From Cetorhinus maximus (taxonomy: Eukaryota): DNA of 64,000 nucleotides. The position numbers and the translations under genes were made by a program. The notes under the pieces were generated by a model that did no database searches, had not been told where the DNA came from, and saw nothing but the letters and a program-made list of their open reading frames with translations. The stretch covers positions 100,502,001 to 100,566,000 of the forward strand of contig NC_135884.1 of assembly GCF_964194155.1 (NCBI RefSeq), given 5' to 3'. Positions 1-64,000 of this stretch are shown here, piece after piece. The number at the start of each line of letters is the position of its first letter. Position 1 is the first letter of the stretch.

Positions 1-90
1 AAAATCCTAAAATTTTGTTTGTGTCATCATAATGATGAGTCTTTGTCAGTTTTTTGATATTCTTCATATAATTAATTTCCCCCATTATAG

Positions 91-236
91 AGCACAGCTG
101 CCCTCAGCGTCAGCTCTGCGGAGGAAACCAAGCTGCAACGGAACGCATGATCCAGTTTGGACGGGAGTTGCAAGCCTTGAGTGAACAGCTTTGTCGTGAA
201 TATGGAAAGAATGCTACTCACAAAAAAATGTTGCAG
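91..236 (+). CDS. RANBP10: RANBP10 internal coding exon (CRA-domain region)
   Basis: AG acceptor at 89-90, GT donor at 237. Translates [48 protein letters not shown], matching vertebrate RANBP10 ([31 protein letters not shown]). Confidence 0.93.
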
Positions 237-766
237 GTATTGCATGTTCTAGTTATTTTAAAAGTCCTAGCAGAACGAATGAACTTAGTTGATCCCATTG
301 CCCGCCCTCTTATAAGTGACTTCCGAAAGGTGCATATTTCCCTAAGCGACACAAAATATTCCACTTCACTTACTATACCGCATGAAATTCTCTACATGCC
401 ACATCCTTTACCAGACAACATCACATTCAAAAATAGAGTTAAGTTGCCAGTTTGAACTAACTGTTTTGGAATAACCAGGTTTTCATCTGGCTTGCCTAGC
501 AACAATTGGTTTGAGGGCCAATTGCGGCTGGGATTTAAATTAATTCTTAATTAGAAGTTATTCCTAATCTACCACTAGTGCTAATTGTTTTGGCTATTTT
601 GACCATTTAACCAAAGGATTTGGAAGAGGGTTGTACTTAAATATTTTTTTAAATTCTATTCACAAAAAGCTCAAAAAAGGCAGTGAGACAAAGGTGGCTA
701 AAATGCTAATGAGCTAGGAATTAAAGATTTTTTCAAAGACTGTAAACAACAAGTCCATTGTTACAA

Positions 767-843
767 AAATAGAAAATGCTGGAAAAACTCAGCAGGCCTA
801 ACATCATCTGTGGAGAGAAAAACAGAGTTAACATTTCGAGTCC
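767..843 (-). mobile_element. Penelope-like pseudo-LTR fragment (3' half of hammerhead motif)
   Basis: gaaaatgctggaaaaactcagcagg...gagttaacatttcgagtcc is the reverse complement of the motif at 42705-42782 and similar to 43290-43373. Confidence 0.7.
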
Positions 844-1706
844 ATTTCAAGTCTGTTGTTAACTTGTCTCTGTAGTTGATGAACACCTCATACCTATTGC
901 ATCGCGAGATCTCTGGTCCCGGGCACTGGACGGGCTAAAGCCCATCCTTCAGGTTGTGAATAGTGGAAGATAAGAACGGACAGAAATACTCACTCACTGG
1001 CAATCAAGTTTATTAAACAGATGAGCTGCAATGGCAAATTACTGTCAAATTTGAAAGATTAGGATACAGGACAATTTTTTTGCTTAAATCAATCAAGACA
1101 AGTCACTAGTGTGGGGAAGTTTAAATGTTCATTTTTTTATTTTCTTGCACAAAGACAAGTTACGTAGATGAGTGAAATGGGTCTAATTGTAACTATTGTT
1201 TGGTATGTTTAATTGCTATAACTTAAAGCAGCTTAACTATTTGCATCTTGGCCTTGTATTTTAAGGCTGTGCTCTCACATGCATTTCTCCAGTCTTTCCA
1301 AAGGCGGACCAAGAAAGCATTTCGTGAGATAGTCAGATATGAATCGTTTAAGCTACTTTATTTCACGACAAGGAACATACAGAGCATTGTTCTGATTGGA
1401 TTTAGCTTGGTTGCATCAGTACAAGGTGTACTGATAGTAAATAGGTTATGCCTATCCACATTAGTTGCTCACCTTGCTTGACTTTAAACAAAATAGCTCC
1501 TAATTACCCTTCTGAGTCTGACAAGGATCTTGCAACTCTCTGTTCTTAAAAAGTTCGTCATCAGGGAGTCTTTCTGGCTCCGTTTTTTTTAAAATCACTC
1601 TCTGCTAATGGCCTTTAAGGAGGGCCTATGTCAGGCAAGTCCTGCGTGACACCCTGGACCAAGAGCCTCCAACACAATAGGTGCGGGTGCTGAGATAGAA
1701 TTTTTT

Positions 1707-2918
1707 AAAATTCATTTACGGGATGTAAGCATTGCTGGCTAGGCCAGCATTTATTGCCCTTCCCTGATTGCCCTTGGGAAGGCGGTGGTGAGCTGCCTTC
1801 TTGAACCGCTGCAGTCTGTGATGTAGATACACCCACAGAGCTGTTAGGAAGGGAGTTCCAGGATTTTGATCCAGTGACAGTTAAAGAATGGCGATATATT
1901 TCCAAGTTTGAATGGTGAGTGGCTTGGAGGGAGAACTTCCAGGTGATGGTGTACCCATGTATCTGCTGCTCTTGTCCTTCTACATGGTAGCGGTTGTGGG
2001 TTTGGAAGGTGCTGCCTATGGAGCCTTGGAGAGTTTCCGCAGTGCATCTTGTAGATGGTACACACTGCTGCCACTGTTTGTTGGTGGTGGAGGAAGTGAA
2101 TATTGTGCAAGGGGTGCCAATTAAGTGGGCTGCTTTGTCCTGGATGGTGTCAAGCTTCTTGAGTGTTGTTGGAGCTACACTCATCCAAGCAACTGGTGAG
2201 TATTCCATCACACCCCTGACTTGTGTCTTGTAGATGGTGAACAGGCTTTGGAGCGTCAGGAGGTGAATTACTAGCTTCAGATTTCCCCTCCCCTGACCTC
2301 TTGTAGCCACAGTATATGGCTAGTCCAGTTCAGTTTCTGGTCAATGGTAAGCCCCCAGGATGTTGATAGTAGGGGATTCAGCGATGGTAATGCCATTGAA
2401 TGTCATGGGCAATGGTTAGATTCTCTCTTGTTGGAAATGTTCATGGCCTGGCACTTGCGTTACTTGCCACTTGTCAGCCCAAACCTGGATATTGTCCAGG
2501 TCTTGCTGCATTTGAACATGGACTGCTTCATTATCTGAGGAGTCGTGAATGGTGCTGAACATTGTGCAATCATCAGCGAACATCGTGATGGACGGAAGGT
2601 CATTGATGAAGCAGCTGAAGATGGTTGCACCTAGGACACTACCCTGAGGAACTCCTGCAGTGATGTCCTGGAACCAAGATGTTTGACCTCCAACAATCAC
2701 AACCATCTTCCTTTGTGCTAGAAATTACTCCAACCAGTGGAGAGTTTTCTCCCTGATTCCCATTGACTCCAGTTTTGCTCAGGCTACTTAATGTCACACT
2801 CTGTCAAATGTTGCCTTAATGTCAAGGGCAGTCACTCTCACCTCACCTCTGGAGTTCAGCTCTTTTGTCCATATTTGAACCAAGGCTGTAATGAGGTCAG
2901 GAACTAAGTGGCCCTGGC
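1707..2918 (-). mobile_element. 5'-truncated CR1/L2-group LINE (family B, Crack-like), RT C-terminus plus 3' tail
   Basis: ORF pieces GVPQGSVLG, FADDCT and YKTQVRGVMEYSPVAW. The tail gggcaataaatgctggcctagccagc is shared with other copies in the window. Confidence 0.85.
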
Positions 2919-3370
2919 CACTTGTGAATACACTTTGCTTTGAAACACCAACATTTAAAACACCAGCATTTAAACTTTTTTTCCCAGATCCTTTCTGAGC
3001 AAATAAATATCACAAATTCTCAAAGGATGACACCACTTTATACTGTACTGATATTTTTGATTTTTATACAATTGGACATGCAGTGTGCTTATGCATCAGA
3101 ACATTGTGTCACAAAGAGCAGGGGAAAGAGCATTGTTCCTTCCACTGACTTCTTGATCTTTGACAGCTCCTCATAGCAATAAAAAGCTCCTTACAGGTTG
3201 CAATCAAGCAGTCCCTAGCTTAAGAACAGCATTGGAAGAGGCTGGAGATATTTATATTTGAGGAAGAAGGAGGTACAAAAATAAAGTTAGAAGCTGTGAA
3301 GCTTGAAGGGGTGGTAAAGTTTGTTTTTAATCACTGTTGTGACACAAGTTTTTTCATCTTTCTTCTCCAG

Positions 3371-3482
3371 GACGCATTTAGCCTGCTAGCATACTCTGAT
3401 CCTTGGAGCTGTCCAGTTGGCCAGCAGCTTGACCCTATCCAGAGGGAACCTATCTGTGCTGCCCTTAATAGTGCTATTTTAG
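3371..3482 (+). CDS. RANBP10: RANBP10 penultimate coding exon
   Basis: tcttctccag acceptor and G|gtaag donor. 112 nt, [37 protein letters not shown]; phase-compatible with both neighbouring exons. Confidence 0.95.
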
Positions 3483-3629
3483 GTAAGCAGAAAAGTAAAA
3501 AAAAGAACAAGAATATTTAAACAGCTTTGAGTCCTTTTGAATAGTGATTGAGGTAGAAATTGGACTTCAATGCATCAGTTTTACGAAGCCCAATTTCAAG
3601 AAACAATGTACCACAACCGAAGGAAGCCT

Positions 3630-3910
3630 GAAATAGTCGTTTGGTAGTACAGAACTTGTGTATTGCTGAAAAAGAGACATTTTGTCGAGTCTTTTCGTCT
3701 TGCACTCATCAGGACATTTTGCAAGAATATGCATCCAGGGGAGACAACAAATTTATGCTGTGTGAGAAGAGATTGCTGATTGGTTGGCAAGTGGAGTCTG
3801 ATTGGCAGAGGCGTTGCCATAGAGAATGCACCAGTTGATGGTGACTGACAGTAACTGCCAAGCATTGTTTGAAATTTAAACCGGGCATCTTGACTCTGAT
3901 TGGTCAAGGC
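3630..3910 (-). mobile_element. Probable Penelope-type terminal-repeat relic (second family) carrying a hammerhead motif
   Basis: Contains the minimal hammerhead at 3683-3716 and repeated ctgattgg (CCAAT) motifs. Boundaries approximate. Confidence 0.45.
3683..3716 (-). ncRNA. Minimal type I hammerhead ribozyme motif
   Basis: Minus strand reads UGUC-CUGAUGA-GU(GCAAG)AC-GAAA-AGAC-UC-GACA: stem I UGUC/GACA, canonical core, 2-bp stem II, NUH = CUC. Confidence 0.6.
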
Positions 3911-4059
3911 CTTTCCTCAGTGCAGGAGGACAGGAAGTGTTTTCCCAAATCCATATTATTTCCAATCAGCCCAGCCAACATTATCACTCCACCCAGTCGG
4001 ACTTTCCTTCAAGGCCCCTTAACTCAATAACATAAGGGATCATATCATTTATTTTAGGT

Positions 4060-4190
4060 GTTGATTGAAAGATAAGTGTTTGGCCAGGGCCCAAGAGACC
4101 CTCCCCTACTCTTCAAAATACTTGAAGGCATATGGGGCCTTGAATTAACATCTCATTCAAAGGGCCATATCTCTGACAATGCAGCAACAT
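4060..4190 (-). mobile_element. Degenerate Deu-domain SINE fragment
   Basis: ctcccctactcttcaaaata...ttaacatctcattcaaagg...gacaatgcagca resembles the copies at 25780-25985 and 40425-40832. Confidence 0.45.
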
Positions 4191-4698
4191 TTTCTCAGAG
4201 GGAAGTAGTTGAGTATTTTTTCTGACTCATGCCAGCTGATTTTGAACCACAAGATTAAAAAGGGTTAACAAACAAAAATAAATATTGCATCATCAGCAAG
4301 TGATGTCAGACCTGTCCTGGCCTTGGAATGTATCACATTCTGTGCTGGTTTCCTCCTGTCTAATAGCCTCAACCCCTACGTTAAGTCATGTACACACTAA
4401 CAACATGCTCTAGAAATGCAACAACATTTTGAAATGCTAACTGGACAGCTAGGAAACAACTTCCTCATGCAGAATTCATTGGATTTGAGACTAAAGCCAG
4501 TTGCTCTGATATATATTGCTTATTCTCAGCCTAGTTGCTGCATGGAGCACGAGGTAAAGGATGTGTCCCCCTCAATGGAAGAAAATCTGAAGTAACCTGA
4601 TTATCCCCTGTTATGAGTACACCTTTTGTGAGGAGGAAAGAGTGAGTTAAAATACAATATCTTCAATGAAGAGTAATGAAAATGGCAATGATCTGTAG

Positions 4699-4896
<198 letters not shown>

Positions 4897-7800
4897 CTGC
4901 TGTGGCAGTGGAAAGACCTCAGATACTGCCCCCTCACCTCCTGTTCAAGACCTACAACAACCCCTCCCCTCTTAAAGACCATCGCACTGCCCACCAGATG
5001 GATGCTGACCGATCTCCTTTCTTGCCAGCATCCTTGTTACATTTTATCAGGTTACACGACTGAATGCATTGCATTTTGAAAGTGATCATGGGTGCAGTTG
5101 TGCACGGTACAAATGTAGCGTATTTCTCTCTGATTTCTTAGTCACTGAGCCACCAGTATTTAGCCCTGGAGGTTGTCCTGTGCTAGCCTCTGTAGTTTAC
5201 TGGTTATCATTAGGGCTGTAACAAAACTCATATTTTGAAGCTTTAATCATTTATATTATTTAACAGGGCTCAAATAACGCCCTGGGTTTGTAGCAGCATT
5301 ACCTGATGCCATTTTATTCTCCAGCATTAATCATAGCGCTTCAACTCCAGTCCCCATTTCCTTTGGCAAAAACTCATAGACACACAAAGCTTTGGTGTAT
5401 AATATTTCCAAAGCTTTAAATCCCCCTCTCTTTCACCCCAATCCTTTGCCAAAAAAAACACAACTCTTGGTTTGTTACAGCCCCAGTAATCAACCACGTT
5501 TGGTTTACATCTTTTACATGTTCTACCTGTGTATATTTGTGTGGAACAATGCTGCTCATTATCACTTTGCTGTTTGGTTTTGCTTTTCTGCTGTTCAGCA
5601 TCTAGTTGCATAGCCATAACTTCCACTCATTTCTTATTGGAGGTTTTGCTTTAAAACCCACATTATGTCATATTATACAGAATGAGTTCTGTCTAGCCTC
5701 ATACTTTAAACTCTGAGTTCAAATCACATTCTCAAACTGACGCTTCCATCAGGCGTCCCCTTCCAATATCAGTGCCACCAATTCTCTAGGTCATCTGTCA
5801 GCAAGAAATAGAACGGTGTCAGGAGTGGGAGGGAAATAATGATAGGCAAGTATAATTGGGATGCAAAGCTAATCTAACTTTCTGGGGCTGAGGAAACCAA
5901 GGCAAAGGCTATTTCTGCAGTTGAAAGTATACATTTCTAGAGATTTACTACACAAGCATCCTTTGTGAAAGGACTTTCTTAATACGTTTTCTTATAATAC
6001 AAATTAAGCTCTGGGAAAGTTAGTTGGCTAGTGACTTGTTCCTCTGTTGCCTGAATACCACAGCACTGATTTCATGTTTCCAGCTATCACTACAATGTCA
6101 TTAATTGGAACAATCCACCCTGGTTGTTTGCAAGCTATTAAAACTTCAAGATCAACCAGTTAGTCATGCCTGTCCAATTAATCCCACCTAAAAATCACAC
6201 GGAAGCAGCAATCATAAGATTAACAGAGCAACATAGGATTAACTCCCCAGAAAAACATCAGGATGACAGAATTCCAGACATGAGCCAAGAAATTTACTGT
6301 GCTGTCGGTTCCTGTGGCTGTCTTGAATGTCATAAATTAGGAATCTAACTACTTAGAGGTCTATTAGTTCTGTAAATCAGTAATTATCTAGAAGAAGAAT
6401 GATGCCAGTTTGACAATAGGCAGTGACCATGAATCAAGCAAATTCTTAATAGTTATTTTAAATGATATCCAGTAAAAACAATAGGAACTGGACTATAACT
6501 TCAGAGTTGTGAACTGTTCACATAGCAAGGTGGGATTGAAGTGCTGGCTTTTAATAGTTCATAAGAAAAAAAGACCATTACCTCCTCTTGTAAGCTTCTT
6601 TTATATTGGTGCTATTCTAATTCAGATTCAGTGAGCCATTGAGTTAGTATTTGATGCTAAGTCCAGTTCCTTAGTCCCTGAATTAAATCAGATATTGTTT
6701 CCAGCAAATTTCAAAAAGGAAATGTGGGAGTCCCTGTATCATTGCACGATCAGACATACACATTATCGTGAAACACTGCACCAATTAATGTGAGATTTTA
6801 ATGCCCAAGGATCACATGATCCGATATTAACTTACTTAACTTCCTGCTGTTTATTTGCCTGAGTGTCTGTAGCAGAACTTGGTGATCAGAGTGGAATTAG
6901 GGAGCCAAAAGGACAAAATATGGTAGTTGCAGGAGACGATGGTGTTCCTAAACATAATTTCAGTGAAGGGTGGAACCACTTTGGCATTACTTGAAATGTA
7001 AAATATGAAGGAAAATGGAAAGCTTGTGCAAGACCACTAATGTCAGTGGGCAAAGCTGAAATGCCATCTTAGGGATCAGATAATGCAGTATCCTCCACTT
7101 TCAGGAGTGTTTTTTTTGTCACATCATGGAGGAGAAAAAGTACTTTCATATTAATTCAAATTTACCAAACCTCTGCAAAGAATGTAGTGGTGCAGTGTAG
7201 ATGGATAATTGATAAAGCACACTGCTAAGCTTTAGCACAGTTGTCACTTGTAACCAACGTTTTGCTCAAATTGAACTTTCCTTTTTGGCCAGTGATTTCT
7301 TAAAATGTTACCGATCTTCATTAGCATTACAATTCTGTTACTTCGTTTTTAAAAATCCATTCCATGTTTACTTTCCATTTATTCTTCCCCCTTCCCATCC
7401 TCTCCCAGCTGCTATTGGGCACTGTTCTGTTCCATGGGGAGGCTAGACAGCCTCCCCAGGCCTTTGCCTATTCCATATTGACCTGCCGCAGGGAGGTATG
7501 CAGAACTGATCTGATATGATGTCTGACATCAGTTCTGCTCAGCCAACCTAAGAAGCTTGTAAAGTATGGCAGTGCAGCATGACTATCCATTGCACTGCTC
7601 TGTGGTGCAGCATATGGGGAAAATCTGGTATTTTTTGGATGTTTACTGAGAATTTTAGTTATTGAATTTTTGACCGTGAATTTCAACATTGCATGGTTGA
7701 TATTTTTTCATGTACATGTTAATATTTACGCACTTGTGCAATCCGTAATGTTCAAATAATAGACTTGAAAATGGATGATCCCTGTTAACACTTTGATGTT

Positions 7801-10800
7801 GCTAAGTTTCAGCTTGCTGAGAGATACAAGAAACCAGACGATTTTTGTCATCCAAATGCCAAGCTTAGGTAGGCAGTTATGCGCCCAGACTTACACACAG
7901 ATTGAACACAAGCCTGATTGTGGAACAATCCTGGCGTTATCCAAAGTATAATTCTGCACCTCTGGGATTGGGATAATTTGACCACTGTTTTTCTTCTCGA
8001 CTGGTTTTCCCAAGAGGCCCCCTTGCTGCCTGCTTCAGGAGGATCTAAGCATGGGTGTCTTCAGCGCTACTTTGAGATTGCCTGACTGAAGATGTGACAG
8101 GTCCCATCAGTTTGCTCTTCCAAGCATGGCCGTGACTAACAGTTAGTGAAACTTGTCAATGCTGCTACTCTAAAGTAAGGCACATTTTTCCCATTGAAGC
8201 TGAGATTTGAACTTGTGGCAGTGAGATTGGGCCTGGGGTGTATGGAGGAAAATCTGTTGAGGATGTCAAAGTATCAAAAGCTTCTGGAGTTGTTTTCAGC
8301 ATCATATGGAAATTGGAAGTACCAGCCATTCCCTGACTGAGCCTGATTGTTTCTGGTAAATGTCACATATTAGTATAGATGTTTTTAAAGGGTTAATGAA
8401 AATCAGTATCCATATTCGATTGCCTCCAGATGTATGGTAGAGCATAAAACATAGGGTGGAGTATGATGCGGAAATTAATGAGGGAAGTGGGGCAATAATT
8501 CACTGGGCTGCAGGAGCTGCAAAATCTTTAGAATTTTATAGTCTAATATAAAGGATATAGCATTTCTATTGGATTTAATTTTTGAATAGATTTGAAAGCT
8601 ATTATAAACCATGTATCATCCCTGTCAGCACTGTTGGATACTCCAAGCAGTTTTCAATAATAGTAATCTCTGACACGCTGGGCAGTGCTTCACAACAAGT
8701 GTGCATGCAGTGTGGGCAACACCAGGTGGTTTGAGGTGTGATTTACATCTGTCATTTTTATTTTCAGCAGAATTATCTGACTACACCAATATTAATTTTA
8801 ACCAATCTTTTTAATAAGGTTCATGGGGCTTTGGAGCTTTTGGAAGGTCCAACTTTTAAGATGTAAGACGATATTGGTTTAGGCACCCTGATTAGACTTG
8901 CCTTAAATTAAATGCCTTATACTTAGATTTTTCATGGAGTTAGTTAAGGAAGAAGTGTATGGAATTGATCCACAATCTGAACTTTTTTTGAACATTTTTT
9001 AAATTACACTGATAACTGTTCCCTGGTCATAGTTAGGTCTATATCATTACTGTAGCTTTGTTTTTAGAGAAACTTGATTAAGAGCAGCGTACAGCAGATG
9101 TTCTTTGTAGGTTTTCCTCTTCTCGTGATGCAATATATTCAGTGATGTCACAGTGAAGTATTTTGTGTGCAAACCACTTTTCCCCACAGGACAGGAATTT
9201 CACATCAAATATTTGCTTCCACCTGCTTCTACCAACTACTATGGCATAAAACTAAGTGTAGACTGAATGACACCAATACATTCACAGCTGCTTCCATTTT
9301 AAGGGATTTGGCAACTTCCAGTTGCTGGATTGTTTATTACTTTCTGAAAGTTAATAATCTAGATAAATGAACAGGTAATAATGTATATTTCCCTTTTTAA
9401 TTAAAAAAAATGGGTTGCGGCATGTTCCATTTAAGGTCACCCTTAATCTGTTAACAAATCCAACTTTATTTAAAGCTGCATTAACTTTAATGTGAATTTT
9501 ATCAGGGCACAACTTGAGCATGTTCTATTTCAGATTCAGTTTTGTTTGAAGGGGCAGTTATGGAGATTAATTCAGACATTTCTCATGTAAAACCGTATCT
9601 CAATTAAAAAGAAGCATAAAGCTTATGCTGGAAAAGATCAACAATTTAGTTGTTTAAGAGAGGGTACATACACATTTGTACAGCGTTGTCTGATAATTGC
9701 TGGATAGCCCCAGCTGGGACTACAGTGATGCTACTTTAGCCACGTGCACTAAATTAAGTAGAAAATGCTTTGCACACAATACGAGTAAATGTGAGTGGTG
9801 CATATTTACTTAATTCCATTACCATTCAGTAACCAAGGCAATAAATAAAGCACTCTCAATAAGCAAAAAATACTTGCGAATTCTGCTTTTCTGAATTTTG
9901 CATTTTACCATCAAATGCACAAAGGTTTAAAGTACACATGCATACGCCATGTGAATGAATATTAGGATCGCATTTACTGATCAGAAATGGAATGGAATTA
10001 GCAAAATCAGGATTCTCAATTGGCCAGTTATGGCAAGTGGCTAATGTGTTGGACAATACTGACTTGGGAAATGAAACATATGTTTTTTTTGCAGCGATCA
10101 ATCCCCTACTTAGTTCATCAGGCACACTCAGAATTTTTGTGACTGCATTCCCATCAAGACACATTGAATCAGAAACAAGAGAAAGCTGGGTCAGTTTCTC
10201 TTGCTGGACAGCCCACTGTCTGCTACTAGCTGATCTAGAAATTGACATGACAACAGATTGCCCATTGCTGGAGATCCACCTGGACATTGCAGGTCTTGAA
10301 ATTTCACACTGACTGACAATTGGAGAACTACTCTTACATTTTTTAAAACTTAAACTGAGCTGTCGGCTAAATGTTTTTTAAGCCTGGCTGCTGGTTACCT
10401 TTTATATATAAAATAAATACACTTGCCAAACCAGAACCTAATTGCCAAACTCTACATAGCCTCCTCTCCCTCCCCCCCCCCCCCCCCCCCCCCAATAATA
10501 GGAGTAAAATGAAATTAAAATGGCAAACCAATGGGCATTTAATTGTACAGAACATTGATTTGCTGGCAAATTGCTAACTTTGAAAAGCCTGGACAAATGA
10601 CATACTGTAATTTAGCAACATGAACTTTATTCAGTATTGTATATTTACAAATTGAAAGACCAGTAACAGCTGTGTTGGAGACAGTACAACTGATTGGTCA
10701 CACTTTCATCCCGGTTGTCACTGTAAGCTGGAAAACTGTATTGTGTACTAGGTAAGTGTGAATGTGAATGGAGGTGTAATACTATATGACAAGCTACTAA

Positions 10801-12200
10801 CAGCTTTGTGAAACCATGTATTTTCCTTTCTTGTTTTTTTTTTAAATGTCTATCAATCAGTGGTGAGGTTGATGTTGTCACCTTAATAAGACAATCTAAA
10901 ATGATAATTTTAAATTAAAGTTTCTGATTTCATTTTTCGACATTTGTCATTGGAAACAATGCTACTAATTTGTATGTTGTCTCACTAACATCTTACGGCT
11001 GCAATTATGCACCAGTTTTAATTTTATTTCTGGCTGTATGTTTTCAGTCCCACTGTCTCTTCCCCCCACCCCCCGCCTCCCCAAGCAGCTATTCTTGACA
11101 CAACTCAAGTGTTGTGCTGATTCGGGAGGCAGTGTACAAACCCTGGCACATTGAAGAAAAGTGGTATAATTTACCTATCCTATCTTCTCTTTCTGCTAAA
11201 TTTCCCAAATGAGTTCTGATTCTGGATATAACCAAACAGCAATTTAGAAAGAGAAGCATGCTGCAACTTAACAGTAATTTACATTTGCACTCTCACAAAA
11301 CCCTGAGGTTGATGCTTTTGAGTTTGTACCAGGCACTTTGAAATATGGGAACAGGAGGTCTCATTTTCCTGATGTTATGAAGTGTACTGAAGCATGGCTT
11401 TGATTTTTTTTATGTGCGCTCTTTTTCCCTTGGTTGGGCTCTGCGAAACTAATGCTGATTTTTTTTTTTAATTTTAATTTTCTTTTTTTAGAATAAAACA
11501 ATAAAAATGGTGTGACACTATTTAAAGATTTAAAAGTTCTGTTAATCTAGTAATTCTAGTTTTGTGTACTTAACTGTGCTCAGCTTGAAATTATAGTCAT
11601 TTTGTTTAAAGGAAGGGAAGGGTGATAATAAAATTTTAAATTCTGTATACAGTATAAAATGTATACATTGTAATTTAATGATTTTCTTTTGTTGCTCCAA
11701 ACTCAGGTATGATGCATACAATTACAGCATGGAATGTGAAGCAAGATGTTTCATTTTACCAACACAATACTCATGAACTAATTTCTGCTCCATGCTCAAT
11801 ATCAGTTTAGTTTTGTTATGAATTCAATAAATGAACACACAAATTGTGCACAAGTACAATGGTTGTTCAGTTTGAGCATAGTAAGTATTTGTGAAGCAAA
11901 AATTACCAAGTACGAGCATGAACATTTGAGAAACTTTTAAAACAAAAGCAAAACACAAAAAAAAACAAAATGTGTACTAGAAAGATGTTAAAACAAAATG
12001 TATTCTGTTGTATTTTGACAGAATTATTTTTATTAAAATACACAGTCATGTGCTAAATTGCTGTTGGATTTTTTAATAACTTCTGCCCATAGATTTTTTG
12101 CAGTTGGTCATGTATACTTTTTCCATTGCTACAAACTTAGTTTATAAATTGCAAATTAGAAACAGCTTGTCAGTTTCATTAAAATAAACATGCACAGTAA
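4897..12200 (+). other. RANBP10: Putative long RANBP10 3' UTR
   Basis: Follows the stop codon. AT-rich, with no recognisable young LINE. AATAAA signals near 9840, 10412, 11492, 11826 and 12183; LINE relics resume after about 12.5 kb. The 3' end is inferred. Confidence 0.5.
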
Positions 12201-12549
12201 TTGATGAAAGTCAAACACTTGGTTAAAGCAATGCACATTCACTTCTCAAACCTGGTGCAAAGTCCAGAATGAGCTGATGGACCATATTTCTCCTTGCTCT
12301 CCTACAAAGGCCCCCAAAGAAGCCATGGAGCTTTAATTGACTATACTGAGTATCATCGGTCATTTGCCTTTCATTTAATTTTTATTTTGATGCAGAATTA
12401 GTGTAAAATTGTTTAAATACTCTGCAGCTCCTGGTTGTTTAGATCAATTCATTGACAGTGAATGCGAATTTCAAACACAATTTTCACATTTAGTTACAAA
12501 GTAAGGCTCAAAAAAATTATTTTTTTTATCACTGGAGCAGAGGGGATTA

Positions 12550-12900
12550 CGGAAGGGGTGGTGAGCAGGATAATCTAGATGAGGCTTTCAACATAGTGAA
12601 AGATTTTGAGATGGTAAATAGTAGAAAGGATTGTTTCCACTAGGTGGTAAATGGCTAACAAAGATATAAATCCCAAGTTTGGCACTAAAAGAATAAAGGG
12701 AGAAACTAGAATTTTTTTTGAACTGGTAATTAAAACATGGAATGCCTTGCTATAACTAGTATAAGTGATAACATAATTTGAAAGGGAATTTGTTAAGGCA
12801 TTTTCAAAGGAATAATATAAAATATGAGACTTGATAGCTATAATTGAATGAGAAAAGATGTGTTGGATTTAATGGGCTCTTGTACTGTCATTACTGATTC
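12550..12900 (+). mobile_element. Old CR1 LINE 3' end
   Basis: Degenerate match to the CR1 ORF2 C-terminus and tail (gaggctttcaa..ttgtttccact..tggaatgccttgc) seen intact at 36990-37357. Confidence 0.5.
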
Positions 12901-13544
12901 TGCAATGCTGTATTTTTTTATTTTAAGGAGCTGCTTGTGATCATTAAAAATTAAATCTTAACAGTCCTCTGCTTTGCACCCGTCACTAGTTTCAGAATGA
13001 TTATGAAGTTATTTAGAGAGGGAAATGAGCAAGTCCCAAGGACATTTATCCAGGATCCATGCTTCCAGTCGGCAGGATTGAGGTATTCTCTGTAATGAGG
13101 TGGCAGAGTATTCTCATGGGTAATGTTTTTGGCTGATTTTCCTCATTAGCCTTCTGCTGAACACAAAATTACACACCAATCAAGCACCTAACTGATGGAC
13201 CACCGATTTAGGTTTGGGTCAGATCAGTAGGGACAATGTCGGTGTGTTTAAATAGAACACTAGCAGTTAAATTATCAATTTGCAAGAGTTGATGTTTGCA
13301 AGCACTGTTTATTGTCAGTTGAAGGGAAAAGGAAAGGGAGGAAAGAAAAAGGTATATGGAAAATAACGATCAAGGAAAAGCTAAATTAGAATTTTAAAAA
13401 TCTGTTACAATGGTGATGTACTTGCTGTCCGCATGGTGGTGATGCATTTAAATCTCAAATTACAGCACTGAGAAGGAGCAAAGTGTTAGCTTTCTTTCCA
13501 AAGATTTTTTTCGTGTGTTCTTGACTTTAGCTTTAGAACTGGGA

Positions 13545-13905
13545 GAGCTCACTCCAGACTTGCGAGCATAAACTAGGCTGATACACCAGTGGAGTACTGA
13601 AGCAATGCTGCATTGTTATAAATGCCATCTTTCAGAGGCTAGGTTAAATCAAGGTTCCATCTGCCTGATTAAGTCGATGTTCCAATTTTATTGTACTGTT
13701 GGAATAAAGCAGCAAGCTCTGCTGTGTCCTTGCCGATATCCCTCACTCAGCAAATACTGTCAAGAGAAAAAAATCATTTTGTCATTCATCTTATTGCTGT
13801 TGATGGAACATAATTGCAAAATAATTGTAGCTTTGGCCTATATCGCATTCACTGTACTCAATCTTTTGCCATGTGAATAGCCTTGAGTAAATGCAATTTT
13901 TTTCT
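13545..13905 (+). mobile_element. Deu-domain SINE (SacSINE1-like), degenerate
   Basis: ggctgatacaccagtggagtactgaagcaatgctgcattg...gccatctttcaga..gttaaatcaagg resembles the DeuSINE central domain. Confidence 0.6.
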
Positions 13906-14580
13906 CTTGCTACAGGGAGTTCACAGGTACTTAAGAATATCAACAGTTCAGTTACCCTTTCATTAACTTTCCTGATTACTTTTGGCCTTTAGCCATCTGT
14001 TTTAGATTTTATTTATTTCTCCAATCAATTACACAACTTATGTTGGAATGCCAGTGCAATAATTCTGAAGTTGTAGGCCATGGTGTGTTCCACCACCGTG
14101 CTGAATATCAATGCCAACAGAGGTCCAATCGAGAGGCAGCAACACGTATTTAACACCCCCTTACGAGTAGCAGTTTTGGAACACTTTATAAAAAGCTAAG
14201 GATGCAAGCAGAGGAGAAAGAAGAAGCTACTGTTATCAAGGTAATAACTTGTGTTAAATCAGGTAAGAACTAGAGGAGACCAATGTCCAAAAGTCAACTG
14301 CAGAGGAGAAATGAAATAGTGGAATCAATTGTCAGAGGTTGAGGTGAATGGGAAGATGTAGGGAGCCAAAGTTACACAGGATGTACTTTGTGTCTGGTGC
14401 AGTCTTGACTCTGGCAGAATGAAAGTCTATTTGAAGGGACTTGAAATAGCGATAGGCACATAGTTCTAGATATGGAGGGGAGGATTTGAGAATGTGCTAT
14501 TTGAAGGGATTTAGGATTCTCCTTGAGAAAGGAATAGGAGGGAAGAGATAATTGATTTGAAGGAGATAATAACATTGCCA

Positions 14581-14675
14581 TGAAGGGCCATGAAGGCTCG
14601 AAACGTTAACTGATTTCTTCTCCGCCGATGCTGCCAGACCTGCTGAGTTTTTCCAGGTAATTCTGTTTTTGTTTT
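14581..14675 (+). mobile_element. 95-bp Penelope pseudo-LTR insertion with 14-bp TSD
   Basis: taataacattgcca is duplicated at 14567-14580 and 14676-14689. The insert is essentially identical to 25300-25391. Confidence 0.85.
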
Positions 14676-15154
14676 TAATAACATTGCCAGTTGGGAGAGA
14701 CTGATACCACAAGCACCCAAGGATTATGAAATTGGGTGGTCAGAAACTGGGATTAGAAACAATTGAGGGAGGAGGTGGTGGGGTTCAAAATTATATGAAT
14801 TGTGGCAGAAACTGCAGAGAACAAGGGGATGAAGGCACAGTTGAGTGGAGGGTGGATGGTATAGCTGTGACTTAAGAAAGCAGCAGCTATTAGCTGATGA
14901 CCTCAATATTAGCAACACAAATATCCTTATGTTTTTCATATTTTAAGTCAGAATGGTGATCTGAGGTTGAATTTGGGAGTGGTTTCTGCTTTCCAGAATG
15001 AATAGTTTGGTTTTGGCCAGGTAAAGGAAATTGGTATAAATTTAAATATTCTGGCTCAAACTAAAGCTGATGATGCACAGTCAGACCCAATGAAAGAAAA
15101 ATCTTGTATTTATATGGCACCTTTCACAAAAAGCTTTAGAGTCAAGGAAACATA

Positions 15155-15517
15155 AAAAATTCTCAAGGGCTTGATAGGGTTGATACTGGGATGATATTTT
15201 CTCTGGCTGGGAAATCCAGACCTAGGGGTCACAGTATCAGAGTAAAGGCCTGGTTATTTAGGACTGAGATCAGGAGAAATTTCTTCCCTCAAAGAGTTCT
15301 GGTAATGAATCTTTTAAATTCTCTTCCACAGAGGGCTCTGGATGCTCAGTTCTTGAGTATATTCAAGACCGAGATCAGTAGGTCTTTGGATGCCCTGGGA
15401 GTCGAGCGATATGGGGATAGAGCAGGAAGGTGGAGCTGAACTACAAGATCATCTGTGATATTATTGAATGGCAGAGCAGACTTGAAGGACTGAATGGCTT
15501 ACAGCTGCTCTGATTTC
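15155..15517 (+). mobile_element. CR1 LINE 3' end
   Basis: ORF RGHSIRVK..FRTEIRRNFFPQRV..NSLPQRA plus CR1 tail. Confidence 0.8.
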
Positions 15518-16949
15518 TTAAGTTAGTGCTTTTGAAGTGCAATCACTGTTGTAATGTTGGAGACAACATGTGCATTTGATTTTAAGGCTGCAGAGATAGA
15601 CATTATAATTATTGAGCAGTGAGAGTGGAAAATTGAATGAGACCTGAGTGGAAATCTTAAATGACAGGGAGAAATGTGTCAAAAGGTGAGTGTGAGACAG
15701 CTTTAGAGAAGATTGTCCTAGACAAAACAAAAACAGAACAAGTAGCAGCCAAGTACCTTCCCAAAGCGTGGGGAGGAAAATCTGAGAGCACTACCACCTT
15801 ACTGCCAAAAACTGCCCTTCCGTACAACTTAAATAAGAACTAATTGGTTAATTATAATGTTTCCAACATTGTGATTCAATATGCAGCCACAGGATTTAAA
15901 GCTTAGGTTGTAGAGTTACTGCATTAATTTGATTTACGTGTAATAGGATTACAAGAGATGTGAATTGGAAGATCTCCTTCAGATGTGCTTGGCCTACTGA
16001 TTAACTTGCAGGATTCTTCTGTAACACCAACAATCACAAATTACTAAACGTTGCATAATTATCCATTCCCTCTTTATTCTTATGTGACCCAGTATTATGG
16101 GGGAATGCATAATTATTAGCTCAATTACAGATGTAGTTCCATAGACTGGCCTCCTGTAATCATTTGGCCTGTCATGTAAGTGCTAGCTCTGCAAAAGTAA
16201 CTCGCCTAATCCCACTCCCTTGCCTTTTTCCTGCAGCCCTAAATGAGTGTCCTCTGGTCCTGGATCCTTCCACCAATAGGAATAGTTTCTCTGGCTCTAT
16301 TCTGTCCAGACCCCTCATGATTTTGAACACCTCTATCAAATATCCTCAATCATCACTTCAAGTAGAACAACCCAGATTCTCCAAACTATGCACATAACTG
16401 AAGTTCCTCATCCCTGGAATGTGAATCTTTTCTCCACCCTCTCTAATGCCTTCTCTAATTATTCCTAAAGTGTGGTGTCCACAACAGGATGCAATACTTC
16501 AGTTGAGGCTGAACCGGTGTTTTATACAAGTTTATCAAAGTTTCCTTGCTTTTATAAAGCTCAAGATCTTGTTTGTTTCATTAACCACACTCTCAATCTG
16601 CCCTGCCACCTTCAATGATTTGTGCACATATACCCCAGGTCCCTCTGCTCCTGCTCCTCCTTTTGAATTGTTCCCTTTATTTTTTATTGCCTTTCTTCAT
16701 TCTCCTTACCAAAATTAATCACTTCATGCTTCTCTGCATTACTTTTCATCTGTCACTTGTCCACCCATTGCACTATGTCTATATCCTCTTGAAGTTTAAC
16801 ACTATCCTCCTCACTGTTCACAATACTTACAAGTTTTGTGTCATCTGCAAATTTTGCAGTTGTGCCCTATACACCCAAGTCTAGATCAATATATATCAAG
16901 AAAAGCAGGGGTTCTAACACAGACCCATGGGAAACCCTAGTGTAAATGA

Positions 16950-17103
16950 CATTCTTATTTTATCAGTAAGGAAATCAAGGGTTATGGGGAAAAGGCAAGG
17001 AGAGTGGAGTTGAGGATTATCAGATCAGCCACGATCTCATTTAATGGTGGAGCAGACTCATTGGGCCGAATGGCCTACTTCTGCTCCTACGTCTTATGGT
17101 CTT
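16950..17103 (+). mobile_element. Short CR1 3'-tail insertion
   Basis: aagggttatggggaaaaggc...ggagcagactc..gggccgaatggcctacttctgctcctacgtcttat is nearly the same as the tail at 37250-37360. Confidence 0.8.
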
Positions 17104-17391
17104 AAACTTTCCTCCAGTCCACTACTGTTTCCTGTCACTCACTCAATGCTGCTACTGCCCCTTTTATTCTTTGAGCTCTATCTTTGCTTACAGCCCTGTT
17201 TTGTAGCACTTTATTCCTTGTGCCTTTCGGAAGTCCATGTGCACCACATCAACCATATTACCTCGCATCTACTCCCTGTGCTACCTCACCAAAAGACTCA
17301 AGCAAGTTTGTTAAACACAATTTTCCCTTATCAAATCTGTGCTGGCTTTCCTTAATATTTGCCCAAGTGGTTTAATTTTGCCCCGAATTAT

Positions 17392-18038
17392 GGGCAGAAT
17401 TTTCCCTCTGGCGGAGGGGATGTTTAGGAGTGGGCATGTGCAGGCATGCCTCCAATTGGCGCTCCCAATCGGGGGCGTGGCCCTTTTACATGGGCAGGCC
17501 AGTGTGATGTCCACAAGGAAGCGCTATGCGCTCCCTGTGTGCGCGGGAGGGGAGGATTCCTTGAGCCGAGAGTGCGCTCTTTCACGCATGTGCATGAAGA
17601 GCACACAGATCTCCCTGAGGCTAAGTGCTGCCTTAGGGAGATCGGCTCCACAATAAAAAATCTTAGAAATAGAAGAAAAAAAAATTCCCTGACATGTCCC
17701 CTCGTGTGACACTGTCACATGAATTGGGACATGTCCATCACTTTTAAATACACTTTCATTGCATTTTTTTAAAACCTCATCCCGCTCATGCTTTTTCCAG
17801 TGGCTGCCAGGGCTCCTGGCCTGCCTGCCAACCTTAAGGTTGGACAGGCAGGTCCATTAATTACTTTAACGACTTTGTCAATGGCCTCAATTGGCCATTG
17901 ACGGGTTGGCGGGCACACAACTGACTCTGCTGAGCCCCTGCCTATCTGAAAATTGAAATGAGGCGGGGTGACATTGGGGAGTTCCGCCCGACATCATCCC
18001 GCGTCATTTTACACGTCGACAAGCGGGAAATCCTGGCC
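17392..18038 (+). mobile_element. Non-autonomous DNA transposon (MITE, PIF/Harbinger-like)
   Basis: Imperfect TIRs GGGCAGAATTTTCC and (reverse complement) GGCCAGGATTTCCC; 3-bp TSD tat at 17389-17391 and 18039-18041; GC/CpG-rich and non-coding. Confidence 0.7.
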
Positions 18039-18895
18039 TATCATTTTTAAAAGCTGCTTCTTCACTGAGGTTAAACTGATTGGCCTGTAGTTGCTGGGCT
18101 TAGCTTTACACTGTATTTTTGAACAATGGTGTAACATTTGCAATTCTCCAGTCCACTGGTGCCACCCCTGTATCCAAGGAAGATTGGAAAATTATGACCA
18201 GTGCATCTCGTCTGGTCCTAGTGACTTATCAATATTAAGTACGCCAACCAAACTAATGCCTTGTCTTTATCTATTTTCAATCCATCAAGTATCTCAGCTA
18301 CCTATTTTTTCACCAGACTTGGGCAGCATCTTCCTTGGTAAAGACAGATGCAAAGTATTCATTTAGTATCTCAGTAATGTTCCTGCTTCCATGTTTGAAT
18401 CCCCTTTTGGGACCATAATCGGTCCGAATCCTCCTTTTAACACCCTTTTATTATTTATGTCTATAGAAGACCTTGGATTCCCTTTTTGTGTTACCTCTCT
18501 GTTTCTTCTCATATGCCCTTTGCTTCTCTCATTGCCCCCCCCACCCCCGCACTTCCCTTCTGAACTTTCTACATTGAGCCTGCTTCTCAATTGTATTATC
18601 TACATGATATCTGTCATATGCTCCCCTTTACTCTGCTTCATCTTTATCTCTCTTGTCATCCAGGGAGCTCTGGATTTGTTTGCCCTAACTCTCTCCCCCT
18701 TTTGAGAATGTATATTGACTGCACCTAAACTATCTCCTCTTTAAAGTTCCATTACAGTTTTGTCTGCCTATCTTTGATTCCCGCTTATTTGAGCCAGATC
18801 TGTACTCCCCCATTGAAGTTGGCTTTCCCCCAGATAATTATTCTTACTCTGGATTGCTGCTTGTCCTTCTCCAGAGCCATTTTAAACCTCATGAT

Positions 18896-19994
18896 GAGTG
18901 TGGTATCAAGGAGCCCTAGCAAAATTGGAGCCAATGGGAATCGGGGGGAATCTCTCCGCTGGTTGGAGTCATACCTAGCACAAAGGAAGACGATTGTGGT
19001 TGTTGGAGGTCAATCACCTCAGTTCCAGGACATCACTGCAGGAGTTCCTTACGAAACTCAGCTACTTCAGCAATGATCTTCCACCGATCGTAAGGTCAGA
19101 AGTGGGGATGTTCATTGATGATTGCACATTGATGAGTTGCGAATGGTGTTGGAACATTACTGAAGTAGCCCATGTCCAAATGCAGCAAGACCTGGACAAT
19201 ATCCAGGCTTGGGCCAACAAGTGGCAAGTAACATTCCTGCCACTCAATTGCCAGGCAATAACTATCTCCAATGAGAGAATTTTACCATTGCCCTGGACAT
19301 TCAATGACATTATCATTGCTGAATCCCCCACTATCAACTTCCTGGGGGTTACCATTGACCAGAAACTGAACTGCTCTAGCCATATAAATGCTGTGGCTAC
19401 AAGAGCAGGTCAGAGGCTAGGAATTCTGAGGCAAGTAACTCCCCTCCTCACTCCCTAAAACCTGTCCACCATCTATAAGGCACAAGTCAGGAGTGTGATG
19501 GGATACTTTCCATTTGCCTGGATGACTGCAGCTCCAACAACACTCAAGAAGCTTGACAACATCCAGGACAAAGCTTGCTTGATTGGCACCCCATCTACAA
19601 ACATTCACTCCCTCCATCACTGACGAATAGTGGCACCAGTCTGTATCATCTGCAAGATGCACTGTAGAAATTCACCAAGGCTCCTTAGACAGTACCTTCC
19701 AAACCCATGACCACTACCGTCTAGAAGGACAAGGGCAGCAGACACGTGGGAACACCACTGCCACCTGGAAGTTATCCTCCAAGCCACTCACCATCTTGAC
19801 TTGAAAATATATCGCCATTCCTTCACTGTTGCTGGGTCAAAATCTTTGAACTCCCTCCCTAACAGCACTGTTGGCGTACCTACACCACAGGGACTACAGT
19901 TCAAGAAGGCAGCTCACCACCACCTTAAGGGCAATTAGGGATGGGCAATAAATGCTGGCTTAGCCAGCAACACCCACTTCTGTGAATAGAAAAA
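18896..19994 (+). mobile_element. Family B (Crack-like) LINE, 5'-truncated
   Basis: RT fragments (MFIDDCT, QQDLDNIQAWANKWQV) and the shared 3' tail. Confidence 0.85.
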
Positions 19995-20827
19995 TACACG
20001 AAACGTTCCCCTACTGACACTTGATCTGCTTGAACCATTTAATTCCCCAGAACCAGGTCCAGCAATGCCTTTTTCCTCGTTGGACTGGCAACACACTAAT
20101 GTAGAAAATTCTGCTGAACACACTATAGAAACTCTTGCCCCTCTCTGTCCTTTACATTATTACTATCCCAGTCTGTATTAGGATTATCAGTTTCCTGTTA
20201 TAACTACTGTGTAATTCTTTGCACCTCTGTAATTTAATTAAATTTGTTCCTGTATATCTTTCTGACTAGTTGGTGGCCTATACAATACACCCAGAAATGT
20301 AATGGCATCTCTATTGCTTTAATTCTTTCTAAATGGATTATGCCCTTAAGCCCCCTTGGATATCCTCTTCCAACAATGAAATGTTCTCTTTAATCAATTC
20401 TGGTACCCTTTCTCCTTTCTTTCCTTCCCTATCTTTCCTGAGCACCTTGTATCCTGAAATATTTAGTATCCAGTCCTGCACTCCTTTGAGACAGGTCTCG
20501 TAACACCACAATATCATATTTCCACCCGGATGGTTTTGCCTGCAGCTCACCAATCTTATTTACCACACACCACACGTTCACATACTTGCAGAATAAACTT
20601 AATTTAGAACCTATACTATTCCCTCTTACTCTGACTCCACCTAATTCCTTACTGTTTCCTACTCTAGTGCTATTTATCTCTCTGTTCTCTATGCACATTG
20701 GTTCTTCTCATTTAATGCAGAGAAAGTTGAGATTGCACTATATTATAGCTTGACTTGGAATGGAATTTGGACTTTTGCTCTGGCTGGTTTCCTTAATATC
20801 AAATTCAGAAGTGTTCATTACATATTA

Positions 20828-21030
20828 TATATGGCTAGTGCAGTTCAGTTTCTAGTCAATGGTAACCTCCAGGATTTTGATAGTGGAGGATTCAGCAACG
20901 GTAATGCCTTTGAATGTCAAGGGGCGATGGTTAGATCCAATCTTGTTGGAGATGGTCTTGCTGCATTTGGACATGGACTGCTTCAGTATCTGAGGAGTCA
21001 CGAATGGTGCTGAATATTGTGCAATATTAG
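20828..21030 (-). mobile_element. Family B LINE internal fragment with deletions
   Basis: Matches segments of 21920-22190. Confidence 0.7.
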
Positions 21031-21309
21031 TGAGCAAGAGTTGCTTTTTTATGAACTGACTTAAAAGTTACACATCCAAATTCCAACACAGGCTAATTGA
21101 AGTTTGGAAAACCAGCAGCCCAGTATGCATTTGAGTGACTGCAATACTATTAAACATATGGTTCTTTCTGAGTAACGTGATTTTCTTTTAATCCTACCGA
21201 AACAGGAACTTACCCAAAACTGTTGCCCAAATCCTAACCTGCACCAAGTTTTGTTCATCCATAAATCCAGTGCTCGCTGACCTACCTCAGTTTCCAATCT
21301 GGCAATGTA

Positions 21310-22449
21310 TTTTTTCATGGGATGTGGGCAATGCTGGCTAGGCCAGCATTTATTGTCCATCCCTAATTGCCCTTGAGAAGGTGGTGGTGAGCTGCCCTCT
21401 TGAACCGCTATAGTTTATGTGGTGTAGGGTGTACCTACAGTGCTATTAGGGAGGAATTTCCAGGATTTTGACCCGGCAACAGTGAAGGAATGGCGATATA
21501 TTTCCAAGTCAGGATGGTGAGTGGCTTGGAGGGGAACGTCCAGGTGGTGGTGTTCCCATGTGTCTGCTGCCCTTGTCCTTCTAGATGGTAGCGGTCATGG
21601 GTTTGGAAGGTGCTGCCTAAGGAGGCTTGGTGTGTTCCTGCAGTGCCACATATAGATGGTACACTGCTGCCACTGTGCTTTGGTAGTAGAAGGGGTGAAT
21701 GTTTGTTGATGGGGTGCCAATCAAGCAGGCTGCTTTGTCCTGGATGGTGGCAAGCTTCTTGAGTGTTGATGAGGCTGTACTCATCCAGTCAAGTGGAGAG
21801 TATTCCATCACACACCTGATTTGTGCCTTGTAGATAGTGGATAGCCTTTGGGGAGTCAGGTAGTGAGTTAATCGCTGCAGGATTCCTAGCCTCTGACCTG
21901 CTCTTGTAGCCACAGTATTTATATGGCTAGTCCAGTTCAGTTTCTGGTCAATAGTAACCCCCAAGATGATGTTTTGGGGTTTCAGTGATGGTGATGCTGC
22001 TGAATGTCGAGGGGCGATGGTTAGATTCTCTCTTGTTGGAGATGGTCATTGCCTGGCCCTTGTGTAGCGTGAATGTTACTTGCCACTTGGACAACATCCA
22101 GGTTTGGGCTGACAAGTCTTGCTGCATTTGGACCTGAACTACTTCAGTATCTGAGAGTTGTGAATGGTGCTGAACATTGTGCAGTCATCAATGAACATCC
22201 CCACTTCTGACCTAATGATGAAGGGAAGGTCATTATGAAGCAGCTGAAGGTGGTTGAGCCTCGGACACTACTGCTGGAGTTCTTCAGGATAATGGCCTGG
22301 ATCTGAGATGATTAACCTCCAACAACCACAACCATTTTCCTTTGTGCTAGGTATAACTCCAACCAACAGACTTTTCCCCCTGATTCCCATTGACTCCAGT
22401 TTTGCAAGGCTCCTTGATGCCACACTCGGTCAAATGTGGCCTTGATGTC
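21310..22449 (-). mobile_element. Family B LINE, 5'-truncated
   Basis: ORF GVTIDQKLNWTSHINTVATRAGQRLGIL...; 3' tail at 21310-21380. Confidence 0.85.
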
Positions 22450-22504
22450 TCGATTTAACAATTCATATCCTTGTTTTACCATGGCCTCCTCTAACCGCTT
22501 TTAT

Positions 22505-24120
22505 TTATTCAGTGCCTTTAATAAAATGTCATCAGGAACATTATAAAGCAAACTTTCACACCGAGCCACATAAAGTGTTAGGGTAGATGGCCAAAAGCTT
22601 GGTCGAAGATTTAGGTTTCAAGGAGCATAATAAAAGAGCAAAAGGAGGCAGAGGCGTTTGGGGAGGGAATTCCAGAGCATCGGGCCTTGGCAACGAAAGG
22701 CAATGCCCATCAATGGCAGAGTTATTAAAATCAGGAATGCTCGAGAGACTGGAATTAAAATAATTTTTCACATTTCTCCAAGATGTGGTGCTGGAAAGAG
22801 AGAGAGAGAGGACAGGCAAGGCCATGGAAGGATTTTGAAACAAGCGTGAAAATTTTAAAACCGAGACATTGCTTAACCAGGAGCCAGTGTAGGTCAGCAA
22901 CCATAGGAGTGATGAGTGAACAAAACTTGGTGCAGTTATGAACATGAACAGCAGCAGTTCTGGTGACCTCCAGTTTAGAGGGTAGAATGTGGGAGGCAAG
23001 CCAGGTGTGTTGAAATAGTTAGGTCTAGAGGTAACAAAGACATGGATGATAGATTCAGCATCTGTTGAGATGAGGCAGGGCCAGAGCCAGGTGCTGCTGC
23101 AAAGGTGGAAAAAGGTGGCCTTATTGGATATGTGGTTGGGTGCTCATCTCGGTCAAATATGACAGCAAGGTTGCGAGCAGCCTAAGTCAGCCTCAGTTAG
23201 TAGCCAAGGATGGGGATGGTTGTTATCTAAGAAACGGACTCTGTAGGAGGACTGAAGATGTAACTTCTGAACTCCCCAATGTCAGATTAGAGCGGGTACC
23301 CCAAAGATGCGCTGGGAATCCCTCTCGGGACTTTACAGGTAAGGGTTTGCACGGCAATTGCCCAGAAATGCCCACTTCCTCTGGGCAATTGCCCCTGTGC
23401 TGGGAACCATCCAAAAATGCAATCTAAATCACAAGCTTTGGATGGTTGTGGCTGTGTTACACAACTAGTTACCCAGAAAATGTTAGAAGAATTAAAACCT
23501 CGTCTAATTTCTCAGTAGCTATTGTAAAGACGCAGACTGACCCACTCCACGGGACTTCCCCCACACCCCTGAGTAACCACCTCCCCCCAACCCCACGGTA
23601 TTCCCCACCACCCCCCCAACCTCTGAGTAACCTCCCCCCCATGGATTTCCTCCCAATGGCACGTGAGTTCCCCCACCCCGCACCAAGTTCTGACTGCTCC
23701 CCAACCCCCCCCCCCGGAGATCCGACCCCCACCCTCAACCTCAGATTCCCCGCTGATCTCTGATTTTCCCCCCAAATCCTATCCAGTTACCATAAACGCT
23801 TAACCTGGCCTGTCAATTTCAATGGGACCTTTAACTTACCTGATTTACGGAAGCTAGTGCCATAAAAAAGAGGGCATGTCCTTCTTCAATCCGTCTCTGG
23901 ACTGCAACGCTGGGCCCCGGACAGCTGCGCTGTCTGGATCTCATCCGGCCTGAGTTAGAATGTTGGGCAAAACAGGCATGGAAGAAATTTAATGTAAGTG
24001 ATTGGACACGGAGTGGCAATCTGATGCTGATTGCCACTCTGAGGAAGTTACAGCCCAATGGCTTTGATTTTTCTAATGTTTAATTGGAAGAAATTTCTGC
24101 TGATCCAATACTTGATGTTG
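22505..24120 (-). mobile_element. L2 LINE 3' region interrupted by a MITE
   Basis: L2-type 3' sequence (gggagggaattccagagc, caaatatgacagcaagg). The split actgaaga|caatggcttt is contiguous in the related copy near 58880. Confidence 0.65.
23259..24056. mobile_element. MITE-like non-autonomous DNA transposon
   Basis: Termini tgtaacttc... and ...gaagttacagccc; C-rich internal repeats; interrupts an L2. Confidence 0.6.
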
Positions 24121-25267
24121 AAGGTAGCTCACAAAGATCACTGTCCAGGCGCGCACACGTAAAAGGAACAACTGTGTCAAGGCACAGCATCTTTAGAATA
24201 AACTGTTGTGATGACTACAGGTTGAATGTCATAGTCAAAGAGCAAATTAACTGCCTATGAAATGCTGAAAATGTGTTCTTACTACAGATTACATTTTAAA
24301 AATTCACAAACATTTACAAAATAAATACCCCAAAGCATTTTACAGAGGAAATAGATAAGGAAATGGATGCCAGGCCTTGGAGGGAGAGATTAGGAGGGGT
24401 GACTGAAACCTCAGTAAAAGAGATGAGTTTGGAGAAAGGCATAAGAACTAGAGTGAAAGTCATCTAGTAAGATGGTTTGAGGCTATATATGTTGTATTAC
24501 TCACTTCAGACTGAGTGAATACAATAGTTTAGGTGATTTTATTGAAAGGATGTATTATTCATGATTGGTTGTTCCTGATAAATCCAACGGATCCATTATT
24601 CATAATGGAGCTATGTATTTAATTTTCTCCAGTTAAAGGAAGATAGTAATGGGTGAGGTAATTCATCCCCTGAAACCTGTTCCACTATTCAGTTAGATCA
24701 TGGCTGAACTGTATCTCAACTCCATTTATCCACCTTTGTTCCATATCCTTTTAAACCTCTATGCAACAAAAATGTAGCAATCTCAACCTTGGAAATTTCA
24801 ATTGATTCAACATCCAGAGGATTCACTTTTAGAGGAGCGAGTTCTTTATTCGCACAATGTGTAATGGAAATAAAATTTTTTGATCTTGCTCCAAGATGCC
24901 TTGGCTATAATTTTAAGATGTCCTTTTATTCTGGATTCCTTTACTGTAGAGTATTCTGTGATAGTGTGTCATAACGGCACAGAAGGAGGCCATTGGCCCA
25001 TCGGGTCTCTGTAGAACAATCTATTCAGTCTCATTCCCCTGCTTTATCCCTGTAGCCCTGTAAGTTTATTTTCCTCAAGTGCCCATACAATTTCCTTTTC
25101 AAATTATTAATCACCTCTGCTTCCACCACCCTCAGGAGTTCCAGGTCAATTACCACTGCTGCGTAAAAAAAAAAAAGTTCTTCCTCACATCCCATGTGCC
25201 TCTCTTGCCCCAAACCTTAAATCTATCTCCCCTAGCCTTTGCACCATCAGCAACTGGGAACAGATTT

Positions 25268-25391
25268 CTCCCTTCTCCTAACTATGCTTCAGTTCTGCCG
25301 AAGGGCCATGAAGGCTCGAAACGTTAACTGATTTCTTCTCCGCCGATGCTGCCAGACCTGCTGAGTTTTTCCAGGTAATTCTGTTTTTGTT
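25268..25391 (+). mobile_element. Penelope pseudo-LTR insertion with 8-bp TSD
   Basis: acagattt at 25260-25267 and 25392-25399; contains a hammerhead motif. Confidence 0.8.
25289..25331 (+). ncRNA. Minimal type I hammerhead-like motif (variant core CUGCCGA)
   Basis: UCAGUU-CUGCCGA-A-GGGCC(AUGAA)GGCUC-GAAACGUU-AACUGA: 6-bp stem I, 5-bp stem II, palindromic AACGUU in place of stem III. Confidence 0.65.
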
Positions 25392-25779
25392 ACAGATTTT
25401 CTTTGTCCACCTTATCTAAACCTGTCAAATTCTTGTACAACTCTTATCAAATCTCCCCTCAATCTCTTTTGCTCCAATCCCAGCTTCTCCAACCTAATCT
25501 TGTAGCTAAAAATCACTCATCTCTGGAACCATTCAGGTCAATTTCCTCTGCAGCCTCTCGAGAACCCATGCATCTTTCTGAAAGTGTGGTGACCAAAACT
25601 GGGCCAGAGGAAATAGTTTCCCTATATCTACCCTATCAAATCACTTAATTATTTTAAATACCTCAAGTGGATTACCCCCTCAACTGACTGAACTTGAAGG
25701 AATAAAGGCAAGTCTATGCAATCTCTTCATAATTAACCCTTTTAAGTCCTGGTATCATTCAGATAAATCTGCCCTGTGA

Positions 25780-25985
25780 CTATTGACAAGGACATTTTAG
25801 AGAACTCCCCTGCTGCTCTTCAAATAGTGCCGTAGAATCTATTACATCCATCTTAGAGGGCAGTTTAATATGTTATCCAGAAGGCTGTATCTTCAAAAGC
25901 GCAGCACTCTTCAGTACTGCATTGAAGTGTCAGTCGGGATTATGTGATCAAGTCTCCACAGTGGGCTTGGTCCACAACCTTTAGA
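25780..25985 (-). mobile_element. Deu-domain SINE fragment
   Basis: gagaactcccctgctgctcttcaaatagtgc...gcagcactcttcagtactgcattgaagtgtcag is the reverse complement of the Deu domain. Confidence 0.65.
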
Positions 25986-26479
25986 ATTATATCCATGCAT
26001 GCTACAACTGTGTGGGGATTCACTAGCAATACGAAACACATCTTTCAACTTTTCTGTAAAGAGGCACTCTATAGGCAAAATATTTTCAATGAACCCCCTA
26101 TTTAAAACTGCACACTTTCACCTCCTTTGATTTGGTTGCATTGCTTATCTACCTTGTTTTCCCCTGTAAATACTAATAAACAATAGTAAAATTAAACACA
26201 TGTTACAAATGAATAGAATTGACTTGTTGCAATTGTACCCATTCAAGCGAGTGGTGTGTCCCATCCTAACACTCCTAATATTGCTATTTAGATGGAGTAG
26301 AGACTTAGAGGGATTATGAGATGAGTCACTCATTACAGAGTACCTAGCCTCTTCACTGTTTTTGTAGTCAGTATTGTTCTGTCTCGTATAGTTAAACTTT
26401 GCACACACACCCCCCCCCATAAATATTGAATGGGTAGTGAACTCAGCACTAGTGGCCCTGTTGATGATCAGGGTAGATG

Positions 26480-26870
26480 GTTGGGGTGTTAAAGTTCTTT
26501 CCCTTTAGTCAGAAGGCGCTGACTTATGCTGTTGTACTGCTCCCTGGGTGCTGACAACACTTGAACACTTTTCCCAAGTAGGCATGCTTCATTTGTGAAT
26601 CTGGATATTGAATGACAGCAGGCTTCATAACTGGGACAGAGGGCCATTACAATTGAATTCTATTCTGTCCTCACTTAATGTCCGTATATATGCGCTTTCT
26701 GGTAGGAGCCACAGAATAGACGTTAAGAGTGGGCAGAGTTTTGGTGTCTCTAGACCACGAATGCTGAGGTTAATTTCTGCCATTGCTACCACCATCCAGG
26801 CTGAGAACAGCTAACTCAACTCAGTTCAGGAATCCAAACTGAGACCCTCACTGTCTATATGACTCACTTG
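26480..26870 (-). mobile_element. Old SINE-like repeat (unclassified)
   Basis: Reverse-complement similarity to 45885-46210 (ctgtcctcac/gtgaggccagg, cagctaact/agttagctg). Confidence 0.45.
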
Positions 26871-27344
26871 CACACTAGAAGAGAATAACTATGTCATCAG
26901 ACTTATTTGTTTTGCTCAACATCACAGATGTGCACATCCACATCTTGTTGAAGAAATGTGACCTTTTAGTTGATTTACAAGTTCACCTTCCTAATTTTTC
27001 CAATTCCTATCTCCAGTAAGTGCTCCACACCCTTCTATTTATAACACATTGCACCCATAATGCAAGCAGTGGTGTGTGTGAGGGTAAGAACAAAAGCAGG
27101 TTATTTTAAGATTTCACATGATGTTCGGTTGTTTGCACATTCCAGTGACATCAAGGATGTGAAGCATGATTCGCCTTTATAGTGCCTCTATTATTAATTT
27201 GTGGTTCTACTATTGTTGATGTAGTGACATTGGATTTAAAGTCATGTATTGTGTAAGGTGAATACCTTTTTTAAAAAAAGAGTATTTGAATAAAATTGGT
27301 CAATCTGCTTTGGTGTAACAAATGATACATTGAAGAATGTGGTG

Positions 27345-27530
27345 TCTTTCTTACCTGCCTTTTCTGCCTTCATGTTGCTATTTCTTCTCTGTTTCTCCTC
27401 TTCTGTTTTGGCTTCTTCCTCTCTCTTTCTCTATTTTTCTATTACCCTCTGTAACACTACTTGCTTTTTGCACTGTCCTTCTTGGCTTCTCTTGCTATAC
27501 TTTTCTTTCATTTGTTTTCCTCTTCCTTTT
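27345..27530. repeat. CT-rich low-complexity tract
   Basis: Pyrimidine-rich run with spurious F/L/S-rich ORFs. Confidence 0.6.
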
Positions 27531-27903
27531 CAATGAGAAATGGCGGATGGTATGACATGGAGCTACCAATGCCTATAGGCTGCATTGGGGGCAACAGCTC
27601 CCTTCCAGTCAATCGTGCTTCTTATCACCCCTTGTCCCCATCGTTTACCTGATGTGCCGACTGAACAGTACTGATGCATTCTAGTAAATGAGGTGCACTG
27701 TACGTGTTCAGACCCACCCCAAAAGAGATTTAATTATAATTGTGCCTCATCCAAAGAGGGTGTTGAGCAGATTCAAACTTACACTGTTATAGCTATGCTC
27801 TGTTTTAAGATTGGTGATGAATGTGTGTGTTTATGGATGTTTTTATTACAAGCTTACATTGAAATGCTCCTGTAGTTGCATTTCATTCCGTGTGGTGTGG
27901 AGG

Positions 27904-28916
27904 TGTCACAAAAACATGCTTTAAACTGAATAATCATTTTTTAATCCACTGGCTAGAAACCCGAATTGAATTTTTGAAAACAGACACTCTTTTAAAACAA
28001 AGAAAGCTACCCAATTTACATCACTGTACCCTTCATGTTCCAATCCACTGAGATGGAGACACCATGTCTACAAAGATCCATCAAGGACAATGCCCTCAGG
28101 AAAATGTGTGTGAGCCATATATCCTGTCCCCATTAGCAAGGCATCAAGGCAAATCAGCTGGGATATTCAACAGTGGATCCCCAGACGTGAACTGATTAAG
28201 TTACAAGGAGGAATATACTAATAACGACCATGTTTGAATCCCTGGGTGGTGGTCATATGACAGACCCACCCTTTGTATGTTTAAGCTTCTGCTTTCTCTG
28301 CAGTAAGAACAAGCAGCTGAGATGCCGATGAGAGAACACCCAGGTGGGGTCCCTCATTCCTTTCTCTTTAACCCCACTTACAAGCTTTTGAATCCTCTTT
28401 ACACACCATGCCCACCTAGAGTTGCTCCTGTTGTAAACAGAGATTTCTTGAACAAAATCAACCCCATACCACCATCTCCAGGTGAACAGTCAAAGCAGCC
28501 ATCTACATCTTAAACCGCCATGATGCCGGAAGCATCGGGACTGCTGAGGGAAAGTCGCAAGACCATCAAATTGAGCCTGGAGCCAGCCAAGTCACCAGTC
28601 TCCATAGATATGTACCCCCTTTATTTCACTGGACTCTAATTTGATTAATTTATCCTTCCCCACTCTAATCTATTTGTGTGTATGAGAAAGTTGGTGCATA
28701 TTTTATTACTTAGATTGGGTTAAGTATACTGTTATAAAGCTAAGTCTTTCTTTGTTAAAACTCAAGAAAACCTGTCTGGACCTTTTGTGATCACCACATG
28801 TAAATCATTAAATGCTCTGAATTGGCAAGCATACCCTTTTCAAAAAAACTTGTTGCAGTCGACTGGTGAGAGAGAAAGAGGGGAGCCAACCAACCCCTCC
28901 TCACTTGATCATAACA
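27904..28916 (+). mobile_element. Probable LTR of a Gypsy-type element
   Basis: TGTCAC...ATAACA termini; purine-rich ggtgtggagg immediately upstream (PPT-like); about 1 kb and non-coding. No TSD found. Confidence 0.5.
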
Positions 28917-30433
28917 AATATATTTAATCATGTTATTGTGGAAAGTAACTTTTAAAAATATATTTTGTTCAAAACTTAGTTTGGATATGGAATAATTGAG
29001 AAAAAATGAGATCAGAATTTTTTAGATGAAAAATTATCAGAAAACATTTTTGAGTAAAAGCCAGCTTCAATTAAATTATGACAAGTTCACATAGGCAAAG
29101 GCTGTTATAAGTGTGAACATAATTTATAGAAGGGAAAAATTTGACATAAAATGCAACAGCAGGAAGTAAGGTTTCCTGGTTAGGTTTGTTTTAGAAACAT
29201 AGATGTAGACTAACTCCTAGTCCAACCCCCTCATCTCTCCAACTCATTGACAGCAGGGCAATGTCACTTTCTGATATGGTGAACAGTCATACACGTAAAA
29301 TTGGATTTCAACTCTGCACAAGGTTTGTTGATCTCTTGCAATTGGCTGCAGACAGGAGAAATCAACCATGCTTCCAGGTAATTGGTGTCCAGTGGAGACT
29401 GAAAGGTGTTTAGTTAGCCAAAGAATCTGCTGATACACGTGAAGAACAACTAGTTGAATGAGGTTAGAGGATTGATATCACACTTAGACCTATACCTAGC
29501 AAGAGTCAGCACTTTTCAGAAGGTAAGGGATAAAACTGCCAAAACAAATACTTTGGAAGTGACATATTGTTCAATTATTTCATGTAATTAACTAACCAGA
29601 ATAGCTAATTTTTAACTTTAATTGAGAATGGGTTTCAGTTTGATTATTGTGTTCAATTACAGGAATCCATGGGTATGTGGAACTAATGGATAACTCTACC
29701 AAAGAACCAGAATTGACACAATGGACTGATAGCCTCATTCTGTGTTATATCATTCTATGAAAAGCTCTTAATGACCAGCTATATTGGGTCATGTGAGCTG
29801 AATGGATGACAGCTGCATTCCCAAAGACATGCTCTGTCTTTCTCAGAATTAAACAGATAGTTTTAAGTAAAAGAGTTCAGAAAATCTGACATTCCTAACA
29901 CCACCCAGTGAGACTTGGAAACTAACAGTCATCACAGATGGTCTTGCCATTGTCTGCAGGTGTGAACATCTTGCACCTTCTTTCCAGTAAGACAAATCTG
30001 GTCTCTACTTTAACCTTTAACAACCAAGCCACCCTGGCTTACCGCTGGGCAGAACCCAGAGTAGGTCCCATGATCCTCCATTTCACCTTAAACTGACAGT
30101 TCTAAAACATAACAATCTTATAAACCTCTTACTTGTAATAGTTTCATCTCCTTGCCTGTTCTTTGGATATATTGGATGCAGTCTGAATGTGAGCTCTCAG
30201 TCGACTTAATTACAATGGAACAATCACCACAAATTCCCTGCAGCCTTGGAATAAAGCAAGATCTAACTTTGTTGTATCCGCTGTGTAATGTATAATTCAT
30301 ATTGACTTTGATTTGACCCTTATTAAAATACAAAAATAAGGTGAAATCATGTTTATTGATTTTTTTGTTGTGGTCATTTGGTGATTGCTGTTTCTTTTTA
30401 TTTGTTTATCTCAACGTCAATTGTAACAAAAAT

Positions 30434-30451
30434 TGGGGGCTCATCTGGGAT
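30434..30451 (+). other. Primer binding site, tRNA-Pro
   Basis: TGGGGGCTCATCTGGGAT versus canonical PBS-Pro TGGGGGCTCGTCCGGGAT (two CpG-type transitions), 5 nt after the LTR-terminal CA. Confidence 0.85.
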
Positions 30452-30548
30452 ACAAATTGTTTTGAAATTAGTTCACTGTAACTCTCCAGAATTCAAACAA
30501 ACAGTATTTCACTTTTGCTCTCGCTGTATTCTTGCTGTGTAAATTGGC

Positions 30549-31575
30549 ATGAGTACTATTGATGTACAAGCATTTGTTAAGAGAGAAGATTTGTCTTTCA
30601 TTATGTTGCAAGAAAAGTTATTTGCCGTAGCAGAGCATATGGGTGTCAGTGTTAGACCAGGAACTGAGAAAGCAGAGATCAGTCAAGAATTGGCTAGTCA
30701 CATGAAGCTCAAGAAAGCAATGGACATTTCTGTTAGTGTTCAAGTAAAACTAACCAGAGTTGAATTGAGAACTTGAAATGGAGCACAGTTCAAATTATGC
30801 AAACTTAAATTGAAGATAAAAGTACAATAATACAGCGAAAACACCCCTTGGCTTTGATTTGGCAAAGAATATTCATTTGTTACCTAAATTTAATAGGAAT
30901 GAGTTGAAACATACTCTGCGTCATTTGAGAAAATTTCCAAGTGTTTGAATTGGCCTGAAATTTTTTGGACTATACTTCTATAGTGTTTTTATAGTTAAAC
31001 TTTGGATGTGCACTTATTTTCCTAAGAGGAGCACTCAAATAGCTATGACAGAGTAAGGACTGCTGTTCTCGATGCTTATGAGTTGGTACCAGAGCCTAAG
31101 ATAGAAATTTGAAAAGTAAACAGGGCAAGACCTATGTGGAATTTTCTAGAGAGAAAGAAATGGTATTAAGTAGATGGTATAGATTGATGAAGGTTTCAAA
31201 AGATTTTGAGAGCCTTAGGGAAGTGTTTCTGATGGAAGAATTCAAAAATAGCATCCCTTTGGGAATAAGGCCCCACCTGGAAGAACATAAAGTTTGTAAA
31301 ATAAAGGAATTCACAGTAGTGGCACATGATTATGAATTGATAGAAAGGCATATTAGTAAGAGGCCAGTTTGGAAATTCCTATAGAAATTGGAGAGATAAG
31401 AGGTTTGATATTGAAAGGAAATTTGGCTCTAAGGAGGAAAATGGCCAAGGTGAAGATACAGGCACTCTTCAGAGTAGTAAAAGTGACAATTCAGAGGACA
31501 GGTTTGGTTTGAGGGGACTGACATGTTCTTTCTTATGACAATAATGCCATGTAAAGGATGAATGTTGGAACTTGA
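30549..31575 (+). pseudogene. Gmr1 gag (SCAN-related capsid plus degenerate zinc knuckle)
   Basis: TYVEFSREKEMVLSRW...FESLREVFLMEEFKNSIP...HLEE; C-x...H-x4-C remnant near 31525-31570; multiple stops and frameshifts. Confidence 0.7.
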
Positions 31576-32279
31576 AAAACAAGCCTATCACATTTGTACA
31601 GTCAAATTGTGTCCCTCCAGAAAATAGTGTCATAGCAGATAAAGTTAAGCAGGTAATTTCTTGCACATTCACTGATAGAGTGAATGAGGTTGCAGAAAGC
31701 TATAGAAGTTGTGTGTTTGATGGTGAACTAACTTCACATTCGTCTGATGAGGCAGGCAAGGCAGTTATTACCCTTAGGGATATAGGGGTGACACAGTTAC
31801 TAATGTTAGCAGGTGACGTGAATTTCCCTCCATATGGTTCAATGAATGTGAAGGTAGTGCATGGCATTGCTGGTTATTTACCCATTCCTTTGTATAGGGT
31901 TGATTTGAAATTTGACTGACTCATTGCTCCTGTTACCATTGGTATTATTCCTAATTTGCCTATTAGAGGTGTGGATTTTTTTGCGAGGGAATTACTTGGC
32001 TGGGGATAAGGTGTTGGCATTTCCAAAGCCAGCTGAGGCTGAGGTTTTGCAGGAAGAATTTCCCAGAATGTTCCCAGGTTGTGTTGTGACTAGGATTCAA
32101 CTCATAGGGCTAAGCAGGATGAGGTGGTTTCAGTTGTCGTACAGACCACTCAGTAGTTTGGTTGGTTGAAACCTTTTTCAAGGATTTGGATGGGGATTTC
32201 GCTGCTGAAGGTTCCAAGGGTAACAATGGTAAATTGCTTAGCAGAATTTCCTTGGTTGAGGCACAACAGGCAGACCCTG

Positions 32280-33460
32280 ACATGAGTTTTTCTCAGGTGG
32301 CATATTCTGAGGCAGAGGCTGGAAAGGTCCATGAGTGTTATTGTGTCAAAAATGGCATTTCGATGAGGAAGTGGAGACTTCCCCAGAGGCCAGCTGATGA
32401 GGCTCAAATTGTTGTCCCTCCTTGTTACCGCAATGAGATTTTGAGGATTGCCCATGAGATTCCAGTCGCAGGTCATTTGGATATTCGGAAGACTTAGGCT
32501 AGGATAATGACGCATTTTTATTGGCTGAAGTTGCACAAGGATGTGGTTGACTTTTGTAAAACGTTACACATGTCAGGTTGGGAAGCCACAACCTTCGATA
32601 AAGACCGCTCCATTAATGCTGATACCTGCATTTAATGAACTGTTTAGTAGGGTTATTGTGGATTGTGTTGGACCCTTGGCTAAGACTAAACCAGGTCATA
32701 AGTATCTTTTGACAATCATGCATTTATCCACTCGATTTCCAGAGGCAATATCGTTGAAAAAGATCATGGTGAAAGTTGTGATTGAGGCATTGGTTCACAT
32801 TTTCACTTGATGTAGTTTGCCAAATGACATTTGGTTTGACCAGGGGTCAAATTTCATGTCAGGTGTTTCAGAAGATCATGTTTGAGTTAGGAGTGAAGCA
32901 ACTCGTGTCGTCTGCATATCACCTGCAATCCCAAGGTGCTCTGGAGAGATATCAACAGACCCTAAAGAGTATGATTAGGGTGTATAGTGATGAGTTTCTT
33001 GAAGATAGGGATAAAGGATATCTTGCTTGTTATTTGTGACAAGGGACATGCCAAATAAGTCTCTTGATTTCATGCTATTTGAATTGGTCTTTGGCCATGA
33101 TGTTAGGGATCTGCTTAAGCTCAGTAAGGAAAGATTTTTGACACAAGATGGTGAACTTAACCCCCTGAATTGTGTGTCAAAGTTTCGGGAAAACCTCTTA
33201 AAAGCTTGTGTGGTGGCTAGAGAATATCTTAAGGCTTCTCAGGAAATGACAAAAGCACAACCAGACAAAACAGCCAAGGTACATAATTTTAAACCAGGGG
33301 ATAAGGTGCTAGTCTTGCTGCCTTTGCCTGGCAAGCCATTGAAAGCTAGGTTTAGTGGACCCTATTGCATCAAAAGAGACTCAGTGATGTAAACTATGTG
33401 GTTAGTATCCCAGATAGTCAAAAGAGTATATCATGTAAACATGCTGAAAAGGTATTATGA
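32280..33460 (+). pseudogene. Gypsy integrase located upstream of RT
   Basis: HEIPVAGHL (HHCC zinc finger), VIVDCVGPL..YLLTIM..STRFPEAI (DDE core), AYHLQSQGALER, RFSGPY (GPY/F module); frameshifted. Confidence 0.85.
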
Positions 33461-33584
33461 GCATGAACACAATCAACCCATAAGCATGGGAATAATGATG
33501 AACTGGATGATGAGTCTGAGACTAAACTTTCTCAGATTGAGCCTTCAAATGTGAAACTGTCAGTTCATGTTGGACAATGATATA

Positions 33585-34218
33585 CTTGTCCAACAGGTAT
33601 GAGGTACTTGCTCCCTGTGTGGATGAGGAACAGGGCTCTAGGGAGGATGAGCCAGCTGACCACGGCACCGTGGCGCAGGAGGCCATTCAAGAGGGGGGAG
33701 CAAAATGACAAGTGGTAGTTGTAGGGGATTCTATAATTAGGGGAATTGATAGCATCCTTTGTAAACAGGATCGAGAGTCCCGCATGGTATGTTGCCTGCC
33801 CGGTGCCAGTGTGAGGGACATCTCTGACCGGCTTGAAAGGATATTGGAGAGGGAGGGGGAGGATCCAGTTGTTGTGGTCCACGTCGGGACAAATAACATA
33901 GGTAAGACTAGGAAAGAGGACCTGTTTGGGGATTATCAGGAACTATGAACTAAATTAAAGAACAGGTCCTCAAGGGTTATAATCTCTGGGTTACTACCCG
34001 AGCCACGTGCAAATTGGCATAGGGACATGAGAATAAGGGAAGTAAACACATGGCTAAAGGAGTAGTGCGGGAAAGAGGGGTTCCATTTCGTGGGGCACTG
34101 GCATCAGTATTGGAACAGGAGGGATCTGTACCGTTGGGACAGTCTCCACCTGAACCGATCTGGGACCAATGTTTTAGCGAAAAGGGTACATAGGGTGGTC
34201 AACAGGACTTTAAACTAG
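33585..34218 (+). pseudogene. CR1 ORF1 SGNH/GDSL esterase domain
   Basis: VVVGDSIIRG, CCLPGA, VVVHVGTNNIG and a D-x-x-H-like DSLHLN motif; internal stops. Confidence 0.85.
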
Positions 34219-34291
34219 AAAGTGGGGATGGGGGGGGGAAGGGTAAATCTCCAAGAAGTATGACTAATGGGAAACAAAGCAACAGGTTAGT

Positions 34292-37283
34292 GTGTGGGGG
34301 GGGGGGGTGGATTCAACTTCATGGAAAATTATGAAAAAACTGAAAAGAGAGGAGATCCCAGGAGAGACTTTTAACATCCCCAGAACACAAAATAGGACAG
34401 AGTGTTTGGAAAGGGCTAGGAATCTAACTTCAAGCACATCAGATAAAGGGACAATAATGAGAAAGGGGACAGGAAATACAGGACTGAAGGTGTTGTATCT
34501 GAATGCACGCAGTATACGAAATAAGGTAAATGAGCTTGTGGCGCAGATTGAAATTGGCAGGTATGATGTGGTGGGCATCATGGAGACATGGCTGCAAGGG
34601 AATCAGGACTGGGAGATAAATATCCAAGGATATACATCCTATCGAAAAGATAGGCAGGTTGGCAAAGGGGGTGGGGTTGCTTTGTTAGTGAGAAATTAAA
34701 TTAAATTGATAGCAAGAAATGACGTAGGGTCAGATGATGTGGAATCTGTGTGGGTAGAGTTGAGGAACCGCAAAGGTAAAAAAACCATAATGGGAGTTAT
34801 GTACAGGCCTCCGAACAGTAGTCAGGATGTGGGGCACAAGATACACCAGGAGATAGAAAAGGCGTGTAAGAAAGGCAAGGTTACAGTGATCATGGGGGAT
34901 TTCAATATGCAAGTAGACTGGGAAAATCAGATTGGTAGTGGATCCCAAGAAAAGGAATTTGTAGAATGTCTACGAGATGGCTTTTTGGAGCAGCTTGTGG
35001 TGGAGCCCACTAGGGAACAGGCAATTCTAGATCTAGTGATGTGTAATGAGGCAGATTTGACAAGAGAGCTTAAGGTGAAGGAACCCTTAGAAGGAAGTGA
35101 CCATAATATGATAGAATTTACCCTGCAATTTGAGAGGAAAAAGCTGGAATCAGATGTAATGGTATTACAGTTGAATAAAGGCAACTACAGAGGCATGAGG
35201 GAGGAACTGGCCAGAATTGACTGGGAGATGAGCCTAGCAGGAAAGACAGTGGAACAGCAATGGCAGGAGTTTCTGGGAGTAATTTGGGGGAGACAACAAA
35301 AATTCATCCCTAGGAAGAAGAAGCATACTAAAGGGAAGACGAGGCAACCATGGCTGACAAGGGAAGTCAGGGACAGCATAAAAGCTAAAGAGAAAGCATA
35401 CAATGTGGCGAAGAGCAGTGGGAAACCAGGGGATTGGGAAGCCTACAAAGACCAACAGAGGACAACTAAAAAAAAAAATAAGGAGGGAGAAGATTAAATA
35501 TGAGGGTAAACTAGCCAGTAATATAAAAGAAGATTGCAAGAGTTTTTTTAAGATATATAAAGGGTAAGAGAGAGGCAAAAGTGGACATTGGGCCACTGGA
35601 AAGTGACGCTGGAGAAGTAGTAGTGGGGAACAAAGAAATGGTGGAGGAACTGAATAGGTACTTTGCGTCAGTCTTCACGGTGGAAGACACGAGTAACATC
35701 CCCAAAGTTCAAGAGAGTCGTGGGGCAGAGGTGAGTATGGTGGCCATTACCAAGGAGAAGGTGCTAGGAAAACTGAAAGGTCTGAAGGTGGATAAATCGC
35801 CTGGACCAGATGGATTACACCCCAGAGTTCTGAAGGAGATAGCTGAAGAGATAGTGGAGGCATTAGTGGTGATCTTTCAGGAATCACTGGAGTCAGGGAG
35901 GGTCCCAGAGGACTGGAAAATCGCTAATGTAACTCCCCTGTTTAAGAAGGGAGTGAGGCAAAAGACGGGAAATTATAGGCCGATTAGCCTGACCTCGGTC
36001 GTTGGTAAGATTTTAGAGTCCATTATTAAGGATGAGATTTCAGAATACTTGGAAGTGCAAGGTAAAATAGGGCAAAGTCAGCATGATTTCATCAAGGGGA
36101 GGTCATGCCTGACAAATCTGTTAGAATTCTTTGAGGAGGTAACGAGTAGGTTAGACAAAGGAGAGCCAATGGATGTTATCTACTTGGACTTCCAGAAGGC
36201 CTTTGACAAGGTGCCGCACAGGAGGCTGCTCAGTAAGATAAGAGCCCATGGTTTTAGAGGCAGGGTATTAGCATGGATAGAAGATTGGCTGTCTGGCAGG
36301 AGGCAGAGAGTGGGGATAAGGGGGTCCGTCTTAGGATGGCGGCCTGTGACTAGTGGAGTTCCGCAGGGGTCAGTGTTGGGACCACAACTTTTCACTTTAT
36401 ACATTAATGATCTAGATGAAGGAACTGAGGGCATCCTGGCTAAGTTTGCAGATGATACAAAGATAGGTGGAGGGACAGGTAGTATTGAAGAGGCAGGGAG
36501 GCTGCAGAAGGATTTGGACAGGTTAGGAGAATGGGCAAAGAAGTGGCAGATGGAATACAACGTGGGGAAGTGTGAGGTCATGCACTTTGGTAGGAAGAAT
36601 AGAGGCATAGACTATTTTCTAAATGGGGAGAGAATTCAGAAATCTGGAGTGCAAAGGGACTTGGGAGTCCTAGTCCAGGATTCTCTTAAGGTTAACTTGC
36701 AGGTTGAGTCGGTAGTTAAGAAGGCAAATGCAATGTTGGCATTTATTTCGAGAGGACTATAATATAAAAGCAGGGATGTGCTGCTGAGGCTTTATAAGAC
36801 TCTGGTCAGACCACATTTAGAATATTGTGAGCAATTTTGGGCCCCGTATCTCAGGAAGGATGTTCTGACTCTGGAGAGGGTCCGGAGGAGGTTCACGAGA
36901 ATGATCCCAGGAATGAAAGGCTTAACATATGAAGAACATTTGAGGACTCTGGGTCTATACTCGATTAAGTTTAGAAGGATGAGGGGGATCTGATTGAAAC
37001 TAATAGAATACTGAAAGGCCTGGATAGAGTGGATGTGGGGAAGTTGTTTCCATTAGTAGGAGAGACTAGGACCAGAGGGCACAGCCTCAGAGTAAAGGGA
37101 AGACCTTTTAGAACAGAGATGAGGAGAAACTTCTTTAGCCAGAGTGTGGTGAATCTATGGAATTCATTGCCACAGAGGGCTGTGGAGGCCAGGTCATTGA
37201 GTGTATTTAAGACCGAGATAGATAGGTTCTTGATTGGAAAGGGGACCAAAGGTTATGGGGAGAAGGCGGGAGAATGGGGTTGA
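34292..37283 (+). pseudogene. CR1 ORF2 APE endonuclease plus reverse transcriptase
   Basis: YLNARS, ETWL, GDFN, SDH; NYRPISLTS, DFQKAFDKV, GVPQGSVLGP, FADD. Stops at 34697 and 36760; frameshifts in the A-run near 35470 and the G-run near 36985. Confidence 0.93.
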
Positions 37284-37361
37284 GAAACTTATCAGCCATG
37301 ATTGAATGGTGGAGCAGACTCGATGGGCCGAATGGCCTAATTTCTGCTCCTATGTCTTATA

Positions 37362-38479
37362 ATTGAACACAGTCAGAGTAGCTGGAGTTCCCTTACCATG
37401 TGATACCAAAACCAGGTGGGTCTCAAATGTTCTATATGATGACCCAAAGGTTAATGAAGTAACTAAGACAGATTCCTATCTGATTCCAAGGCTATAACAT
37501 TGTACTGATAGGGTGGGGAAGTTGGCCTTTGTTAGTAAGATCAATTTGCTCAAAGGATATTGGCAAGTACCTTTGATCGACCAAGACAATAAAGATTCTG
37601 CTTTTGTGATATCAGATGGGCTGCTTCAGTGTAAAGTAATGCCATTCAGTATGAAAATGCACCAACAACATTTCAGAGACTGACAAATCAAGGAATTGCT
37701 GGGCTGAGTAATTGTGTGGTGTACATGTATAATGATACTTGGGGTGACCATCTCAAGGATCTGAAAGCTCTGTTTGACAGGCTGGCCAAAGCTAACCTTG
37801 TCATAAACCTGGCAAAGAGTGAGTTGACCAAGGCCAGTTATCTGGGATATGTCGAGGTGAAGTGTTGCCATGAGAAGCCAAGGTTCAAGTAATAATAGAC
37901 TTTCCTGTACCCAAAACAAAAAGATTTCTTGGTATGTGTGGGTTCTACAGGAAATTTGTTCCCAAATTCAGCACGTGGTAGCCCCATTGATGAACCTAAT
38001 GAAGAAAAACATGAAGTTTGTGTGATCAGAGTCATGCCAATGGGCATCTGAGAAGTTGGAGGCCGTTTGATAAATGAGCCAGTTCCTACAGCCCCAGATT
38101 TTAGCAAGCCAATCAAGGTGGCTTTTGATGTTAGTGATGTAGGGGTGGAAGTGATGCTGCTCAAGATGATGATCTGGTATGGAGCAGCCAGTTAGATTCT
38201 TCTTAAAAAGCTTAATAAGCATCAAAGAATATACTCAACTGTTGAGAAAGAGACTTTAAGTCTCATATTGGCTCTTCAACAGTTTGAGATGTTTGTTACA
38301 AACAACAATGGGAAATGCTAATCTATACAGACCACAACCTGTTTGTGTTCTTGGAAAAGTTCAAAAGAAAGAACCGAATGCTGTTTCATTGGAGTTTGAT
38401 GCTTCAACCATTTGCACTAAAAAGTATACATGTTGCAGGCAAAAACAATGTGATTGCTGATGCTCTGTCAAGAGTTTAA
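37362..38479 (+). pseudogene. Gypsy RT and RNase H remnants
   Basis: IEHSQSSWSS, KTDSYLIPR, LLKGYWQVPL; DVSDVGV, YSTVEKETLSLILALQQFE, HVAGKNNVIADALSRV-stop. Confidence 0.85.
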
Positions 38480-39251
38480 ATAACGAATGTTGAACAGGAA
38501 AGCTTTGATATGTGATGATTTTATAATGTTTGAATCATGCTGATCTTGATTGTCAGGTTTGATTTGTTTTTGCCATTGGTTAAGCCTTTCTGATCTGGTA
38601 AATAGCCAGAGGTTGATCAGTTTCAAGATATATATGATTGTTGCATGTGAAAATATGTGTGGTAAAGAAAACTTTACTATGGTAAAGCTTTATTTTTCCC
38701 AAGGGGAGAAGTGTGATAAAACTCCATATTGTTAGTACCTATGCTACAAACCCATGTAGCCAATGTGCAAATAAATGTACACACCAGCAATTTGGTTTCA
38801 GTAGGTATAACAAGGATTAGAAAAGAGATGTTCTGGTTGCAAATAGAGGTCCTTCTACCTTACCTTGAAACCTTGATTCAGATCATTGGACGACTCTAAA
38901 ATCTGGTGCTTTAATGTTATAATAAATATTACAATAATTTTTTAAAAGACAAGGAGGTAGTGAGCTCTCAGCATTCGGTTGGTATCCTTATAGTACTTAG
39001 AGGCTATGGTGGAGACTTTCCCCTTTGGTGATTATATTGAAGAAAAACCATCGTCATCAGAATATTTGTCAGCTAGTGAAGTTTGTTTAGGATACCTTCC
39101 TTTTATGTGGACATTGACATTCATCTGCAGCTGTTAATACTTCTGGATTGGGAAATCTGTTTGGGTGGGAGCTGAGTGCCATTTTTGAAGATTTGACTGG
39201 GGAATAGTAGTGGTGGCATTCAATATTTTGTGTCTTTGGAACTTTGGACAC

Positions 39252-39917
39252 CAGCAACTTCCTGGGGGTTACAATTGACCAGAAACTGAACTGGACTAGT
39301 CACATAATTACTATGGCTACAAGAGCAGGTCAGAGGCTAGGAATCCTGCAGCGAGTAACTCACCTCCTGACTCCCCAAAGCCTGTCCACTATCTACAAGG
39401 CACAAATCAGACATATGTGGAATACTCTCCGCGTGCCTGGATGAGTGCAGCTCCAACAACACTCGAGAAACATGACAGCATCCAGGACAAAGCAGCCTGC
39501 TTGATTGGCACCCCATCCATCACCTTCAACATCCACTCCCTCTACCACCGATGCACAGTGGCAGCAATGTGTACCATCTACAAGATGCACTGCAGAAACT
39601 CACTAAGGCTCCTTAGGCAGCACCTTCCAAACCCGTGACCTCTACCACCTAGAACGATAAGGGCAGCAGACACATGGGAACACCACCACCTGAAAGTACC
39701 CCTCCAAGCCACACGCCATCCTGACTTGGAAATATATCACCTTTCCTTCACTGTCGCTGGGTCAAAATCCTGGAATTCCATCTCTAACTGCACTGTGGGT
39801 GTACCTAAATACATGAACTGCAGCAGTTCAAGAAAGCAGCTCAAGGGCAATTAGAGTTGGACAATAAATGCTGGCCTAGCCAGTGAAGCCCACATCCCAT
39901 GAAAGAACTTAAAAAAA
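39252..39917 (+). mobile_element. Family B LINE 3' fragment
   Basis: GVTIDQKLNWTSHI..., MEYSPRAWMSAAPTTL and the shared tail. Confidence 0.85.
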
Positions 39918-40424
39918 GTAGGTGAATCAACAAATGTACTCCATTTTCCTGATCTGGTGAGGTCATTAAAGCTCTACCAAGATTGCATCTAATTCTTGGC
40001 CACAATTATCCTGCTTACCTCCTCAACCATGCTTTCTTGCTGAGAGCTGCAGGTTTCTTCCTCCTGTGGGGGGATGAGGGCAGAGGGTGGGTGCGGTGGG
40101 AAGTTATGTTCCTCCTGCTCCTGACAGAACCCAACCACCATTCCAATGTTGCATTATTAAATCTGGATGCTGCCCTTGCTCTCTGTTCATTTATCCTAAA
40201 CATCTCCTGGATCCTGCAAATTCCATTTCTTCATTTTCCCTTTAAATAGAATTAGATCACCCCAGGATTGAGTGCAACACACCTGCTGCACAGCTTGGAG
40301 ACACGAAACCCAGAAGTCAAAACATATTCCCTCAATCGAGCTGAAATTAAAGAATACAACCTGCTGACTTGGCCCACCCAATTCTACCTCCCTTCTCAGA
40401 AGTCTTTTTCACATTAATGTCAGG

Positions 40425-40832
40425 GAAATTGCTTTATTTTTCAGCAAAAATGTCCAAATCAAAGTCTCTCAGGAAGTCTCAAAAAGTGTTTCACATTGAA
40501 TAAATAAACTTTTTGATTGTTGCTTTGTCAGCAAATGGCAGTCAATTTGCACATATGAAAATCTCACAACTAATGAGAGAAATGATTAGTAACTTGCTTT
40601 TCATAATGTTATGGGTTATGTAGCTTAGCTATGAGAACTCCCTGCTATTCTTCAGAGAGCATGATAGGATGTTTTACATCCACCTGATTAGATGTTGGCT
40701 TAACATCTCATCCGAAAGTAAGCTCCTACAGCAATGCAGCACTCCACTAAATTGTCAGCCTAGATTGTGGAGTCACACTTTAACTCACAACCTTCCGATT
40801 TAACGTTACTACCAACTAAGCCAAGCTGACAT
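40425..40832 (-). mobile_element. Deu-domain SINE, degenerate, near full length
   Basis: gagaactccctgctattcttc...ttttacatccacctga...taacatctcatccgaaag; tRNA-like head ending aagccaagctgaca. Confidence 0.6.
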
Positions 40833-41157
40833 TAAGGTAACTTTATATTTTATTTTTCAGTGACTGCTTACTGTCACATGACATAAATTGGCAGCAAACC
40901 TCAGCAACAATGATATCAGTTGATTGCAATAATAGAAAATTTATCAGCAGAAATGGAAGATGGACACTTGGAAACAGAAATGCTTACCAATGGGAAAGGA
41001 AGCAAAAAAACACGATGAATAATAATTACGAATTATACCATGGATTATAATACAATCTTTGCAGCAAAGCCTTACCTCTCATACCAAATGTTCCATTACA
41101 CTATTATATAACAAGTTCAGCCATTTTCACTCTTTGGTACCTCAGTAAATTATTTTC

Positions 41158-41551
41158 CTTTAGTCCTTAAGACCTTTAGTCTTTCCACCCCACCCCCACT
41201 AGAGCTGTACTTTGAATATCCTGTCTTGCATTCTTAATTAGCACTTTTCTCAGACAAAGACCACCACCTTCAACACCTCTTTGACCCTTTTGTCTCTGAC
41301 ATCTTTTGATTATCTGCTCACACCACACCCTCAATGTGTCTCTTCCCCCCCACCCACCTTAAACCAATTTATATTTCTCCCTTGTTGAAACTATGCTTCA
41401 GTTCTGCTGAAGGGCCATGAGGGCTCGAAACGTTGACTGATTTCTTCTCCGCCGATGCTGCCAGACTTGCTGAGTTTTTCCAGGTAATTCTGTTTTTATT
41501 TTGTTTTGGATTTCCAGCATCCGCAGTAGCTTTTAGCTTTTTGTTTTTATC
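41158..41551 (+). mobile_element. Penelope 3' UTR/pseudo-LTR insertion with 11-bp TSD
   Basis: aaattattttc at 41147-41157 and 41552-41562; reverse-complement match to 43290-43640. Confidence 0.85.
41398..41440 (+). ncRNA. Minimal hammerhead-like motif (variant core CUGCUGA)
   Basis: UCAGUU-CUGCUGA-A-GGGCC(AUGAG)GGCUC-GAAACGUU-GACUGA. Confidence 0.65.
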
Positions 41552-42684
41552 AAATTATTTTCTTTCCTGTTCTCTTTAGAATTCCTGTGCATGTATCATT
41601 CCCTAAGAGTGGAGAGAGTGAAAGAGGGTGTGCTGGCATAATATGGCAATACATCTATCAGTGTTACTATTTAGATAACCACTGAGCAATGCACTGGAGT
41701 GATTTACCTGCTGATGTTGTCTCCCAAAGAAGTTTCTCAGCTTCACAATGCATGGTTGAATCATCAGTGTGTGCTCAAACTCATTCACAATGCTCTGTTG
41801 GGATACAAACCTACCACATTAGCAGGCTGTCTTTCAGTTTGTTATTCCCTATCTGTATATTTTTAAACCCTGTTGTGCACTCATGATATGTCAGTCAATG
41901 CAATGGACAGACCATTTATAATGCTGCTGTTGGGTCTGTTTACTGAAGGAATATGGGAGCTGTCTGCATTACTTGCCCTCCAATGTTTATCTTCATGCAC
42001 CCGCCCCCCCACACAGCCCCCCTTGGAGTTGTTTCCCTACATTCAGTACCACTGTTGGATGGCAAAGCTAAAACTGACAATTTTTCATAAAATCCCAGAA
42101 GCAATCTACTTTATTGGCCTGTAGTGTAAGCACATACCAACAAAACAATATGGCAGATTTGAGGGTGCAAAGTACAGTTTAATCCAATGTACAAGCCTCT
42201 TTCCTGATCTATTGGATATTTCTGATGAGAACATTATAAGTAGCCAGAACTTGTACTTTTTAGGTCCAGAGTTTGTGCACGGCTCACTTTTGTGCATCAT
42301 ATTGTACACCCCTTACTTATTACCCTCTCAACCACCTTCATCCATAATAACTTGATACCAAAGTATTTTTTTCTCTAATTACTTTGCTTTTAACCTCACT
42401 TTACTTAATTCCATGCTTTTGTTTTTTTTCTTCACATTTTTTTAATCTAGTGTCTTATCTAGCAAGGGACAGAGTGGCAGTAAGGTTGGAACTTGAACAC
42501 ACCACTCAACCCTTTAGCACTGTCTCAAAAACAAGCATTTCCAGTTTGGAGTGCACACTTTGTAATTGAACACGTGTCATACCAGTGAAGGAATTACTTA
42601 GTGCACCATACTTATGAGAGAATAGAAATGTGTTGTGGCACAATTTATATTATTCTGAGGTGTACAATGAACATGACTATCCTG

Positions 42685-42782
42685 GCTCTGAAGAAGAGTC
42701 ATACGGAGTCGAAACATTAAAATCTCTCTCCACAGATGCTGTTAGACCTGCTGAGTTTTTCCAGCATTTTCTGTTTTTGTTG
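42685..42782 (+). mobile_element. 98-bp Penelope pseudo-LTR insertion with 11-bp TSD; hammerhead core CUGAAGA
   Basis: tgactatcctg at 42674-42684 and 42783-42793; CUGAAGA-A-GAGUC(AUACG)GAGUC-GAAAC. Confidence 0.8.
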
Positions 42783-42944
42783 TGACTATCCTGTTATTCA
42801 CTCTAGCCTCCATAATCACAAACGAACATTTCCAAAACTTGATTCTGGATTCAATATTGAGGTCAACAATTTCATACCCTAAACTCCTTGCATGTTTCTG
42901 TTTTTATCTTATTTTTGCTTTCAAAGCAGGTATTTTTTTTTGTT

Positions 42945-43185
42945 TCTTTTCTTGCTCAAACACCATTCCCTTTGGCCTGTAAGACTAACTCTGGTCATTC
43001 AATCTCCCCTGTGTTCCACCCTATTGTTCAAAACCTATTACATCTTCAACTTTTCCCAGTTCTGATGAAGGGTCATCAACCTGAAACAATAACTCTGTGT
43101 CTCTCTCTACAGATACTGTCTGACCTACTGAGTATTTTTCTGCTTTCATTTCAGATTTCCAGCATCCGCAGTATTCTGCTTTTCA
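42945..43185 (+). mobile_element. Older Penelope pseudo-LTR with canonical CUGAUGA core (43062-43068)
   Basis: AGUU-CUGAUGA-AGGGUCAUCAACCU-GAAAC-AAU-AACU; tail cagatttccagcatccgcagta as at 41510-41528. Confidence 0.7.
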
Positions 43186-43288
43186 ATTAATTCTTCAACA
43201 CCCTGTTCCGAAGAACTGGACACTATCCTGTCTGCAGATGAAGTTTGCAGACTTGCTATCTCATGTTGCGCAACCTTTGCATTTCAAT

Positions 43289-44408
43289 ACAAAAACAAAA
43301 ACAGAATTACCTGGAAAAACTCAGCAAGTCTGGCAGCATCGGTGGAGAAGAGAAGAGTTGACGTTTTGAGTCCAATGACCCTTCAACAGAACTGAGTGTA
43401 GTTAGGAGAGGGGTGAAATATAAGCTGGTTTAAGGTGGGGGGTGGGGTGGGGGGAGAGAAGTTGAGGGTGGGGTGGTTGTAGGGATAAGCAAGCAGTGAT
43501 AGGAGCAGAGAATCAAAGGATGTCACAGACAAAAGGATCAAAGAGGTGTTGAAGGTGGTGATATTATCTAAGAGAATGTGCTAATTAAGAATGGATGGCA
43601 GGACACTCAAGGTACAGCTCTAGTGGGGGTGGAGAGGAAAGATTGACAAGGTATTAGTTGTAGATTTAAAAATAATGGAAATAGGTGGGACAAGAAAAAT
43701 CTATATAAATTATTGAAAAAAACAAAAGGGAGGGGGAAGAAACAGGGTGGGGATGGGGGGAGGGAGTTTAAGATCTAAAGTTGTTGAATTCAGTATTCAG
43801 CCCAGAAGGCTGTAAAGTGCCTAGTCGGAAGATGAGGTGCTGTTCCTCTAGTTTGCGTTGGGCTTCACTGGAACAATGCAGCAAGCCAAGGACAGACTTG
43901 TGGGCAAGAGAACAGGGTGGAGTGTTAAAATGGCAAGCGACAGGGAGGTTTGGGTCTTTCTTGCGGACAGACCGAAGGTGTTCTGCAAAGCGGTCGCCCA
44001 GTTTGCGTTTGGTCTCTCCAATGTAGAGGAGACCGCATTGGGAGCAACGAATGCAGTAGACTAAGTTAGGGGAAATGCAAGTGAAATGCTGCTTCACTTG
44101 AAAGGAGTGTTTGGGCCCTTGGACGGTGAGGAGAGAGGAAGTGAAGGGGCAGGTGTTGCATCTTCTGCATGGGCATGGGGAGGTGCCATAGGTGGGGGTT
44201 GAGGAGTAGGGGGTGATGGAGGAGTGGACCAGGGTGTCCCGGAGGGAACGATCCCTACGGAATGCCGCCAGGGGGGGTGAAGGGAAGATGTGTTTGGTGG
44301 TGGCATCATGCTGGAGTTGGCGGAAATGGCGGAGGATGATCCTTTGAATGTGGAGGCTGGTGGGGTGATAAGTGAGGACAAGGGGGACCCTATCATGTTT
44401 CTGGGAGG
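43289..44408 (-). mobile_element. 5'-truncated Penelope-like element (Neptune-type) with GIY-YIG endonuclease and pseudo-LTR
   Basis: EN ORF followed by a 3' UTR matching 41158-41500; hammerhead relic at 43356-43393. Confidence 0.9.
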
Positions 44409-44421
44409 TTCGTACAGGCAT
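43768..44421 (-). CDS. Penelope linker plus GIY-YIG endonuclease ORF (217 aa, uninterrupted; expression unknown)
   Basis: RVPLVLTYHP, Cys linker CPCRRCNTC, LVYCIRCSQCGLLYIGET, R-FAEH, VACHFN, EQHLI, GLN. Confidence 0.7.
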   Translation of the reverse strand: MPVRTSQKHDRVPLVLTYHPTSLHIQRIILRHFRQLQHDATTKHIFPSPPLAAFRRDRSLRDTLVHSSITPYSSTPTYGTSPCPCRRCNTCPFTSSLLTVQGPKHSFQVKQHFTCISPNLVYCIRCSQCGLLYIGETKRKLGDRFAEHLRSVRKKDPNLPVACHFNTPPCSLAHKSVLGLLHCSSEAQRKLEEQHLIFRLGTLQPSGLNTEFNNFRS

Positions 44422-45120
44422 ATGCTAATGATGTCTAGGTGGGCGGACCCACTATGCTAATATAAGGTAGTGGGAACGGACAGCTGCTCTGATGACGGCT
44501 GATATGCAGAGATGAAGGCGCATGCGCAGTAGTACGACGGCCCGTGGCTGGTTCAGAGTTACGCCTGCGCAGTGCAGTGCGTAGTGTGGAGAGCTGAGGC
44601 GCGAGAGCCGGTGTTCAGTTGCTGGAGTGGTCCCGATTGCGGCTTCTCTATGGCAGCAGGAACGGTGAGTTCAGGCTCAGTCACTTTAGGCTGATTTTTT
44701 GATGTCCGTGGGTCAGCCGCCATCTGACGGAGCTGAGGGTGTTCCGGGGAATGAGTTCGAGGCAGCGGCTACGACCGCAGTGATTCACCGGCGGCCCATG
44801 GTACTGATTGGGTTTGATTGGAAGGCGCTCTTGGTCGGTTTGGATACGTTGAGTGGTGGTGGGCGAGTAAGTAGGCAAGGCCCCACCGTTACCGCGGTGA
44901 TCGGAACCCGAGAACCCAACCTGTCCGTAACTCCGGGTCGGGTCTGGGGCTCAGGAGCTCAGGAATGCGACTGGGGTCGAGGGGCTGGGATTTTGGGCAG
45001 GGTGCTTTGTCGGACACGGACTCGCGTTCATGACCACCTCAGTGATGCTGACACCTTAGAGGTAGCGCTCGAGCTGTGGAGTTGGAGGATCAGAAATAAT
45101 TTCAATCCAGACTAGCGGCT
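44410..45120 (+). promoter_or_regulatory. GFOD2: CpG-rich GFOD2 promoter region
   Basis: The clearest CpG-dense non-repeat stretch in the window. GC box at 44441, perfect NRF1 palindrome GCGCATGCGC at 44518-44527, second NRF1-like site at 44562-44571, YY1-like GCCGCCATCT at 44716-44725, two ATGCTAAT octamer-like sites. Confidence 0.75.
44580..44664 (+). other. GFOD2: Putative GFOD2 non-coding exon 1 (start approximate)
   Basis: Consensus donor ACG|GTGAGT at 44664/44665, just downstream of the NRF1 sites. Confidence 0.6.
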
Positions 45121-45884
45121 AGATTCTTATTGTCACTGTTGCTTTCAGGAATGGGAGTTTTAATCTCACTTGCCGAGGAAGACCTGCTTGTGCGTTCAGG
45201 AATGAGCTGTTGGTGTGACTTGGTTAGTGTGTAATACCCTGGTAGGGACTTTTTGTTTTATTAATAATTGGGCAAGATTCAGGAACTTCGCAGAATCGGA
45301 AACTTGAGCAATCTAGTCTAAGTGCAAATTGTGGGAAGAGTGGTTTTGTGGTGCTTCTCAGGAATACATTTACGTGCAGAGTAGTAAAGTTATAATTTTT
45401 TCATGATTTCCATCACGAGGTGTTCTTATCACAGCTAACCATCTAGGATGGTTGCCCGACTGTATTTTATTCTTTGGTATGTTTAGGTTAATTGAGAGTT
45501 GCCTGTTGTAGGGTGTGGAAGATCATAGCTGTGCTGCTGTAAATGTTTTTGTAGGGGACAGAATGTTTTGCTTGTGCAGGTCCTTGCAACTCAGTGTGAC
45601 ATTTTTTATTTTATAATGAAGGCGCTGAAGTAACCTTTCTAATCGCATAAATCAGTTAACTTAAGTAATGCTGGATGTAAAATGACATGAGTGATGAAAT
45701 TTATCAGTTATTACCGTTACAGTACCTTTTTTTCAGAAGTACCAATGGCTTATAAGCCTAATTTTACTTTTCTTTCTTGCACATACCTATTTCTCCTTCC
45801 CCATCATTGGTTAGTTGGTGTTCCTATTACCTACAATTATTAATTCTAAGCATAATGCACTACTGATGGGTCTGATGAAACATT

Positions 45885-46210
45885 AATAGTTAGCTGAGTT
45901 AATTCACCTTAGTCAGAATGGTAATGTTGCTACAGCTGGTCTCAGTGTCCTTGGGTTTCGGAGAAGAACAATCGGTCACAGTTCCCACTCCTGATTGCTG
46001 TCCTCTGATGATTGCTGAAAAATGCTTTTGAATGTTTGTCTGGTGAGGCCAGGATCAGTTGATTCTGTGATGCCTCAGTGGTCAAATAGATGACCAACAT
46101 TCATTGCCCAGACTAGCAGATGGAGAATGACTTTGGAGAGCTCCTGGAGAGTTGCTCTGGTGGCAAAAGCACAACCAGTGTGAGTTGCTTCCTTTAGGAG
46201 AGAAGAACAG
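45885..46210 (+). mobile_element. Old SINE-like repeat (same family as 26480-26870)
   Basis: Mutual reverse-complement similarity with 26480-26870. Confidence 0.45.
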
Positions 46211-46734
46211 CTGAATTGGGAAAATGAATTCTATTTGGGATCCCATTTAAAAAAGATAGCCAGCTATTAAGGTTTTGTGCATTTGTTTCAAATTTTTAAA
46301 AAAATACATTTTTTGTTTAATTACAAGATTTTGATACTAGGGAGGAGAGATTGAATGTGTTATTGAGACTAGTGTGAAAGGGAACTGAATCAGCCACTGC
46401 GTTATTACCCTGAGTGCATTGTTGGCCGAGTGCATTACATTGTCTGAAGTTTTGTGTATTAAACCCTTCTCCTAGGCTGCGAACACCATAATATGCTGTT
46501 TAAATACACAAATGAAGGAAAAAAATGTTTGTGGTGATTTGGTCTTTAGAGTGGTCATAATGAAGAAATCTCTTTTCAGTGCATGCTCTTTGCTCAATGT
46601 AGGTATAGAGTAATAAAAACAATAAAGAAAGGGCTGACTACATTTTTATATCGCTTCTCATGACCATTGGATGTCTCAACGCGCTTTAAAAACCAGTGAA
46701 GCACTTTTGACGTGTAGTTACTGTCGTAATGTAG

Positions 46735-48140
46735 AAAGAGGCATACAATGTTGCAGAGATTAGTGGTTGGCATCGAAGATTAAGAAAATTTGGATGGCTT
46801 AAAAAAAATGGAGAGAGAAAATGGATTGAAATAAACTAGCAAGAAATACAAAAACAGACAGCAAGGGCTTCTACTCAAAAAAATAAAAAGGAAGACAGTA
46901 GTTAAAGTAAAAATTGCTCCCTTACTGAATGAAACAAGGAAATGGCAGAGACTTTGAACAAATATTTTGTATCTGTCTTCACAGTGGAGGATACTAAAAG
47001 CATCCCAATAATAGTAGAAAATCCAGGGCAAAAGGGAACCTATAAAACAGTCACTATCATGAGAGAAAATGTACTAGGAAAGCTAATGGGACTGAAAGCT
47101 TACAAGTCCCCTAGACCTGATGGCCTGTGTCCTCGTGTCTTAACAGAAGTGGTAGCAGAGGTAGTGAATATGGATTCATTGTAATCTTCTAAAATTCCCT
47201 AGATTCTGGAAATGTCCCTGTGGATTGAAAAACTGCAAATGTACACCCCGGATCAAGAAAGGAGGGAGACAAAGCAGGAAACTAAAAGCAAGTTAGTCTA
47301 ACATATGTCACTGGGAAAATGCTTCCTTAGTAATGGAGTCCAGCAGTAGCAGGCCATTTAGAAAATCATAATGCAATCAGGCAGAGTCAGCATGGTTTTG
47401 TGAAAGGTAAATTGTATTTGACAATTTTCTTAAGAGTTCTTTTGAGGAGGCAACATGCAGGGTGGATGTCAAGGAGCCAGTAGTTGTGGTGTATTTGGAT
47501 TTCCAAAAGACATTTGATAAGATGCCACATAAAAGGTTACTGCACAAGGGGCAAGCCCATGGTATTGGGGGTAATATTTTGGAAAGAGGATTGGCTAACT
47601 GACATGAAACAGAGTTGAGATAAATGGGTAATTTCAGGTTCGCAAACTGTAGCTGGTGGGATGCCACAGGGATCACTGCTGGGGGCTCAACTATTTACGA
47701 CCTATATTAATGACTGGGAGGATGGATTTGCTGATGATAGAAAAGTTAATGTAAGAGCAAGTTGTGAGGAGGACAAGAGCTTGCAAATGGATCTAGATAG
47801 GTTAATTGACTGGGCAAAACTTTGACAGATGGAATATAACGTGGGAAAATGTGTGGTTATCCACTTTGGTAGGGAGAATGGAAGAGCAGAATTTTATTTA
47901 AATGGAGGGAGACTACAGAATGCTGCAGTACAGAGGTATATGGGTGACCTCATACACAACACACAAAGTTAACATGCAGGTCCAGCAAATAATTAGGAAG
48001 GCAAATGGAATGTTAGCCTTTATTGCAAGAGGGCTGGGAAGGCCATAGGTATTATGGGATATAGGGCAATGATGGAGATAGGTCAAAGATCAGTCATGAT
48101 GCTGAATGATAGCTAAATGGACTACTCCTGTTCCTATGTT
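46735..48140 (+). mobile_element. Degenerate CR1 ORF2 (RT) fragment with tail
   Basis: MAETLNKYFVSVFTVED, KSPRPDG, DFQK, GMPQGS; collinear with 35400-36760. Confidence 0.8.
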
Positions 48141-49340
48141 TCACTGGCCATTTTTGCTGACCTATATTAGCTTATGGTCCTGTAACACTTTTTTTCATCC
48201 TTATTTCAAATCCCTCCATGCTCTGCCCTGCCTAACTCTCTGACCTCCTCTTGTCTGACAACAACCCTTGGGGAATGTGCACCCCTCTAATTCTACAACC
48301 ATTATTTTATTTGCTCCACTACTAGCGTTTGTTCCTTTAGCTGCCTGGTCTCTAGTCTTTGACATTCTTTCCCTAAGCCTCTGCCTTTTTACCCCTCTCC
48401 TCTAAGATATTCCTAAAAATCTGCTACCTCTTTGACCAACTTTGGCCACCTGTCTGTGTTATGTGTCTCTGTGTCAAATTTTGTTTGTTAGCATTCCCAT
48501 GATACACCTTGGAACATTTTACTTCAGTTGTCTTCACTATTTTTAAAGCAAGTGCCATCTTAGTTAAAAAAAACCTGCAGTGTGAGAGCCACATCGACTA
48601 ATAAATTATCATTGCTTACTACTCCAGTAACTCACTTGGGCCAAAAAAATACACAACACCAATGATTGAATACTCTGCTAGTTCTATGGTGGTTGCTATA
48701 GTAATATAACTGTTACTATACAGCGCACATACTTGGATGTACTTATTGGCACACATTGTACCATGTGGTCAATGTGACATGTAAAGAAAGCTGACTTTTG
48801 ATAGGCTCAGTACACATTTTTAATGTTAAAAATAAAATAAATAGGAATATAATGCTGGATTGGGCTCCAGCTCGCCATGGCCCTCTGAGGATAAAGTGGT
48901 TACTGAAAATGGATGGAAGGAGTTAGAGAGCTGCACTTAGTGTCGCTGGGAGCTGCCAATGGCTTGAGGGCCTTGCAATGAAGAACACTCTTTTACTGCA
49001 TTAAAGGTGCTATGTAAATGCAAGCTGTGCACATTAAGTGAAATGTCAGCAGTGGCTGATTTAGTGATGAAGCAAATTGTCTAATTTAACTTGTGATGGA
49101 TTTACAAGTGTTTTTGGTTGAACATCAGATTGCTATAGCTTTTATAATCCACAGCTGGATCGATCAGTGGAATCTCATCCACTTTCTATCAGACAGGCAG
49201 GAGCTTAATTTTCATTTGCATAGATTTTAATGTTGTTGTATTTGAAAGGGTATACTCCAAGGAAAACTGTTCACATGGCAATGTTTACATTATCTGTATT
49301 TGTAACTCTTTCGAGTACATTCACAGTTCTTGGTTTTCCG

Positions 49341-49409
49341 GGAGTGGGACATGAACCCACAACCTTCTGATTCAAAGGTGAGGGTGCTATGAACTGAGCC
49401 ACAGCTGAC
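49341..49409 (-). mobile_element. tRNA-derived SINE head fragment
   Basis: The reverse complement gtcagctgtggctcagtt..agcacc..tcagaaggttgtgggttcatgtcccactcc has A-box- and B-box-like motifs. Confidence 0.65.
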
Positions 49410-49427
49410 GCCTCTATCTGTATTTAT

Positions 49428-49685
49428 TGGACAGTGAGCAAGAGTGGGTCGAGTGCACAAAGCTCAAGAAATCCTCTTGCAGGAACATGCCTCCATAATA
49501 TACAATTATGCTACTGCTATAGCAAGTTAAAACACTTACCCCTTTCTACTATCTGTATTTGTAGTAGAAAGGGGTAAGTGTTTTAACTTGCTATAGCAGT
49601 AGCACAATTGTATATTATGGAGGCATGTTCCTGCAAGAGGATTTCTTGAGCTTTGTGCACTCGACCCACTCTTGCTCACTGTCCA
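49428..49685. repeat. 124-bp inverted repeat with 10-nt spacer
   Basis: 49428-49551 is the reverse complement of 49562-49685 except for one mismatch (A49508/C49605). Confidence 0.97.
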
Positions 49686-50119
49686 GTTTCCTGAAAAATC
49701 ATGACACTTCCCCAGCTGTTAGCAGCTAGAACATTAGGTTCTGAGTAAAACGCAAGTCGTTAACCATCATTACACACAATTGTAGAAATGGACAATAGTG
49801 TGGAAAGAGCAATGAAGAAAGTGATCAGCTATAGATAAGTAGGCAAGTTAAAATCTGACAGCATTTGTAATAAGTGGAGTATTTCAAATTGTAAGGGATA
49901 TATTCCCATATTTGTGGGAAGGATGACAGTGACTACCTAAGAAAATCAATGAAAAGTAAAAGATTACTTTACCAGCTTTATCTCTAAAACACTGCTAAAT
50001 TCTAAGACAGTTGAGCTATTTCACCAATATTATGGTGGGTGAGCCAGAACTTCAACATAGGCAAGACTAAAACCATCCTATTTGGCTCCCAGAATTTCTA
50101 CAGCCAAGCTTCCAGATTT

Positions 50120-51130
50120 TTTTTTAAAATGTATTCGTTCATCCCATGCATTTATTGCCCATCCCTAACTGTCCTTGAGAAGCTGTCTTCTTGAACCACT
50201 GCAGCCCCTGAGTTATAGGAACATTCAAAGTGCTGTTAGGAAAGGAGTTCCAGGAGTTTGACCCAGCAACAACGAAGGAATGCTGATATAGATCCAAAAA
50301 AGGATGGTGTATGGCTTGGAGAGGAACTTCCAGGCGGTGGTGTTCCCATGCATCTGCTACCCTTGTCCTTCTAGGTGGTAGATGTCGTAGGTTTGGAAGG
50401 TACTGTGGAAGGAGCCTTGGTGGGTTGCTGCAGTGCATCTTATAGATGGTACACACTGCTGCCACTATGTGTCAGTGGTAGAGGGAAGGAATGTTGAAGG
50501 TGATGGATGGGGTGCCAATCAAGTGGGTTGCTTTGTCCTAGATGGTGTCAAGCTTCTTGAGTGCTGTTGGAGCTGCAATTATCCAGCCAGACAAGTAGGG
50601 GGAGTTTTCCATCACACTCCTGACTTGTGCCTTGTAGATGGTGGACAGGCTTTGGGGAGTCAGGAAGTGAGTTACTTACCGCAGGATTCATAGCCTCTGC
50701 TCTTTTGTCCATGTTTGAACCGAGGCTGTAATGAGGCAGGAGCTGAGTGACTCTGGCAGAGCCCACACTTGTGTCAGTGAGTAGGCACCACTCAATGGCA
50801 CTGTCAATGAAACCTTGCATCACTTTGTTGCTGATTGAGACTAGACTGTTAAGTTGGCAATTGGCCCGGTTAGATTTGTCTTGGTCTTTGTGGGCAGGAC
50901 ATATCTGGGCAATTTTCCACATTGTCAGGTAGATGCCAGTGTTGGAGTTGTACTGGGTCAGTTTGACTCGGGGTGCGGCTGGTTCTGGAGCACAAGTCTC
51001 CAGTACTGTTGCCAGAATGTTGTCAGGGCCCATAGCCTTTGCAGTATCCAGTGCCTTCAGTCTTTCTTGATATCATGTGGAGTCAATTAAATTGGCTGAA
51101 AACTGGCATCTGTGATGCTGGGTACTTCAT
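50120..51130 (-). mobile_element. Family B LINE with internal deletions
   Basis: 3' tail at about 50140; sequence jumps at about 50695 to N-terminal RT (GPDNILATVLETCAPE, WKIAQICP). Confidence 0.8.
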
Positions 51131-51229
51131 GAGGTCCACCTTTTCACCCAGTTGCTGGCTCAGACTTAACCTGATGTGCAACTTAATCTTTTTAACCTTT
51201 TTTTCTATTTGTTCTTTAATATGGGTGAC

Positions 51230-51550
51230 CCTGGTAATGCAGTATTTATTCCTTGTCTCTTTGTCCTGAGGGCATCAAGTAAAGCATGTAGCGTGGGACT
51301 GGTGCCATATGTAGATGCTCTCTCTTCAGTTACCATGCCCTAAGAGGGTGATGGCACGGACGTCCATGTAGACTAGACTAGATGCAAATGGTAGATTATA
51401 TTCCCTGAAGGACATTGGTGTATCAGTTGGTTTTTTACATCAATAAGACAGCTTTATGGTCAACGATTTGCCAGATTTATTGCATTCAGTTTCAAAGTTT
51501 GCCATGGTTTAATTTGAACACATGGGGCACTTGTCCAGTACCAGAACACT
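51230..51550 (-). mobile_element. tRNA-derived SINE (family C), degenerate
   Basis: ttccctgaaggacattggtgtatcagttggtttttt is the reverse complement of the central domain at 61900-61945. Confidence 0.6.
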
Positions 51551-52754
51551 TGATGCTTTTACCCTAACCTTGACTTCAGACCCAACATCCTATTCTTCAG
51601 AAAGGCTGTCTGTTTCCACCTGTGTAACATCACTCGCCTCCACCCGTGCCTTACCATGACTGAAATCCACATACGTGCTTCTTCTCGGGTTCTGGCTCAG
51701 TTAAGCCCAACACACCCTGGCATTGATCCCATCCAAAAAGCTATAGTACATATCCTGTCCTGTACTAAACCCGCCTTGCCTGTCTCCTCGCCCACTGGCA
51801 TCCCATCATGCAAAGTCAAAATTTTAATAAATTTAAATTCTTTCACCCTACTCTGCAGCTCCCTAGTGAACTGTTTTTTTTTTGTCCTTCCTGAAAAGTT
51901 CCTGGTCAATATGGCAGGGAAATAACTAGGTCTGCTGATTGCCCTGATGGGTGAACTGGCCAATATGATGCATGTGAGCAACTTTTGGAAATAGTCTTGT
52001 TGCTTCTCACCATCTCTGTACTGGTGTATCCAAAGTGGGAAGTTCTAGATGATCTAAGACGTAATCTTGATTCATGGTGCAGTTAACACATAGCAAAGCT
52101 TTACAGAAAACTGGAGTAGAACTGTCATCAGACATCAGAATCTCTGTAGCCCATAAAGATAGGTTTGAACATTTGTAAGCAGAGGTGAGACTCAATGCCA
52201 ACTATTCATTTCTAACATATTTTACCATTTTCCACCCTGTTGTCAGTGATGATGTCAGCTGCCATGGATCCTTCCCAAGGTTGAGTTAAGTTAACCACAA
52301 GGTTCAAAACTAGCAGCTAGTCATAAGGAAGAAAATTATTTAAGAAAATGTCTTCCTGCACCATGCTTTGGAGATACTTTTCAATATGGGATCTTAGTGC
52401 AATTTCTTTGGCAAAGTGGAGGGACTGTCATTCTTGGGCTGCCCAGATCTGCATTGCACAAATGTCTGGGAGCAGGTCTCTTGCCTGTAATTTGTGCATG
52501 GCCTAGATGTGTGTGTTTTTTTAAACTAAACCCTGATGATCAGTGTTTAATGACCTATCTTTTGAACCTATTTCTTGAGTTCAGATGTGAAGTAATTTTA
52601 GTCTGTGTTTTAGGAAGTGACTTCACCTTACAGCCCTGTTTATTTTTCTCTTTACAGCATGTACAGAATTACAGCCTGCTCTAAATCTGGAGAGGTGATC
52701 TGCTTCCACTTTCCTATGAAACTTTGTTGCCATAGAAACAAACAGAGTGGAAAA

Positions 52755-53007
52755 ATGCTCCCAGGGGTCGGTGTGTTTGGGACAGGCACCACTGCACGGG
52801 TTTTGGTGCCACTGTTGCGTGCTGAAGGCTTTACCATTGAGGCACTCTGGGGAAGAACGGAAGAAGAGGCCAAGCAGCTGGCAGAGGAAATGAACATTTC
52901 ATTCTACACAAGCCGGACTGATGATGTTTTGCTCCACCAGGATGTGGATCTTATCTGCATCAATATTCCTCCCCCTCTCACATGCCAGATTGCTGCTAAA
53001 GCGTTAG
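52755..53007 (+). CDS. GFOD2: GFOD2 first coding exon (exon 52658-53007), Gfo/Idh/MocA Rossmann fold N-terminus
   Basis: tttacag acceptor at 52657 and G|gtacag donor. [66 protein letters not shown] has GFOD2-type rather than GFOD1-type residues; adjacent to RANBP10 as in human. Confidence 0.93.
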
Positions 53008-56000
53008 GTACAGTATTTCCTTTCTCTGATTACTATAAGCAGGATCCTGATGTCTTATGATGCTATCTTGAGATTTTAAAGACTCCTCACTAAAGAACTC
53101 TTCTGTGTATGCTAATTATGTGAATAAAGCAGTGAGTTGAAATGTTAATAAAGAGCTAAATTTTAAAAACGCTATGTTTCTTTAGGAATTGAGGCTCCTT
53201 TTCTGATCAGAAAATGGTGGGCTGGTGGCAAGTTGTCTGCTCCTGTGTTGCTGGCAAGATCACCTTAGTAAAACGAACCGTTCATTGTCCCATCCTCTGT
53301 GGTAACATGATTGGCCTGTACAACCTGACAACCTATTGTGAAAGCGGAGTCCATCTGCTTTTTTTGTGACACTGATTTTTTTGAACTTCAGTACAAATTA
53401 AATCTCAGGTTCAAATGTTTCAGATAATTCTGATACACATTAAAGGTAACTTTATAACTTGTATTAACTTTATTGATCATAACGACGTTGCAGATGTAAC
53501 CTTTTGCTATAAGGCTGTTAGAATATTCTTATCAACAGATGAATGCAACTACATTAGGCTAGCTAATTTTTTTTATTTCTGTATTGCATCAATTTTTAAA
53601 TCTTGATATAAATTTTCCTTGATTGCAAAAAGCCCATTGCACACAGTCACTGTGGTTTTTAAAAAATTATTTTCCTAGGATGTAATGCAGTCAATGTCAT
53701 CTTTCTGTTAACAGCAGCAAAAAAAAAATCAATTGGCCAGTGAAGTTTTTTTATGGGTGGCCAGCTTCCCAACTGGTGAACAATGAACTGTAGAACACAA
53801 TGAACTGTAGAACATCGGCACGGAACCTTGTAAAATTGACTGTCAAATATTAAATTAGGCAAACTATGCAGGAACTGTCTGAACTGATAGAAACAGTAAC
53901 ATTTTTCCTCTACTAAATCTGCTTTATTGCAAAGCTAAGCTACAAATGTGAACAATATTTCTACCAGACAGACAGAAAGCTAATTTGGTGAACACGTTTC
54001 TATTGTAAAGGTTCCACACTTAATTTTCAACTGAGGACCGTTCATTTGTTAGGGTTGCTAGTTATATGTAGCAGCTTAGGATTTATTTAAATCCATTGTA
54101 GTTCCTGGCATTGTTCAGTTCCCCTGTGTAAAGAGATCACAGGAAGATTGACCTTTCACATGTGCAAAAGAATATACTTGCCTCCTGATAGCTTCAACCA
54201 GTTGTATGGACATTTTAGACTGGAAGCAAATTCTTCTAAGCTGTGTAGTGGAGGAAACCTTTGCTCCAAAGAGCTTCCTGGAAATTCATCATCTTGTGTG
54301 TAGACAGCATTGTTATGAATGACCACCTGGATGAGGTACCAGAGAGCTATGAAACTGTACCTCCAGCATGAATTGCCAATTGAGGAGATGAAGGAAGGGG
54401 AAGAGAGAAACAGTCATATTCTCTGTTCTCTTCTGAGAGTTCCCCTACTAGTATTACTAATTTCTGTAATAAATAAAATTATATACCAAACCTCCACTAC
54501 TATAAGATAAAAGTTTAGATCAGCGTAACATGATACTAGAATATGTACATTATGTAAATAGGGGAAGTTGTTGGATATGATTTTTCTACTTCTGAAAACT
54601 TGTATTGTTTGAGTTATGCAAACTTCTGGAATAAACATCATATTCAATAACTTCCTGTGCAATGTCCTTTGAGGATAAGTCCATTGCTTTCCTTAAATGA
54701 GAGGCTGATATATTTCTGTAGACTTTTGGCTTGTAAAGACAATACAGATGAAATTTTTGGGGTGGGTCTTTGAGCTAAGTGTTGTGGATTCAAAGACATA
54801 TTGTAGAATATCTGTACTTCACTGATTTCCCAGGCAAAGATAAATTACCTTGTTTCTTTGGCAACCAGTTGCACTGAGTTTATTGCTAAACTGAGGAAAT
54901 AGCCAGACAGGAAGCTGGAGCAGTAGGCATACCCTGAACATAAGTGCACTGTGATCATGTGTAAACATGTTATCTTTATGCATACTGCAGCATTAAAAAC
55001 ACACTGGGGATTTTGGATATTTTAAAGTCTGATTGTGGTAATTGTGTAGATGACTCCAGTAAATGAATAGATTCTTTTGTAATTTAGATCCTTTGTTTTT
55101 TCCCTTCTGACACTGCTAAATGAATTCAATCTGTAAATACCTTTTACGATAAGTATTCAACCACAGTGGTTATACTTTCAAATTTTGAGGTTGTCAAGAA
55201 TGGACCATAATTTTCTGTCAAAATAATGGTGGGACTGAGAGCATTTGCTATTATTTATGTGCCAATGCTGCAGCAACTTCAGACAAGGGCAGATGCTTGG
55301 TTAAACAGGGAAATCCAAGATGTGTTGTTCCGCTATTAACATCACGAAAATGGCATTTTGCTGCCTGCCTCATGATTGAAATCCATTTAGTGGCATGAAG
55401 TTGCTGTATTTGCATGGTAGATACAAACTAACCTTTCCACAGAAGTTCTTGTCCATTTAAGTCTAAGCACCTATAATAATGTGACAAATGTTAATTACTA
55501 TCAAACAATTTATGTGGGATCTCATTCCTTTGGGTTTCATTTGTTATAGATTTTAAAAATGTAAAATTAAGTTTTTAATTTTCCTTTTTGTCTTTTTCTT
55601 CTCTCAACCCAATATTTATTTTCGCATCATTTCTCTTTCTGTACCAGATTTGACAGTGAATTCGCCCACTCTATTTTACACATTCTACTCCGTCTTTGTG
55701 TTACTAGTTTCATGGTTCTTCAATCTGATTGGTTAAGGAGATATATAATTGCTTGCCCAGGTTCCCAGGTTCATGGTTTCCCTAGCTACATTATCAGCTC
55801 CTCCCTTAAACTTTCTGAGCAAAATATCATTGAGGTTAAATGGATAAGCCTAACGATGGTTACTATTCATGGCCCTGCTCTGGCAGATATTGCAGACAAT
55901 TCTTTATCTTAGCATCCACAGAAATATTTCTTTAATTTATGACTTATGTCTAACTTCTGCTCTTTTCTGAACAGCAAGTTTTTGCCTCTGCTTTTGTTTT

Positions 56001-56602
56001 GAATATGGAGTCTAGCATTTGCCTGATTTTATAACTAAAATGTTTGTGCGTGTATTTAAGTGAATGCTTGAAATCTCTCCTGGTCCCACAGTTCCTACAG
56101 GCAGCATTGAGACAAGCTCTATATTAATGTGATCAGACCCAATCTCACCGACTGGCAGGCAGAAAAAAACATTAGAAATTGCCAATGGTGTAAAGTGCTT
56201 GAGATTGACCCATTTTGATTTGTTTGTACACATAAAACATGTTTCTCTGCAGTTAAATTAGGGTTGAGCAACAATACTTTTCAACTCTAGAACATTAATG
56301 TTTAAGAAATTAACATTTAAAAGTCTTGTGTTTTCATGTTTAGCTCAGGGTCTGGAATGTCATTTCTCATGTCAGCTGTACTCCTACTGCAACTTAAAGA
56401 CAGAAGCCATTTGCCCATTGCTGTTAAACAACAAATTCACTGAAGTGAAATATGTTGTGACTGATGAGATTAAAATGCTGCATGCTTTTTACCAATGTTG
56501 AAAGATGCAACCCTAGTAGAAATAATTGTAATATTATTTATCTACTACTTTATAATACTTAGGGTTACAATTAAAGTTCATGAAACAATGACTTCTGAAT
56601 AA

Positions 56603-57398
56603 TTTTTTTTATTCATTCACTGGATGTGGGCTTCACTGGCTGGGCCAGCATTTACTGCCCATCTATAGTTTCCCTTGAGAAGGTGGTGGTGAGCTGCCTT
56701 CTTGAACCACTGCAGTCCCTGTGCTGTAGGTACACCCACAGTGCTGTTAGGAAGGGAGTTCCAGGATTTTGACCCAGCGACAGTGAAGGAACGGCAATAT
56801 ATTTCCAAGTCAGGATGGTGAGTGACTTGGACGGGAACTTCTAGGTAGTGGTGTTCCCATCTATCTGCTGCCCTTGTCCTTCTAGATGGTAGTGGCTGTG
56901 GGTTTGGAAGGTGCTGTCTAAGGAGCCTTGGTGAATTCCTGCAGTGCATCTTGTAGATGATGTACACTGCTGCCACTGTATGTCAGTGGTGGAGGGAATG
57001 AATGAATGTTTGTGGATGTTGTGCCAATCAAGTGGGTGCTTTGTCCTGGACAGTGTCAAGCTCCTTGAGTGTTGTGGGAGCTGCACTCATCCAGGCAAGT
57101 AGAGAGTATCCCATCACACTTCTGACTTGTGCCTTGTAGATGGTGGGCAGGCCTTGAGGAGTCAGGAGGTGAGTTGCAGGATTCCTTGTCTCTGACCTGC
57201 TCTTGTAGCCACAGTATTTATAATGGTAACCCCCAGGATAGTGGGGGATTCAGTGATGGTAATGCCTCTGACCGTCAAGGGGTGATGGTTAGATTCTCTC
57301 TTGTTGGAGATGGTCATTGCCTGGCACTCGTGTGGTGCGAGTGTTACTTGCCAGTTGTCAGCCCAAACTGGGATTTGGACATGGACTGCTTCAGTATG
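56603..57398 (-). mobile_element. Family B LINE 3' fragment
   Basis: Same C-terminus and tail as 21310-22140. Confidence 0.85.
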
Positions 57399-58284
57399 TA
57401 TATGAATTTATTTTTTGCTAAAGATATTATGCTTAATATGCAAGCAGTTTATTGTTCTATTCCATTCCCAAAGCATTCACAGTTAATATTTTTTTTGAAG
57501 CTTTTACCATAATAGCACTGTATCCAGCAGTTTCTCACTATCTGGTCTCCAGTGACCAGCACGTTGAATAGGTTGTCACGTTCTGCATCTGCCTGACTGT
57601 GGTTAGACCTATGAAATCTGCATCAGTGTTTCTTACATGTTATGTTTCGGCATTGGTCCAGTTCATTGATGCAGAGAAAAAAGTTAGCTCAATATTGTTA
57701 TTTTAAAGCTATGACTTTAAAACGTCAGGAAAGATGGGTTTTTTGTTTCTCATGTCAGTCAATATTTCTAGTGATTTCGCTTTCAGAATTGTGATAAATG
57801 TTTTTAGCTTTATGTACTAATTAAATGAAAGAAAATGGCAGCCAAAAACCAATGTGAATAAACTATTTAATCGTGTTTTTTATGGAAATTATTGGTTTTA
57901 GATTGCTGAGTTTGAAAAAAGGCACATTTAGGTGATTTTTGTGGTTCATTGTTTATTACTGTTTAATGAATCAAATTAACTTTTGATTTCTTTAGCTTAA
58001 ATATCAAGTTCAGTTGAGTAAATGCAACCAACATGGTTAACTTAAGTTTAAAAGTCTTGCATCTAGCCCTCACCTATAAGCTCTCATCCGTCAATATATT
58101 GCACCGCAAAACAACCATGCACAGTGATGCAGCTGTCATGTGGCACTTTTAAAGTGGGATACTTTCGAGGCGTGACTTTACCTTCATGTTCTACAGATGC
58201 ATCTGCGGCAGGTGGATTGGTGGGGGCAGGGTCAAGTGGGTTTTTCCCTCTTGGGTCCTTCATCACCTAATGCAGGCCCAATCT

Positions 58285-58757
58285 GGCTGTAGTTGCTGGA
58301 GGCCAATCATCTCAGCCCCAAGACATTGCTGCAGGGTAGAGTCCTAGGCCCAACCATCTTCAGCTGCTTCAACAATGACCTTCCCTCCATTATTAGATCA
58401 GAAGTGGGGATGTTCATCATTTTACATCCAGTTTGAAAGGGAGAAGAGTGGGTCTAAGACTAATATTTTAAACTTAAATAAGGGCAACTATGTGGACATG
58501 AAAGCTGAGGTAGCTGAAGTGAACTGGGATACTAGGCTAGGGGATAGATCAGTAGAGAAGCAGTGGCACACATTTATGGGACATTTCAGAATACTCAGAA
58601 TAGGTATATTCCTACTATAAAGAAAAATTCTAAGGAGAGGACCCACCATCCGTGGATAACTAAAGAAGTTAAGGAAAGCATCAAACTTAAGGAAAAAGCA
58701 TATGACCGCACAAAGATGAGCGGCAGGTCAGAATATAAAGAATGGCAGAGAATGAGG
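58285..58757 (+). mobile_element. Abutting internal fragments of family B LINE (58285-58415) and CR1 ORF2 (58420-58757)
   Basis: ggaggccaatcatctcagccccaagacattgctgcagg...; FYIQFEREKSGSKTNILNLNKGNY, HPWITKEVKESIKLKEKAY. Confidence 0.7.
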
Positions 58758-59990
58758 CAGTGGTGAAATCGGGCAACGTTACAAAGGTGATGGTGTGGCG
58801 ATGTGGTTAAAAGCTCATGTCAGGGTCAAATATGACACTGAGATTTGAACAGTCTAAGACAGTTCAGAGCATGCAGCAAAGACAATGGTTTCAGTCTTTG
58901 CCACTATTGGAGGAAATTTCTGCTCATTCAGTACTGGCTGGTGGACAAGTACTCTGCTAATTTAGAGACAGTGGTGGGTTTGCGTGAGGTAATAGGTAAA
59001 GCTGGGTGCCAGTTTACATGTGAAAACTGTCATTGTGTTTTCGGATGATGCCGCCAAGGGACAGCATGTAGATAAGCAATAGGAGGGGGCTAGGGATAGA
59101 TCCTTCAGGACACCAGAGGTATCTGTAGGTGAATGGAAACAGAAAGCATTGATGGCAGTTTTCTGGCTAGGATTAAATAGATGAGAATGAAACCAGCTGA
59201 GTGCAGTCCCACCCAGCTGGGTGACAACACCGAGAGGCACTGGAGGAGGATGCTGTGATCAACTGTGTCAGAGGCTGCAGACAAGCCATGAAGGGCAAGG
59301 AGGGATAGTTTGAATTAATTGCAGTCACGTGGGCTGTCATTTGTACTGTCAGAGGTGGAAATCTGGGGGGTGGGGAGGATTCAAACATGGAGTTCTGGGA
59401 AAGATGGGCATGAATTTAGGAGACAGTAACATGTTTAAGAATTTTGGAGAGGAAGAGTGGTTGGGGAAGGGGCAGTAGTTTGCAAGCGTGGGTGGATTAA
59501 GGGTCTTTTATTCGAGGAGAGAGGTGATGACTGCAGATTTGAAAGGGAGAAGGACAGAACCTGAGGAAAGAGAACCATTAGCAATGTCAGCTAGCATGGG
59601 AGCCAGGAAGAGCAGTTTGAGTTGTTAGTAGTTTCGTGGCAATAAAGAGAGCAGAAGGTGGGTCTGTTGGACAAGCTAAGTGAGAGAGGCATATGGGGAA
59701 ATGGGAGGGAAGCTAGAGAAAGGTACAAGTTCAGGGTAGGTCTGTGAGGGGAATTTCGGAGGATGTTCGGCCTGGTGGACTGGGAAAGGGAGAGAAGTGA
59801 CAATGGCAGTTGATCGGATGGTCTCAATTTCTGTGCCCCAAGAAATCCATGAGCTCCTTGCAACATTTTATTGGTGAGGGTGGACAAGGCAGGGCAAAAG
59901 GGTTTAAAAAGACATCTTGCAGTAGAGAAAAGAAGCCAGACATTACTTTTGCAGACAAGGGCAGAACTTGTCAGTGCTTTGTGGTCCATC
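58757..59990 (-). mobile_element. L2 LINE ORF2 relic
   Basis: Minus-strand GTALSWFHSHL..., GVLKD remnants; shares sequence with 23140-23180 and 24057-24115. Confidence 0.7.
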
Positions 59991-61764
59991 CAAAACTAGC
60001 AGTGTATCAATTGTCTGATATATCCATTCCAATATGCATCCCTTGGACTTAAAGGAGTGGAGATGAGGTCTGTACTGGGAGAATGACAAAGGTGAGAGAG
60101 AGTAATGGTTTTCATGAGGATAAAGACATCAAAGGTGAAGCGAGAGGGTGGCTGAGCAGATCAGCTGCAGAAATGTTGTGGCAAGCAAGAAGGCCAAAGG
60201 CTAGAAGATTGGGATTTTGAATGAAGTTTTAAGTGAATTGGGAGACTTTTTCCAGGTCGGGTATAGAAGGAAATGTTAATTTGTTGCTGTTTCTAAGCAA
60301 GTTTTTCATTGGCTAATCAAAGCTCATTCAACTTGTACACTGCCTCTATTTTCCACTTTCTTGTTGAACTAAGAAACATTTGGATATCAGTAAGCCAGAA
60401 TGCATCCATTAAGTTGCCATTTAAACTTTTCATTTTAGAAAATTGCATTTGTGTAGCTATGTTTGACATGATGATGCATCTCAGAACACCTTGGGGGCAA
60501 AAAAAGGAAGGTGGAGAGAGCGGTGGAATTGCAGGGTTTTGGTAATGTGGGGAGAAAAGTAACAAGGCAGAGGGGTTTAGGATTGAAGTTTCAGAACTGA
60601 ATGTAGGCCTTAACCTGCATGAATATAGAAATGAGAGAGAATCTAAAGAAGGCCTGAATCAGAACAACAAGAGGCAAGTATTGGCATTGGGGGCCGGTGG
60701 AAGTGGAGAGAAACAAAATTATACAGGGATTTGTAAAACAAAATAAGGATTTTCAATTGAATCTCTTGGAAGATAGGGAGCAAATGAAGGCTTACAAGTG
60801 CAGGTGTAATTGAGGGGCAGAGTTAACTTGGGTAGGGATGCAAGTGGCCATGTTTTGGGTGAAGTTCAGAGGCTGATGAGGAAACAATGGAAAAGTTGAG
60901 CCAGGAGTTGAGAAATGTGTGGGTGAGGGTTTCAGCACTGGGGGAAGGTGATACTGCAGCAGAGTGGTATCTGTGATGAAGAGGATTTTGAGTTTGGTTT
61001 AGGTTAAGGAGGATACTGAATAATGCAACATCAGCCTCAGCCTGATCAAGCAATAAGTGAAAGGGAATTGAAGGTTTGGGTGTGGAATTCTTGGTGGCAG
61101 CCATGCATTATGGAGTCAGTCTTGCTGCTAAGTTGGGAAAAAAATTATCTTGTACCTTATTTGCAAATAAGGAGTGACCTTTGTAAATATTTAAACTTTG
61201 CTTTAATAAAAAGGAGCAGTTAATATTGGATGTTAAATTTTAACATTTTATTTACAGAAAGATTTTCTCATCAATCATGAATGTTAGGAAACCATACAGC
61301 ATTCCACATTTCCTAATATTTGTGTTAAGTGTCTAATTTTAAAGTCTCCTTGTATTTTTGTGGATTGACAGGATTTAATAGTTCTTAAAATTAAACCATT
61401 TCCTAAATAATTTGAATTGGTATTGCTGTTTGGGCTTTACTTGCAATATTAAAGTAAAATTTTAAAATAAATGGTTACGATAATCCAGAAGAAAAGTAAT
61501 TTTTTTTATAAAAGCACTGTCACTCTTATATACTTTTTTTATTTCATTGTTGGCAAAGGAGAGTGAGACTAATGGTTTGAACTATGCATAGTAGCACTGT
61601 CAATCTTTATTGATGCATTATGGAGGTAGACACGGAGAGAAAATAATGAAAAAGAACCTCTAAGCACATTACTGATTTAAGTCCTTTGATATCACTTGGA
61701 TTCTTCTAATCCATGCCTTATGTGTTTCCAGGGTGCATGATATCTATAGATATACGTATGAGAG

Positions 61765-62110
61765 ATATGGTAGCACAGTGGCTATGTTACTGGACTGGAT
61801 GATCCAGAGACATGAGTTTGATCAGTTAAATAATTAAATTAAATCTGGAATTTAAAAAAACTGTTATAAGTAACAGTGACCATAAGACTACTGGATTGTC
61901 ATAAAACCCATCTGATTCACTAATTACCTTTAGAGAAGGAAATCTGCCATCCTTGCCTGGTCTGGCATATCAGTGACTCCAGATCCACAGCAATATTGTT
62001 GACTCATAAATGCCCTCTGAAAGATTATTCAAGAAGTTGGCTCACCACCATCTTCTCAAAATTAGGGATTGGCAATAAATGCTGTCCTTGCCAGTTCCAT
62101 CCTTGATTGA
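61765..62110 (+). mobile_element. tRNA-derived SINE (family C) with family B LINE 3' tail
   Basis: Head tggtagcacagtggctatgttactggact; centre aaaacccatctgattcactaat..gaaggaaatctgccatcctt; tail ctcaccaccatcttctcaa..attagggattggcaataaatgctg. Confidence 0.75.
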
Positions 62111-62136
62111 ACAAAAGAAGTATTATTTCATATGTT

Positions 62137-63582
62137 ATAGCCATAGAACCATAAAACACAACAGCACAGAAAGCAGCCCATTCGGCCCTTCTAGTCTGTG
62201 CCGAAATATTATTCCGCTAGTCCCATTGACCTGCACCTAGTCCATAACCCTCCAGACCTCTCCCATCCATGTATCTATCCAATTTATTCTTAAAACTTAA
62301 GAGTGAGCCCGCATTTACTACGTCAGATGGTAGTTCGTTCCACACTCTCGCCACTCTCTGAGTGAAGAAGTTCCCCCTAATGTTCCCCCTAAACCTTTCC
62401 CCTTTCACCCTAAAGCCATGTCCTCTCGTGTTTAACTCTCCTAATCTAAGTGGAAAGAGCCTACTCGCATTTACTCTGTCTATACCCCTCATAATTTTGT
62501 AAACTTATATCAAATCTCCCCTCATCCTTCTATGCTCCAAGGAATAAAGTCCTAACCTGTTTAATCTTTTCCTGTAACTCAACTCCTTAAAACCCGGCAA
62601 CATCCTAGTAAATCTTCTCTGCACTCTCTCGATCTTACTGGTATCCTTCCTGTAGTTAGGCGACCAGAACTGCACACAATACTCCAAAGTTGGCCTCACC
62701 AATGTCTTAAACAACCTCACCATAACATCCCAACTCCTATACTCAATACTTTGATTTATGAAGGCCAATATGCCAAAAGCTTTCTTTACAACCCTGTCTA
62801 CCTGTGACGCCACTTTCAGGGAATTATGTATCTGAACTCCCAGATCCCTTTGTTCCTCCGCACTCCTCAGTGCCCTACCATTTACTGTGTATGTCCTACC
62901 TTGTTTTGTCCTTCCAAAATGCAACACCTCACACTTTTACGCATTAAATTCCATCTGCCATTTTCTGGCCCATTTTTCCAGTTGGTCCAGATTCCTCTGC
63001 AAGCTTTGAAAGCCTTCCTCGCTGTCCACAACACCTCCAATCTTAGTGTCATCAGCAAACTTGCTGATCCAATTTACCACATTATCATCCAAATCATTGA
63101 TATAGACAACAAACAACAATGGTCCCAGTACAGATCCCTGAGGCACACCACTAGTCACAGACCTCCAGTCTGAGAAGCAATCATCCACTACCGCTCTCTG
63201 TCTTCTCCCACACAGCCAATTTCGAATCCAGTTTACAACCTCTCCATGGATACCAAGTGTCTGAACCTTCTGAACTAACCTCCCATGTGGGTGGGACCTT
63301 GTCAAAGGCCTTACTAAAGTCGATGTAGACAACATCCACAGCCTTTCCTTCATCTACTTTCTTGGTAACCTCCTCGAAAAACTCTACAAGGTTCTTTAAA
63401 CACGACCTACCACGCACAAAGCCATGCTGACTATCCTTAATCAGCCCTTGGCTGTCCAAATAATTATATATCCGATCTCTCAGAACACCTTCCAATAATT
63501 TACCTATCACTAACGTCAGGCTCACTGGCCTGTAATTACCTGGTTTACTTTTGGAGCCTTTTTTAAACAATGGAACAACATG
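62137..63582 (-). mobile_element. Young 5'-truncated CR1 LINE (RT)
   Basis: NYRPVSLT, DFSKAFDKV, GVPQGSVLGPLLF, FADD, RPTLEYCVQFWSP; frameshift from a gtgg duplication near 63290. Confidence 0.92.
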
Positions 63583-64000
63583 TTTGAACATATTTAAATC
63601 AGGCTAATCAAATTAAATTTTGATCCCAAAATCCAATTCAAGCTTTTCACAAATAGGCCACAACTCCTGATTCCCTGCATCAACAAAGCCTGTCATTGAG
63701 GAGAACAGTTGCAACTAAGTCCTCACTTTTTCCTCTGCTTGAGGTGCAGGCACCTGGGCTTTGCATGGTATCTTCCTATAGCACCGCAGCTGAGATTGGC
63801 AACTGATTACTGGATGGATCCTTCAATGAAGTAGCATACTGTACTTTCATATGTCACTTAAGTAGTTTGGATAATGGGAGACCAAAGTCAGTGCACCAAC
63901 TTTTCATATTTACATTGCTAAAATTGGTTCTTATCCCATTGGTGGATTCATAGATCTATGAAAATGTGGTCTCCTGTCAGAATTAGAGAGCTTCTTTTAG

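What the first reader, a model, noticed from the sequence alone, without database searches (positions are those of the whole stretch)
25289..25331. Penelope hammerhead family with a recurrent non-canonical catalytic core and compensatory stems
Sequence: the youngest-looking copies have CUGCCGA (25295), CUGCUGA (41404) and CUGUUGA (minus strand, 43383-43389) instead of CUGAnGA, while older copies keep CUGAUGA (43062) and CUGAAGA (42688). All carry an extra A after A9. Stem II covaries (GGGCC/GGCUC versus GGGUC/GACUC), stem I UCAGUU/AACUGA is intact, and stem III is reduced to the palindrome AACGUU. Knowledge: Penelope-like elements carry minimal type I hammerheads; A6 is normally conserved; an extra A after A9 is tolerated in a viroid hammerhead. 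Inference: recently mobile lineages use an A6-substituted ribozyme that standard descriptors would miss, or keep the fold for a non-catalytic role such as RT recognition.
Basis: partly seen in the sequence, partly recalled or inferred. Interest (0 to 1): 0.72.

Follow-up and report, generated by a model that had tools for sequence, protein, structure and literature searches.

The report
Penelope ribozyme that lost core A6
A very abundant, recently mobile jumping gene carries a small self-cutting RNA motif whose normally fixed sixth core letter changed from A to U and then to C while the other core letters were kept, so it is likely a slowed-down ribozyme, though cutting is untested.

Summary
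Observation confirmed and extended. The motif is the minimal type I hammerhead in the pseudo-LTR of a Neptune-type Penelope-like element. Intact copies elsewhere in the genome have a 924-codon RT + GIY-YIG reading frame. The A6 loss is inherited, not decay: 3 of 8,322 exact matches to the young subfamily have A6. Across the family, 48,470 of 59,814 motif matches (81%) lack A6. An ORF tree and copy divergence order the subfamilies A6, then U6, then C6. After the loss, 0 of 13 other junction letters changed among 7 subfamily consensuses, and all 4 stem changes keep pairing. Insertion ends point to uncut RNA templates: 105 of 107 copies run past the cut site, and 5' ends cluster at a TATA/Inr-like start (31 of 104), not at the cut (1 of 104). 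A6 copies look the same in this. Best reading: a slowed ribozyme still under selection (0.55). A6C is known from phage Bcep176; the extra A and the palindrome are standard for Penelope hammerheads. This scan already noted A6C in this genome. The U6 step, the order and the constraint test go beyond what that note's short listing showed.

The parts
25264..25391 (+). Solo 128-bp pseudo-LTR fragment of a C6-subfamily Penelope-like element; 5' end inside the TATA-like box, 3' end at the first tail boundary
   Evidence: (family D7)
25289..25294 (+). Stem I 5' strand; also an Initiator-like TCAGTT, 30 nt after the TATA-like box in fuller copies (Inr consensus recalled; transcription start inferred)
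   Evidence: 5' ends of copies cluster here
25295..25302 (+). Core C3 U4 G5 C6 C7 G8 A9 plus the extra A; position 6 is 25298
25303..25317 (+). Stem II (5 bp, one G.U pair) with a 5-nt loop
25318..25325 (+). G12 A13 A14, palindromic minimal stem III (A15.1 C G U16.1) and U17; predicted cut between 25325 and 25326
   Evidence: numbering as in PMC4209133
25326..25331 (+). Stem I 3' strand
25345..25391 (+). Conserved downstream block and U-rich end; most copies end near here or about 45 nt further (two inferred RT start sites)
41398..41440 (+). C6U7 hammerhead of the youngest subfamily (0.7% mean divergence), in a longer pLTR copy
43355..43395 (-). U6 hammerhead with private G12A; this copy continues to the end of the element's ORF near 43770
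42682..42725 (+). Old A6A7 copy, decayed in stems I and II; its 5' end lies at the Inr-like site
43056..43097 (+). Old A6U7 copy of a more distant subfamily, decayed
14582..14673 (+). Young copy identical to 25300-25391, truncated at G8

Best explanation
This is the minimal hammerhead in the terminal repeat of a recently mobile Penelope-like retrotransposon whose source elements replaced A6 first by U and then by C while keeping the other core letters and the stems, so it likely works as a slowed ribozyme that would cut only rarely, as a dimer or with help from the element's protein. Shown: the element, the fixed substitution, the subfamily series, the retained core, and the positions of insertion ends. 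Inferred: RNA starts about 35 nt before the cut site. Reverse transcription starts 65-120 nt after the cut site and must read through it. A cut would therefore remove the cap from the message and break the template, so slow cutting is tolerated or favoured. Occasional cutting, for example freeing units from tandem or read-through transcripts, would keep the rest of the core under selection. The slowdown itself is carried over from other A6C hammerheads; it was not measured here.
For: Fixation. Intact 924-codon ORFs between C6 pLTRs in 2 of 2 loci read; 15 differences in 2,775 nt; the two pLTR copies in one locus are identical over 141 nt. ORF under purifying selection after A6 loss: pN/pS 0.28 (U6 vs C6) and 0.08 (4 synonymous, 1 replacement). 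Order: ORF tree of 34 rows nests C6 inside U6-containing groups (supports 100/98, 100/99, 99/98); divergence falls from 9.2 and 6.3% (A6) through 5.6 and 5.1% (U6) to 4.1-0.7% (C6). Constraint: 0 of 13 junction positions vary among 7 non-A6 consensuses, against 23 of 41 nearby free positions (Fisher p 2e-4). Junction changes fall only at 6, 7 and 17, and no consensus has G17. All 4 stem changes keep pairing, with a U-A, U.G, C-G series seen in real copies. Uncut templates: (105 of 107) and + 65 (31 vs 1 of 104). No other CUGANGA core with a fitting GAAA was found by regex in the full element. Literature: A6C is slow but active (PMC3088659, PMC7151607); a Poseidon hammerhead cuts only with protein and is not needed for insertion in vitro (PMC11167929).
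Against: No cleavage or RNA data. Against the ORF's synonymous rate (0.136 between U6 and C6 groups), 13 unchanged sites have a chance of about 0.15 (my arithmetic); the strong p value depends on the faster local rate. Covariation is thin: 1 pair with a two-sided change, and 483 of 500 shuffles reach that number. A6 subfamilies show the same uncut footprints (1 of 30 ends at the cut site), so the A6 loss left no visible change. One A6 subfamily already had a stem I mismatch. Predicted monomer folding is poor in some subfamilies (stem II probability 0.10 and 0.51), and stem I falls to 0.36 or less in all 9 representatives when 130 nt are folded. Penelope minimal hammerheads are weak even with A6 (PMC4209133), so A6C might leave no useful rate; I found no measurement of U6.
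Confidence: 0.55

Rival explanations
1. The ribozyme no longer cuts; the three-way fold is kept as a binding or regulatory structure at the 5' end of the element's RNA.
For: Templates appear uncut. Stems are kept by pairing-neutral changes. Catalytic mutants of a Poseidon hammerhead still support insertion in vitro (PMC11167929). A6C cut one hammerhead's rate to 3.55e-6 per min at 0.3 mM Mg (PMC7151607).
Against: The positions kept are exactly the hammerhead's required ones, including G8, G12 and H17, and G12 sits in a CpG that decays in dead copies. In the Poseidon element the needed RNA lay in the ORF's first 172 nt and RT started at +111-118, past the hammerhead (PMC11167929).
Confidence: 0.22
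2. A relic: the motif lost function at or before the A6 change and persists because too little time has passed, or because the DNA is part of the internal promoter.
For: The ORF-rate null gives about 0.15 for an unchanged core. The motif lies just after an Inr-like site, and the downstream 41 nt are also conserved (4 of 41 vary). Naiad elements spread without canonical hammerheads (PMC8557442).
Against: Neighbouring positions 6, 7, 17 and the loop changed repeatedly while the core did not. A two-step compensatory change occurred after the A6 loss, which promoter DNA would not require.
Confidence: 0.12
3. A fully competent variant: the element's protein, a tertiary contact or Mn restores fast cutting, and cut-and-religated circles are the true templates.
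For: Mn restores A6C hammerheads to 0.18-0.31 per min (PMC7151607). Protein activates the Poseidon hammerhead (PMC11167929). A religated circle would also be read through the cut site (model in PMC4209133).
Against: 5' ends cluster at the Inr-like site rather than the cut site, which fits linear primary transcripts. No compensating change linked to position 6 was seen among the consensuses.
Confidence: 0.1
4. The non-A6 cores are mutations that arose in copies after insertion.
For: Dead copies do decay: 11 of the first 100 young matches have another junction change, 9 of them CpG-type.
Against: 3 of 8,322 young matches have A6. Position 6 tracks linked subfamily markers and the ORF tree.
Confidence: 0.01

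Closest known systems
Minimal type I hammerheads in pLTRs of metazoan Penelope-like elements (Cervera and de la Pena 2014, PMC4209133; parts 1-2 of 4 read, 2 of 3 supplement files searched)
   Same: Place in the pLTR, extra base between 9 and 10.1, G10.1-C11.1, short stem I, palindromic 15.2-16.2, mostly solo genomic copies, presumed dimer.
   Different: A6 is replaced by U or C in the source elements. The only core variant named in the parts read is U3-A8 in Schistosoma.
A6C hammerhead of phage Bcep176 (PMC3088659, section 8 and passages read; PMC7151607, parts 1-2 of 4 read)
   Same: The same C6 substitution with an otherwise standard core.
   Different: That is one phage motif. Here it is about 20,000 C6 and 27,000 U6 matches in a vertebrate retroelement, reached in two steps, in a minimal dimer-type frame. 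Mn preference is untested here.
Poseidon element of Anolis, PAc (Frangieh et al. 2024, PMC11167929; parts 1-2 of 4 read)
   Same: Two internal RT start sites downstream of the hammerhead that define a tail; uncut RNA as template.
   Different: A different clade (this element has the CX4CxxC linker that Poseidon lacks). In PAc the start codon lies at stem II; here the first in-frame ATG is about 155 nt past the cut site. The passages read describe no position-6 change.
Neptune-clade EN+ Penelope-like elements (Craig et al. 2021, PMC8557442; passages read)
   Same: One ORF with RT, a CX2-5CxxC linker and C-terminal GIY-YIG; partial tandems, inverted 5' copies and tails.
   Different: The paper says canonical hammerheads are universal in these clades, and its core search used cuganga, which these subfamilies fail.

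Membership tests
EN+ Penelope-like element | Single ORF with RT and C-terminal GIY-YIG endonuclease | tested here: met
   924-codon ORFs in L034 and L035; Pfam RVT_1 E 2e-6 and GIY-YIG E 4.5e-4, both just under the curated cut-offs; DKG and YIDD motifs
EN+ Penelope-like element | Partial tandems forming pLTRs, inverted 5'-truncated copy, optional tail | tested here: met
   3,291-bp repeat unit and inverted copies; two 3'-end clusters
Neptune clade | CX2-5CxxC linker between RT and endonuclease (shared with Nematis) | tested here: met
   CX4CxxC at residues 790-798; criterion from PMC8557442
Neptune clade | RT groups with reference Neptune proteins in a tree | not tested
   no reference proteins fetched
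Penelope minimal type I hammerhead | C3 U4 G5, G8 A9, G12 A13 A14, A15.1-U16.1, H17 | tested here: met
   invariant in 9 subfamily consensuses; core-free searches
Penelope minimal type I hammerhead | A6 | tested here: not met
   U or C in 7 of 9 consensuses; 48,470 of 59,814 matches lack A6
Penelope minimal type I hammerhead | Stems I and II, extra base at 9/10.1, G10.1-C11.1, palindromic stem III | tested here: met
   stem II 97.9% of cells paired; inner 4 bp of stem I paired in 17-19 of 19 rows
Penelope minimal type I hammerhead | Statistically clear covariation | tested here: inconclusive
   1 two-sided pair; covariation score reached by 5 of 500 shuffles, number of two-sided pairs by 483 of 500; rows are related
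Hammerhead ribozyme (functional) | Self-cleavage after position 17 | not testable with these tools
   no assay; no RNA reads laid; 1 of 104 insertion 5' ends at the cut site
Rfam hammerhead families | Match to a curated model | tested here: not met
   0 hits in the window at E up to 1, which includes the A6 copies; no hammerhead hit in the full element at E up to 10
Bcep176-type A6C variant | Mn-over-Mg preference | not testable with these tools
   needs kinetics

The most novel reading that the evidence does not exclude
A vertebrate retrotransposon lineage tuned its own ribozyme down in two steps (A6 to U to C), because cutting destroys its capped, read-through template. What remains is an RNA switch that stays off until the element's protein or a metal ion turns it on. 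Position-6 variants would then be a widespread hidden class of Penelope hammerheads, including in elements scored as lacking one.
Probability: 0.2. Interest if true: 0.75.

Novelty: new variant of a known kind. Interest (0 to 1): 0.47.

Why it matters
What Penelope hammerheads do is an open question (PMC8557442, PMC11167929). This lineage gives a dated natural series of A6, U6 and C6 versions from elements that kept moving, with intact ORFs at hand, so cutting rate can be set against transposition directly. It also shows that CUGANGA-based searches would miss about four fifths of the motif matches of this family, which bears on reports that some elements lack hammerheads. The single copy at 25289 is a solo fragment and probably does nothing where it sits.

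Tried and rejected
Rfam: no hammerhead hit in the window or the full element. A second, canonical hammerhead in the element: two CUGAUGA words inside the ORF without a fitting GAAA, rejected. An alternative hairpin pairing position 6 with the G of stem I: predicted only in one subfamily (probability 0.82; at most 0.05 in the other 8 for the same span), rejected as a general cause. A cleavage footprint specific to A6 families: not seen. The bacterial promoter scan does not apply. Two DNA runs of other organisms gave 2 and 0 reads, so no test. Expression, RNA ends and splicing remain unexamined. Luense et al. 2017 on Penelope hammerhead variants was not held; it may already list position-6 variants. 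Seven paper searches showed no report of A6-substituted Penelope hammerheads; this is a limited library. One supplement file of PMC4209133 could not be searched and its figures are not held.

Full report
1. Observation. At 25289-25331 the layout is stem I 5' strand, C3 U4 G5 C6 C7 G8 A9, an extra A, a 5-bp stem II, G12 A13 A14, a four-base palindromic stem III, U17 and the stem I 3' strand. The predicted cut lies between 25325 and 25326. The 43389 copy also has G12A, and both A6 copies are decayed. Rfam gave 0 hits in the window.

2. The element. An exact pattern with positions 6-7 free matched 8,322 places, control 0. Two loci with same-strand matches 3,291 bp apart each hold an unbroken 924-codon ORF. 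It has weak Pfam RT and GIY-YIG matches, DKG and YIDD motifs and a CX4CxxC linker, which per PMC8557442 marks Neptune or Nematis. Inverted 5'-truncated partners are common among the 18 loci compared. The motif is thus the pLTR hammerhead of a Penelope-like element, and 25264-25391 is a solo fragment.

3. Fixation. With A required at position 6 the young pattern matched 3 places. With the whole core left free it matched 9,123 places; of the first 100, 99 are C6 and 1 is U6, and 11 have another junction change, 9 of them CpG-type (counted by hand). A family-wide pattern gave 11,344 A6, 26,869 U6 and 21,601 C/G6 matches (93 C and 7 G in the first 100 of the last). A core-free pattern for older subfamilies gave 42,443 matches, the first 100 being 67 U, 18 A, 13 C and 2 G. 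Exact patterns under-count old copies, so these numbers do not compare fitness. In raw DNA reads of a second organism (D), 14,908 of 16,248 reads at position 6 read U; contigs of organism C were mostly C with 18% U by depth. Laying on a C6 reference at 80% likeness biases against old A6 copies, but non-A6 cores are clearly not private to this genome.

4. Order. A tree of the last 190 ORF codons, independent of the hammerhead, used 34 of 60 copies with ORF hits; 26 were dropped on length. It places A6 copies on one side (weak, 64/88; midpoint root), U6 next, and a 15-row group with 13 C6 innermost (99/98). U6 and C6 mix in the middle group, and one A6 row there was picked as a revertant, so labels need 6 changes rather than 2. 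Mean divergence from consensus in 87 copies runs 9.2 and 6.3% (A6), 5.6 and 5.1% (U6), and 4.1, 3.4, 4.1, 3.2 and 0.7% (C6); four groups have only 3-4 copies. The ORF stayed under purifying selection after the loss (pN/pS 0.28 and 0.08).

5. Constraint after the loss. Among 7 non-A6 consensuses, 0 of 13 junction positions vary. Positions 6, 7 and 17 all vary, as do 4 of 5 loop bases, 12 of 21 spacer bases and 7 of 15 linker bases (Fisher p 2e-4). Many of these copies were fetched by core-containing patterns, but the core-free searches show no recurring alternative core, nor does the untargeted 884-kb sample, read by eye. Three stem II changes and one stem I change all keep pairing, including U-A to C-G with U.G intermediates in real copies. 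Against this: at the ORF's synonymous rate an unchanged core has a chance of about 0.15, covariation rests on one pair, and predicted folding is weak in some subfamilies and in longer context.

6. What insertion ends say. Of 107 distinct copies anchored on the hammerhead, 47 end at +80 to +105 and 46 at +136 to +200 relative to C3; 2 end at or before +36, with the cut at +31. This resembles the two RT start sites and tail of the Anolis Poseidon element (PMC11167929). Of 104 copies anchored downstream of the cut (44 untargeted; 30 U6/C6 and 30 A6), 31 begin between -10 and +2 and 1 begins at the cut, in an ambiguous A run. Inverted pairs are counted twice, so the 7 young cases are 5 insertions. 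The cluster sits on an Inr-like hexamer 30 nt after an invariant TATA-like box (0 of 8 vary; promoter consensus recalled). I infer linear, uncut templates starting just before the core. A6 and non-A6 copies do not differ in ends at the cut site (1 and 0 of 30).

7. Mechanism. Shown: element type, fixation, series, retained core and end positions. Inferred: cutting would decap the message and break the template that RT must read through, so slow cutting is harmless or useful, and rare dimer- or protein-assisted cutting keeps the core. A6C is slow but active in phage Bcep176 (below 0.1 per min, PMC3088659; 0.004-0.05 per min in 1-3 mM Mg and about 0.3 in Mn, PMC7151607). Penelope minimal hammerheads are weak even as dimers (PMC4209133). 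The Poseidon one needs protein and is dispensable for insertion in vitro (PMC11167929). Odds: slowed ribozyme 0.55, non-cutting fold 0.22, relic 0.12, fully rescued 0.10, decay 0.01.

8. Novelty. The element class, the minimal fold, the extra A and A6C as such are in print. Seven searches showed no lineage-wide A6 loss in Penelope elements, but Luense et al. 2017 could not be read. This scan noted A6C in this genome before, and also the clustered 5' ends. It fails the A6 criterion, so I file it as a hammerhead variant, not as a proven ribozyme: a new variant of a known kind, interest 0.47.

Noticed in passing
L034:5105-5140; window 41370-41403: TATA-like box and Inr-like hexamer 30 nt apart, the latter doubling as the stem I 5' strand. 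The 21-nt spacer between them varies at 12 positions among 7 consensuses, faster than ORF synonymous sites.
   Followed up: partly
window 25373-25379; L034:5218-5253: Younger subfamilies have AG/GT where the oldest has AGCA, about 50 nt after the cut site, with AG sites downstream: a possible 5' splice site, since introns are known in Penelope 5' UTRs. An ATG about 20 nt after the cut opens a 10-codon frame. No RNA evidence.
   Followed up: no
L159, L152 and related A6A7 copies: The oldest A6 subfamily sampled has a C.A mismatch at the second pair of stem I in its consensus, so its hammerhead may already have been impaired.
   Followed up: partly
L024, L027, L031, L053, L070, L096, L165, L176, L206: Many short insertions are head-to-head pairs of two hammerheads joined within about 10 nt of the Inr-like site.
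   Followed up: partly
G000:C1 1251169, 1611147, 1613696: Three U6 matches (two look like an inverted pair) have C at 16.2, which breaks the stem III palindrome; possibly a minor subfamily.
   Followed up: no
run X21 (organism D), L034:5143-5144: That organism's reads are 92% U6 and 57% C7, a U6C7 core that is rare in this genome.
   Followed up: no
window 49428-49685: A near-perfect inverted repeat with 124-nt arms 10 nt apart.
   Followed up: no
window 1709-2460, 18943-19980, 21308-22089, 39249-39896, 50148-50699, 56610-57357: Several copies of another abundant dispersed repeat on both strands, probably LINE 3' ends with a SINE-like tail (recalled, not tested).
   Followed up: no
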